A stretch of 64,000 nucleotides of DNA. Origin: Dimorphilus gyrociliatus. Its lineage: Eukaryota; Animalia; Annelida. Positions 1-64,000 of the stretch are shown here, in pieces. The first letter of the stretch is position 1. Every line of letters begins with the position of its first letter. Location: positions 1,426,001 through 1,490,000 of the forward strand of contig CAJFCJ010000010.1 of assembly GCA_904063045.1 (NCBI GenBank), in the 5' to 3' direction. Both the position numbers and the translations under genes were made by a program. Below the pieces are notes generated by a model. The model was not told the origin of the DNA, did not search any database, and saw only the letters and a program-made list of their open reading frames with translations.

Positions 1-470
1 TCGAACGAAGATGGATATATAGGACCATACGAATTAAGAAGAGCTTTAAAAGTATTAGGATTCAAGATATCAAGAGAAAAAGCCCAGCAATTAGTTCACG
101 AATCCAGTGCCAAGGGAATATGGGCAATAAGTTTCAATGAATTCTTAGATTTAGTTATTGAAAAGCAAGGTGAAAGCCGAGACGTCTATCAAGAGATTTG
201 CAATGGATTTAAAATATTAGATAAAGGTAATTTGAAAATATCTCACTACCAAGCTAATCTAAAATTGTGAATATTTTACTTCTTTAATTTATATTAGAAA
301 AGAAAGGTCGTCTTGATATTGAAGATTTAATAACTGCTTGCCAAGAGAATAATATTAATTTAGGGAAACAAGATCTGAAAGAGATGATTCAGGAAGCTGA
401 TTTGAACGGTGACGGAACTGTCGATAAAGATGAATTTGTTAAAATTATGTTAAAAACAAACCTTTTTTAA
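1..470 (+). CDS. EF-hand calcium-binding protein, centrin/caltractin-like (3' part; 5' end outside window)
   Basis: Frame 1 reads SNEDGYIGPYELRRALKVLGFKISREKAQQLV...ISFNEFLDLV. After a ~70 bp GT-AG intron (~227-297) it continues KKGRLDIEDL...LKEMIQEADLNGDGTVDKDEFVKIMLKTNLF*. There is a canonical EF-hand loop DLNGDGTVDKDE and a centrin-like MxKTxLF ending. Not in the ORF track. Confidence 0.8.
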
Positions 471-946
471 AAATAACTGCGAAGACAATGAGCAAAAAAA
501 TTCTGCATTTGACACTGATATTAATAATTAATAATTATGAAAGAAATTGAAAATATCCATTAATCAATTTATTTTATCATCTTTAACAAAACTCTTCATT
601 TTTATTATTTAATTTTATCATCAGAGTTCGGTCATTTTATTTTTGGGGAATAAAACTTTTGGAAGAGTTCACAACATAGACTAATTTTCAGCTGGGATAT
701 TAAAACAAAATGGTTAAACGTTCAATATAATTTTTTAAAAAATTAGCCTCTAGAAACTGTTTGTAAATACGTTTTAATTGTTTTTATAAAAAAAAATATC
801 AATGTATAATTTAAAAAACAGGAGAAAATAAGAAGGAAAAAAAAAACAATACCCAATTTTCTTTTGCTTATAATGAGTTTCGAAGTATTCGCAGCAAGGT
901 ACTAATGAAAGCAAGCATAAAAATAAATTTGCCTATTTCAATTTTC

Positions 947-3900
947 CTAGGGAGCATCAGCATCGTTTTCAGTAAACTCATTTATTGCTTGAGTAAGCAT
1001 GCTACTGTCGTCATCGTCTGACATTTCTTCTCTCATTTGTGCCATTCGTAACCTTTATTTAGTAGAAATTGTTTTAATGAATTCAATAGAATTGAAAATT
1101 AGACTCAGCTTGTAAAACTTACAATGCTACAATATCGGCGCTTTCGTTCTGAAGGGCAATTTGCAATGGGTCTTTGCCGTCCTCATCAACTGAGCGAAAA
1201 TTTGCTTTCCTTTTAATTAACTGACTAGCATTTCTATTGTGAAGAAGTAGCATAATAAATATGATTTTCTATAACTACAGAGATAATCATATAAATACCC
1301 TTTTCTATTGTTCAAAACAGCATGGTGTAAAGCCGTTCGACCTCTAGAATCTTTGAGATCAATATTTGCGTTATTTAATAGTAAGAGTTCTGTTGCCACT
1401 TGCGACCCCTGTAAGTTTTTTAACAAGTTACTTCTGTTTCGATAAAAATAACTCAGTTGTACGAACCACTTCAACAGCAGCCATTAAAGAGGTTTTTCCT
1501 TCTCTCTCTTCGTACTTAAAATTAATTTCAGCTCCCATGGCTAAAGCCTCTAAAATGACTTTTGGTTGTCTTGCTTCGGCTGCTCTATATAGCAATACAT
1601 TCGGATTAAATGCATCAATATCTTCTATCTCTACAGATTGATCGTCCAATTCAGTTTCACTAGAGTTGTCATCGCCAAATGCATCATTGTCAGGTGGTGT
1701 TGGAGCTAAATCAGCACCAATTACTAACAAACTGCTCTCAGAAGATGTAGAAATGTCATCTAAACGAGAGGCTTTACGTTTTTTAACTATCCAGCGTCGT
1801 TTACCAGATCGAAGAACTTCGTCGGAATTCTGTAGCTTCTTTACGTAACTTTTTGAGACATATTTTGATTTTATCCATGTTTCTCTTTCAATCCTTTTTA
1901 TTTCAAATAATAAAAAATGCTACAAATAAGCAACAATTCATTGTAAATGATTACTTACGAATTAGACTCTGGAACTGCCTTAATTACATTTTCATCAACT
2001 TCCGCTTCGTAAATTTGATTAACTATACTATTACCAAGTTTAGCCATGACTCTAAGCAAAGTTTTATCCCAAACATCTAAATGAACTGCTCGTATCTTTG
2101 ACGTATAAACTCCGAGACTTCGATGAACCCCAGAGCATTTAATGCAGAGAGTAATACCTAGATTAATGGAAGCCCATTGAGGTTGATGAGCTCCGCAATC
2201 GCAGCATTTATCGTTGCCCGGTAAAAGTTGCAGTACTTTAGAGTTACTTTCATGCTTTCCAGTGTTAGTTGTTGAAAGAAATTCTTCTAAGTTTCTTTGA
2301 GGTGAAGATTTGGGTGAATTTTGTGAAGTTAATTGCTAAAAATATATATAAAAAAAAGTAAACAAATGTATATTATATCCCTATATAAATTAAGAAGTTA
2401 TTCATACACTCTCTCTATTAATTTGGCATGTTAACGCTTGAGATATGAATTTTTGTAATACGCATATCCATCTAGTACAATCAAGCTCTGAATCGGCTTG
2501 GAGTAGATGCACTCTGTTTTAGATGAGACAAATATATATTTCGTTTAGTTTACGTAATTAATAAGATAATAAAGATGCTTACTTTCTTGGAGACATTAGT
2601 TCAAAGCAAAATCTCTTTTCGTTGTCCGAGATTAATCGAACTTTACATACTCTTAAGTCTGGTTCGAGAGTTGTCCAATCGTCCAGATTTTCTCTTTTAC
2701 AGTATTTAACAGAATTTTCTGAAGCAACAAACCATCTCCTGTTTTTGGTAATGAATAATTAATTTTTTATTAACCTTTAACTTGTTATTCTTTTAATAGA
2801 AAGGAAAAGATTTTTAGGCTTAAGACATGCTTCTTTAAAGAAAAAAAAGGCAGAGTTTTGCATTAACCGAAAATTTTTCACCTTCAGTTGACACTAATAA
2901 AAACTTTAACACTTTTTTTACTATTTATCAATTATAATTTAATCTAAAAATTAATAAAAAGTTTAATAGTGTTTTTGTATTATAGTGTAACTTATAGGTT
3001 GTTATTCTAATAAACTTTCCCAAAACATTAGTCCTATATTTAGCAAGTAGTCTTATTAAAAAAGAAACTAAGAGAAATTCTACCTATCGCCATCTTCAAA
3101 ACCTTTTCTTTTTAGATTAATTTGTTAAAAAAAGAGACGTGATGAATGAACAAATAAAGTGTGTTAATTAAAAAGAAAACGATATAAATCTTTTTATTAA
3201 TAGCTTACCGAACCCAAGGTTTGATTTTTGTTGTGGTCCTCCGCCACAAGTAACCTTCAATCTGTTCTTCTTGGAGAATGCTATCATTTTCAGATTTTCT
3301 TAGTTGTACCGGAAATTGAGAAAGTATCCGATCCTAATGATATAAAATGTTATATTGTTAAAAAAATGAACGTAAAAGAGTTTAACAAGCTAGCAAAAAT
3401 TCTTCAACGTAAAAGAAGAGCAAATAAGATAAGACACACTTTTCCTCTTAAATCCTGATCTTAAGATATTTTTCATTATTTGGGAATAGACTATCAAAAG
3501 TAAGAGAGTACATCCTAGTATCTCTTCTTTATTATTGTAGAATGTTTAACTACGAATAAAATAGCCTTTATGAGAACCATTAGCCGAGTAAATCTCTAAT
3601 GCAATTCTACTTTTTTTTATAATTTTTCGTTCGTATGTTGCTATTAAACATGCGTAGTAAAGCACGATTATGTGGATAATAAAAGTACTAGATTGACTTT
3701 AATAAATACCCGTAAAAAACGAAGAGACAAGCATCATTTAAGATAAAAAACGTTACCGGTAAAAGAATTAAGGATCATTGTGGTAGTACTTTATTACTGG
3801 CAAATATTTTTAAAAATATAGGTATTTATATAGCTTTTTTGCCTTTATACAATTTATAAAACCTAGTATATAATATATTTCAACACCAAACTACTATATA

Positions 3901-6900
3901 TCACGCACAAATAAGACTTGTAAAGCCTTTCCAAACAATCGTCTACCAATGATAAACTTGGGGGTGGATTGTACTATATTTTTTTTTCTTTGATATATCT
4001 TAGTTATCCAGTAAACAGATAGAAAGATAGATAAACAGTTAGGTAGAGAGAGGGAGAGAAAAAAAGACTTGAAAATATGTTAAATTATGGAAGTTAGTAA
4101 ATACGTTATATTGTGTATAGATATTTCCTTTTGAATTATACAATGCTTATCGTGTAAAGAAAAGTCAATATAATAGATATATTCAATATGTACAGCTTAT
4201 ATTTGCTAGTATATAGTATTTACGGTACAATAAATTGGTTATAATAAGTAAAATAAACTCTTACTATATGAAAAGTATTAATAAATGAATAACAATAATA
4301 GCCGTAATAAAATTAAAGATTTTAGCTGATTAGTAAGATTGTATACAATTGAAATATAAAAAGAAATATAATAACCTCTGTTATCAAATCCTTTTGCATA
4401 GATTTAGTCTTTTCCTCCTCCTTTTTCATGTTTGCATTAATGATATTTATCTATAGATATGATTCAGTGTGAATAAAGAGATATTAACTCTCACTTTTTG
4501 TTTATTTTCTCATGAAGAACTCACCTTTTCCGTTAAAGTTTTCATAAAACAATCACACTCCTTCGTAAAATATTCGTATCCTTGGTGAAAGTATGTATTC
4601 TGAGCGTTTAAGAAGGATCTCATCTAATAAAAAATCATTTGAAAGAAAGTTTAGCACCCATTTACTCTATCGTTTACAGTCGTAAATTGAATAGTAATGA
4701 AATAGATATTCAACTTCTACTACGCCGTCTATCGGATTAAAGAGTAGTTAAATTTGAGAGATAACAGAAAATTTTTCAAGGCTAGAATATGTCATAGGAA
4801 AAACAATTAATCATGCATTTTGCATCAAAAATCATAAATAGCCGCTAGGTGGCGCGATAAAGGAAGAATATCTACTATTTCTCATTAACAATTGCCAACC
4901 GTGTCCAGAATTTCAAATCTTCTCTTGCACATTATATCATTAGTCTGAAATCAATAATAAATTTCACATCTGGTTTGTAAAAGAACTACAAAATTTGCAA
5001 AGCTCACTTGGCAAACGTAATCAAACGCCACATGACTAAAAGTAGTCTTAACATGAGCCAAACATTCATCGGCTTCCTTACAGTCGGAAATCTTATACTT
5101 TGGAGCAATCGAAGTTCGATAGAGTGCCGAGTCGAAATCTGTGCTAACTTTCTGAAATTCTCTTCTTCTCTCTTTCAATTGTTTAATATCTCTATAATCA
5201 AAAATCAACAAGATATATTATGTGAAAGAGCCTTTGTTAGGGAGTGAAAATATAATGCATTACTTATGTATAAAGGTGTTAAGATTTTCCCTAATAGAAC
5301 GTCGAGCCTGATCTAGTAGCGTCTTCATTAGAAAAAGAAATTATTAAATATACAGAGTAGAAAATCTAAATAATAAATGTATCAAGACGAACTTACATTA
5401 TGGAATTGCATTACATCCCTTAAACATTCCACAGTTTTACCAAGAACATTCTAGAATATTTAATAAAAATTGAATAAAAAACTAGTACGGTACGGTATTA
5501 ATATATTTAAGTAGTAAAAGGGTATATGACAATATATCTATATAAAGAACATTTATATAAGTTATAAATTTAGTTTAATATCATATTTACATCAACCATA
5601 TAAAAATTACTGCATATTAGCTTTTCATAAAGAATAATAATCAGATATAATCATGCACATTCCCCCTATAAATATGTAAATATAAAGTGGACTTCATAAA
5701 AAAATGGACACCGTAAATTTTGATAGGCCAACTTTTAATTAACGGTTAAAATTGTTTTTTCCCTGTAAATTATTTTTTTTGGTCAAAATTTCTTTAAAAA
5801 AAGGGTTATATTTACGTAATATTGAAAAAAAATTGACAAAATGATAATATTTATGAATATTATAAGCAAAATATTTTTGGTCATTTTCATCAACTTTTTC
5901 TTTATTTGGCCACACTTCATAATTATTGGAACAGTCACTTGACATCCGGTTTGGCATTCAAATAGACGTCGCAAAAAACATTTTTTTCAACATCTTTGAT
6001 TTTCTAAGTTATCTTTATTAAATAATTGTTAATTTCATTTATATTACTTTATTTTTATTGTACTAATTTAAATATGACGTGGAGTAAAGACATAAGGGAG
6101 CTTGTATTCAAGAAATACAATGAATTACAAAAACTACGAGCCACAGCAAGAGCTTTAGGAATGGCACCCTCTTCTGTTAGCAATATTTTAAGGTATCAAC
6201 CACCAGAAGAGGAGAATAGAGGTCGTCCAAAGAAACTTACAGAGAGAGATATAGGCAGGATGAAGAGGGCTATACAAAAAATGAAAATAAATAAGTAGAG
6301 GGAGATGGTCCACAATTCGAATCAGAGGACGAATTGTGGAAAAAAATCAAAAAATGCTCTTATAAGCTTATAAAAGAGCAGCCAGGGTTGTTACCACGTC
6401 TATATGATGGAATGGGGCATAGAATCAGGCAATGCATCGAAAAAGAGGATAGTCAGATACAAAAGTAGGAATAATAGGAACATTTTTGTTGGTGTTCCAA
6501 TTATTATGAAGTGCAGCGAAATAAGAAAAAAAAATCAATAAAACAGTACATAATATAAACAAAAAAAAATGATATAAAATCTTACCCAAATCGTATTTGA
6601 AAGAAAATTATATATAAATTTAAGCTTCATCTAACATTTTATGCAGAAAAAATTAAAAAAATATCTTTTTTCTTAGTGAAAAACATTTTTAATACGTTGG
6701 CATATTCAAAATTCGAGGTGTTCCAATTTTTATGAAGTTTACTTTATATGCAAAAAAAAGGAAGGAAAACGCCACCTATCAATCGAACATTAATGCATGC
6801 CATATTAATATTCTTTTAATATATTTAAAGACCGATTTGCATACTTACAGCCGTTACTATATCATCGTTAAAGATAGTATCCTATATACATTCACAATTT

Positions 6901-7577
6901 ACGCTTCATAATAATATAGAATATATGAAGATGTATATATATATATATATATATACTTTATATACAATATGCATGTGTGAAAAGTTCGAATATGCTATAT
7001 AATATATTATATAAATACAATAAACAACATACCTTAATCTCAAAATCATTTCGAAAATAATTTGATAAATCTTCTAGGCCCAAAATGAGCTTTCTATTGT
7101 GAAAAATGGAGAATAATACACTATTCTATTATATTAAATATTTCTTTTATACAAAAAATAACATAAATTTTAAAAGTTTACATAGTAAAATATAATAAAT
7201 AAAACTACTTTTAACACTGTCTTTAGAATAATACATAATCAATAGATTTACAATTAAATTATTGAAAATGATCAATAAAATAACTCCGACTTACACATTT
7301 GCTGATAAATAAGTTTGTCCCTTGTTAAACATATCATCGACGCTTTTAACAATCTAAGTAAAGAATATACTATTGATTAAAATTGTTTAAATAAAGAGTA
7401 TTGAATAGGTTTACCTGAGTTAATTTAGTTTCTAAAACTTCTAGATCGGAGTGAACCTCCTCCAGAGAATTTCTGTAAGAGAAAATAAAATATAATAATT
7501 AAGTTACTAAATTTAAATGCAAACCTGAATGAAGGTGAATCCTTCAAAGATTCCGTAAAATCGATTACTTGCTTCAT
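947..7577 (-). CDS. ACAP: ArfGAP with BAR/coiled-coil, PH and ankyrin domains (ACAP/centaurin-beta family), multi-exon
   Basis: First exon MKQVIDFTESLKDSPSFR (cf. ACAP MxxxxDFEECLKDSPRFR). BAR exons at ~7250-7470, 4980-5450 and 4370-4640. PH start IEGYLWRRTTTKIKPWVR|RWF (~3330-2700). ArfGAP zinc finger GNDKCCDCGAHQPQWASINLGITLCIKCSGVHRSLG (~2220-2110). Ankyrin exons 1217-1730. The 3' end is approximate. Confidence 0.9.
4842..4855 (+). promoter_or_regulatory. Candidate CTCF-binding motif (CCGCTAGGTGGCGC) in an ACAP intron
   Basis: 14-mer matching the CTCF core consensus CCRSYAGRKGGCRS, standing out as a GC-rich island in very AT-rich intron sequence. Sequence match only. Confidence 0.45.
5681..6748 (+). 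mobile_element. Internally deleted Tc1/mariner DNA transposon with long IR/DR-type terminal inverted repeats
   Basis: Ends are TATAAAGTGGACTTCATAAAAAAATGGACACC and its near reverse complement GGTGTTCCAATTTTTATGAAGTTTACTTTATA. Inner copies of the same motif lie at ~5914-5934 and 6491-6512. The interior encodes a Tc1-like HTH N-terminus (MTWSKDIRELVFKKY...RGRPKKLTERD, from ~6075) fused to a Tc1-like C-terminus (ESEDELWKKIKK...LPRLYDGMGHRIRQCIEKE, ~6310-6470). No DDE core is present. Confidence 0.8.
6934..6955. repeat. (TA)n microsatellite
   Basis: About 11 uninterrupted TA units. Similar tracts occur near 17840, 42780 and 43545-43578. Confidence 0.85.
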
Positions 7578-7930
7578 TTTCGTTGTACAAATAACATTTA
7601 TAGATTAAAATGATTGAGAAACAATTTACAATACTGAAAATTAACATCGAATGTGCGAAATATTCACCATTTTGGATTTGTTTTTAACACCAGTTTTTCG
7701 ACCCGGTCTCTCTAATTTCCGGACAGATATTCGTTTATTCCACCTCACTAGAGCCATCTACAATTTAAATAATTTTCACAATATGTTGCTTAAAGGCTTG
7801 TAATTGACAATAAGTGTAATAAGTTAATGGTCAAGAAGTGCAAAGATTAACTAAACTTGTAATTCTTTAGTCGAACAACAACTTTCTATTACTTACAAAA
7901 CTTTCATTTTGATTTTTACGAAAGACGGCC

Positions 7931-7944
7931 GTTGCTATAGCAAT
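7931..7944. promoter_or_regulatory. RFX X-box-like palindrome (GTTGCTATAGCAAT) upstream of CCDC146
   Basis: One mismatch from the palindromic X-box GTTGCTATAGCAAC, ~70 bp upstream of the ATG of a ciliary gene. Confidence 0.6.
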
Positions 7945-8014
7945 CGCAATGGCCACCGACGCAAACAGAGCTTCCAGCTAACTTTTATTGAAATAGACAG
8001 CCAGTAAACAAATA

Positions 8015-11000
8015 ATGAGTCTAAGTGACGGAAGAAGCTCACCGGAATTTGATTCCGCAGATGAAGAAGAAAATATTCAAAATGATGATTCGTATATAAT
8101 GCAAGAAGACGAGTATCAACCTCCTTTATCGGCTATTCCTCCAAAAGTAATTCTTCAAGAAGAGGGTCAAGCAGAAGTATCGTCGAGTCCAGCCTTTCAA
8201 TGTCTAGATGATGTAAGATATTAACCCAAAAACTGATTTAAGTTGTTTAAAACAGTCAATTTTTTTAGCTTTTTCAAGAAGGTAAATTAACGGGAACAAA
8301 AGTTGCGTTGCTGAAAGCAAAATATACAGAGTTACACGAAACACTAAAAAGGTAGGTAATTGTAAAATATCAGAGGAATAAAAAGAGATATCAATAATCT
8401 ATACAATTATATAAAAAAATAAACATTAGGAGTAGGGAAAACGAACTCAACCTCCTAAGATTAGCAAAGGACTACACAGAAGAAACTGAGAAACAGAAAA
8501 ATGATTTAGAATCTGCCGATGATTTTCCTGAAAACTGTAACACGGAAGTATCAAAACTCAGGCAAATTCTACTACAACACAATAATACATTGAAAATAAA
8601 AGAAGATGCTCAATATCAATTAGAATATCAAATACAGAATTTAACTGAAGAGCAGAAGATATTGGAGAGAGAAAAGGATAGACTGCCAAACTCTGCAGAA
8701 ATGGAGAGAAAGGTAGCAGAACTCCAAAGAGCTTGTGAAGATTTAAAAAAAGAAGCAAGTCAAAGACAAAGTGAAAGTAGAAGCTTGAAAGAAGATGTTG
8801 AAAGACAGAATAGGAATCTTAAAATAGAGCAAGAGCTGTTGAGAAAGAGATTGACCGAAGTAGAACAAATAAAGAGCAGTCTCGTTGCCGAAAATGCAAA
8901 ACCAGGTTTCTTGAAGAAGGATGTCGATAGATTGACTAGACAGCATAGAGAATTAGAAGTAAAGTTGAATAATATAGACAAAAAGTATGAGGAAACGTCG
9001 GCCGTCGAAAAAAATCGCAGTAAACAACTTTTCTCGGCTGAAGAAGAAAATAGTCAAATAAAACGAGATTTAGAACAAGTTCAAGCTAAATTACAGGAAA
9101 CAGAGCAAAAATACGACGTCCTTATGAAGGATGCAGGCTATATTAAAGACAGAGAAACAATGCTTCTAGGTGATAAAGGAACTCTAGATATGAGTTTAAG
9201 GCATATATCATTGGAAAAGAAGAATCTACACGAAATGTTTTCTAGACGACAAAGGGAACGTGACAGAGATGCTAAAACTTACAAAAAAATGGAACTACAA
9301 CTAAAGATTGCTGCAGACAATTTAGTAAACACAAATACAGTTCTGGAAAAAGTTAGATCCGCAGCAATCAATGCTCCAAAAGATGATGGATCTTTACAAC
9401 AGAAGAAAGACGACCTAAAAAAAGAGGTTGAACAAACGAAGAGAGCTTTAGCAAATCAGAATTCCCTTACTACTATTGAAACAGTTAAGGTGAGAATATT
9501 TTCAATATTTTATCATAAAGAATTCTTCTATAAAACTAACCAGGAAATATATTGTTCTATTTTTTGTTTGTCTCTAGGTGGAGCAAAGTATTGCCATGGA
9601 GGAGAGACTATTATATCAACAAGGAGATTTGAGGATAGAAGTTGTAGAATTAACAAGATTAGCGGCTATAAAGAATGATGAGAGAGAGCAAAAAGCTAGA
9701 GATTTTATGAGAGCTGAAATGAGATTTAATAGAGCTGTTCAAGATGTTAAAACAAAAGATTTACAAATTCAAGATTATCAGAAGAAATTAAATGAATTGA
9801 ATATAAAATTAAAAGACTTTGCAAAGCTATACGATGTTATAAAAACCGAAAGAAATAAATGTGTCCATCTTATCCAAACTTCAACTCAAAAGGCTGCTGA
9901 AATGAGAGAAAAAATAAAAATCTTGCAAAATGAAATTGAAATTCTAAGAACGTCTGTTGCTCAGAAAGAAAGACTGTTGCAAAAGTCGAGGATGAAACAT
10001 CAAGAACAAATCGGACAAAGGGATTCTGTAAGGAATGAACTGGCTAAACAACAAGGAATTGACAAAAAAATGAGATCGGAAAGAGACGAACAACAGAATG
10101 AAATTGATAAATTAAATACAATGATCAATCAGACAGAAGAGCAAGTTGCCGACCAGAGGAAGAGATACGAAATTGCTACTCAACAAAGAAATGAAAAAGG
10201 TATTCAATTGATCGAGAGAAACGAAGAAGTTTGCGTCTTCTTAGAAAAGTGTAATATTCAAGATGAAATGATCAGAAATGGTGATGTTCAAATGAAGGTT
10301 AGAGACGAGGAGACGAGATTCCTGAAGATGCAATTAGTCAATGAAAGGAGGGAATTAGAGCTAATGAGGAAAAGTATACCGGACAAAAAAGCATTAGAAG
10401 ATGAACTTGTGACTTTAAATATACAAATGCAAGCCTGTCAAGATAGGCTTGTAGATTTGGACGGAAGGACAGAAAATGCTAACGACCCTACAAGAGTGAG
10501 ATTCTTAGAAGGAAAAGACCTACCTCCAGACAAGATGAAGGATAAACTTGAGGAGTTGGAAAGTAGATTAGCTACTAAAGAAGAGCAAATTTTGGAGAAA
10601 GATCTCATACTCCAGCAAGTGACCAGGCTTGCGCAAAGAGTTCAGAAAAAATCCGATTCTGGTAAAATGGATACCCTCAATCTGGCTAAGCACGTAAACG
10701 AACTCCAAGCAAAAATTAAGGAAGTTACAAGGAAAATGATGGGTCTTGTATCTGAGTTATCAATGAAGCAAGCTCACGCTCTAAGATTACAGCAAGAAGT
10801 AAAGGAGAAAGAGTCTAGTTTGGAGCAAGCCTACCTTAGAATGGAAAAGAATGAACCACCCTCAGATGATATGGAAATGGAGTGGAACAAGTATGTTAGG
10901 GATGAAAATAGAAGAACAAAAGATATGCTCGAAGCCAGAATGGTAAACAGTTTATTACCCTTATTAGTTATGATTAATGAAAAAAATTGATTTCTTTTAA

Positions 11001-11210
11001 TAGCGAACTGAAGAAGAAGAACAATATACACTTCCCGGTACAATAACATGCACTACAGCTGAACCAAGGCCTAATGCCTATATTCCTGATGAAGAAAATG
11101 ACTTACCAATACCTAGGCCTTATGGCGCTCATGCTCCATTTAAACCACAAGAACAATCATCCAATATGCGTCATATAAGAAAACCTGTGCAAAAACCGAT
11201 AGAAATATAA
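8015..11210 (+). CDS. CCDC146: Coiled-coil domain-containing protein 146 (ciliary/axonemal, MBO2-like)
   Basis: Long coiled-coil ORFs 8590-9678 and 9578-10990 are joined by a short intron at ~9490-9578. The last exon reads [52 protein letters not shown], matching the characteristic CCDC146 C-terminus. Confidence 0.9.
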
Positions 11211-11913
11211 AAGAAAGTATTTCTAAGTAAAAAAACAAAACAACAACAATTGAATATCATAAGATAATTAATTAATTAATTAATTTTCTTTATATTATTC
11301 CGCCATTTTTAATTGAAACTACTAATTCTAAATCTTTTTTGTTTCTATTTCTATTTGTAAATAATAAAGTAATAAAAAAATCAGATGTATATGAACATAT
11401 TCACCAAACGTATAAAGTGAAAACTTACCAATTGCTTTTGTCTATATATTATAAATACTTATATGTCCATAAATTAGTACAAAAGTTTTTTTTTTCTTCT
11501 TTATATACTAAAAAAAAACAGAGTAGCTTTAATAATTGCTCATCTCCTAAAAAGGGCAAAAAAAAAGAAAACAGCTCAACTGGAAAGGGGTTGGGAGGGA
11601 AAGTACTCAATTCCGTATCTTCTTTTTTATTAAGCCTATTAAAAAGAAGAAAAAAAAATGATAATTTTAAAAATCAAAACAATCTAGTTTAATATCAATA
11701 AAATTAAAGACGAAAATTCTTATATCGTATTTATTATATTCATAAATTAATTAAAAATTTGCAAAAATGTTGATTTTTTATATAAAAAAAAACAAAAAGA
11801 ACAAAAAGAACAAAAGAGCGAAACAGTAAAAATATAAAGTAAAAATGAAACAAGCGTTTATTCATTATGAATAAATTATTATTTATAGTTAATATTATTC
11901 AAAAAATTATGAT

Positions 11914-14157
11914 TTAATCATCTTTCCAACATCCGTTCAAATCTGGAACGACATCAATATTTTCTCTAGGCCTAAGTCGTTCAATCAAGAACAAAAAGAA
12001 AAAATGTAGAAGAATAACGGCCATAAAAAATGGTGATGCAACTTTTCCTAAATGAGAATATCTTCTGATTCTATTTGATAATATTTCATTTTCTTCATTT
12101 ATAATTCTATTATATATTTTAACTGTTCGTTCCGCAACATTCTCCCAAGTATATAATAGTGAAACTTGTCTATGCTGTTCCCAAGGATCCAAGATATTTC
12201 CGCTTATACGATTTTCTATAGCAGCCTCCAACGCCTCAATTAAACCTAGTTTTTAGAAAATAAAGATTATGATATGAAACTAATTAGACATGATATAGAC
12301 ACGCCCTCTATTAGGAATATTATGCATATATATAAAAGAATGATATTTTGCTATATAACTCGTTTAGAAGTACTTTTATAAGAATAAATTTTGAACAGAA
12401 TACTTAAGAAGGTAAATATATTACAAAACTTGAACAGTAACAGATAATACTTAAAGTAAGATTGAAGATGAAAAATCATACTTTTAGGATTAGGTTCGGC
12501 AAGATAAACCAAATGTTCTGGTAGAACTTCCGGTATACCACCAACTTTAGTTGTAACAACTTGTAAACTAGAAAAAATAAAGGGAAAATATGATAAAATA
12601 CTTAAATTTCTAACAAAAATCAATAGCAAAGAAATAGGAATTTTAGATTAGAAATAAAAAACAAACTCTAAGGAACCTCTCTAGACGCCCTCAGGTAAGA
12701 TATACTGCATACGCTAAACTACATAGAGAATATGCACTGTTTGTACTGTTTTATAACGACTTTTTATGACTGCTTGTGAGCAACAGATTGCTATTTGTCT
12801 TTCTATTTAGACTCGAATTTATAAGATATTCACAAAGATATATTAAAATTCGTATTAATATTATAATTATTATTGTTAAATTGAAAAAAGCAACTTACCC
12901 ACAACAAGCCCCTTCTACAATAGCAATGCAGAAAGCCTCTGTTAATGAGGTATTTAGGAAGATATGACCGCGATTGAGGACGCCATGTACTTGATCATGG
13001 TGAAGATTACCCAACATTTGAACTCTATCTTGTAATTTTTCTTGTTCTCTAACTTCTTCGAGAATTAATCTCTTTGCGCCGTCTCCACCTATAAAGAGAA
13101 GGATGTAACAGAATAACACTTGTAGATTTTACATTGGATTCATTTACGTTAATTTTACCTATAATAAAATCAACCTGAGGATATTTTTTACAAATGACTG
13201 GTAGGATGGCAGCCAATAGATCAGTGCCTTTTCTGTATACTAGTCTAGAAACCACAACAATTGTGACTGAAAAATATGGTACTCATTGTTAATAATAATA
13301 ATAATAATGACAATAATAAAGCAGCAACCCACTTTTATCGGAATTCCTATTTGAAGTATCTGGAACGAAGGAAGTAGCATCAACTGCATTAGGTATAACT
13401 GACACTTTATGTGGACTAATAGCTGCCCTTAATACTGTATTTTCTTTACTGAAAAAATAGAATACGGAAATAAAACTTACAGTACTTTATTTTAGAGTAT
13501 AGCTATTCTAATTATTTTGGTACCTGGTATGTGAGACGCAAATTACATGATTACATTCGGCTAAAGATACTTTGAGAACTTTATTCGTTAGAATTGAGCT
13601 GATATCGGCAAATCCAAAAAGAGAATGATCAGTAAAGACAGTTTTCAACTTCATTGCTTTAGCATGTAGCATAGCTTCGTGAGCAAGTGTTGAAAATGCC
13701 TATTGAACGTTTTCTTTGTAAGAATAGATAAAACTATGAAAAATCTTACCGAATGGCCATGCACAATGTCAATATTTTCTCTTATTAATATATTTCTGAT
13801 AAGGGGTAAGGTAAATACTACGGTTGGTAAGATACATTGATTATAAATAGGATGTATAGGTAAATAATATGTCTGAAAAAAGTTTTAAAGTTAGTTAAGC
13901 ATCCTGTCTAGATCTAAAAATACCTTAAGCCCGTTTGACAGGTACCTGACACCTGTCCTATCGCCATAAGCATGGGTGATGATTATGACTTTATGCCCTA
14001 GTGCCATGAGACATTGAGACAATGAATAAATATGACTCTCCACACCACCCATATTTGGATAAAAGAAATCAGACACCATACTAAGGGTTAAAGGAAATTA
14101 ATATAATCATAAACAACACAAAAAATGTATAGAAACTGACCATATCCGATGCTTCAT
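11914..14157 (-). CDS. PIGA: Phosphatidylinositol N-acetylglucosaminyltransferase subunit A (GPI anchor synthesis)
   Basis: MKHRIC|[24 protein letters not shown]; [14 protein letters not shown]; [24 protein letters not shown]; [14 protein letters not shown]; C-terminal transmembrane segment. Confidence 0.95.
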
Positions 14158-14402
14158 CTTCCTTGTGAAAGTTGTAAGATTAGTTATTTGAAGAGTTTTT
14201 TTTCTTCGAATTAAACAATCCAAGCGAAATCACTATGACTTGTTGGGTTAGGTGTTCCGCTAAATAGGAACCCGATGCAGAAGTTACCAGCAACACTTGT
14301 CCTGAACTTCACCAGTTATTGTTAGATGCGTGTATTAAAATCAAAAATTTACCGATGTCGTTGCAGTGTTTAAGCGAATAATGTGGTAAGATTAACACGA
14401 AT

Positions 14403-15506
14403 ATGGCCTCTGCACCGATAATGGACGCAGAAATTGATGAAGAAATTGAGAATGGTCCCATCTTTGATGAAGAGTTTTTAGAAAAAGTAATTATTTCACC
14501 ATTTCACAATTAATTTTATATATTTTCTGCATAGAGATTAATTACAGAAATTAAATATAGCCAATAAAAACAAGTATTATAATTCACCATGTTCATAATC
14601 TATAACGATATAACTGTTATAATTTATATATGTGAACATAATATTTATATAAATAACTATGTCATAAGGATCAACCATATAATACAATCAAATTGAAAGG
14701 ACTTATCAAAAATAGGCCAAACTATAAATCAAATTTGAATCTCCTTCTAATATATGTTTTTTCATGGGAAATTTAATAGGTAAAAGCTTGCAAGATAAAT
14801 AATCCGGATCAGTTTGTCAGCTTCTGGGAAATGGATGAAAATGATATAAATGAGGCCAGTGCAGAAGAAATTGAAAGTAAAATATAATCAGATTTTTTAG
14901 GTGAATAAAAGCTAAAATTAACATATGCTATTCTATTACTTTTTCCAGGTAATTCAGGCCTTATGCTTTTAAAGGCAGCTGAGAGTGGAAATAAGGAATT
15001 GGTTGAACGTTTATTGTCAAGCGACGATTCTGTTTTAAATTATCAAGATGCTGATGGTTATACAGCTCTACATAGAGCTTCCTATGAGGGGCATAGCGAC
15101 GTTCTTGAAGTATATATGACTATTAATATAACTAATTAGTGATCAATCAATAAATAATACTTTTTCTTCTTAGTTATTATTGAGCAAAGGAGCAAATATT
15201 GAATCACAGACAGCAGATCACTGGACGCCTTTGCATAGTGCCTGCAGATGGAATGAAGTCAAGAGTGTTACAGTCCTACTTCAGCACGGTGCCAATATTA
15301 ACTCTTTAACTTCTTCCAGTCAGACTCCTTTACACATAGCTGCAAATTTTTCAGAAAATTCCAAGGTTTTAGAATTACTCTTATCCCAACCGCATATTGA
15401 CATAAGCATTAAAAATAGCCTAGGAGAGACTGCAAAGGATATTTGTACCAGATGTAATCCATACGAATATTTATTTGACATGGCAATAAGGCATTCTGAA
15501 ATTTAA
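14403..15506 (+). CDS. ANKRD49: Ankyrin repeat domain-containing protein 49-like
   Basis: Acidic N-terminus, then MLLKAAESGNKELVERLL...DADGYTALHRASYEGH, ...WTPLHSACRWN..., ...TPLHIAAN...LELLL...KNSLGETAKDI...YEYLFDM. Colinear with ANKRD49 as I recall it. Four exons. Confidence 0.8.
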
Positions 15507-16112
15507 CTTAGATTTATTATTTTTCTTACAATTTTTTTAATACTTGAAATCTTTATTCACCGTAGAAAAGAAAAGAATAACAAATATATATATAGAAATG
15601 AAAATTGCATAACCAGTTTCTTCTTCTTTATTTTAAATTTTTTTTCTTGACAAAAATTTCATAACAATATATTTCAATTATTTATCATATTAAGATATTA
15701 GCATTTATGGCTTACATCAAACAAAGAGTAAGAATCAGTATTTAAAGCTTGAATATAATCGTTTCTTTCGAATACACGAATTTTAACTACTGCACATATG
15801 TGTACAGTATTATTATTTTATATATACAGTATATGTTAGCATTGACCTCATTGTTTATAATTTATGCAACTATATTTTTTAATATTTTTAATATTAATTA
15901 AATTGTATCAGTAACACTAAATTCATTGATTCAAATTCCTTGTTAGATTTATTTTCCCTTTCCTTATTCACTCGCTTTTTCCCCCTTTGTTAACATTTGA
16001 GAATAAGAAGAGATACTTTTTTTGACATTAATCATTTCATAATTTGTATTCGATGAAATCGAAAAATACCACTATATATACAAAAAAAACTGTTCAAAGA
16101 AGGGAAACAAGT

Positions 16113-16839
16113 TCACTTTGTAGCCTGGGCGAATGAATTTGGTGCACCGGGAGGAGCGTTCGATTTGCTCTTGTACACAGCTTTTCCATGAGTAAATGGA
16201 ATATACTTATACTTAAGCATATGCTTAATTTGTCGTTTCATAGTTAGGAAAAATAGTAAGAAAAAGTACATAACCAAAATTGGCCAAAACACTGGTATGT
16301 TCAGAGCATCAAAACAAGTACAAATCATAGCGATTACTACTGCTTTTGTTGCCGAGTACCAAAATTTAAATTCAGGCAGTCTTCGCATGAAAGGTCGAAA
16401 CTCTTCGCCAGATTTTGTTGGAAGCGAAGGCCCATCATCTGTTACAGTTAATAAGTACAGTTTAGATAGGTTATCTTAATGTAAGAGAAATAGTAATCAC
16501 TTAGACTTACCTTCAATATCCTGAGTTGCAGGATCGACTTTGGGTGATAAGAAAGCGATAAAGAGGTTCAATAAGTAAATTCCTAAACCATAAGTTATTA
16601 TGTACCATCCCTGAAAGGTCATCACAGATTATTCGCCATAATAAAATAAGATCTAACAAATTTACCTCTAAAAAGACAACTCGAATAATGTACGTGATTG
16701 ATAACGCGATCCAGAATGCCCACCGTCCAGTGGCGTAAGGCGTAATTTTATCTAAATAGTACTGATGTAGTTCTTTCAATCTCCTAAAAGGCCTGAGTAA
16801 TGGACTCGGCTGTGAAGTCTCTGCTGCAGCAGTGTCCAT
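16113..16839 (-). CDS. RER1: Protein RER1 (Golgi-to-ER retrieval receptor)
   Basis: YLDKITPY...RW; [27 protein letters not shown]; [22 protein letters not shown]; [32 protein letters not shown]. Three exons. Confidence 0.95.
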
Positions 16840-17079
16840 ATTCTTTAATTTCTAACTAGATTACTTTTATGTCTAGAAGTAGTGAATTATCCAATTATTG
16901 ATGACTGGAAAAAACCTTCAAGTGGCTCCTCCAGTGAGCTTTAATTCAAAAGAGAGATTTATTAAAATTACTCTGCTGAGTGTTGACAGCCACGTCCTTG
17001 TATACTTCCGTTTCCGCTTCTATCGAAAATAGTCTTAATTCACAGTGTCCGTGCCTTTAACTCTTTTACTCTAATATCA

Positions 17080-18116
17080 ATGACGAAAAACAGGAAAAAT
17101 CGGAGTAAAAAGTCTATAACAAAAATTCCAATAACTCGAAAGTAAATTAAATATATTACTTTACCTGATGTCAATTTTTTTTAAATGATAATTTCATTTT
17201 TAAAAGGGAATTTAAAAAGAATAGAAACACGATATCAAAATTTCACGATATTGTTAAGAAACACGATAATCTAAATTCAAATTTTACTTTAAAGAAAAGT
17301 ATAGAATTTGACAAATACCAAGCAGAATCTTCCAGGGGTGAAAATCTACACGGAAATTTCAATTGTTCGCGATGGGTAGTTGGAATACTTGATGAACTTT
17401 CTCTTCTAAATACGGTGAATGTTCTAAAAATGAAATTGCCTAATGTCATAATGTTAATATCAAATTTACATAATTACAGGAAAAAAAGCTTAATTTGTTA
17501 GATGTTGGAGCTTTAAATATTAATTATAAAAAACAAAAAGATACAATCAATTTAACAGCCATCGACTTAAATCCACAACATTCGTTCGTTCAAAAAGCAG
17601 ACTTCCTTACCTTTAAAGTAAAACTATAGATTTATTTTTAACAAATAATGCGTTAAACGAACAAAATCTCTTTGAAAATATTTCTAGAAAGATGAAAAAT
17701 GCATTTATGATTGTATAGTGTTGAGTTTAGTGCTCAATTTTACTGGAAACGCTAGGAAGAGGGGGCAAATGTTATTAAGGGCAAACCGATTATGTGTAAA
17801 AGATGGTCTGGTGTTCGTAAGTACTTAAAATATTCTATTATATATATATATATATATTAAATATTTATTACGTTTATAAATACAGATTATATTGCCAAAA
17901 CCTTGTTTGTATAACAGTCGTTATACAACTGAAGAGTCTTTTACGGATGTCCTTAAAAGTATTGGTTTCAACATTGAAAAGACTCATTCCAGTGACAAAC
18001 TATGGTATTGTTATGCAAAAAAAGTATGCGAATATGGTAAAAAAATTCAATCATTCAAAAAGATTGAATTAGTTAAAGGCAAGAATAGAAATAATTTTTC
18101 CATACTTCTTAAATGA
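17080..18116 (+). CDS. Bmt2-type SAM-dependent methyltransferase (25S rRNA m1A methyltransferase / BMT2-SAMTOR family)
   Basis: Spliced exons give KYQAESSRGENLHGNFNCSRWVV, LLDVGAL (SAM motif I), AIDLNPQ...KADFL, YDCIVLSLVLNF...RGQML, LPKPCLYNSRY and a terminal KGKNRNNFSILLK*, all typical of Bmt2-like proteins. Confidence 0.75.
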
Positions 18117-18192
18117 TTTGTTTGTTATAAAAAGTGTTTAAATAGATTATAATTAAATTAATGAAAATCTTTACTTCGTTTTTAGTTAACAA

Positions 18193-19508
18193 CTAAATTG
18201 AATTAAATATTATTTCAAGCTCTTTTGATATCCATAAAGTTGATGGTCGAGCTCTAGGATCTCGTTTTCTACATAAATCTATTAATTCTTCTATCTTTCC
18301 AATTTGAATTCTCATACTTTTATATATTTTATTTATTATATTACCGAAACTATAAACATCGGAACACGGTCCGCATTGACCATAGTATACAGTTTCTGGT
18401 GCAACTTGACGATACTCTGATAGATATTCCTCTTCAGTCAAATTACCTAAATCAAATTTTGCTCTTTGATGTCCGTACGTGGCGTGACCCAAGTCTACGA
18501 TATAAGTACACCATCCATTCACTTCCTTTCTAAGTAAGATGTTATCCGCTTTTAAATCATTTACGTAAACGCTTCTATGATGAATTGCAGCTAAAGCGCT
18601 TATAATATGTAAAAGAATCGCTACTAGATCTCTGTCAGTAAACGGTAGTCTTGATCCTTTTTGGAAAGCCCTCTTACCCAATCTTAATAGTTGATAGAGA
18701 GTTAAACTTTTCAAATTGTTCTCATTTCCAATAAATTCTGATACGAGAGCTAAACTATGGAACTTCTCATTAGATTCTATTTTTGCCAAGCCAAAGAATT
18801 CTGGACAAGGTGTTCCATGAATTCTAGATAGCTGACTATTGAAGGATGCTTCTTTTATTATATCGTTTATCGAAGCTACATTTTTCCTAATAAACTTAAC
18901 AGCAACCTTGAAAAGCGCGTTGTTAAGAAAAGTTGACATCAAATTAGTTAAAATTAATATAATTATGTTTTCTTTTCTCAATTACGCACTAAACGCCTTA
19001 TATTATTATTGAGTGCAGCCAAAAAAACTGTTCCGAAGCAGCCACTTCCTAATTGAACAGGTTTTCCATCATTACAAACTGGCTCGATCATATGACTATT
19101 AATGAAATTAGGTACAGAAGGCGTAAAAAATTCTAATGAATACTTTTCCGAGTTCATTAACTTCCTTAATTCTTGAGTAAGCTTACTAGGCGAATTAAAA
19201 GTTAATAAGCGATTGATAGCACTTGTTTCTGATTTTAGTGAATTTTCTTCTTCAGTCGATCCATTTGGGTCTTTGAATTCGATATCAGATCCCTTCTTGA
19301 AGTCATATTGCAAAAGTTGATAACTTTTGGGAACCAGTTCTCCTGCTCCGGAAATCTTCGTAGGAGCCTGAGGATATAATCGAAGGAGGTGGTCCATAAA
19401 GGTAGATGGTTGTGATTTGTTTTTATCATGCATACATCTATTCGCTTTATGAAGAACGGAATGAGGTGCTCCTGTCAGGTATTGAAACTGAACACCTCTA
19501 TTATCCAT
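18193..19508 (-). CDS. Divergent non-RD Ser/Thr-type protein kinase (~410 aa, two coding exons)
   Basis: The two track ORFs join through an 83-bp phase-0 intron (GTGCGT at 18989 to CAAG at 18907). This gives LGSGCFGTVFLAALNNNIRRL|VAVKF...IIKEASF...YVNDLKADNILL...IVDLG...QVAPE...DVYSFG, i.e. the core kinase subdomains in order. Confidence 0.85.
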
Positions 19509-20262
19509 CACTCTATAATGATATACATATTAAATTTAATTATTTGATAACTTTATGAATTACTAACCTAATGAAAATGATTTTTTTTAAATATTTAATC
19601 TACATCATATTATGTCATTTTTTATCAATTGATATAGTTTAGACTTATCGCTGTCCTCATTATTTGTCACCAATGACGCAAGTACTAAGCTTCTACATGT
19701 AAGCCTAACCCTGACATAGTACATTTGAAAATTAAACTTCTTTGCAATTAAAAGTTTAGCCAGAATTGAAAAAAGAAACTAAAAATATATATTCGAATGA
19801 AATATTTTACTTTCAAAGGTCATATGGCCGGCTAAATTTAGTTTTTACTGTTTAAAATGATTGCAATATCGGCAAGAAATCTATTTGAGCCAATTATATT
19901 AATACTTAATGTTGTATTTTAAAATAATATATAATTTTTTCTTATTAGATAAATAATTTGAGATTTATTGATCTGGTTACACGCACTTTCGGGTAAAGTT
20001 GCGCAAGATTTTTAGATATTCAGAATATCGCTCATAGGGAACAATTACGAATGATTTAACATTATTTTAAATCAGTAAAGGTACATATTTTAAATGTTAT
20101 AGCGGAATCGTGTTCATTTAATATGTAAAATGATTATTAAGAGCATATGGCAAGTACCAATAAGCAAGTTCCACAATTTGTTACACAACCATAGCAGCTC
20201 AGCAGCGAATGTTTACTGAGGGGTGGCTGGACGGATATTCGTTTCAGTGCTGTCATCTTAAG

Positions 20263-23003
20263 ATGGCTGAGTCGTCTGGCAGTATTTTTGAGAAAATCAA
20301 GTCTTGGGTTGCTTGGTCTTGGGCTTATTTATGGACTGTATGGTTTGCTCTGCTTGTTTTTATTGTTTACATCCTTCGTGGGCCGTTAAAATTGAATGAA
20401 AATCTTGGTTATGGTATGTTTTGTTTTTCATATATGCTGGTAGCAGACGGATAGTACCAGATCGAACGTTTTACTCTTAATTTGTGGCTTCTAATTAATG
20501 AATTAATACTTTTTAATTTACAGCTACGATGTTTTTAAATACATTAACGCCTAAATTCTATGTTGCACTTACTGGGACATCTTCCCTCATTTCTGGTCTC
20601 ATATTGGTAAGTAAAATTATTTAAAGAACTAATTGATCAGTTATTAGGTAGTATTTTTTAAATAATTTTCACCGTCGTACACACTATTAAAGCAAGCTAT
20701 TAGAGAAAAGTGATGCTATTTGTTTATTTTTATGCATCTTTTACCTGATTAAAAGATGACTATTTAAATTATGATCTTAATTCTTTGGGAAATTATAGAA
20801 TACTTTGAAAAGTTAAAAGTTTAGCCTAGATAGTAGGGAAAGTTTTCTTGTAAACAATATAAACTATATTTTTAGTGGGAAAATATTTAAGCTTAGTGAA
20901 ATTTAGCCTAACCTTGTATAAATATATACATTTTAATGGAAGATTTTTCATAAAAGCGAGATATGATATAGATTCTCATTTTTCTGAGGCAAAGATAAAC
21001 AAGTTCATATAATTTAATTAAATATTATCTTCCTTGCAGATATTTGAATGGTGGTATTTCAAAAAATATGGCACATCTTTCATAGAACATATTTCCCTTA
21101 ATCATATTTCTCCATTACTCGGTGGATCCGATATTCCAGAAGATACCATTACATCTAACGGTTCAGTGATTACACCAAACGGTAATTGCGCGCAGCCTCA
21201 GCAATCTGTTCCAGAATGTAAAGTGTGGAGAAATCCTTTAAATTTATTTCGTGGTTCCGAATATAGGAGATTTACAATGACGAAAAATAAAGAGCCATTA
21301 ACTTATTACGATATGAATCTCTCTGCTCAGGATCACCAGACGTTCTTCACCTGTGAATATGATGCTGGCAAACCAGAATATGAGGTTAACATTATATAGC
21401 AGACTTCATACATATAATACCGCAGCAATATACTATCAGATTCTAAAGTATACAACATATATTTTATGCAAGTTTTATAGCAAAAACTATCATTGTAGGA
21501 TTAAATTACCTTTTCCTGAAAATTCTGTACCTGGGTTCGAATCTTGCAATCTTTTAACTTTCTAATGATAAAACCTCTAAAGTTAGTTTTTAGATCAATA
21601 GATAATTTTTTTTCTTGTTCTAATAACAAAAATATTGCTGGCCTACTTATACTTTTTATGCTTTTTTTCTACCTTTAAGACAAAAAAAACATCAATTTTT
21701 GTTTGCTTTTCTTAAAAACTCATAGAAAAATTTTTGTAATCCTCCTCAAGTACCTGCTAAAAGTTATAAATAATAAAATTGCAATTAATTTTACACTTTG
21801 TTTACCCTTTCGTTCAGGTAATGCAGCGAGCTTGGAGAGAGAGAAATCCTGAGGCTAGGATAAAAGCTGCTAATGAAGCTTTAGAGAAAAGTCCGGATTG
21901 TGCTCCAGCTATGATATTATTAGCAGAGGAAGATTGTTCAACTACACTAGAGTGCGAAAAAATGCTTAAGCAGGCGTTTAAATCAGCAGAAACTAGCTAT
22001 AAGAAAAGTCACCAACAGCAGAATCAAGGTCTACAATTTGAGAATTTACATAGGCGAGATACTAATGTGTTAATTTATGTTAAGAGACGATTAGCTATGT
22101 GTGCCCGCCGTTTGGGCAAAACAAAAGAAGCTGTTAAAATGATAAGAGAACTTATGAAAGAATTCCCTTTATTTAATTTATTCAATCTCCATGAGAATCT
22201 AATAGAAGCTTTGCTTGAATTGCAAGCTTATGCCGACGTACAAGCTGTGTTGGCTAAATACGATGACATTAATTTACCTAAGTCGGCAGCAATTTGCTAT
22301 ACAGCGGCACTACTCAAAGCCCGCCAAGTGGCGGATAAATTCTCGCCAGATTCCGCTTCTAAGCGAGGTCTAACTGCCCAGGAGATGAGTGCAGTTGAAG
22401 CAATTCACAGGGCAGTTGAATTTAATCCACATGTGCCGAAGTATTTGCTTGAAATGAAGGGCTTAATATTACCCCCAGAACACATATTAAAACGGGGAGA
22501 TTCCGAGGCTATAGCTTATGCCTTCTTTCATTTGCATCATTGGAAGCGAATTGATGGCGCTTTAAATTTGTTGCATTGTACTTGGGAAGGTACTTTTCGG
22601 ATGATTCCTTATCCTCTAGAAAAGGGACACCTTTTCTATCCATACCCAACTTGTACGGAGAATGCGGACAAGGAATTATTGCCCAGTAAGCACACATTCT
22701 ATATACCTTCCCCTCTTCCTTTCTCGAAATATTCTTTGTTATTAATCGACTTATAAAAACCTTTCAGACTTCCACGATCTATCGGTATATCCGAAAAAAG
22801 AACTTCCCTTCTTTATACTCTTCACTGCTGGATTGTGTTCCTTCACAGCCCTCCTAGCTCTATTAACGCACCAGTACCCTGAACCAATGGGTTACATGGC
22901 GAAAACAATAGTTGGTTGGTTATACATGATAGTTATGTATATAGTGGAGAAAATGGAGGCAATGTTACCTTCAAATATTATCAGGCAATTGTCGCGTATA
23001 TAA
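20263..23003 (+). CDS. ST7: Suppression of tumorigenicity 7 homolog
   Basis: [28 protein letters not shown]...; [20 protein letters not shown]|[16 protein letters not shown]; [17 protein letters not shown]; [18 protein letters not shown]; last exon [27 protein letters not shown]...LSRI*. Confidence 0.95.
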
Positions 23004-23431
23004 TTACAGACAGAAACAATAAGAAGAAGGAAAAGTTAATACAAAAGATGTTGATAGATTTCCAGGGCGTAAGAACGCCCAAATCGATCTGAATAGATTT
23101 AGAATATCGTTAATTGTGTATGTAGCTTTTTTTTCTTCGTTTTTTGGGAAGTTATACCTTTATTAGGAGAGAATTTTCCAAAGTCAAAATACAAAACGTT
23201 ACTAAAAACCTATATTTTTTTCCATTTTACTTATTTACTACTAATCTATTTTATATTTTCAAATTCATTGAATTTTTCAATATTTATATATTTTTATATA
23301 TATACACTTTATATATATATACAATTATTTATATTTATATCTTTTCATATTCAAGAAGTATTGGAAATCATTTTTTTTTAAGAGTTATCAAGTTTACTAT
23401 TACATGATAAATATTGTTGAAGAATAATAAG

Positions 23432-24022
23432 TTAGTTTTTTATCTTTTTTACTGCAACTATAGCTTCTTGATTCATTGCATTTAGAACTGTAATTTTCAG
23501 CTGATCTTCATTTTCGAACATATTAGACATTTTCTTTCCAATATCATTCTTAGGTAGCTGCATTTCAGGGAAAGATCCATCCTTTTCAATAACAACTATT
23601 TCATCACTAACTGAAATAACCTGCCAAGTATACAATAATTATTAATTATTACCTATTTTAATTTTAATGATATTTTACCTCATATTCATTTTTGGACATT
23701 TCTGGCGCCTTCATCATATGCTTTGCTGGACAGCAATCCTCATACTTCTTACCAGTAAACACGTCCAAACCAACGAAAACGAGCTTAGCAGGTCCGTGTT
23801 TTCCCGGCTGAGATCTAACAATCTGGACAATTTTACATGGTTTATCATGTAGCAGAGCATATTGCCCAATTCTTAAAGTATTTGCCTGAATTGGATAATA
23901 TAAACTGGAATCCAAAGACTTTGCCATAGTTTTGTGATAGAATGAAAATAATCACAAAGATTCGCCTACCTTTTCACCAGTTTGTGCAATAGCTTGCGAC
24001 TTATGATGCAACGCGGCCCCAT
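23432..24022 (-). CDS. Divergent eIF5A paralog (hypusine loop SQPGKHGPAK)
   Basis: YPIQANTLRIGQYALLHDKPCKIVQIVRSQPGKHGPAKLVFVGLDVFTGKKYEDCCP aligns throughout with eIF5A. A phase-0 intron (23678-23621) sits at the same codon as the intron of the canonical copy. The start is either ATG 23927 or ATG 24022 via a 65-bp intron (23969-23905). Confidence 0.85.
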
Positions 24023-25378
24023 AACAGAATTGAGCTATGATAAAATTTAAAATGATTGATATAGATGATAGCAGGGGCGTGAGGAAAATTACCACTACTT
24101 CAATTTATATTAAAGATATATCAGTCAGGATTGCGTAAGCTAATAATTTCGAAATGTATGACATTAAAATAAACGCGCGAAAACTTAAAACAAAATAGGC
24201 AAAACATTATTTTAATGGTGATATCAGTTTTTATTGATGGTTTCAAATTACAAACCATACAAACTCCATTGAAATTATCCCTTTGAAGTGCGATACTATA
24301 TCGTTTCAAACAGTTCTAAAAGCTTGTAAAAACAATAATAAAACATAAAATTTTATCTAAAAAAGAATTTCCCAGAGAGAACAATAGTATTATTTACTCT
24401 TTTAGAGAAATTGCATAACATAAAGTTATACTATTGACAGTAAACTTTACAAAACAAGAAAATGGCTGCCAGTCTTTCAACACAAGATTTTAGGTTTTCT
24501 ACATATCGATATACTTAATCACTATTGTCTAAAATATTTAAAGTATTTGTTATTCTTAATTTGAATTGTTAAAATCATAAACCTAGTTGTTTCATAAAAC
24601 TTTAAAAAAACAGTTGCAACTTGTCTTATAATTCAAAATGGTGGATTCCATATGATTGGTGACTGGATGAACTATTGAACTACGTAAAGAAGAGGAAAGT
24701 ATTTATAATATATATTCTTAGTTTAAAACATTAAAGTCAGAATTTTGATCCCCAAAATTGACCTATATTAAAAATATATGTCCTTAGTTTAAAGTATTAA
24801 AGTCAAATTTTGACTATCAGAAGGCCTGTAGTTGAAATATTAACAAAAACAAGTTAATGTTTACTAAAGTTTTAATAATATAATAGTTGTCCTATTCTAT
24901 GTAGTTGTTATGTATAATCAGTTATTCTAACCTATACATAGAGATTATTGTTAATAGTTAATTTTGGCAGTTTAACGAATTTGACAGAAATATAGAAGTA
25001 TCTTGTAGGATCATCTTTAAGTTAATGTGTTTTGAAATCAAAATTAAACTTATTTAAAAGTAAGCTTAGATATGTGAATTACCAGTTTCTATTTGTATAT
25101 TCACCTTGAACTTGAAATACGTGTCATAAGACTAACCCTAAATTTATTATCTACGATTAACCTTGCGAAATATACAAACAGGCTTAGAAGAAGATAATAA
25201 ATCAACAAGTTTAATCAGCTTATTGAAGAATTTAAAGTTTTTCTAATTAAGTAATAAATGTTAAAACCATAAGGTAAAATCTTACTGAGAGCAATTAAAC
25301 TGGAATTTTATAGCGTTTTTGGAAAATTTACAACTGCATAACCTTCCACAAACAGATTATAGTATCCCAAAGGAAAGG

Positions 25379-26889
25379 ATGCTGGACTTTGCAATATTTG
25401 CGGTCACTTTTGTTGTGGCACTAATTGCAGCTGCCTTTTATTTATATCCTGTAAGTACTCAATCTAAACCATAGTTAAAATCTTTGATAATTACTATTAT
25501 CACTCTTATAGGGATCGAGAAAAATTACAACAGTTCCTGGTCCGGATTCTTCAGATGAAAAGTATATTATCAATTGGAATTTATAATTATAGTGCCATTC
25601 TATTATTTGTCTATTTTTCCTTTGAAATTAGGTATGGAAACATTCCAGATATTACAAAACATGGCAGCATGTTCGAGTTCTTAAAAGCACAACATAATAA
25701 ATATGGTAGAATTATGTCATTTTGGTTTTATGAGCAACTGGTTGTCAGTATTTACGGACCGGAATTATTTAAAGAATGTTCAGCTTTGTTCGATCTTCCG
25801 AAGAGATTATTTTCTCTATTTCAACCACTTATCACAGAGCATTCTATCAATTTGACTAATGGAGCAGAAGCACGAAGACGACATAAATTATATTCGAAAG
25901 TTCTACAGAATCCAACAGCCTTGCGTAAATACCTCGATATAATTAATGATGAATGCAGAAGAAATTCGGAAACATTAAGGGAGGTACCAGAGGATGAACA
26001 TATTTCTTTGCTTAATAGCTCAATAGTATTATCATCAAGAATGAGTTATCGTCTTCTATTTGGTTTTGATAAATCAGCTGAAGAGGGTAGAAGATTAACG
26101 GAAAATTATCGATTCATATGGGACTATTTGGAGAAATCTCTATCCCCAAACTTTATGCAAGATACTGAACAATTCGAAAGACGAAAGAACGAAGTTCACG
26201 CCGCTGTTAAAAATTCTCTGGAAAATAGAGTTGGAAAAGGAGATGGGTTATTTGTCGATGTTTTACTTGAAAATGTAGAAGAAAAAGAAGTTCAAATTGC
26301 CGATGCTGTGACAATGTTAGTTGGCGGTTTACATACTACTGGTACAACAATTACTTGGGCTTTATACTTTCTAATGACAAATCCTAGAGTTAAAGAAACC
26401 TTAATGAGGGAGATATTTGATGTTCTTGGAGATGACCCAATAGATTTTGAGAAATTTAATCAGCTCACTTATGTTAAAAACGTTATTAAAGAAACACTCA
26501 GACTGTCTAAATTAGCAACATGGTCTGGCAGAATATCTAATGTTGAAATCACTTTGGGCGGACACAAAATACCTCCCAATACACCAATAATGATTGCTAA
26601 CGCTGTTAGCCATGATTCGGAAGAAATTTGGAAAGATAAGGATCAATTCATGCCAGAACGATTTGACGAAAACGTCGAACCATTTCAATTTGAACCCTTC
26701 GGTTTTGCTGGAAAGCGAAAATGTCCTGGACATAAATTAAGTATGTTGGAAATGACTGTGTCTCTTACAACTTTACTAAGAGATTTCGAATGGTCTTTAG
26801 TTCCTGGACATGAGAAAGTTGGCTTCAAATTTGGTCTTGTTACTATACCAGACAAAGAAATTTGGGTAACAATAAAGCCAAGAAAGTAA
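25379..26889 (+). CDS. CYP20A1: Cytochrome P450 family 20 (CYP20A1-like)
   Basis: N-terminus MLDFAIFAVTFVVALIAAAFYLYP is essentially the CYP20A1 anchor. ExxR (ETLR), PERF and heme motif FGFAGKRKCPG are present. Two short 5' introns precede one ~1.26 kb exon. Confidence 0.9.
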
Positions 26890-28280
26890 ATAATCGTAGA
26901 ATGGTTTCTTTTTCTAAAAAAAACATATTTTATATATAGTTTAACAAGCTTAGCAAATATAAAAACTTTTACCCATCAATGATTCTCTCTAAATAATTCA
27001 TAATTTGAACAGATCATACACGTTGTTTATAAGTAGATTTTTGTGACGGCCTTTAGGATTTCCGATTATATCTCTTTTCTCTTAAGAGGGGCGGTCAGAA
27101 TTGTTTTCTCCCTAAATTCTCAAGGTCTTTTTTTCTCGATATTCTAGGAAAATCGTCTGTGAACTCATAAACGACCATTCTGTGTTTGTTGTTGTTTGAA
27201 AAGTGACAGCTATTGTTTAATTCATATACTAATATTATTTATAAAGAATTGTGTAAAAGAATTTTTGAGATCAATTTTTATAGCAGTCTTTTATCATTTT
27301 CTATAATTCATACTCTTTGGATAACTGCGCTGGATAGGTTGTAACACATGAATAAAGCATAGTGTACTACACGCATTTATAGAGTAGGAAAAAAAATCGA
27401 CAGATTGATATTGTTAGAATAGGAGCACATGTTAGAGATTGCTATTGGTATAAAGTAAAATATAGGTTATGTTCATAACTTTACATACTTGTAAATTTTA
27501 CATTCTTTATTATATGTTATAGTTTATCTTGAGAATGATTCAAACAAAATCAGAGCTATTTGCGTTTTTCGGACACTGTTGGTGGCAAATTTTATGAGTT
27601 TGATATTATATCTTATCTTTTAATGTATAATTTTTTAACGCTCTAATCTGTTCTAATAAGCCAGCTGGAATTTTTATAGATCATCACTGGTTTTCTTTTT
27701 ACAGGATGTCTATAAATATGATCTTTAATTCATTTAATAATTGATGGAATAGGTAATATAAAAGGCTTCTTTTACCGATTTTATCTTTAAGACAGTTAAT
27801 TGATATAACAGTTTATACATAATCAAAACAGGATATTTTACTGTCCTCAATGTAAGGATTTCTTACAGTACGGTCGCTAGAGAATGAAAGATTGAGTGGA
27901 CTGTGAAGTTTGCAAAGGAATTTTTAGGGCGTGGAAAGGGAATTCAAAACGTTGGCCACACATATGGCCTAGTGCAAGGACTAGCCTTGATATTGCTGAT
28001 AAATCGATGTGTTGCTTAAAGGCAGTTTTTGAATGAAAGACATAGTATATTTAATAAACGCGAGTTGAGTTAGAACTCATGAAGTTTTTAAAGCGTGCAG
28101 TAATACATTAAATGCTTCATAAATTATGATATTCTTTTTATATAACTAAAGAAAACATAACTGCTAAGCAAAATATGCCGATAATAATATAAATTCGCTT
28201 TATAGCATGGCGATTCTGCAAGGTTAGATAATTTCTCGACTCGTCATTTATTAAATAAACGCATACTCCTTATCTTCATT

Positions 28281-28921
28281 TTATTTACCATCAACTTGCT
28301 TAAAACTGATAATTTTTTCTTCTCCACAAGCCATCAGAACAGTGATCATGATATCCTTGTCGGTATTATTATCATGAGCTTTCTGGAGCTCACTGCACAA
28401 GTCATCAGGAACTTTCAAATCCTCTCTAGTATCCCCACTATCGGTCATCAAAGTTAGAAAGTTGTCGTCTCCTATATTAATTAGCTGAAATAAAAAAAAA
28501 GTATTAACAATCGTTCTCAGTACAAATCAATATTGATATGCAAGTGACAATCCCATTTTGAATAACAATTGGGTTCTAGCCAAACTAGAAAGGGAAGTTT
28601 GTAATGATAGCTGTACGTGCTTTCAAATTGTAGACTACCACGTGGTCTACTTACCGAATAAGTATCACGTCTAACATTGGGCACTTCCATGTTGTGGGTC
28701 GAAGGGCAGATATCTTCGTGTTTCTTGTTAGTGAAAATATCTAATCCAACCAAGTGAACTTTGGCATGACCGTGTTTTCCGGTTTTCGAAGTCGACATTT
28801 CAACAATTTTGCATGGTCTTCCCTTCAGCATGACGTGACCGTTTTTACGTAGTGCAGAACATTGCATTGGGTAAGTTTGCGAAGCTCCAGAGTGGGCTTG
28901 TTCAAATTCTTCATCAGCCAT
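28281..28921 (-). CDS. EIF5A: Eukaryotic translation initiation factor 5A (canonical)
   Basis: [59 protein letters not shown]. Intron 28654-28485. Exon 2 [26 protein letters not shown]...KQVDGK*. Confidence 0.97.
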
Positions 28922-29396
28922 TTCTTTGTTTTAACTGGAAGAACCCGAAAGATATTGATTTAAAATTTTATTTTTTCGAAAATTGTCACATGGCATTCCG
29001 CCATTTTTACCGCATGTATACTTTAAATATCACATTTGGCACAGGCACAATTTAAGTATTATATAATAGATGTTAAATACGCGTGAAAACAAGTTCTTAA
29101 CGCCTACAAACTTAGTTTAAAGTGTGGTAATTCTCAAAAAAACTCAAAAACTTTCTTACTTGATGATTTTCCAATGAAGAAGAAACGTGAAAGGACGAAA
29201 GTAGTTCGAACAAGTAATGTATTGATGCGCATTTCCTGTTTAAAAAATTACGAGATTTCGAAATAATTTTCCCTTAATTCTGTATAATTGAAAAAATCAC
29301 TTTTCTTAATATTAAATAAATATTTTCTTCTACGAACATAATTATATTCACTGCAACCGTGGTTTTCTCTGTAAGGGTGAAGGACGTGACTTATCA

Positions 29397-31124
<1,728 letters not shown>

Positions 31125-31202
31125 CTCAAAAAAATTCTTTAATTTTTTGTTTGTATTATCAATGCCACGCAACTAAATAGGTAGAAAAAAAATTTAATGT
31201 CC

Positions 31203-33243
31203 CTAGGCTTCTTTCAAAGACGATAGTCCGGCTCTCATAATTTCATCTACCAATAAAAGATTGCTGGCTATAACAGTGCTGTAAATAAAAGATTTGAATT
31301 TAAAATTTAGTAATAAACATTATTAACTAGTACATTCAGATTTTTAATACGAATGGGCTTGTTTAGCCAAGCCCTTATTTCACTATGCGCTTAGAGATAG
31401 GCAACAAATCAATAATTTTAAAACTTACCAAGAATTCAATATCTGCCTCTTAACTCGGTAATTGTCATAGATTCCTGCATCGCTAGGTATCAAAGTTTCT
31501 CCGGTCAGTAAATCTAACCCAACATTCCATCCGCCTTTCTCTTGTCCCTCTTGTATTTTTAGAATACTGTCTTGAAGATCCAATCCAGCGTTTTGGGCTA
31601 GGGTCTTTGGTATAACAAGTAGTGCATCAGCGAAGGCCTGTACGCCAAGTCTAGCTCTGCCCTTTACGGAATTCTTGAATTTTACTAAATCTGTGCTAGC
31701 GGCAACTTCAAAAGCTCCAGCACCGGGAACAACACATTTATCCTCTATAGCATTTGTTACGGCTCTTAGACCATCCCGTAGTGCATCCTTAATTTGAACA
31801 ATTGTATGCTTGTTCGGACCCTTCACTAGAAGGGTAACTGATTTAGGTTTCTTGGATGTTTCAACAAAGGTGAATTTCTCTTCTCCCAGTACTACTTCGT
31901 AAACGAGATCGGCGTATCCCAGATTTTCTGGGACAAGATCATCAACAGAATTCATAGCTATTCCTCCACAAGCTAATTGTAATCTTTCCATATTTCGGCG
32001 CTTAGCACGTCTTAAAGCCATTATATTTTCCTTCGCCAACAAGTCAAGAGATGGTGGGTCAATTCCTGAAATATTACAAAATATTACAGACATCTACAAA
32101 TGTTTTTTACAAGTCATTCTTATAAATTTGATGACTCATAACTTATTAGCATAGGATGGGCATACCTTTTTGATTAATGACGACAAATCCTTTGTCATTC
32201 CCGTCGCAGACTTTTCTTTTTAGTTCTATTATTTTCTTTACACGAGCATCGATGAACTCTCTTTCTGCTAATACCAATTTTTCTCGTTCTTCTGCCGATT
32301 TATAAAAGAATCCGCTGTTTACTTCTGACTTTTCGTATTCCAAGGAGACATTACAGGTTAAAATAAAGCAATTTTCCAAACGCTTAGGCATATCTGGATG
32401 ACGGGATCCATGATCCATTACGATACCTTTTACCAAAGTAGTATCCATATCTGTTTTATGTTGCATCGACATAATTTCGACCATAAAAAGATCAATAGGT
32501 GTGTTAGGCTTTTCAATTGCTAAAACAGAATCTACGACATGCTGTAAATAAAGCTCAGCGTTATAATATGAATATGATTATTCTCGTTTTTTTGGTAACT
32601 TACTTCAGTTAGAGAATCAGCAAGAGACTCGTTCAATTTTGTTCTTAAAGATGTTCTAGCAACAGAAATTAAATCTTTGCGATCTACATTGTCTTTCTTC
32701 ATAACGATTTCGTCTAAAAATTCTAGAGCTCTCTTTTTTGCGATGTCAAAACCTTCAGAAACCACTCTAGGATGTAGACCTTCGGCTATATACATTTCAG
32801 CCTGTTTTAGTAATTCGCCAACGATGAGGACGTTCGATGTAGTTCCGTCCCCTGTGATATCGTCTTGTGCTGTAGCAACACGTGCTATCAAGGCGGCGGT
32901 CGGATGTTGAATTTGCTAAAAATACTTAATTGATTAGAACGATCTACCAAGTCAGACAAAAATTTATTATAAAATATTAACCATTTCATGAAGCAAAACA
33001 TTGCCGTCTTTAGTTAATTTAATGTCACCGGCCCCGGAAACAAGCCTGCGAAATTAATAATACAGTCAAAAATAGGTATACATCAAAAACTTATCGATAA
33101 GTTTACATTTTAATTGTTCCTTTCGGCCCGAGATTCGTTCTAAGAACATCCTGAATACCTTTCGCGGCACTTAAATTGACGGCTAAAGCTTGAGAGGCTT
33201 TTACGACCTCAGCATTTGGATTCAATGCTTTCACGGCAGACAT
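31203..33243 (-). CDS. CCT6: T-complex protein 1 subunit zeta (CCT6)
   Basis: [13 protein letters not shown]...[13 protein letters not shown]; [14 protein letters not shown]; [10 protein letters not shown]; VVPGAGAFE; last exon [24 protein letters not shown]. Confidence 0.97.
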
Positions 33244-33823
33244 CTTAGATTCCAGACAGTTCTTTCGTTTCTGTTTCCGGTATGTGGTGAATGGCGCAAA
33301 ATTCAAACCGCAAAGTCACTCTGGAAAATGAAATACTGCAGTTTGCAAGCCAAAAAGAATGAAAATCAGTAACAAGGTATTTTAATTTTCTTTTATCTTG
33401 TAATAAAAAACTTTAGGACTTATTATCCAAGTTAACAAAAAAACTTTCTATTGAAATATTGTAGCAGGAATTTTTCACCTGTTGAACTACACGAAACAGA
33501 TTCGGTCAATTACATCACAAAAGACGATATCTCTATATTCTCTTTTTTTTTTGTTAAAAATATAATGCATCAAATGCAACCTTAATACGAAAAAAAAGAA
33601 AACAAAAACAACAAAATATAATTCAGGCTCTTAATTTATACGTCTTTTGATATTAGCTAGCTTATGAATAGGTGTTTGCTAATTATTCTTTTAATTTAAA
33701 GACATCAAATTTGTTGTTCAAACCTCAAACGATCTGAGAACAGGAGTTTTGTAAGAAGATTTCTTAATTTGTATGCACGTAGCTTGTGAGAAGAGAAAAT
33801 AAAACAAATATACACTATACAAG

Positions 33824-34921
33824 TCAAGAATACGTAGCAACTGGCTGTAAATTTGAGTTTGATAGTCTTCTTGGGGATGGGCATTCAACCTTAATCTTTT
33901 TCAATTTTGGCTCAATTGGAGGTTTGCAAGACAGGGATTTTTTTGCTTTCTCTGGTAAAAACTGAAAAACCTTATAAGTTTCACCGTCTTGTCGATGCAT
34001 TGCGTCTTTAATCTCGACCAAATCACTAACAGAGTTTATTGCACATCGAAAGTTTGCTTTCCATCTCTTATGGTCAGGTTTATCCTTACTTTCATTATAT
34101 TTCCCCGTATGAATAGCCCAAAGTTTAAAAAGTTCTGCATCTCCGTCGACACTAAAACCCTGCCTGGCAGCATGTTTCCACTTAACTCTAAATTTACCAT
34201 TTTCTTTATCCATCCACTGAACCCCTGAAGCGCAATTTAAATCCAGCACCTTTTTTAACCAAGGCCGAAGAGGTAATCTGTCCATCGGTCTGGGTCCACC
34301 GCATTGCATAACGTCTTCCATTTCCCGACGTAACTCATCAGAATCTTGCTTTGGCTTTATTGGAGGTTTTAAGTTGGGACAGGGGCCTAATTTTTTCATT
34401 TTTGGATACTTTGAAGATTTCACAATTTTTCGATTTGATACTCCCTCACTAAGTGACAGCAGAGCCTCGGCTGCTTCTTTTTCGGTATCTGATTCAAAAG
34501 GTGATTTTGGAGTTTGATTTTGAAAAGATGCCAATATTGATGCTGCATTAATTTCAGTTTCGGTAGATTGTTCGATATCTCGTTTTTTAGATCTTACAAA
34601 GCCCTGCTGAGGTAGGACGGATTTGGAATTTGGTGGATATTTAACCATGTTCTTTATATAATCCTTTGCCATCAGTGTGCAAAACTTTTCAGCTTTGGTT
34701 GACAAGTCCAATGGTTCAAGGGACTCTGACTGATCCTGCCGAACTTCCAAAAGCGATCCACCTCCTAATGTCTTTTGGTTACAGAACTGTTTTTTTTGTT
34801 GAATGCAGGGCAATGAACCTTTTGGATTCATAATTGGCGTCGGTATACTAAGTTTTTCCATTTTAGATAGTCCAAATTCCTCAACAACAGTAGGTATTAA
34901 GGATTTGTCGCATGTGTTCAT
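33824..34921 (-). CDS. Interferon regulatory factor (IRF1/2-like DNA-binding domain) with long N-terminal extension
   Basis: Single 365-aa ORF. Residues ~214-322 carry the five-Trp IRF domain (RPWL, QWM, KWKHAA, LWAIHTG, RWKANFRCAINS). Extra upstream exons cannot be excluded (acceptor-like AACAG just before the ATG). Confidence 0.9.
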   Translation of the reverse strand: MNTCDKSLIPTVVEEFGLSKMEKLSIPTPIMNPKGSLPCIQQKKQFCNQKTLGGGSLLEVRQDQSESLEPLDLSTKAEKFCTLMAKDYIKNMVKYPPNSKSVLPQQGFVRSKKRDIEQSTETEINAASILASFQNQTPKSPFESDTEKEAAEALLSLSEGVSNRKIVKSSKYPKMKKLGPCPNLKPPIKPKQDSDELRREMEDVMQCGGPRPMDRLPLRPWLKKVLDLNCASGVQWMDKENGKFRVKWKHAARQGFSVDGDAELFKLWAIHTGKYNESKDKPDHKRWKANFRCAINSVSDLVEIKDAMHRQDGETYKVFQFLPEKAKKSLSCKPPIEPKLKKIKVECPSPRRLSNSNLQPVATYS

Positions 34922-36830
34922 AATGATCTGTTAATGATTAAATATAAAAATTTATTATCATGAAATATTATTGAGGTAAGCTTTTCCATTATCATTCTTT
35001 ACAAATAAAGAATTTGTACTCAAATATGGATAAATTTTTACAACCAACATAAAAAGATCTAATTTATTATTGTAAAACCAATACTAAAGGTTATGTTTGG
35101 TTATATTAAAAAAAAAAAACTTGAATACTTCTTCTTTCCTCTTTAGTCAAATCAGCAAACAAGTGAAAAGAAGAGTAAATATTTTGTTTTTCCTCATGAT
35201 TTTGCAATTTTTGTTAAAATACTTGAAAAAGTCTGTTTTTTTTAATGAATATTTAAGTGATATTGAAATAAAATAAAAAAGATGAAAGTTTTTTTTATAT
35301 AAAAAAAAAGACAACTTAAATTTCTTATAGTTATTTTTATGACAATTATTACATCCTTTTTTATTGCTATTTTATATGAAGTAGTCTTCTCGTTTCCTTT
35401 CTTGACAGCTTTATGTACAGTATTGTAAACGATTCGATTTTGAAAATATACAAAGACCGACACAGACAGACTTTAACCTAATATTTTTGACATGTTCAAT
35501 ATGTTACATTAGAATGTACTACTCATAAAAATTCTATTAATAATCACCTATTTAAACTGTTGACGTTGAGAGAAGGAATGTACTATTAGGCCTAAATAAT
35601 CCGAAAATATAATGTGTTGATGCATACGCTTGGGAGGGGTAAATATAATAGAAAGTATTTATAGTGAAAAAATTTCATCCTTTATCTAATTGAAATAGTG
35701 GCAAGAACATTATTAATATCGCTGAATCATATAAGAAATTGTGGTCAGATTCACTCGGTGCAATAGTTAAAAGCAATAAATTGGATAAATGTCTACACGT
35801 GTTCGTTGCTAATATAAAACATGGCCGTCGCTACTTTCTCTTTGAAAGTGGGTCAAGGAAAATGATTTCAATTATCTCCTTTATCTAGCATGCATCAATA
35901 AATTTTTTACTTGAATTAGATATTTTCCACATAATAATGTGCAATAGACATCCTATTAATGAGTCAGTGCAACTACAAACTTAAATAAAAAGCCATGAAT
36001 TTTTTAATGAGTCAACGAAAGAACGAAGAAGGCAAAAGGGCTAAAAATCGACACTATAGACTTACCAAACTTCCATGCTAAATTTGCATATTTCTTTAGG
36101 AAATCCTCCTGGTCAAATTTTTGTATCAGGTTAATAAATAACCATAGAAAATTTGTTTTCTTCTGTAAAGTTTTATAAAGCGTACTTTTTCTTTCGATTG
36201 CGAATGCGTAGTAATATACGGACTATTTCCATGAAAGCCATGGGAGCGACTATTTTTCAAGACTACTCCTTTGACAATTATAATGGCTGAATAATACAAT
36301 TACTAACAGTGTCAATCATACTAACTATTAAATGAGTTACAAATTTTGTCAAAAGCCCATCTTATCGTCTAAGATAGTTTTAGAAAAATGGGAGAAAAGA
36401 TTAAATAAATAATTATTAATGCTAACAGTCTTACCTTAAATGTATGAGCTCGTGGAATATTGTTGTTTACCGTCAAATCTAGTATCAAGAAAACTTTTGA
36501 ATAATGTAATAAAGCAGAATCGGTAATTATTGGGATCGTATTCTAGTTATTGACCACATTGCTATTAAAATAGTTCCCTATTAAAACGACATCAACTTTT
36601 TCTTTACGTTCTTCTAGTGTTACAAATTAAAAATGGCTGTATTTTATTTATTTTAGTTAGATTTTTTAAAGCATCAATAATATATAATAATTATTTGTTT
36701 GTAGTTCGTTTTTGTATCAAAATGTAAGTTTTATGCTATTTCGATTGGTTAAAAGATATAAAGGAAAAAATATAGAGGAAGCAAGAGTGGGAGGAACTTA
36801 AAAACATAAAAATTGGGGAAGAATAAAACT

Positions 36831-39800
36831 CTAGAGGATTATACAAGCGCGTGAAGCGCCTACCGAGTTTCTTGGGTAAAAGTTCACTGTTTCTACACTA
36901 CTTAGTAATTCCTTCTCTTTTCTGGAAGACAATCGAAAACGACTTGCCGATGATGCTCTGCTGCTTACGAATGGTGGCAAGCCAGTTTCAGTATCAACTC
37001 GATCCCATATTCTCTTGACCGAATTTGGTCCAATATGCTTTATTCTTGTAGGTAGTTCTGACAAGATCTTGTTTGGATCATCATTCAAGGGATCAACTAT
37101 TATATATTCTAATACAGCACCATCTTCTAAGCCAACTAGAATCGTTCTATCATCTTGACACACTTTGATGCATGTTATAGGAGCTACAATGAAAACAAGA
37201 AGAAAGAGAATAAATAGCGTGATTAGAAAGCTAATTCCTAATTAGTTACCTGATGTAGTTATCTTTCCGATAATTGATCCATCAGCTGTTCTTCTTACCC
37301 AAAGTTTATCTTGATTATAAAATATTAAAAGTCGACCGTTATGAGCAAAAGATCTTGGAAGATTCTCATCTACTATCTTTCTTTCAATCAGACCTGTATC
37401 CAAATTTATCACATTGCATTGATCATCAATGCAGTATTGATTATTATTTTCATATAGAACTTTTTCAAGTTGTACTACTGGAGAGAATAAATCGACGATT
37501 ATTCTGAGAGCTATTTCACTGCAAATATCTAATTCCATTAGGCCTAGACATTGATTGTTTTCCCTTTTTTCTATACTGTAGATAAGCGTCACCAGATAGG
37601 GATTGTTGGTGTGTACGTTAAAGTCAACAATTTTCTGTAAGCTGTCATCGTGTTCCCTGAGCCTATCTTCGTCAAACGTCTTTACCTCAAGACTATCCTT
37701 TAAATCTATTACAGTTAGTGATGTTCCTACATAAGTTGCCTGACGTTCATCATAGTTATTTGCGGATAATAAAACGGCAAACTTATCTTCAGATGATAGT
37801 TGCATATCTTTTAGTACGTATTCTGCAATGTTCTCTACATGATCTTCGTCAATTATCTCGTTAGCGTATCTTAATTGAACTGTGTCCTCTTCAAAGTCGC
37901 CAAATTCAATAAGGCAGAATAAACTAGCAGATCGGAAAGTATTGGCTCTTTGGTGAAGGCAGGCAAAAGTATTACTATTTTGTAATGCCTTTACGCTGGC
38001 AGAAGCTTCTCCAATCTCCAAAAGAACTTTTCTCTGTTTAATATCCCAGATCCAATTTGAATCTCCTCTCTCACTACCAGTTAGTGATATTACAGCATAG
38101 TTTCCATCACAACTAATAGCCGCTCCTTTAACAATTCTAGGATGAGTGAAAAGATCAATTAGTCTGCCAGTGTCCATTTCTAGGATTCCTACACTTTCGC
38201 AATCTTCGCTTATCACGAGAGCTGAGCCGCATTTGTTTACTTCTATTGCTTTTATAGGCTTAGTAAGTCGATCTGTCAAAATGACATGGGAACAGGCACT
38301 AGCTAATTTCCACACATGTATAGTATTTGATTTGGCTTGTTGACTTATTAATTGGGCTGCTTCGCTACCGCTTGAATTAGGTGCTAATATCCTGTTGACC
38401 AATCCTATAGGAGTTTGCAAAACTGCGGCTGGTTTCATGGATGGTGACGTTGCTCGAACTGGCCAGAGGAAAATTGTTCTGAAGATTGACGAAACGATAT
38501 AATTGGAATCTGGTGTGAACAAGGCATTCTCAAAACCTAATCTTTCCGCTGTCATGTGCCCAGGTAATTGAAATTCAGTTGGTATATAACTCGGCCTCTC
38601 AATATGTTGAATTTCCCTCTGTGTATCATTATCAAATACAACTAAATGTGAATGAGATTTGATAAAGAAATAATTGTTGTTCGGCGAGACCGTCATATCT
38701 TCGACATCCTCGCCAGATAGTTGTTGATTTACATTAATACTGAACTGAATATCGGCGTTTCCTTCATTGTCCAAAAGAAGAATATAGATTGTGGTTGATT
38801 GTCCATCGCAACATACAAAAGCTTTTTTACAATCCTCTGTAAGGCAAACTAATTTCGGATAACCAGCCTTTTCAGTATCGTAACCAAGCACAACTTGACT
38901 TATTAATTTCATATTTTCGGTATTAAATATACAAATATTAGCGGGTCCATCATTTGTTAATAATAGGTCGGCAGAGGAAAATAGTTGACAAACTGTAGCC
39001 TTACCACTCAGACCTTTTACAGACAACAGTTTCGAAGTTAACAAACTGAAGAAGAGCAAACGACTTGATTCTTTAGTTGCTGCTATACAGCAATGACCAT
39101 TCTGCAGGGATGGTTTAGAGAATTTGCATTTAAAACCTGTTGATGGTCTTGACGGAAATTGGATGTGTCGTTCAGGTACTATCTGACCAATGAAAGACCC
39201 GTTGCTAGCGTCATGTATCTTAATTGATCTATCGTGCTCTTCGTCTATGATAATAATATATTTTCCACATGGTGAACAAAATAATTCACCAACGGAAGTT
39301 TCAACTGTAGCTACTCTCCTACATTCTTTGGCATCTAGAACAAATACTGTAGAGCTTTTATTCGATTTGGCCAGAATATATCTCTCATCGTTAGATGATT
39401 CTTTTTTTAGAGCCTCCAAAACATCAGGTACTTCCGGTAAAGTCACGACTGTTTTGAGAGGCGAACCTGGTACATTGTGAAATGGAGTTACAGGTATAAT
39501 ACCGCAGTCGTCGATGCCTTTCACATCGCATTGATAGATAAGAGACTTAATTTTTGGGTATTCTATACAATGACAAAGTAATCTACCAGTTAGTTCTACC
39601 GCAAGATTAGAAGGATTATTTTCTAAAATGTCAGCAGAATCTCTTAGAGCATGTTCTACAAGTAGGACATCTCTTCCAGATATTAGACTAAAATCATCTA
39701 AGAGTGCATCAAATCCCAAGGCCATGAGTTTACTTCTTAACCAGTCAAAGTTGAAGAGAACGTTATCTTCTAGCTTGTCAATTTGTCCAGCTTCAAAGAG

Positions 39801-42430
39801 ATGTTGAGGTACATTCATTAATTTCCTGATGTTGAAAGAGCCGTTTTCAAATTGTAGTGGTTGGGAAGGTACTAATCTATTGGCTGCTTTTATGCTATTT
39901 CCGTTTTTAATAGGTTTCGAAATATCATGCCATCTTCCTCCAAAGTATTCAGCTAAGGTTAAATGAACAGATTCGGCTATTTCAGGATTTCTTAAGTATC
40001 TGACCTTCGCAGCTTCTCTACTAAGCTCGTGAGCCCATGTCGATACATTTAATCGTTCGCACTGATAGATTCGCAAAAGAGACATTAGGGATAGTTTTAG
40101 TTTTCTCCAAAACACATGTGGAATCCTAGTAGAACCTGATAAAACTGGTGGGCAAACTTCTAAAAGAACTTGATCATCTAAAGAAAGAAGATCATCCATT
40201 TCACAATCAGTTAAACCATGAGAAACTGCTGTGAGATACGATAAAGATTTTGAAACTAAAGCTTCTCCATGCATACCCTCTAAGTGACTGAAGAAAGCTG
40301 CATAAAATGTAGGTACATCTGGTGGAAGTTTATCAATTCCTATTAAACAAGTGGAAGTCCATCTAGCAGCTTCCTCGCTTAACAATTTTATATAACTAGG
40401 TAAAGAGCATTTTTCTAACAGTTTACTTATAATCTCTCTTTGATCATTCTGCAGGATTCTGTTTTTCTCCGAAAGTAAAGCATTTAACATTTTCAAACCG
40501 CTTTCTTTACCAAGCTCTTTCAATTCTAAGAAATTATCAACAGATACATTGTCTGCTAATATTGCATTTTCCCTTAATCCAATTAAAATTTTTACATTTG
40601 AAGCTAAATACTGAGGAATCCATGAAACATTCGAGACGTTTCCAATAATAATCGTGCACGCTTGACCCCTGGGAATTTTAGTTAAAAGTTCGTGAAAATA
40701 ATCAATGATAGCTTGGGAAGGATTTCTTGGTATATCTTCAGTTGGTTGCTCAATGGCTAAAGCTAACTGAATGCATAAGCTATGGATTGTAGAAACAATA
40801 TCTTTGGAATTTGTAGTAAGGCCGACAAATTTAATAATTGTCAAACTTTCTTCATCTAATATCCAATCGGGAATATCTAAGGCAACTTTACTATTAAAGT
40901 ATTGAAATATTCCATTAATATTAAGATATTAAAGGTGTTTCTTAATATAGATTATATATAGTAATATACTGTATATATATGACACAGAACTTATGAATAT
41001 TATTAATTAGTTTGTCTCTTAATGGAATACCTCAATAATGAGTTTTTACCAACTCCGCTGGGTCCATAAACGTAAAACGGAGTGTTAGAATCACTAAATA
41101 AATATTTTTTAACAGTGTTCAATTCTTGCTGACGTTCGTTGAAACTACACCAAAGTCTTTTACAATAAGACCACTGGGTGTTCATTTCAATTAAGAATGG
41201 AATAAACCTAATAGATCGATTGGGAGCACTCTGGTCAATTAAACGTTCCATCTCGGATGTAAACTTATCGGAAAATTCTTTTAAATAGTCTTTATGCAGA
41301 TCTGGGCAAATACCGTTATTGAATTTCCATAAAACTTGAAATTTATGGATATTTTCGAGCGGCAGCCAAGATTCTAATTTGCATTCTAGCTCTTCTAGAC
41401 GTCTTCTCTCTTCGTGATCGAAAAATATATCACCAGTTCTTTCATCTTGTATAATATCGGCAAAAATCGATGCTCTGTCGGCGTCAAGATTATTCTTCAT
41501 ATCTGTAATTGTCCTTTTGAATATTAAACATTGCTGTTTAGGCTTTTCAGAATGTAAAATTCCATCATAAATCTCCCGTTCAAACTCGGACACTGATAAC
41601 TCATTCTTTGTTTTTATGTCAATTTGTTCATTCTTTAGGAGCAGGTCAAGACCTGTTGATATGAGTTTGCATATCTCTTTAGACTTTTCAGCAGAATCAT
41701 TTTGATGTTCGGATGGAATACTAAGGACACAACAAGGTGGTATAGAATTCGAATCGATTCTATACCACGATTTTAATAGACCAGCATTTCTAGTACTCCT
41801 GCCTTTGACGGATTTTAATGCAGAACTAATTAGCCTCATAAGGTCTGCAGGTATTCTTCTCGGTGGTAGTTTATCACCATATTTCTGGCCTACGACAACC
41901 TATAAATGGCAATATTGTTGGATTAGTTTTTTTTGACAGTCAATTGTTAAAGAAAGAAAATCTTTGATGACTTTACCACAAAATATGGTCCTAAACTGTT
42001 CAATTGACATTCTCCTAATTCAAAAGAATTTAAAGTGGAATAATCGCAATCGTTTATCGATAATCCCCATTTTAAGTCTATAATCTGTTAAGAAACATGC
42101 ATTAAAAAGATCCAAAGAACATTTAAAATACAACACTAAATTCTAGCCCATATTTCTGTCTTGTATATTCTCTTAATTTAGGGTAAACATTTTCAACCAA
42201 ATAATTCCGTTCAACAATTGAATCTATTGAATGAAATATTGAATGAAAAGGATGATCCTCATTCAAGTAATGAAAATTGTAGATCGTATTAAAAGAGATT
42301 ATAATTAAAATGTCAACTTACCCTCTCCTTTAGAACTTAAATAAACTCTTATAACGTCTGTTGGTGGTTCAGAAAGGGTGCCGGGATCAAAATTTCCGGA
42401 TAACAATGCTCTAATCTCTTTTTCCCCCAT
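36831..42430 (-). CDS. NACHT and WD40 repeat protein (NWD1/NWD2-like STAND protein with DUF4062-like N-terminus)
   Basis: MGEKEIRALLSGNF...DVIRVYLSS; ERNYLVENVYPKLREYTRQKYGLEF|IIDLKWG (NWD/DUF4062-like). P-loop GPSGVGKNSLLSKVA across the 41017-40891 intron. NWD-like helical region (LTDCEMDDLLSLDD, FNIRKL, FNFDWL) and a long beta-propeller-like C-terminus ending RACIIL*. Confidence 0.85.
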
Positions 42431-43620
42431 TCCCAGTTATCTTCTACCTATCTTACTTGATTCCACCTATTTTCTTGAATCTTATTCAGGTAATGCTTTT
42501 GTTGAATTTTTTAAATTCAAACAATTTAAATTGTCTTGATATATACGGTGGCTTCGAATATTTACATTGTCGTCATTGACAACAAGTGTTATTAGGCTGA
42601 CATTTGTCAACTTGAGACTGGTAATCAATTCCATTCTGTGTATAAAAATTTCCAGGGATAGATGCCATCTATCGGATAATATATTACAGAGAAGAAAATA
42701 ACTTTTATCCTTTTGATTAATCAAATATAAAGATAATGTTCAGTGCAACAGTACGCAATATGTATGATATAGATTATACATATATATATATATATACTAT
42801 ATATATACATGGGCATATATGTGTATACTATTTAGATATATATTTCCTTTACATATATAAATAGATCTTCAACAATTAATTTATTATTTATCAATTTTTG
42901 TTGTAAAGAAGATAATCGAAAGTAAACAGAATGCTACGTTCACAGCAGGAAAAAGTTAAATGGCAATTACATGAAGAGCAAAATGGTTTCTTTCTTCGTG
43001 AAAGTGTCAATCATTAGGTCAATTATGAAATATAAATATTGATTTGCATAAAGAAATGAACAATTAAGAATTCGTCTTATAAGATGGTTTTTCATAAATA
43101 TTAATGATATATTTTATTACTACAGTTGGCTCTAATTAATAGATATCATTTTAATAGTCACTATCATTTTTTAGTTAAGTATATACTCTAGTAGGTACTA
43201 AATTGGAAATATCCTATCAAAAATGTATGGTAAGAGCGTAGCGCGGACAATTTGTCTCCTTAACTGAACCACTTTCAATTTTCAACTACACATCCTCTCC
43301 AAAATTACTAAGTGGAGAGACATTTTTTACCTTCTTTATCAATTTTTAGCGCTTTTATACTGTAATGGATCTTGAAAAAATTGCAGTTCACTATCAATTA
43401 AATCAGGGAGTATATATTTTCGATAATAACTTATGCAATGACATGTGAGCTAATTAATCACATCGTTTTTTATTATTATTTTAAAAGAGGTAACCGTTTT
43501 AAAGTATAGAGGTGTTCTTATTTGTTTATTGCATTGTACATATGTATATATATATATGTTTATATATATATATATATATTTTTAATAGTAATTAGGTGAA
43601 TTAGTGATTAAAGTTTGACT

Positions 43621-44916
43621 TCAAAGCCAAAACGGTCTTCTCCTCTCTCTATCCATGGCAATACGGGATCGAAGTGTTCCATAATCGCCTCTACTGTTAT
43701 CAGAGCTACGTTTTTTACCCAAAGTGTTATCCAACCAACGCTTTCCCAAAGTATTATCCAACCAACGTTTCTCCGTTAACCTAAACTCCGAGCTGTTAAT
43801 AAATCAAACGGGAGCCGTATGATACCAAATTTAATCATTATAAAAAGAATACAAACTCATCCAAGTTTTCCGAGTGCCTTCCGGCAATCAATGCTGCTCC
43901 TTATGTAGTTACGAAAAAAGGAAAATTGAAAACAAGGACAAAACATTAGTCTGTTGCAAATTATACATTTCGAATTAACAAAAGCTATAGTAATTAATAA
44001 ATAGGCTACTTACTATTAACCTTAATTTCTTTCTTTATCAAATATTATCAATCGTAAAATAAAATAAGCAAGAAAGAGAGAAAATTCACTAATTGATTGA
44101 TTAGCTTAATATAATAAGCTTTGTATTCTATTTAATAAGTTTACTCTTTTTCACTTTGTCCTTTTCTTTCCTTTCTATCACTTTTCATCTTTTTTCCTTT
44201 TATTTCCTAACTAAACTTATTTTTCCTTATAGTCTTTACCTTTTCTTATATTTACAACAACTACTTTATAGGTTAGAGAGAAAGACGAAGAATTTTCCAC
44301 TTTTATTCCCTGCAGTCCCCGATTCGTTCACCCATTTTCTTCATATATATTTAATCTATTCTACTAAAACGCTTGAAAGTTTAGAAGGTTTTTTTTTATT
44401 AAAGACTTTGTGATAGAACCCGTGATAGTGTTAAATTGGGATTTCGTAGTTGTGATAATTGATGAAGGAGAGGAGGTTGTTTGAAAAATAACACCCTCTC
44501 TTCTTACTGAACCTTCTCTAAATTAGCCGATAAAAAAGCGTAAAAATACTTTGGAATAAAGAAACTGACAAAAGTGTTTCTGTTCATTCATTTCCTTCCT
44601 GGTTTTTCTATCATCTAAAGCAGATCAATTCTCCCTAATGTACTTAAGACTAGAAGATCAATCCGATATTAACAAAAAGTCTTATCAGGACAATTCTAAA
44701 AATATCCTTTAATTAAGGACAATTTTTTTTCAAATTAATAATATAAGGCGAAAAAAGAGTGTAAAAAATGAGTTAAAAGCCTATTTATATAACTGGAAAC
44801 TCAATTGTTATTTGCTAAAATAAGAATTCGTGAAGGGAGAATATGTAAATTGGATATATCAAAGTTTTAACATACTTACCACTCAGTAAGACGATGCACA
44901 ATATAGCGAACTTCAT
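43621..44916 (-). CDS. Proneuropeptide encoding 2x WLDNTL-amide (83 aa; not in ORF track)
   Basis: Three phase-compatible exons (44916-44880, 43899-43857, 43792-43621) give MKFAILCIVLLSGAALIAGRHSENLDDSEFRLTEKRWLDNTLGKRWLDNTLGKKRSSDNSRGDYGTLRSRIAMDRERRRPFWL*. It has a signal peptide, dibasic sites and Gly amide donors. Confidence 0.88.
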
Positions 44917-45455
44917 TCTCCTACCAGTTCTTGTATGTGAAAGCAAAGTTATGACAGTTGTGAAGCGTCGCTCATTTGCATATTTGTCGCCAGCGCTTTT
45001 TACTTTTTGTTTGCCACGTAAAATTCTATATTTTTGATTTATTTATGGTTTAATTTTTTTAAAATGAATTCTTTTATTAAAATAACTAGTTACTTTACGA
45101 AATGAAAGAAGTTATTTATGTTCTTTTAATGAAGATTCTGTGTTGGGTTATTGTTTAATCTTTAGCTAGAACAGAAGGAGTTTTTAGGTGTAAATACGAC
45201 AGGAGGATAATGTAACCTGCTTTATCTAGGTTTATATATTTGTATGTACTAAATAATAATGATACTATATAAGTCATCAGTTTAGGTAAAGAAGGTTCTT
45301 TATTAAATATATATGAAAATCTTCATGAATATATATACTGTATATATTCATGAATTTATATAAGTCACACAGAGAAACACAAAGGTTAAGTTCTTTTTCT
45401 TATATTATTGTTTCTTTCTTCATTTAATTTCATTGTTGGATCTCCTTTCGCTCTT

Positions 45456-45909
45456 CTAGGTTTGTCTTAAAGTTCTACATTCAGGTCGAAGGCAACGAGC
45501 AGCCGGATTGCTTCTTAGGCATTCTCTATTGAAGCAGGCCGAAAATCTAGGTAACCAGGTCCTCTTAACATCTTCATCCGTTAGACGAGATCCCGGGAGG
45601 ATAAGACCCGAATCGACGGAGCGAGATGAGATAAAACTATACGGTTAAATTTGACGGGTTATTACTATATATTTTATATCTAAAATATTATTATTCAGTT
45701 TATTATAATCTATGTAAAATAGAAGGAAAGAAAAAGATAAATCGTATGTTTAAAAGCTATATAAAAAAAAAATCTAGTACATTTTAAAAGTAAAATATAC
45801 ATAAAAAAAGTTACATAATCTTACTATATTGTTAATATATTGATAATAATTTATGCTTTATTGTTTACCAGATTAGGATCAAAAAGAAAATACTTCTCCT
45901 CTTCTCCAT
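45456..45909 (-). CDS. Secreted prepropeptide releasing a 34-aa four-cysteine peptide (73 aa; not in ORF track)
   Basis: Exons 45909-45869 and 45636-45456 (phase-2 GT-AG intron) give MEKRRSIFFLILICFISSRSVDSGLILPGSRLTDEDVKR|TWLPRFSACFNRECLRSNPAARCLRPECRTLRQT*. Exon 2 is a GC-rich island in AT-rich DNA. A likely upstream exon ends at 46240, downstream of a TATTTAA box at ~46305. Confidence 0.78.
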
Positions 45910-46788
45910 ATTTGATATCAAACGACTGTTAATTTACTTGCGTCTTACTTCTTTATAGCTAGTTTTCGTTGCTATGGCTGTAAACAAACCATATTTAAAG
46001 CTCTGAATATGCTTAATGCTAGAGCCTTTATTATATACTATTATATTTCTCATATATACTTATGAATTCATATATATATAAATATGTATATGTATATATG
46101 TATCTGCTGTATGTACATATTAGTATGTATGTATATATAAAGGAACTAGTATTGTTTCTTTAAAAAAAGTCTATTGGAAAGGAAATGGATTCACATGTGC
46201 TGATTACTTTGTAAAGAATTAGTTATAAGTTGTGCTTACTTTGCAAATTCACTTCCGCAGAAACAAGGCATATGAAAAAATGGTATAAACGATAATAATG
46301 CCTTAAATAGCGTGGGGACTTTGTATAAAATAAAGAACTACATATTTTCCATTTTGCTAAAGCATTACTTAATAATTTTCAATTGGGTTAACTAATTTAT
46401 AATCTTTATAGCAGTTATTAAACTTCTTGGCTAATTCTCTAACTCAGATCCATCATCAACCCAACTTATATACTTATATTTCTTTCATTTCAAATCACTT
46501 ATATATAAATATATATAGTATTCTATTATTTACAAGCAATTATTAAATGATTTATACAAGATTTAAAACATTCTATAATAAGAATATTTTGTACTTAATA
46601 TTTTTTTTATTTAGAATAAAGTTTCTATTATAAAGTGTATTCATTGCTTTAATTTGAATTACAACACACCTATGTGTTATTAGATGAATTATTATTCATG
46701 ACAATTATATGAAACAACGATATTCAATATTTCATTATTTTTAACCTAGGCCTCCTAAAAGTTGAAACAAACAAAACAATAAGGATCT

Positions 46789-49344
46789 TTAATCAAGCTT
46801 ATTCTTAGTTTGCACCAGTTTTGGCTTATCAACAAATTCGGTTCCATAATAATAGATTAAACCACCCGTAACAGCAGTTGCCATAATCCAAAAAGCTAAA
46901 TATAGCGCATGCTCTCCCGAGTGGTCACTTCCAACCAAAAAGCTAACAAGTAACATAGAAAAAGCTACGCAAAATATTGCAGGTAAAATATAAAATTTAA
47001 TATCTCTCTTTTCCTGCAACGGGCAAATGGTTGTTGCACATTCTCCTTCGTCCACCTGATGATTTCCTAAAATCAAATCCACTGCATCCTGCCTGAAACC
47101 ATCGTAAAAATTGTTCTTAACATATCTAATTGCTGAGTTGACACCATCCTTCATTAAGCCCATTTTTGTTCTCTTTCCAGTCCGAGTGAAATCAGTTTTC
47201 AGAGCTCCCGTTCCGGCGTACTGCTTGGCGCAGGCATCCGCGTTATCAGCCCAAACGTTTTTGAAAACAGTCTCAAACGCCAATTGATCCTCTACACGTT
47301 CGCCTTCTTGTAGAATGTTGAATTTTACTAGTTGGTCCTGCAGGGTCCTTCTCGCCAGTAAACTTTGAACAACGTTTGTCCTATCTAAACAATCTATGCA
47401 GTTAGTCCTAAAAACTCCATCCTGAACGATAACAGTACGGCCGTCTTTATCGTGAGCAAAGAATTTAAACATTTTTCTCTCTTCTTCTAACCTATCGAGC
47501 AAAATAGATAAACGGTGCCACCTCATCTTACTACATTCCTGATGAAAGTCAAAGGCCTCGTAGCGGATGTCTGGATTCTGTAAATGGAAAGGATATTTAT
47601 ATTATTATAAGCACAAAAAAGGATGACGTTGCTTATTTTAAAAGTTAGCTCTAGTAGAAAATTATGTGAACCTTAGAGCTGTTTGTCAATTGTCTGAACG
47701 AATTCTCCAATTCCTTTTCGGCTCCTTTGTGATCAATCAAATTAATCAATACTTGTTTACCATAGCTGAATAATTGTGTTGCAAAGTGTTTTTGGAAGGC
47801 ATTGGAATGATTCTGACTCTGACTAATTTGTGGTGTTGGTTTATATTTCAAGTTAGGTCTTTGAGACCAAACTAAAGGTATAGATCCACGAGTTTGAACA
47901 AAAGAAGCCCTATATCCCTCACATTCAATTAATTGTTCAGTTTCAACGTAGTTAGCAGAATTACCATCAACATCTAAGCCTCTCATGTAATATCTGTTTA
48001 AGGAAGATAAAAGTGTAAATAAAGAGAAAAGAAATATTCAAAAAATTTGTTAGATCAATGAAACATAAATAGAAAGAATATCTAGTGTTTATACAGAATC
48101 CACGCACATATACATATGTGTATCTGAGTATATATATATAAATTTATACAGTATATATATAAGTATAATACATATATTACATACACTATATATATTTTAT
48201 ATAGAGCAGCTATACATAACTTTTATTGTACATGTTTTTAAGGTCTACAATGCAAATTGTATAATCCATTTAAATCAAACTATACTGTACTTTATACAGT
48301 TTTTTTCCAGTACTTGCTCCTATACGTTCGATCGATATATAAATGATGTATAAAATATACGTATTTCATATTATAAATTTATTATTCCTTTCTCTATATC
48401 ATTGTTTTTCTGCTATATAAAGGTGTGTAATTTGTTGAATCTAGGGTGTTTTGAACTACATTATCAGTACATTTTACTTAAACAATATTTTAGAAATACT
48501 AGTGTGAATTACGTGTACATTTACATAGGTGATTAATTATTAACTACTAACCTAGTACCAGCTCTGTGGCAACTTCGTCTTGATATTAACGCATAGCTGA
48601 AACAATGATTTTTAATAACAACTTGCTTAATTACTACAAAACCCAGCATAAGAGGTAATGAAAATTTGCTTAAATCATCTCTATGAAAATCTTTTAGAAG
48701 GTGTTGATTCCATACGAAACGAGCATCGGCTCTTTCGGCCAAGCACATAGATACAAAGTCCGGAGATGTATTATCTAGTCTTTGTAAAGTATGTGTTAAA
48801 TCATAATCATATGAGAAATAGTATGACTCAATTCCCAGTGCATGTTCTGCTAACGAGATATACATTCGGTTGTGGTGAATTTGGTCTTCCGTCATATGTA
48901 AAGTAGTTCGTTTATAGGATATCAGCTGTGTGGACGCGACTTTCCATATTTTCTTTCCATTGATTTCGCCTACCAGCGTCCGATCAGTGATAACAATTAA
49001 GTAATTTCCTGCCAGTAACTTAATTATTCCAAAGATGCCGAAGATAACTCGAGTCTCAGCAACATTCGGTATTTGTCCCTGGTTTTCTACAAAGAAATAT
49101 ATCAGAAATATTGTTTAAATTTGCTCCTATTTTAAGAAAATAGTGTATTAACGCTCACTGTCAACACTTATCTCCTGTGTAACGCGATCAATTACAAGCA
49201 ATTCGTTTGACAAGGAAGAGTCAATCGGTTCAATAAAGAATTTATCGTTTGTTGTATGCCTGTTAAAATACATATTAGAATTTGACAATTATTAGCAGAT
49301 TATAAATTTCATACTTACAATTTCATGTTATCATAGATCGCCAT
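46789..49344 (-). CDS. SACM1L: Phosphatidylinositol-4-phosphate phosphatase SAC1
   Basis: MAIYDNMKL...; [13 protein letters not shown]; [13 protein letters not shown]; [11 protein letters not shown]; [23 protein letters not shown]; catalytic [16 protein letters not shown]; two C-terminal transmembrane helices; KxKxx ER-retrieval end (KNKLD*). Confidence 0.97.
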
Positions 49345-50325
49345 CTTGACTGTTGGCGCTATGAAAACCGGTCCAAAATATTCACTTATAATCAGGCGAT
49401 TTGTGGGGCGGCAACTTTCAATTTTACTTAAATCGATAGAATTCACTTTTTAAATGAATCTCTTATAATAATGTCGTAGCTTTGAAATTCAAATTCTATT
49501 TCTATTATATAGAACATGTCTCCTAAATTAGGTTGTTTAAAACTTAAAACACTAATTCTATGGAGAGTTTAAATAAATGTCTATATATATCTATCTAATT
49601 GCGTCAGATATTAATTTTAGAGAGATGAAAACAGTGATAATTTTTATTGATTTTTCAATATAGTGACATTATTTTGCAGTATTCATGTTTTTCATATGCA
49701 AAATTTACATTTCATTAAAATATATGAAAAGTAAAGAATAGAATTTTAATATACTGTCACAAAATAAATTAAATGTGCTTATAACGCTAAAAATGTACAA
49801 TTTACCTACGAATTGAACGATAGAACGTCAGCAACAAGTGAAAAAATCTATACTTGTGACATCTAACTTCCCAAAATAAAATAAATTATTTTAAGACGGA
49901 TTATCTACTTTAAATAAAACAAATTCCCTTATAAATATCTTTTATTTATTCTTAGAATAAGTTTGAAGAATTTTGTCGATTAAATCTGCTATTTGTTGCA
50001 AAAAGTTGCAATCGAATTCTATGAAATCTCCCTTGTGCACAACCAGACTGTTTTAATTCGGGTTTCGGGCTCCGGCCCACACATTCAGCAAGAATGTTTG
50101 TAGCGGAATTAGGAATCATATTTCTCACAGTAAGCGGCTGCTAACATCTTACAAGGAAAGCACTTCCGGTACAAATGCTAAAATTACCAATTTACAGTTT
50201 GTCAGTGATTATGGATAGAAATAATGCGGTTTTTTGTATCTAAAATAATATAATCAACGTAAGAGGCAATTTGTTTTATTGGCAAGAAGATTTTTATTTT
50301 TATTTTTTTCCAGATTTATTTAGCA

Positions 50326-53300
50326 ATGACGAATCCTACCCAAAAGTTCTTATCCGACCTCAAGAGCCGCAATGAGGATATTCGAAATAAAGTAATGATG
50401 CAAAAATATTAATAGTATTATTATAGCAAAAAGATATAATCTTCCATTAATTAAAACAAAACATTTCTCGATGTGAGAGTTATGTTGGAATGGCGCTCGA
50501 TTAGCACTAGCTTATATAAACAAAAATATTTTAAAAAGGCAATGATTATGCCATTGTAGAGGTATCTAGGAAGGAATTATCTCTAATGTTTTACTTGAAT
50601 TTCAATAGGCGGCAAGAGATCTTCATCATTACATCAACACAGAACTACGAGAAAGATCAACGGAAGATATATCCGAATTTCTCGACAATTTCAATCATCA
50701 AATTATCAATATGCTATCAAGTAATGACTCAAATGAGAAGAAAGGCGGAATATGTGGGATGTGTTCCTTAATTGGAGTTGACATTGGACATTTTAGTACA
50801 ACATCAAGTCGTTATGCGAATAATTTAAGGAATTTACTACCTAATAGCGATGTTTCTGTAATGGAGATGGCAGCAAAGGCCATTGGAAAGTTAGCTTTAC
50901 ATGCAGCATCCTTAACAGACGAATATGTAGATAAAGAAGCTCATAGAGCTTTTGAATGGCTCCAAGGAGATAGAGTCGAACTTAGAAGACATGCAGCTGT
51001 TCTAGTTTTAAGACAACTGGCAATTCATGTTCCTACTTTCTTTTTTCAGCACATTCCAGCTTTTTTCGATAGTATTTTTCAGGCTATTCGAGATCAGAAA
51101 TCTGTCATAAGAGAGGGTGCTGCTGCAGCCTTAAAGTCAGCATTAGTTGTTACTTCCCAAAGAGAGAGTAAAGAACGTGGAAGATTTACTTGGTACGAGG
51201 TAAGAACAAATTAACTGTTTTACTCAAAAACGTTCTATTTACCAGAATATTATACTATATGAATTATATTTATAATTTTCACTATATATTTTTATTTTCA
51301 ACAAATAGAAATGCTTCAAAGAAGCTGAAAAGCAATATGATGAAATTTTAAGCCGCAAAATGTCACGTGATGATTGGGCTCATGGAAGTTTGCTTATAAT
51401 AAATGAACTTTTACGAATATCGAACGTTGAAGGAGAAAGAGTTAGATTTGAAATGGAAGAAATTACAAAAGAACAATTGCAGCATGAACGAAGCTACAAA
51501 GAATTACATTCATCCAAATCAGGAAAACATCAAAATAACCCTTCTCACTTACAGTTGTCTGGCATTGCTTTTTCTAGTCCCAGACCTTCAAAAGCAGCTT
51601 TAGTTGAAAGTAAAACTTGTAAAGAGCTTACAAATGAGGAATTTAAAAATCTCTGTTCGATCGTTTTGAAGAATAGGAATAGTAAAAATCCTTTGATCAT
51701 GCAAGCGTTATCTACTGTTTTACCGAGATTGTCAGCTTTTAATCCACATGAATTTATGAAATACTATTTCGAACTGAGTATAAACTATTTGTATTCATCT
51801 ATTAGGGAAAAACGAGAAAGAGCAGCCGCATTTCACAGTATTGCCTTAATTGCTGTTTCTATTCAGAAAGATATCACACCTCATTTACCAGCTATCATGG
51901 AGCATATAAAAAAGTGTTTACCAATGAGGGATATAACGTCTAAAAAGACAAAGACTGTAATTGTTGAGCCTGCTGTTTTCTTTTGTATTAGTATGTTAGC
52001 TCGAGCTGTTGGTCATCAAATATCCGCAGAGGTTAAAGATCTTTTGGAGCCTATGTTTGAATCAGGTCTAAGTCCTGCTTTAACAGCTGCTCTTAAAGAC
52101 TTAGCCCAGCAAATACCTGCCTTAAAGAAAGACATTCAAAGCGGACTTTTACAAATGTTAAGCAAAGTTTTGATGGGAAAATCTTTGAAACCTCTAGGTT
52201 CAGGTCGACAAAGTCGACCTTCCATGCCTGCGGTTCCATCTTTTTCCACTTTAGATTCCTACCAGAATGTTGGGAATGTTACCTTGGCTTTAAAAACTCT
52301 GGGTAGCTTCGATTTTGAAAATCAGACTCTAAAACAATTTGTTCGCCACTGTGCCGATAATTATTTGTCATCGGAGAGGAAGGAAATTAGAATGGAGGCC
52401 GTGAGAACTTGTACTAGACTTCTATTACCCTCCGTTGCTCTCGCATCTTCTCATCAGCCCAGTGATTCAGCTATGAATACTGTTGCTGAAGTTTTATCAA
52501 AACTTTTAGTTGTCGGTATAACCGATTCGGATGCAGATATTCGATACAGCGTATTGTTGTGGTTGGATGAAAGATTTGATCCTCATCTTGCTCAAGCTGA
52601 AAATCTTTCAGCTTTATTATTGACCGTGAATGATGAAGTGTTTGAAATAAGAGAATTAGCTATAGCAACAATAGGCAGATTATCAAGCAAAAATCCTGCT
52701 TACGTAATGCCAAGCTTAAGAAGGTTACTTATTAATATTTTGACTGAATTAGAACATTCAGGTATGGGAAGAAATAAAGAACAAGCAGCAAAACTTCTTG
52801 GCGTTCTAATATCATCTGCCCCTAGACTTATAAGACCTTACATGGAGCCAATTTTAAATGTTTTAAAGCCGAAATTGAAAGAGAATGATCCAAATCCCGC
52901 CGTTACAATAGCTATAATGAACGCTATTGGTGAACAAGCTCAAGTGTGCGGAACAGAAATGAGAGCATATGGAGCTGAACTTTTGCCTCTTATATTCGAT
53001 ATGCTGCAAGATTCTGTATCTCATCAGAAACGAGAGGTGGCTGTTTGGACTTTGGGGCAATTAGTAGAAAGCACTGGATTTGTAGTGGAGCCCTACGAGT
53101 TATCACCTGCTCTGTTGGATGTTTTGCTAAGCTTCTTAAAAACAGAACAAACACCGGTGATGCGTAGGGAGACACTGAGAGTCTTAGGTTTACTTGGCGC
53201 TTTAGATCCCTACAAATACAAAGTCCACACCGGTGTTATTAATCAGGTTAGCATAGTTTCTTCAATCATACGCAGCATTATATAAATAACGTATTTATCT

Positions 53301-56300
53301 ATTTTTCATTACAGTCCGCTGGTGCTGCCTTATCCGAGGCAAAGCCAGGCGAAAACCGTTTAGGTCAAACTGAGATGAATTCTAATACAGAAACTTTAAT
53401 TGCTATGAGCACGGCTGCAAGTCTGGATGAATTCTACCTTGTAGTTTCTCTATCTGCCCTGCTAAGAATCCTAAGAGATCCAACCCTGGTACAATATCAA
53501 AAAGCTGCCGCTCGTTCCATTAATCTGATATTCAAGCATTTGGCATTAAAGTGTATTCCCTATTTGCCACTTTTACTTCCTGATTATATGTGTGTCTGTC
53601 GGTCAACTGTAGATTTAAATTTCAAAGAATCTTTATTTAAAGACTTAGCAGACATGGTTACTGCAGTGGGAGAACACATGAGGAAATATTCAGCCGATTT
53701 ATTTGCTCTTGTTAAAGAATTTTGGCCACAATGCAGCATAACTGTCATTTCGTTGTTGGAGGCTTTAGTTTCAGCCTTAGGTCCCGATTTCAAAGTTTAC
53801 CTGCCAGAAATTATACCTCATATGCTAAAGACCCTTGCTCACGATTCAAGTCGAGATCGCCATGTAACTGTTGCTCTGTTGACTGCATTACAAAAATTTG
53901 GAGTGAATTTAGATGATTATCTTCATTTACTTTTACCTCATTTAATCAAGTTGTTTGATAATCAAGATGTCCCACTTCCCGTTAAAACTTTATCTCTCGA
54001 AACAATAGCAACTTTCAGTGACAGCGTAGACTTAACCGAATATGCATCAAAGCTGATTCATCCGCTGGTTAGGACTATGGACAATTCAGCTGACTTGAGA
54101 ACTTGTGCTTTAAAGACGTTAATTTGTCTTATGAGACAGTTAGGAAAAAAGTTTCTTATTTTTGTACCTATGGTTAAAAAAATTACACAACAACACAGAT
54201 TTGATGAAACTACTAAAGCTGAGTTTGAACTATTAACAAGTAGAATAATTAAAGGAACAACAATAGGAGAAGAAGATCAAGACCCTCTCTTAAGGAAAGT
54301 TGAAAAAGAGAGAAAAAATGAAGATGCCAAAGGATCAAAACCAGCAGAAATGAGTATAGGGAAATTGCACATTAGTTCAGCCAGTTTACAAAAAATATTT
54401 CAAACAAATCGTCAAGTTTCAAGAGATGACTGGATTGAGTGGCTCAGAAGGCTATCTGTGGCTTTCCTGTCGAATTCCCCTTCTTGGGCCTTAAGAACTT
54501 GTAGTAGCGTAGCTTTGTCTTACCCGGCTCTGGCAAGACATCTTTTTAATGCTGCATTTGTCTCGTGTTGGACTGAATTACAGGATATGCAACAAGATGA
54601 TTTTGTTGCTTCGTTAGAAAATGTTTTAAAAACCCAAGATATTCCAGAGTTAACTCAAACAATACTTAACTTGGCTGAATTCATGGATCATTGTGATAAG
54701 GGACCAATACCTATTAATACAAGTTTATTGTCAGATAAAGCAGTTCAATGTAGGGCATTTGCAAAAGCTCTGCATTATAGGGAGGAAGCCTTCCATTCGG
54801 AGCCCACAAAAGCCGTTTTAGAGAGTTTAATTTCGATAAATATCAAGTTAGGCCAGTCTGAATCTGCAGCAGGTTTGTTAGAATACGCTCAGGAAATGTA
54901 CGGACAAGATATTCAGGAAAGGTGGTATGAAAAGCTTCACGATTGGCCAAACGCTTTAAAAAAATATGAACAAAAGTTACAATACGCTACAACTGATAGC
55001 GAACTTACCTTAGGTAGAATGCGCTGTCTGGAAGCCCTTGGAGAATGGGAAGATTTGCAACGAGTTGCCAAGCAAGAATGGCAACATGCCGAGAGCACTT
55101 TCAAACAAAGAATGGCAAGGATGGCTTCGGCTGCTGCTTGGGCTTTGAGGGATTGGGACTCAATGGAGGAATACTCTTGTATGATTCCAAGAGATACATA
55201 CGATGGAGCTTTTTACAGATCTGTTCTTGCCCTTCATATGGATCAATTTCAATTGGCTCAGCAATGTATAGACAAAGCTAGAGATATCGTTGACACAGAA
55301 TTAACTGCTATGGCTGGGGAGAGCTATAGTCGAGCATATGGAGCAATGGTAAATGTACAGATGTTGAGTGAGTTAGAGGAAGTTATACAATACAAATTGG
55401 TACCAGAAAGAAGGGATGTCATAAAGAAGATGTGGTGGAAACGTTTGCAAGGCTGTCAAAGGGTTGTTGAGGATTGGCAAAAGATCATACATGTTCATTC
55501 TCTTGTTCTAACACCTAGAGAACACAAACAAACTTGGTTGAAATATGCATCGCTTTGTAGAAAGTCCCAACGTCTTAAGCTCTCTCATAAAACTCTTGTG
55601 ACATTGCTTGGTGCTGACCCTCAATCCAATCCCTCCGCATCTATTTGTATTGAAGAGCCTGAAATTACCTTGGCTTATTTTAAGCATGCTTGGAAAAGCG
55701 AACAAGGAGAAAAACCGCTTTCTGATTTGACTTCATTCGTCAGAAATCAATTGGAACCAAAATTATCTGACTTTGAAGCTATTAGAAGCGACAAGACTGA
55801 AGCTTTGAAAGTGTTACTAGCAAAATGTTACATGAAAATGGGTGAATGGAATGAAGCTCTTCATGGCGTTGAAGATGCATCAATTCCGCATATTTTAGAA
55901 TGTTACTCAGAAGCGAAGAAAAAGCACGATGAATGGTACAAGTCATGGCATGCATGGGCCTTTATGAATTATAAATCGGTTTTATTCTTCAAACAAAAAT
56001 CGAATAAAGATCCAAAGGAATCGGAGAAGAAACGTGAAAATAGAATCAAATCTTATTGTGTTCCAGCTGTTAACGGTTTTTTTAAATCTATTTCTCTTTG
56101 CAGTATTGGTAGATCACTACAAGATACTTTAAGACTTTTAACGCTTTGGTTTGAATACGGATCATTTGCCGAAGTTTATGAAGCTTTAGTCGAGGGGTTA
56201 AAAACAATTCAGATGGATCATTGGCTTCAAGTTATACCTCAGCTTATGGCTAGAATTGATACCAATAAGCCCAATGTTAGAAATTTAATTCAGCAATTAT

Positions 56301-58140
56301 TATCTGATATAGGCCGAGCTCATCCACAAGCTCTTGTTTATCCCCTAACAGTAGCAGCTAAATCAAGTGATGAAATTCGAAAACAAGCTGCTACCAGAGT
56401 GTTAAATAGTATACGAGAACATCGACCTCTTCTTGTTGATCAGGCTGTACTGATGTCTGATGAATTGATTAGAATAGCTATATTATGGCATGAATTATGG
56501 CATGAAGGCCTAGAGGAAGCATCGAGGTTATTTTTTGGTGAAAAGAATATTAGTGGGATGCTTGCAACTCTAGCCCCCCTTCATGGTATGCTAGATAAAG
56601 GTCCCAGTACTTTAAAAGAGACATCTTTCGAACAAACCTACGGTAGAGATCTTCGTGAAGCAGCTGAGTGGTGTCGTAAATATGAACGATCTAATAATCT
56701 TAAAGATTTAACACAAGCATGGGATCAATACTATCACGTTTTCCGTCGAATAACAAAACAATTACCGCAAATGACAACATTAGAATTACAATATGTCAGC
56801 CCTAAACTCTTGGCTGCTAGAGATATGCAACTAGTCGTACCAGGTACATACGATCCTCAACAACCAGAGGTAAGGATCAAGTATGTACAACAAACATTGT
56901 CTGTGATTACGTCTAAGCAAAGACCCAGAAAGTTATCAATATTTGGATCAGACGGTCACGAATATCAATTTTTATTAAAAGGCCATGAAGATTTGCGGCA
57001 GGATGAGAGGGTTATGCAACTATTTGGTTTGGTAAATTCCTTGTTGGCTCGAAGTAGTGACACCGCTAAACGCAATTTGAGTATTCAAAGATACTCAGTC
57101 ATTCCCTTATCTACAAACTCTGGTTTATTGGGTTGGGTACCTCAAACAGACACACTGCACTCCTTAATTAGAGACTATAGAGAGAGAAAAAAGATACTTT
57201 TAAATATAGAACATAGAATAATGCTCCGAATGGCACAGGATTATGATCACTTACCATTAATGAAGAAAGTTGAAGTTTTTGAGCACGCTCTTGAGCATAC
57301 TCAAGGAGATGATCTAGCCAAAATTTTATGGTATAAATCGCCTAGCTCCGAAGTATGGTTTGACCGCAGAACAAACTATACAAGATCGCTAGCGGTTATG
57401 TCAATGGTTGGATACGTTTTAGGGTTGGGTGATCGTCATCCATCCAATCTTATGTTGGATAGACTTAACGGAAAAATAATTCATATAGATTTCGGAGATT
57501 GCTTTGAAGTTGCCATGATTAGAGATAAATTTCCAGAAAAAATACCTTTCAGATTAACAAGAATGTTAACAAATGCCATGGAAGTAACTGGTATTAATGG
57601 AAATTATCGTCATACTTGTATTTCCGTAATGAATGTCCTGAGATCTAATAAAGATTCGGTTATGGCTGTGTTAGAAGCGTTCATATATGATCCTCTGCTT
57701 AATTGGAGATTAATGGAAGGTAAAGCAGCTAAACACTCAAAGAAAGGGTCTGGTAGTTATACAGAAGTTGGTGCTCCAGTTGTTACCTCATCAACAGAGG
57801 CAGTTATAGATGATCCTGCTATGTTAGATCTCGCCGGTCCTAGTAGAAAAACGGTTGGGGACAGAATAAGCTTATTGAATAAATCTGGTCAGAGCGAAGG
57901 ATTAAATAAAAAGGCTGTTGCAATAGTTGGTAGAGTAAAGGACAAGTTAACGGGATTCGACTTTCAAAGCAGAAAAGACGGTGTTGATGTTGGTACACAA
58001 GTTGATTTACTCACAAAACAAGCTACTTCGCATGAAAACTTATGTCAATGTTATATTGGATGGTAAGCGATTGTACTTTGCTTTAAGAATAAAAGTTTTC
58101 TAAAATGTTTTTAAATATTTACAGGTGCCCGTTTTGGTAA
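50326..58140 (+). CDS. MTOR: Serine/threonine kinase mTOR
   Basis: HEAT repeats, FAT domain, FRB (ILWHELWHEGLEEASRLFFG...DLTQAWDQYYHVFRRI), kinase (LLKGHEDLRQDERVMQLF, LGLGDRHPSN, HIDFGDCFE) and FATC (LCQCYIGW|CPFW*). Five coding exons by my reading. Confidence 0.98.
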
Positions 58141-58394
58141 AGCTTAAAATGGAAAAATAAAACTGTTATATACATTTCTGCACTTACTTTCAATTTATTG
58201 TTTTCAAGACTTCTGTTTATTTCTTAAACTTTACTTAATTTTTAAAAACTGTTTTAATTGAATTTGTGTAATGTTATATATTTGAGTATATTTTTTCTTT
58301 AACTTTGACACAAGAGCAAAACGGTCATTATATTTGTATTAACTGATTTATTTAGAGTAAATAATATTAATCAATAGACGTTTCGTCAGTTTCC

Positions 58395-59501
58395 TTAGGG
58401 TTGTCCTTCTATTCGAATGTTTGGATTTGCCATTGGATCTAGGAATGGATCTTTGTCGGCATGAGACCGTCCAAATGTCGACATAAACAATATCACGGTC
58501 AAGAATAAAATTAATGCGATTAAAATTAACATAAGGAATCGATTTCGTTTTGCGTATCCGGAAGGATGAATATTATGAGATTTAAGCCATCGTTTTAACC
58601 AAGTTAAAGCAGGTCTTCTGGCATATTTATTTTCATCGTGATCCAGCGAATCCAATAAAGACTTCGTAGGATCAATAGAAATGTGTGTGTCTAAAGTCTT
58701 TCTAGCAGAACCTTGAAAAATTTAAGGAAAGTAATTTATATAAGCTTTTTTTCTAATTGCATAGATAAACTTACTGTGGCTACTGTCTTCTAAGCCGGCT
58801 CTTGAAAAAGCATGAGATGTTTGAACAACAGAGGAGGCCGGCAAAGGTGTGCTAGTTTGAAATTCAACAGGTTTATTCTCCAGCGGACGATCAGGTGTTT
58901 GTGAAATTTCTTTCTCTTCTATTAAAGGCATACCTAAACCATTTCTTGCCCAATTGACAGTACTCAGAGTGACTTTTAATTGTTCCGCAACGGGCGACAT
59001 TGCATGTTCATTGGGAAAGATCGATGCTTTGCAGTTTGGACACTGATAACCTGCTGGAGCGGTGGTTTGAGGCATCTGACGAGCAAAGGAATCCAAGCAT
59101 TTCCAATGGAACACGTCGTAGCACATAAGACGAACAGTCTCCTGTTCTTCCCCACTTAATGATTCATTACAAAGTTTGCAACTAGCTTCATAGTCACTAT
59201 CTTGTAACCATTGTAGATACGATTGAACGATACACTGAAAAGTAATTAAAAAATGTTCAATAAAAAATAAATCTTAAAGAACATTCCATTATTTTTGCTC
59301 AGGTGATAAAACTATTTACATACACTATTGATTTAAAAGAAAAAACTTATGTAATTAGTATATTAGCTAATGATTATAAAAATGGAAAATGTTGCAAACC
59401 TTTTTGTGAGTTTGTACCAAACAGTGTTCACAGACATTTACTCGGTGTTCAAAACAGAACAGATTTGTCACTTTCTTCTTGGGACATTTACATAAGCCCA
59501 T
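58395..59501 (-). CDS. ZFPL1: Zinc finger protein-like 1 (Golgi)
   Basis: [29 protein letters not shown]; [22 protein letters not shown]; [11 protein letters not shown]...[10 protein letters not shown]; [10 protein letters not shown], transmembrane helix, [13 protein letters not shown]. Confidence 0.95.
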
Positions 59502-59706
59502 TTTTTTACGTAGGCAAGTCGTATGAACTTTTCAAAGAAAATTTATGTCTTTGTTTTCATCCACGTATATTTCTACCGGAAATCATTTCATCGCCATTTT
59601 AAAAAAAATCGAAATTGTTTTCTAACAAGAAAAATACGCTGTCCTAGAGCAAAACGTGTTTCTAGAGCTTACATTTTTACTTAAACAAATAATTATTTGA
59701 TCTCAA

Positions 59707-61303
59707 ATGACTTTGCCGTTAGATCCGAAAATTTTACAAAAGTTAATCGAATTATCGTCACCATCATTCTGTTCTTTTTCTTATTCTAAGGAAGAGTTCA
59801 AGAAATTACGCGGTAAACTTAGTTTTCCATAGTTATTATCAAGCAGTAAATATTTCATGGAAGTTAAATTAAATGTTAAATAATCTAACTTGTTGAAAAT
59901 TTTGTTTTAAAACTATTAGAGCCCTATTTTGCATCGCTATCTGATGTAGAGCATTTAAAAAAGATTCTCGAAGAAAACGATTTGAAAAGAGAAGAATATA
60001 TCTGTAATAGATTTAAATATAAGTTGAAGAATGCGTTCAAAAGAGAAAAAGCTTATCAAACTATATGTCAGGTAAGAAAATATATTAAGCAACTAAAAAT
60101 TAATGCTATTAAAAAGCCTATTTCAATGTTCTTTGCAGTTGAATAAAAGTATAAAAAAATTCTTTGAGAAATGTTCTCTTGAATATTTATTTAAATTATG
60201 TGAAGATTTAAACATTCCGTAAGTGTAATTCTTAGGAGATTAACTCTTTCTAATTGAAATTAATATTTTTTTATGTAGAGATAACACACAAATCAAAGAT
60301 TGTTTTCTGCCAAGTAAACAAGTCATTCAATCATCTTCAGTTCATATTTTAGGATGTTATTCCATACTATTAAAAATAGAACGTTTGTCTATGCAAATAT
60401 TTTCGTATCCTTTTTTTACGCCTTGACAAAAGACTGGATTCTCATAGTTCAATTGAAATTTTCTATAACTTAATACTTGTTTTTTTTCTATATAAAGTGA
60501 GACAGCAAAACAAATATCTCGAGGACTTTTCATAGCAACTAATACTGTAATTTCCGCCTTCTCAAGTAGAATTTGGTAAATTATCTTTGTTTTATAAGAA
60601 AGACTGCTACTTATAAATATTCTGATATATAGGGTTGTAGCTAGAAAGTATATGATTCTAATGAAAAAATGTTATAATTCGTTGGCATATCTATCTACAA
60701 AATTGAGAAGCGCTGACGTTGAATGGGTAAGACAATGAATCAATTGTTAAGCTCTTTTCTAGTTTTTACACAATTCACTCTCCATAAAGATATCTTTCGA
60801 ACTACCTCACGCTCTTGAAACTGACTCAACTGAAGGCACTAGGTTAGTTTCGTTAGTCTTTTTCTAGAAACTGTTTATTTTATTAACTTTTTGTAGCTTA
60901 AGAAGTGCCGCTACCGAACCTGAAAGTATTACTGATTCTTCTGGAATTGATCTTGGACGTAAGTTAAAAAGTTAAACTTTATAAGTAATCATTTTTTATC
61001 CAAAATTTAATTTCAGAGCCAATTCAGAGAAAAAAGACAAAAGAAACACCGGAAGATTTAATTAAAAAAATTAAGGAAAACATTTTCAATTTAAAATCAA
61101 CACCAAACTTAAAATATGGAAAACAAATTAAACTTGTATTGAAAGACGATGAGAATCTTCGAGATTTTATTTTAAAGAATTTCGTTAAAAGTGTCGTTAT
61201 ACGGAAAAAAATTGAGAATTCAAAATTAACAAAAGAAAAAGGACTTAAAAAGTTGAAGATGATTTGGAGAAACGCCAAAAATATTCAAATAAATAAAACT
61301 TAA
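59707..61303 (+). CDS. Probable NEPRO/RMP64-like protein (DUF4477 family), multi-exon
   Basis: Spliced exons read MTLPLDPKIL..., ...KNAFKREKAYQTICQ|LNKSIKKF..., FLPSKQVIQSSSVHILG..., GLFIATNTVISAFSSRIW|VV..., IDLG|QPIQR..., ending ...IQINKT*. The FLPS, SRIW and DLG-x-P motifs recall DUF4477 proteins. The family call is from memory and some junctions are uncertain. Confidence 0.55.
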
Positions 61304-61464
61304 GTTTCTGTTAAATTGATTTTCAAACATGAATGTTTTATGTACATATGTTACTAATTCCTCAATCTATACGACTTACGGTTGCAGTCTGCCTTTCACA
61401 CAAAGGTCAATCAATTCTAAGACATGCAATAAAGTGTCATTCAATGTTACAATCTTGTTCAAAT

Positions 61465-64000
61465 ATGCCTTTCCGCATCATATTCTTAGCGTTCTTATTA
61501 TGTAAGCAGTTTAAAAATCTCTATTTTACAATAAAAATATAACTTTATTCTAAATTTCGTTTTGGCAGTTCAAACAGTAGTAACTTTTGAATTAATATGG
61601 GGAGAAAATAATTCAAACAACTACAATTTTCCTATAGAAAATGCCGTTGGTTCTGGAAGTGATAATGAAGTAATACTGTAAATATGTTACATGTTATTTG
61701 TGGCTTTTCTTTTTTAGAACTTTATAACTTCATTTATAACCCAGACCAGAAAAAGGTAAGGATCCTGGAGACGAACTGGACAGTCTAAAGAAAGTTCTTG
61801 ACAGAGAGTTTGATAAAACTTTGATAAAAGATACAAAACAAGATGTTGTGATACCTCCACAAACACCTAAAGAAGATACCATTCAAGATGTAGTGGTACC
61901 TCCCCAGAAACCTAAAGAGGATACTATTCAAGATGTAGTGGTACCTCCCCAAAAGCCTAAAGAAGATACTATTCAAGATGTTGTGGTACCTCCACAAAAG
62001 CCAAAAGAAGATACTATTCAAGATGTTGTGGTACCTCCCCAGAAGCCTAAAGAAGATACTATTCAAGACGTAGTGGTACCTCCCCAAAAGCCTAAAGAGG
62101 ATACTATTCAAGATGTTGTGGTACCTCCCCAGAAACCTAAAGAAGATACCATTCAAGATGTAGTAGTACCTCCCCAAAAGCCTAAAGAAGATACCATTCA
62201 AGATGTAGTGGTACCTCCCCAGAAGCCTAAAGAAGATACTATTCAAGATGTAATTGCTCCTCCGCAAAAGCCTATAGAAGATACCATTCAAGATGTAGTG
62301 GTACCTCCCCAGAAACCTAAAGAAGATATTATTCAAGATGTAGTGGTACCTCCCCAGAAACCTAAAGAAGATACTATTCAAGATGTTGTGGTACCTCCAA
62401 AAAAGCCAAAAGAAGATACTATTCAAGATGTTGTGGTACCTCCCCAGAAGCCTAAAGAAGATACTATTCAAGACGTAGTGGTACCTCCCCAAAAGCCTAA
62501 AGAGGATACCATTCAAGATGTAGTGGTACCTCCCCAAAAGCCAAAAGAAGATACTATTCAAGATGTACTGGTACCTCCCCAAAAGCCTAAAGAGGATACC
62601 ATTCAAGATGTAGTAGTACCTCCCCAAAAGCCAAAAGAAGATACTATTCAAGATGTAGTGGTACCTCCCCAGAAACCTAAAGAAGATACTATTCAAGATG
62701 TAGTGGTACCTCCCCAAAAGCCTAAAGAAGATACTATTCAAGATGTAGTAGTACCTCCCCAAAAGCCAAAAGAAGATACTATTCAAGATGTAGTGGTACC
62801 TCCCCAGAAACCTAAAGAAGATACTATTCAAGATGTAGTGGTACCTCCCCAAAAGCCTAAAGAAGATACTATTCAAGATGTAGTAGTACCTCCCCAAAAG
62901 CCAAAAGAAGATACTATTCAAGATGTAGTGGTACCTCCCCAGAAACCTAAAGAGGATACCATTCAAGATGTAGTGGTACCTCCCCAAAAGCCTATAGAAG
63001 ATACCATTCAAGATGTAGTGGTACCTCCCCAAAAGCCTAAAGAGGATACCATTCAAGATGTAGTGGTACCTCCCCAAAAGCCACAAGAAGACACTATTCA
63101 AGAAACAACTACAGCTGCCATGAAGATCACGACACAAACTACCGAAAGAACCACCAGTCAGACGACGAAGAGAATCACTAGAAGAACCACAAAGAAGACT
63201 AGAATTACTAGAAAACCTGGTATAAATATTGAAAAAAATATGTTACATACTATATATCTTTTTCATAATTAGCTTATAAAAACATTTGCAAGTATGATGT
63301 AAAAGGAAAAGCTGGAAACACTGACTCATTTGTTTTGACTCTTTTGAAGTATATTAATCTATATAGAAGTCGGCAAAGATCAAGTAATATGCACAAATTG
63401 GTAATTCTAAATTTTGATTACAATTTTACAATTTTTGAGATTCATTTAAATGTGTTTATAGGAATGGAATGCAACATTAGCTTGTGATGCCAAAAAGACT
63501 TCAAGGCTCTGCCGAAAAGGATGGGCAAGAAATTATATGCAGGTAAGAAATTTGCTTGTTTTTGATTATATGTTCAAGAAACTAACTATACTCTTAATCA
63601 CAAATCATGAAATAGATGACAGATCGAGTAACTGATGCAGAGAGCTACTTTCCATCATCGGTTAACAAGTTTTCGGATAGTAGGATAATGAACAAGTTTC
63701 TCTATTATCGCATAACTCAGCGCTGGTTTAAATATGAACAAGAAAGCTATGATTATGTAACAGGAAGGTGCAGAAGAAACTGCGATAGATATAAAACAGT
63801 AACTTTTTTTGTATATTCTAAACTTCTGACTGATAAAAGTTTTTAAACAATCTATTCGGGAATAGCTTACTTTGGCTTCGGCAACTGAGATTGGATGCGC
63901 ATGGAATTTATGTCGTAGAAGTGGAGGAAAGTCAGATTTTTTTCTTGTATGTAATCTGACACCTGATTCAAATATAAAAAAGTATCCTAAACATCCTTTA
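61465..64000 (+). CDS. Secreted protein: signal peptide, 28x15-aa Pro/Val/Lys/acidic repeat, Thr-rich linker, divergent CAP (SCP/PR-1) domain; 3' end outside window
   Basis: Exon 1 MPFRIIFLAFLL (donor at ~61502). The repeat exon contains the 61821-63272 ORF. Downstream exons read LLKYINLYRS, EWNATLA, QRWFKYEQESYDYVTGRCRRNCDRYKT|LTLASATEIGCAWNLC...FLVCNLTPDSN, matching the CAP W..E...YdY...C...C and iGCa...C...lVCnY.P pattern. Confidence 0.75.
61830..63089 (+). repeat. Coding minisatellite: 28 tandem 45-bp units (DTIQDVVVPPQKPKE)
   Basis: 1260 bp = 28 x 45. Unit consensus GATACTATTCAAGATGTAGTGGTACCTCCCCAAAAGCCTAAAGAA. Variation is mainly at third codon positions. Confidence 0.97.

Follow-up and report, generated by a model that had tools for sequence, protein, structure and literature searches.

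An IRF1/2-type gene of Dimorphilus gyrociliatus with a C-terminal DNA-binding domain and an orphan N-terminal region bearing co-repressor-type motifs

IRFs have a textbook fixed layout, in which the DNA-binding domain (DBD) comes first and a regulatory domain follows. In a 64,000-nucleotide stretch of DNA from the annelid Dimorphilus gyrociliatus (hereafter the window), we found a conserved and expressed IRF with the opposite order, consisting of 210 amino acids (aa), the DBD at aa 211-323 and a further 42 aa. What is new, as far as the sequence informs, is a small IRF whose DBD is C-terminal and whose orphan N-terminal region carries co-repressor-type motifs. We regard it as almost certain that this layout is real. 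The explanation that we favour, with somewhat better than even confidence, is that the gene encodes a genuine IRF1/2-type factor whose disordered, motif-bearing N-terminus would dedicate it to repression or attenuation at IRF sites.

Such a protein would illustrate how an activator-type DNA-binding module and short docking motifs could together make a repressor, and it offers a compact, testable entry into the negative regulation of IRF/ISRE-type sites in spiralian innate immunity. If the proposal is true, an IRF-2-like 'brake' was invented independently in an animal that lacks interferon, and the protein would be the first functional IRF with the DBD at its C-terminal end. The scope is that of one lineage-specific gene, the function of which is read from motifs.

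Gene structure and transcript

The open reading frame (ORF) list contained a minus-strand ORF of 365 aa that opens with ATG (Table 1). In X3, a public run with spliced contigs in which the stretch is present without differences, a single contig covers the end of exon 1, is spliced across intron 1 and continues through the entire ORF without a gap. The intron has the donor TTTG/GTAAGT and the acceptor ...ttaacag/ATCATTATG (slashes mark the junctions) and far exceeds the introns of the neighbouring genes, which are 61-66 nt long. When the two exons were translated separately, in phase with the main ORF, RNMQI*HGSL was the end of exon 1 and IIMNTCDK the start of exon 2, which places an in-frame TAG in exon 1, five codons upstream of the splice junction. 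Because this TAG lies upstream in the spliced mRNA, the long ORF has no AUG earlier than the ATG at 34921, which has an A at position -3. Exon 1 also contains two mini-uORFs, and these, as well as the donor and the acceptor, are kept in the gene of the ortholog P0002, a protein of 373 aa from a relative, obtained from Logan assemblies of three runs. The gene thus has two exons: a non-coding exon 1, separated by a 1.1-kb 5'UTR intron from a single coding exon. The 5' end of the long ORF, which the initial annotation had left to be confirmed, is supported by the spliced contig and the upstream in-frame TAG.

Table 1. Positions of the gene, protein and promoter-region features in the window
Feature	Residues	Position	Strand	Evidence or remark
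Conserved non-coding island: putative promoter, exon 1, start of intron 1		35794..36257	-	Interspecies alignment
Exon 1, 3' end (5'UTR)		36066..36095	-	Spliced contig, record 11 of run X3: 36066 joined to 34927
Intron 1, in 5'UTR, 1138 nt, GT..AG		34928..36065	-	X3 joint, CT..AC on the plus strand
Exon 2, acceptor to stop codon		33824..34927	-	X3 record 11: unbroken cover 34927-33106
CDS within exon 2	1-365	33824..34921	-	3'UTR extends below 33824
N-terminal region	1-210	34292..34921	-	dN/dS, homology searches, AlphaFold2
PLDLS, candidate CtBP-docking motif	70-74	34700..34714	-	Invariant in ortholog, disordered region
AASILASF, weaker copy of the AAxxLxS-hydrophobic pattern	126-133	34523..34546	-	Ortholog AASVLVSL
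EKEAAEALLSLS, containing the next feature	147-158	34448..34483	-	
EAAEALLSLS, candidate TIEG/KLF-type Sin3-interaction helix	149-158	34448..34477	-	Ortholog DAVEALLSLS
Most conserved N-terminal block, with basic KYPKMKK..KPPIKPK	141-210	34292..34501	-	dN/dS 0.042
IRF DBD, IRF1/2 type	211-323	33953..34291	-	Pfam, PDB alignment, AlphaFold2, Foldseek
Recognition helix alpha3, KRWKANFRCAINS	284-297	34031..34072	-	AlphaFold2 helix, alignment
C-terminal tail, 42 aa, basic	324-365	33827..33952	-	Predicted disordered

The IRF gene lies between two genes on the same strand, in the order NWD1-like STAND gene, IRF, CCT chaperonin, and the same order was found, collinear, in the 14-kb genomic contig of the ortholog. 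The transcript contigs of the three genes abut each other, and those of the upstream NWD1-like gene extend as far as the exon-1 donor; therefore, read-through transcripts are possible. Contigs that touch in this way would also fit an artefact, with the ORF being a pseudogene, an assembly chimera or a part of a fusion transcript with the NWD1-like or the CCT neighbour. However, the same ORF and neighbours were also present in a second species, in assemblies made independently (three runs), the coding sequence is under strong purifying selection (see below), an in-frame stop lies between exon 1 and the ORF, and a stop codon and about 0.5 kb separate the ORF from the CCT gene. Furthermore, both operons and trans-splicing are ruled out for D. 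gyrociliatus by its genome paper (PMC7854359), and for this reason the abutting contigs may be read as UTRs that overlap, or as read-through, in a genome that is very compact. We thus consider an artefact of any of these kinds to be hardly conceivable.

The only non-coding stretch of the gene interval that could be aligned with the ortholog is an island (73% over 472 nt) that reaches 270 nt into intron 1. Regulatory introns of D. gyrociliatus are larger than its other introns (PMC7854359), a remark that the conserved large intron 1 fits. GAAA-rich conserved blocks in the promoter and the intron were considered as ISREs and rejected, as none of them matches GAAANNGAAA. The G+C content of the window is ~32%, AT-rich and eukaryotic; a scan for sigma-70 promoters and terminators around exon 1 was disregarded as irrelevant to a eukaryote.

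An intact IRF1/2-type DNA-binding domain followed by a short tail

The Pfam IRF profile (PF00605) matched aa 218-321 along positions 2-104 of its 105, with an E-value of 1.1e-32 and a score of 112.9 bits where the cut-off is 27. In PDB comparisons, the DBDs of IRF-2 and IRF-1 aligned at aa 212-323 (E about 1e-34), from their residue 1-2 on. In an alignment of 80 IRF sequences, W221, W236, W248, W268, W287 and H250 fell on invariant or near-invariant columns; within the recognition helix, K288, N290, F291, R292 and A294 were invariant, and C293, N296 and S297 near-invariant. The KANFRCAINS recognition helix is intact, and alpha3, KRWKANFRCAINS, pairs with the IRF-2 helix KTWKANFRCAMNS in the PDB alignment. 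AlphaFold2, run with the 80-sequence alignment, modelled aa 215-325 with pLDDT above 90, and the top Foldseek match of the model was 2IRF, the IRF-2/DNA complex (TM 0.93, rmsd 1.7 A). By profile, conserved residues and fold alike, the protein belongs to the IRF family, and its nearest DBDs carry the source names IRF1 or IRF2, namely vertebrate IRF1/IRF2 and oyster IRF1-like proteins. Since all the conserved contact residues are kept, the domain is expected to bind GAAA-core sites of the IRF/ISRE type, like IRF-1 and IRF-2.

The tail that follows the DBD was modelled by AlphaFold2 without secondary structure (pLDDT 54-76). A search of the 365-aa protein gave no match to the IRF-3/IAD1 profile of Pfam (PF10401); IAD2, the association domain of IRF1/2, has no profile in the libraries and was judged absent by length alone, with 42 aa after the DBD. 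These results bear out the initial annotation, which had placed a five-Trp IRF domain with an intact recognition helix late in the 365 aa and had held that what follows it is too short for an association domain.

The N-terminal region is a conserved, orphan coding sequence

Given the local composition, with a stop frequency of 0.075, the probability that 210 codons upstream of the DBD are open by chance is about 8e-8. The ortholog P0002 is 79-84% identical over its full length, shares the starting Met and retains the N-terminal region in full; the two proteins differ by four in-frame indels, all within aa 79-140. Compared with P0002 by the Nei-Gojobori method (dS about 1.0-2.0 across segments), aa 1-210 had a dN/dS of 0.13 (dS 1.19). 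This value was 0.115 for aa 1-78 and 0.32 for aa 79-140, the least constrained segment, and it dropped to 0.04 for aa 141-210, with 0.009 for the DBD and 0.10 for the tail. Contigs from the X1 marine metatranscriptome represented a third haplotype, in which 8/8 differences in the CDS were synonymous, 4/8 of them in codons 187-209. Sequence comparison thus indicates that the N-terminal region is protein-coding and under purifying selection.

These results also bear on the possibility that translation starts just before the DBD, so that the main product would be a short, DBD-only protein made from an internal AUG (M201, M205 or M213), with the upstream ORF untranslated or confined to a minor isoform. 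Met residues do stand just before the DBD, the alignment with IRF-2 begins at aa 212, and scanning could be modulated by the two mini-uORFs of exon 1. Yet eight main-frame AUGs (M1 to M213, with M1 counted) precede the DBD, the first of them with its A at -3, and an open frame of this length would be very rare by chance. The dN/dS of the region, with saturated dS, and the in-frame spacing of all the indels speak for a translated sequence. Together with the TAG in exon 1 and the ortholog, which shares the start, this makes a main product of the short kind very improbable; a minor isoform may arise from an internal start.

Searches covering the N-terminal region yielded no outside relatives. In a HMMER search against 1.84 billion representatives, the best 150 of 1186 hits all peaked within query residues 194-363, which comprise the DBD and its flanks, a depth at which relatives of the N-terminus only would be seen down to an E-value of about 1e-22, with weaker ones falling outside. 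A word-index search with aa 1-210 alone returned only the protein itself and P0002, and the ESM Atlas gave no feature hits for the N-terminus, all structural TM scores being below 0.3, which is noise. In the AlphaFold2 model built from the 80-sequence alignment, aa 1-190 had pLDDT values of 41-56 and no secondary structure, and a single helix, aa 194-205, was placed directly before the DBD. Thus, aa 1-210 are specific to the lineage and are predicted to be intrinsically disordered, with islands of conservation. Regions of this type are the usual home of short linear motifs.

Rarity of the layout and origin of the gene

To place the layout within the family, we located the DBD in 159 IRF-family proteins, a survey drawn from the best 150 of the 1186 representatives. 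The DBD starts at residue 9 in the median (75th percentile 39, 90th percentile 93), compared with residue 211 of 365 here, and in 13 of the 159 proteins it starts at residues 90-122. A start beyond residue 60 together with a tail shorter than 60 aa was found only in the worm IRF and its ortholog among the 159 proteins of this survey (best 150 of 1186). The other late-starting DBDs belong to long predicted proteins from Owenia, Pecten and sturgeon, the sturgeon protein having five IRF domains and FIIND-UPA-CARD; a frog model of 925 aa, with DBDs at 3-110 and 517-626, resembles two fused IRF3 genes. Literature searches, including searches for phrases, turned up no account of an IRF whose DBD is C-terminal, and the IRF family has been noted for lacking diversity in domain architecture (PMC8662601). 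Thus, the layout is rare and, for a small IRF, undescribed; neither the survey (159 proteins, best 150 of 1186) nor the literature searches yielded a small IRF alike. A non-N-terminal IRF domain is, by contrast, not unique among spiralian gene models. The initial annotation knew of no described IRF of this kind, and this holds for a late DBD with a short tail but not for non-N-terminal DBDs as such, given the Owenia and Pecten models.

The earlier description of the gene as an inverted architecture built by domain rearrangement is not supported, because Pfam, HMMER, the ESM Atlas and AlphaFold2 revealed no second domain that could have been swapped. The change most likely consisted in the gain of an orphan N-terminus together with a short C-terminus in an intronless CDS, rather than in a swap of two domains. 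In the annelid Lamellibrachia, the IRF gene has nine coding exons and an intron interrupts the DBD; deuterostome IRF genes likewise split the DBD across exons (PMC2885996). The vertebrate and oyster genes with the nearest DBDs are, in the same way, multi-exon genes. We infer that an IRF1/2-type gene copy lost all of its coding introns, possibly as a retrocopy, gained an N-terminal coding extension and kept a short tail; the layout would then have arisen by a new N-terminal coding region and a lost or shortened C-terminal regulatory region. As a separate observation, the DBD is flanked by the two copies of a 20-nt direct repeat (18/20), which are in frame and read KPPIKPK and KPPIEPK; the ortholog shows this repeat less clearly, and chance may account for it.

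Co-repressor-type motifs in the N-terminal region

Three short motifs had been pointed out in the N-terminal region: a CtBP-type PLDLS, a Sin3-like motif and a weaker EINAASILASF. All three are present, with their conservation here resting on two orthologous sequences. PLDLS is conserved in the ortholog and lies within the block TLGGGSLLEVRQxQSxSLEPLDLSxK, in which 23 of the 26 residues are identical between the two species; the site was modelled with pLDDT about 50 and no secondary structure (AlphaFold2). In shuffles of the protein that preserve its composition, exact PLDLS occurred in 0.1% and P.DLS in 1.2%. A paper on a CtBP1-HDAC1/2-IRF1 complex describes no PxDLS motif in IRF1 (PMC6643137).

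The Sin3-like motif was found in EKEAAEALLSLS, with its core conserved in the ortholog. The Sin3A-interacting consensus of TIEG1-3 is EAVEAL, and Drosophila Cabut needs a related element, AAEVAL, in order to repress (PMC3281117); the worm IRF, with EAAEAL, and its ortholog, with DAVEAL, match this core consensus. EA[AV]EAL arose in 1.5e-5 of the shuffles and was present in 0/166 of the other IRF-family proteins retrieved, and P.DLS and [ED]A[AV]EAL arose jointly in 5e-6 of the shuffles. Their joint occurrence by chance is therefore unlikely, even when the post-hoc choice of motifs is generously allowed for. A literature search for KLF SID strings returned typographical matches only, such as 'reaveal'. 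The resemblance to KLF proteins may extend to an ...LVSMS-type ending, which we do not count as evidence. A two-sequence AlphaFold2 model was set aside for its mean pLDDT of 36, giving only a weak hint of a helix at aa 147-155 (local pLDDT about 45), which the 80-sequence model lacks. The third motif, EINAASILASF at aa 123-133, belongs to the segment under the least constraint (aa 79-140).

Proposed function

The reading that we favour is that the disordered N-terminus would serve as a platform of short linear motifs, with PLDLS recruiting CtBP and the EA(A/V)EAL helix recruiting Sin3/HDAC; a DBD sitting on IRF sites and bringing in co-repressors would then act as a dedicated repressor or attenuator. 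The parts of this proposal differ in strength. From its sequence, the protein is probably a lineage-specific repressor. For repression through either motif or both we see the chances as evenly poised. The fullest version, a dinophilid-specific, intron-less IRF1/2-type gene whose new N-terminus would recruit both CtBP and Sin3 and make a dedicated repressor of IRF sites, is put forward tentatively.

The same gene and layout could also encode an N-terminus that is an activation or signal-responsive region, for instance an acidic/hydrophobic activation helix with phosphorylation sites, in which PLDLS and EAAEAL would not be working docking sites. Motif matches by themselves are poor predictors, and IRF1-type factors, to which the nearest relatives of the DBD belong, are mostly activators. 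In its acidic and hydrophobic character, the conserved block FESDTEKEAAEALLSLSEG resembles many activation motifs. Furthermore, KLF-type SIDs can overlap activation functions, and that of KLF13 overlaps an activation domain (PMC3281117). Against an activating N-terminus stand the two independent co-repressor-type motifs, each of them conserved and rare, with the joint shuffle frequency given above. The exact PLDLS is, in addition, followed by x-K, which we take to resemble an E1A-type site. On balance, we judge an activating or signal-responsive N-terminus to be rather unlikely.

Comparison with known systems

The closest invertebrate DBDs (43-50% identity) are those of the Saccostrea and Crassostrea IRF1-like proteins P0004 and P0007, of Lamellibrachia P0012 and of Batillaria P0013. 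These four spiralian IRF1-like proteins are of similar size (377-428 aa), but they have the DBD start at residue 24-77, with 200-250 aa behind the domain, and contain neither PxDLS nor EA[AV]EAL. Non-N-terminal DBDs like that of the worm IRF were found in Owenia fusiformis CAH1797375.1 (1176 aa, tandem DBDs at 430-678) and in Pecten maximus XP_033725161.1 (1895 aa, IRF at 322-422, together with C2H2 fingers). However, these are uncharacterised gene models in which about 500 to 1470 aa follow the DBD, and a BLASTP comparison of the worm N-terminus with the two proteins found nothing.

Outside the IRF family, the likeness is confined to short motifs. The SID of TIEG/KLF10-11 and Cabut resembles EAAEAL and DAVEAL, although these factors belong to an unrelated DNA-binding family. 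With repressors of the E1A/ZEB type, the worm IRF shares the PxDLS motif, here an exact PLDLS; again the families are unrelated and the likeness is at the level of the motif only.

Vertebrate IRF-2 has the same type of DBD, with 46% identity, and the five Trp and the R-C-N-S recognition residues are kept between the two. In IRF-1 and IRF-2, the DBD begins at residue 2 and a regulatory region of >200 aa follows, whereas the worm IRF is reversed and has a 42-aa tail; the vertebrate IRF-1/2 genes spread the DBD over several exons, whereas the worm IRF CDS is a single exon. Outside the DBD, the worm protein shares no sequence similarity with IRF-1/2 among the best 150 of 1186 hits. IRF-2 is the classical repressor of the family at IRF sites, and this role is the one proposed for the worm IRF. 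The two proteins would thus be functional analogues, with the worm IRF independently evolved and differently built.

Conserved non-coding island and abutting transcripts at the IRF locus

The non-coding island that covers IRF exon 1 contains blocks that are perfectly identical between the two species, although dS exceeds 1. Among these blocks are two AP-1-like sites (TGACTCA), an E-box (CACGTG), a TGACCC half-site and an octamer-like sequence, ATGCAAAT, which overlaps with a conserved mini-uORF. GAAA-rich stretches also belong to these blocks, but do not match a canonical ISRE.

Coordinates of features in the window and on the collinear genomic contig of the second species (L001)
Feature	Window	L001	Strand (window)	Remarks
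Direct repeat, 20 nt	34350-34369 and 33906-33925			in-frame copies matching at 18/20 positions and spaced by 444 nt
Conserved non-coding island	35794-36257	6833-7297	minus	covers exon 1 of IRF and the beginning of intron 1
STAND-type gene upstream of IRF	37242-40844 and 41003-41839	933-5761	minus	

The upstream STAND-type gene encodes an ATPase_2 domain, an NWD1 winged-helix and WD40 beta-propellers, with one exon accounting for 1200 aa, and its adjacency to IRF is kept in the second species. Together with IRF and the CCT chaperonin gene, this NWD1-like gene forms a set of three same-strand genes with abutting transcript contigs (32400-37300). The donor of IRF exon 1 (36066) is the exact end of the NWD1-like transcript contig, an unspliced contig covers 35314-36095, and a single contig links the coding exon of IRF, across a 0.5 kb spacer, to CCT exon 1 and further, spliced CCT exons. 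According to the D. gyrociliatus genome paper, operons and trans-splicing are not present in this species (PMC7854359).

IRF and CCT contigs 95-100% identical to window positions 32400-34440 were recovered from two metatranscriptomes, one marine (X1) and one from coral (X2). Thus, D. gyrociliatus or a close relative was present in those samples, the types of which are environmental and aquarium.

Direct repeat around the DNA-binding domain and other unusual IRF layouts

The IRF DNA-binding domain (DBD) is bracketed by the two copies of the direct repeat, encoding KPPIKPK and KPPIEPK; the counterpart in the ortholog is weaker (KPPMKPK and KPSAEPK). The repeat could be due to chance, could reflect a repeated basic/proline motif or could be a trace of DBD insertion.

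In two long, uncharacterised spiralian proteins, both predicted, IRF domains likewise lie internally: a 1176-aa protein of Owenia fusiformis (CAH1797375.1) has tandem DBDs at 430-678, and a 1895-aa protein of Pecten maximus (XP_033725161.1) has an IRF domain at 322-422, accompanied by C2H2 fingers. In a predicted 1797-aa protein of the sturgeon Acipenser ruthenus (XP_058871454.1), five IRF DBDs are followed by FIIND, UPA and CARD, a layout resembling that of NLRP1/CARD8 but with integrated IRF domains.

Follow-up and report, generated by a model that had tools for sequence, protein, structure and literature searches.

An expressed, conserved and unannotated gene of Dimorphilus gyrociliatus predicts a WLDNTL-amide precursor, likely a divergent relative of Platynereis WLD

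Dimorphilus gyrociliatus (Annelida) is a model for genome compaction and miniature nervous systems. Here we ask whether a 27-bp tandem duplication, lying in a part of its genome without a gene call, belongs to a genuine gene for a secreted peptide precursor, whether the product would be a neuropeptide, and whether that product is related to the WLD proneuropeptide of Platynereis dumerilii. The DNA analysed, here called the window, is a stretch of 64,000 nucleotides from contig CAJFCJ010000010.1 of assembly GCA_904063045.1 (positions 1,426,001 to 1,490,000), and all coordinates below are counted from its first letter. According to the gene calls of the assembly, the first called gene at the locus is NWD1-like (36831-42430) and no gene is called between 42430 and 44921 in GCA_904063045.1, so that the WLDNTL gene is unannotated, as an earlier reading made from the sequence alone (the sequence-only reading) had held. 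Rfam and tRNA scans of the window found nothing. A 365-aa IRF ORF of the window recurs unchanged on CAJFCJ010000010.1, and a 21-kb locus taken from that contig agrees with the window at every base. The flanks of the gene hold SAC1-like, NWD1-like, IRF, CCT and mTOR orthologs. The gene is missing as well from the neuropeptide complement of D. gyrociliatus that has already been published as 'canonical'. The precursor list in that work (PMC7854359, Supplementary Data 2) contains no WLDNTL, NTLGK or PFWL string, and its sole 'WLD' string sits inside whitnin. A literature search for the string 'WLDNTL' matched no paper. What is new here is a conserved, expressed and unannotated gene of the proneuropeptide type that predicts WLDNTL-amide. 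Taken together, the evidence makes it very probable that this three-exon gene is genuine, expressed and conserved, and that its product, 83 aa long, is a proneuropeptide-type prepropeptide, likely related to WLD but divergent from it. With coding exons as short as 37 and 43 nt, it shows how small multi-exon peptide genes slip past gene models as well as homology-based precursor surveys.

The coding sequence joins 44916-44880, 43899-43857 and 43792-43621 on the minus strand into 252 nt in frame, which amounts to 83 codons and a stop (Table 1). This join bears out the two upstream micro-exons with matching phases and a GTAAGT donor that had been proposed from the letters. The encoded protein begins with a signal-like N-terminus, MKFAILCIVLLSGAALIAG, and continues through an acidic spacer, the block KR-WLDNTLG-KR-WLDNTLG-KKR and a 21-residue spacer to RRR-PFWL and the stop; both ends read in the spliced protein as the sequence-only reading had given them. 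The block itself derives from the tandem duplication, which had been placed at about 43718-43771 and which TRF finds at 43718-43771 (period 27, 2.0 copies, 92% matches), with the minus-strand translation that had been claimed. The two 27-bp units differ from each other at 3 of 27 bases, each of them a synonymous third position. G+C content is 44% in the exons of the gene, 28% in its introns and 32% in the whole window.

Table 1 Features of the WLDNTL-amide precursor gene and its surroundings (window coordinates; X1 and X2 are the two transcript runs, L003 is a contig of a related worm).
Feature	Position	Strand	Content and evidence
Two-exon gene for a 73-aa secreted four-cysteine peptide	45443..45979	-	Spliced contig, joint 45636/45869
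Conserved upstream block (promoter and/or 5' UTR)	44917..45001	-	87% identical to L003 over 85 nt vs 67% further upstream
Exon 1	44880..44927	-	At least 11 nt of 5' UTR, ATG 44916-44914, 37 nt CDS (MKFAILCIVLLS + first base of Gly), donor GTAAGT; contigs reach 44927 (X1) and 44921 (X2); joins 44880 to 43899
Intron 1	43900..44879	-	980 nt, GTAAGT..AG; joint in both runs skips 980, CT..AC (cut +1)
Exon 2	43857..43899	-	43 nt; end of signal-like segment and start of acidic spacer (GAALIAGRHSENLD-); in spliced contigs of both runs; 43-nt exon kept in L003
Intron 2	43793..43856	-	64 nt, GTTTGT..AG; joint in both runs skips 64, CT..AC
Exon 3	43594..43792	-	CDS to stop 43623-43621, then start of 3' UTR; contig-supported
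Repeat unit 1 (KR + WLDNTL + candidate Gly amidation donor)	43744..43770	-	Invariant in L003 at the protein level
Repeat unit 2 (KR + WLDNTL + Gly, then KKR)	43708..43743	-	Invariant in L003 at the protein level
RRR-PFWL C-terminus	43624..43644	-	Candidate fourth cleavage site and C-terminal tetrapeptide; 1 synonymous change, otherwise invariant between the two species
AATAAA, likely poly(A) signal (inferred)	43525..43530	-	Downstream of (TA)n at 43540-43579

Transcript evidence comes from two public runs of two studies, which were compared over 43200-46400 and hold one spliced contig each. In the first run (X1), recorded as a marine metatranscriptome (2025), the contig measures 342 nt; in the second (X2; 'organism A', 2017, library kind not on record) it measures 328 nt and has a depth of 1350. 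Both contigs cover 43594-43792, 43857-43898 and 44879 to either 44921 or 44927, and in both runs the joints are CT..AC on the plus strand, that is, canonical GT..AG on the minus strand. The junctions 44880/43899 and 43857/43792, which had been predicted from the sequence, are exact in these two independent runs, and the gene is shown to be transcribed and spliced precisely at these positions. A contig of the intron in X2 has a depth of 11.8 against 1350 on the spliced contig, as expected from pre-mRNA or DNA background. The contigs break off at a (TA)n repeat before the transcript's 3' end is reached. A (TA)20 microsatellite occupies 43540-43579 within the presumed 3' UTR.

Conservation of the gene could be followed in a related worm. 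An exhaustive phmmer search recovered a 181-aa read-through ORF (P0001), the last 56 residues of which are 82% identical to exon 3, and this ORF sits on the genomic contigs L003, L004 and L005 (Logan SRR23372228, SRR23372229, SRR31984834). Gene callers render the locus on these contigs as one run-through ORF of 181 aa. DNA alignment reveals that the orthologous locus keeps coding exons of 37, 43 and 172 nt, all with GT..AG borders, and that its spliced protein has 83 aa too. Between the two worms dS is about 0.77 and the introns are partly alignable at about 74%. Intron lengths are 1322 and 110 nt in the ortholog and 980 and 64 nt in D. gyrociliatus, and despite these changes the frame and exon phases are conserved across both species.

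Nei-Gojobori estimates for D. gyrociliatus against the L003 ortholog locate the constraint within the protein. Over the whole CDS there are 25.5 synonymous and 17.5 non-synonymous substitutions (dN 0.095, dS 0.769, ratio 0.12). The 21-codon block KR-WLDNTLG-KR-WLDNTLG-KKR accumulated 6 synonymous and 0 non-synonymous changes (dN 0) and RRRPFWL 1 and 0 (dN 0), whereas the N-terminal spacer (codons 20-34) shows 5.5 of each kind (dN 0.17) and the internal spacer (codons 56-76) 10 synonymous and 9 non-synonymous (dN 0.21). As estimated from these substitutions, purifying selection is shown to be strongest on the two KR-WLDNTLG units, with their dibasic and Gly sites included, and on RRRPFWL. That peptides and predicted cleavage sites stay frozen as the spacers drift is the pattern classically seen in precursors of bioactive peptides. 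A non-coding or spurious transcript, in which ORF and repeat arose by chance, could be suspected from the shortness of the ORF and from a homologue known only from one related genome. This explanation is effectively refuted by the dN/dS over the CDS, by the peptide block with its purely synonymous changes and by the retention of frame and phases through changes in intron length. In addition, when the 290-nt transcript was shuffled 20000 times, an ORF of at least 83 codons (ATG to stop) appeared in only 14 of the shuffled sequences.

The non-coding DNA flanking exon 1 is better conserved with the related worm than the WLDNTL exons themselves. Within intron 1, the first 41 nt (44839-44879) are 95% identical to L003, and on the other side of the exon lies the conserved upstream block listed in Table 1. 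These flanks suggest conserved regulatory sequence around exon 1. The upstream block holds ATGCAAAT at 44974-44981 and a CAACTG box. As an enriched octamer ATGCAAAT was rejected, with 9 occurrences in the window against 6.3 expected, and it is notable only for its place inside the conserved block.

Beyond the ortholog, the exhaustive HMMER search returned three matches, all of which were rejected. One is a cytochrome P450 with a YDTSVGKKV repeat (P0002) and another (P0003) a protein of 3823 aa in which WLDN is internal and dibasic sites are lacking. The third (P0004, on contig L006) is a perfect 27-bp minisatellite (L006 414-540), open in all six frames and without a signal peptide or Gly. L006 comes from a JGI metagenome, and the KRWTDNTMA repeats that the minisatellite yields on translation give it the look of a peptide precursor. 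A metagenome scan gave a single match, the bacterial contig L007, which is rich in G+C and contains WLGNTLGKRWL by chance; it was likewise discarded. A word-based protein search with exon 3, which is blind to proteins outside 31-98 aa and thereby to one as long as Platynereis WLD, gave no candidates. Among look-alikes in the ESM Atlas none exceeded 0.86, and a few peptide-hormone clusters at 0.78-0.83 provide a lead only.

How would such a precursor be processed? Its N-terminus starts with MK, runs through a hydrophobic core of 16 residues (mean Kyte-Doolittle 2.76, residues 3-18) and passes into a polar acidic stretch, and small residues occupy the candidate -3/-1 positions here and in the ortholog. 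By the heuristic of hydrophobicity and the small-residue rule, this segment qualifies as a putative signal peptide; no Cys follows it. The remainder has the form of a proneuropeptide, with copies bounded by dibasic sites and ending in Gly (KR-WLDNTLG-KR-WLDNTLG-KKR), a basic site before the C-terminus (RRR-PFWL) and conserved peptides between divergent spacers. Judged from secretory-peptide biochemistry, the hydrophobic N-terminus would act as a signal peptide cut around residues 15-19, prohormone convertases would cleave after KR36, KR45, KKR55 and RRR79, and a carboxypeptidase E-type enzyme would remove the basic residues, after which peptidylglycine alpha-amidating monooxygenase (PAM) would convert the exposed Gly to an amide. 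The predicted products are two WLDNTL-NH2 (monoisotopic [M+H]+ 760.399) and PFWL, together with two spacers, one N-terminal and acidic and the other of 21 residues. For PFWL the expected mass is 562.302, and for the spacers 2386.116 and 1847.852. The convertase, carboxypeptidase and PAM steps form a well-established secretory-peptide pathway. D. gyrociliatus clearly makes use of it: its published precursor list holds many Gly-KR amidated peptides together with 7B2 (PMC7854359). By analogy, WLDNTL-amide could be released from neurosecretory cells and act on a receptor, probably a GPCR.

Alternatively, the gene could encode a secreted, convertase-processed peptide of non-neuronal cells, be they gland, epidermal, reproductive or antimicrobial, rather than a neuropeptide. 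The very high contig depth in X2, a whole-animal run, would fit a gland product too, and a small secreted cysteine peptide is encoded next to the gene on a contig of similar depth. We nevertheless regard this as unlikely: dibasic-flanked, repeated and predicted amidated peptides that are conserved against divergent spacers are a hallmark of neuropeptide precursors, the architecture matches that of published D. gyrociliatus precursors, and Platynereis WLD, the sole known peptide that resembles it, comes from sensory-neurosecretory cells.

That similarity raises the question of descent. The proposal that a proneuropeptide named WLD exists in Platynereis is confirmed by UniProt entry F8UKU1 (Conzelmann et al. 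2011, 2013, PMC3890597), whose peptides begin WLDNS. The precursor consists of a signal peptide, a four-cysteine N-terminal part, about 20 copies of KK/KR-WLD(N/H)S(Q/H)F with an acidic tail, and a four-cysteine C-terminal part (F8UKU1), and the peptides WLDNSQFKDED and WLDNSQFRED have been detected by MS (F8UKU1). According to papers that summarise the work, WLD peptides lower ciliary beat frequency and raise the number of ciliary arrests. WLD also marks apical sensory-neurosecretory cells of Platynereis. Comparison with Platynereis, as the sequence-only reading had advised, was apt; for Capitella, which it had named alongside, no WLD precursor is on record, and the 2013 paper found no ortholog outside Platynereis (PMC3890597). 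At a threshold of E <= 0.001, no WLD precursor of the Platynereis type emerged from our phmmer search of 1.84 billion representatives, a search in which short repeats give little power.

A second link to WLD may come from the adjacent upstream gene (Table 1). Its 73-aa product ends in KR and a 34-residue peptide with the spacing Cx4C-x8-Cx4C; the list of precursors published for D. gyrociliatus lacks it, and a word-based search with it found no candidates. Two short end segments of Platynereis WLD were used in the alignments. Against the C-terminal cysteine peptide of WLD the neighbour reached a Smith-Waterman score of 45, which 1 of 5000 full shuffles attained, as did 17 of 5000 in which the cysteines stayed in place, with the common pattern D-x-KR, x8, S-x-C-F-x3-C, loop, C-x4-C-x2-L. 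Scores against four other cysteine-containing D. gyrociliatus precursors were 18-26, and with the N-terminal cysteine part of Platynereis WLD there was no alignment. The alignment is suggestive rather than proof because the top pair among the cysteine-rich controls, the Platynereis C-terminal part against sCAP, reached 38. In the related worm, the 747 nt upstream of exon 1 that L003 holds contain no cysteine-rich ORF. At 1487 nt, the X2 contig with the four-cysteine gene reaches into the 3' UTR of the next gene upstream, whose ORF (46789-47526) has a hydrophobic tail and the phosphatase motif CxDCLDRT of Sac1 type. The join in this contig, from about 46745 to 45978 on the minus strand, has the appearance of an intron of about 767 nt with GT..AG borders; it could stem from read-through, from a UTR exon that is shared or from a merge during assembly.

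With two neighbouring genes resembling different modules of Platynereis WLD, the probability of common descent is raised, and we place it at somewhat over one half. The arrangement hints that the two genes may mirror separate modules of one ancestral precursor. A tentative extension of this idea, which we consider tenable and still short of an even chance, is that WLD is an older annelid family, that in Dimorphilus the repeats and the four-cysteine peptide are split into adjacent genes (by fission, or through fusion in the nereidid line), and that WLDNTL-amide arrests cilia. A somewhat doubtful alternative is that the gene is a real proneuropeptide specific to dinophilids, without descent from WLD, in which case WLDN would reflect convergence or chance and the neighbour would be a generic two-disulfide hairpin. 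Consistent with such an origin, no significant database similarity to any WLD precursor was found, the architecture is unlike WLD (two copies, predicted amidation, no cysteines), and Cx3-4C...Cx3-4C hairpins occur in other annelid precursors, e.g. QERAS; the cysteine-rich control score cited above points the same way. On the other hand, chance would produce an N-terminal WLDN match, anchored at a dibasic site, with any one of some 100 Platynereis precursor families in roughly 1/1000 cases (a rough estimate from amino-acid frequencies), and the adjacent gene independently aligns best to the WLD precursor of Platynereis. On balance we favour relationship over convergence: the WLDNTL gene and the Platynereis WLD precursor are probably related, with the former divergent and not a canonical member. 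Since the differences are substantial and HMMER recovered no WLD-type precursor, we refer to it as WLD-like without assigning it to the WLD family. The earlier suggestion of an amidated peptide, either WLD-type or new, is supported. A proneuropeptide-type gene is supported by splicing and purifying selection, while the two copies and predicted amidation set it outside canonical WLD.

Whatever its ancestry, the WLDNTL gene adds a testable, highly expressed and predicted amidated peptide to a system of few neurons. The predicted peptide is short and cheaply synthesised, and ciliary-beat assays and receptor deorphanisation are therefore feasible at once. If the link to WLD is true, this would be the first relative of the cilia-inhibiting peptide outside Platynereis and a rare case in which the modules of one precursor are found in two neighbouring genes. 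If, further, the reading of an older WLD family split over two genes is true, WLDNTL-amide would serve to arrest cilia in an animal whose movement is wholly ciliary.

In comparison with known systems, the gene shares with Platynereis WLD an annelid secreted precursor in which repeated peptides with W-L-D-N-(S/T) stand directly after a dibasic site, and each has been described without an ortholog outside its own lineage. The flanks are comparable, with KR or KK preceding WLDNS or WLDHS in Platynereis and KR preceding WLDNT here. The peptides of Platynereis are 10-11 residues long, non-amidated and mostly KK-flanked, with Phe7 and an acidic tail, whereas the WLDNTL peptide has 6 residues, is Gly-extended, present in 2 copies and flanked by KR/KKR, and lacks both Phe7 and the acidic tail. 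In addition, Platynereis WLD carries cysteine domains at both ends of one precursor, while the WLDNTL propeptide contains no cysteine. In overall architecture the gene resembles small repeat-type precursors of D. gyrociliatus itself, such as RGWamide-like, PxFVamide and RYamide, which have 80-110 aa and an MK-hydrophobic signal peptide (Martin-Duran et al. 2020, PMC7854359). These likewise contain a few Gly-KR-flanked copies of short peptides with acidic spacers between them (PMC7854359, Supplementary Data 2). The WLDNTL precursor differs from the published D. gyrociliatus precursors in the sequence of its peptide, which is unrelated to any of them (PMC7854359).
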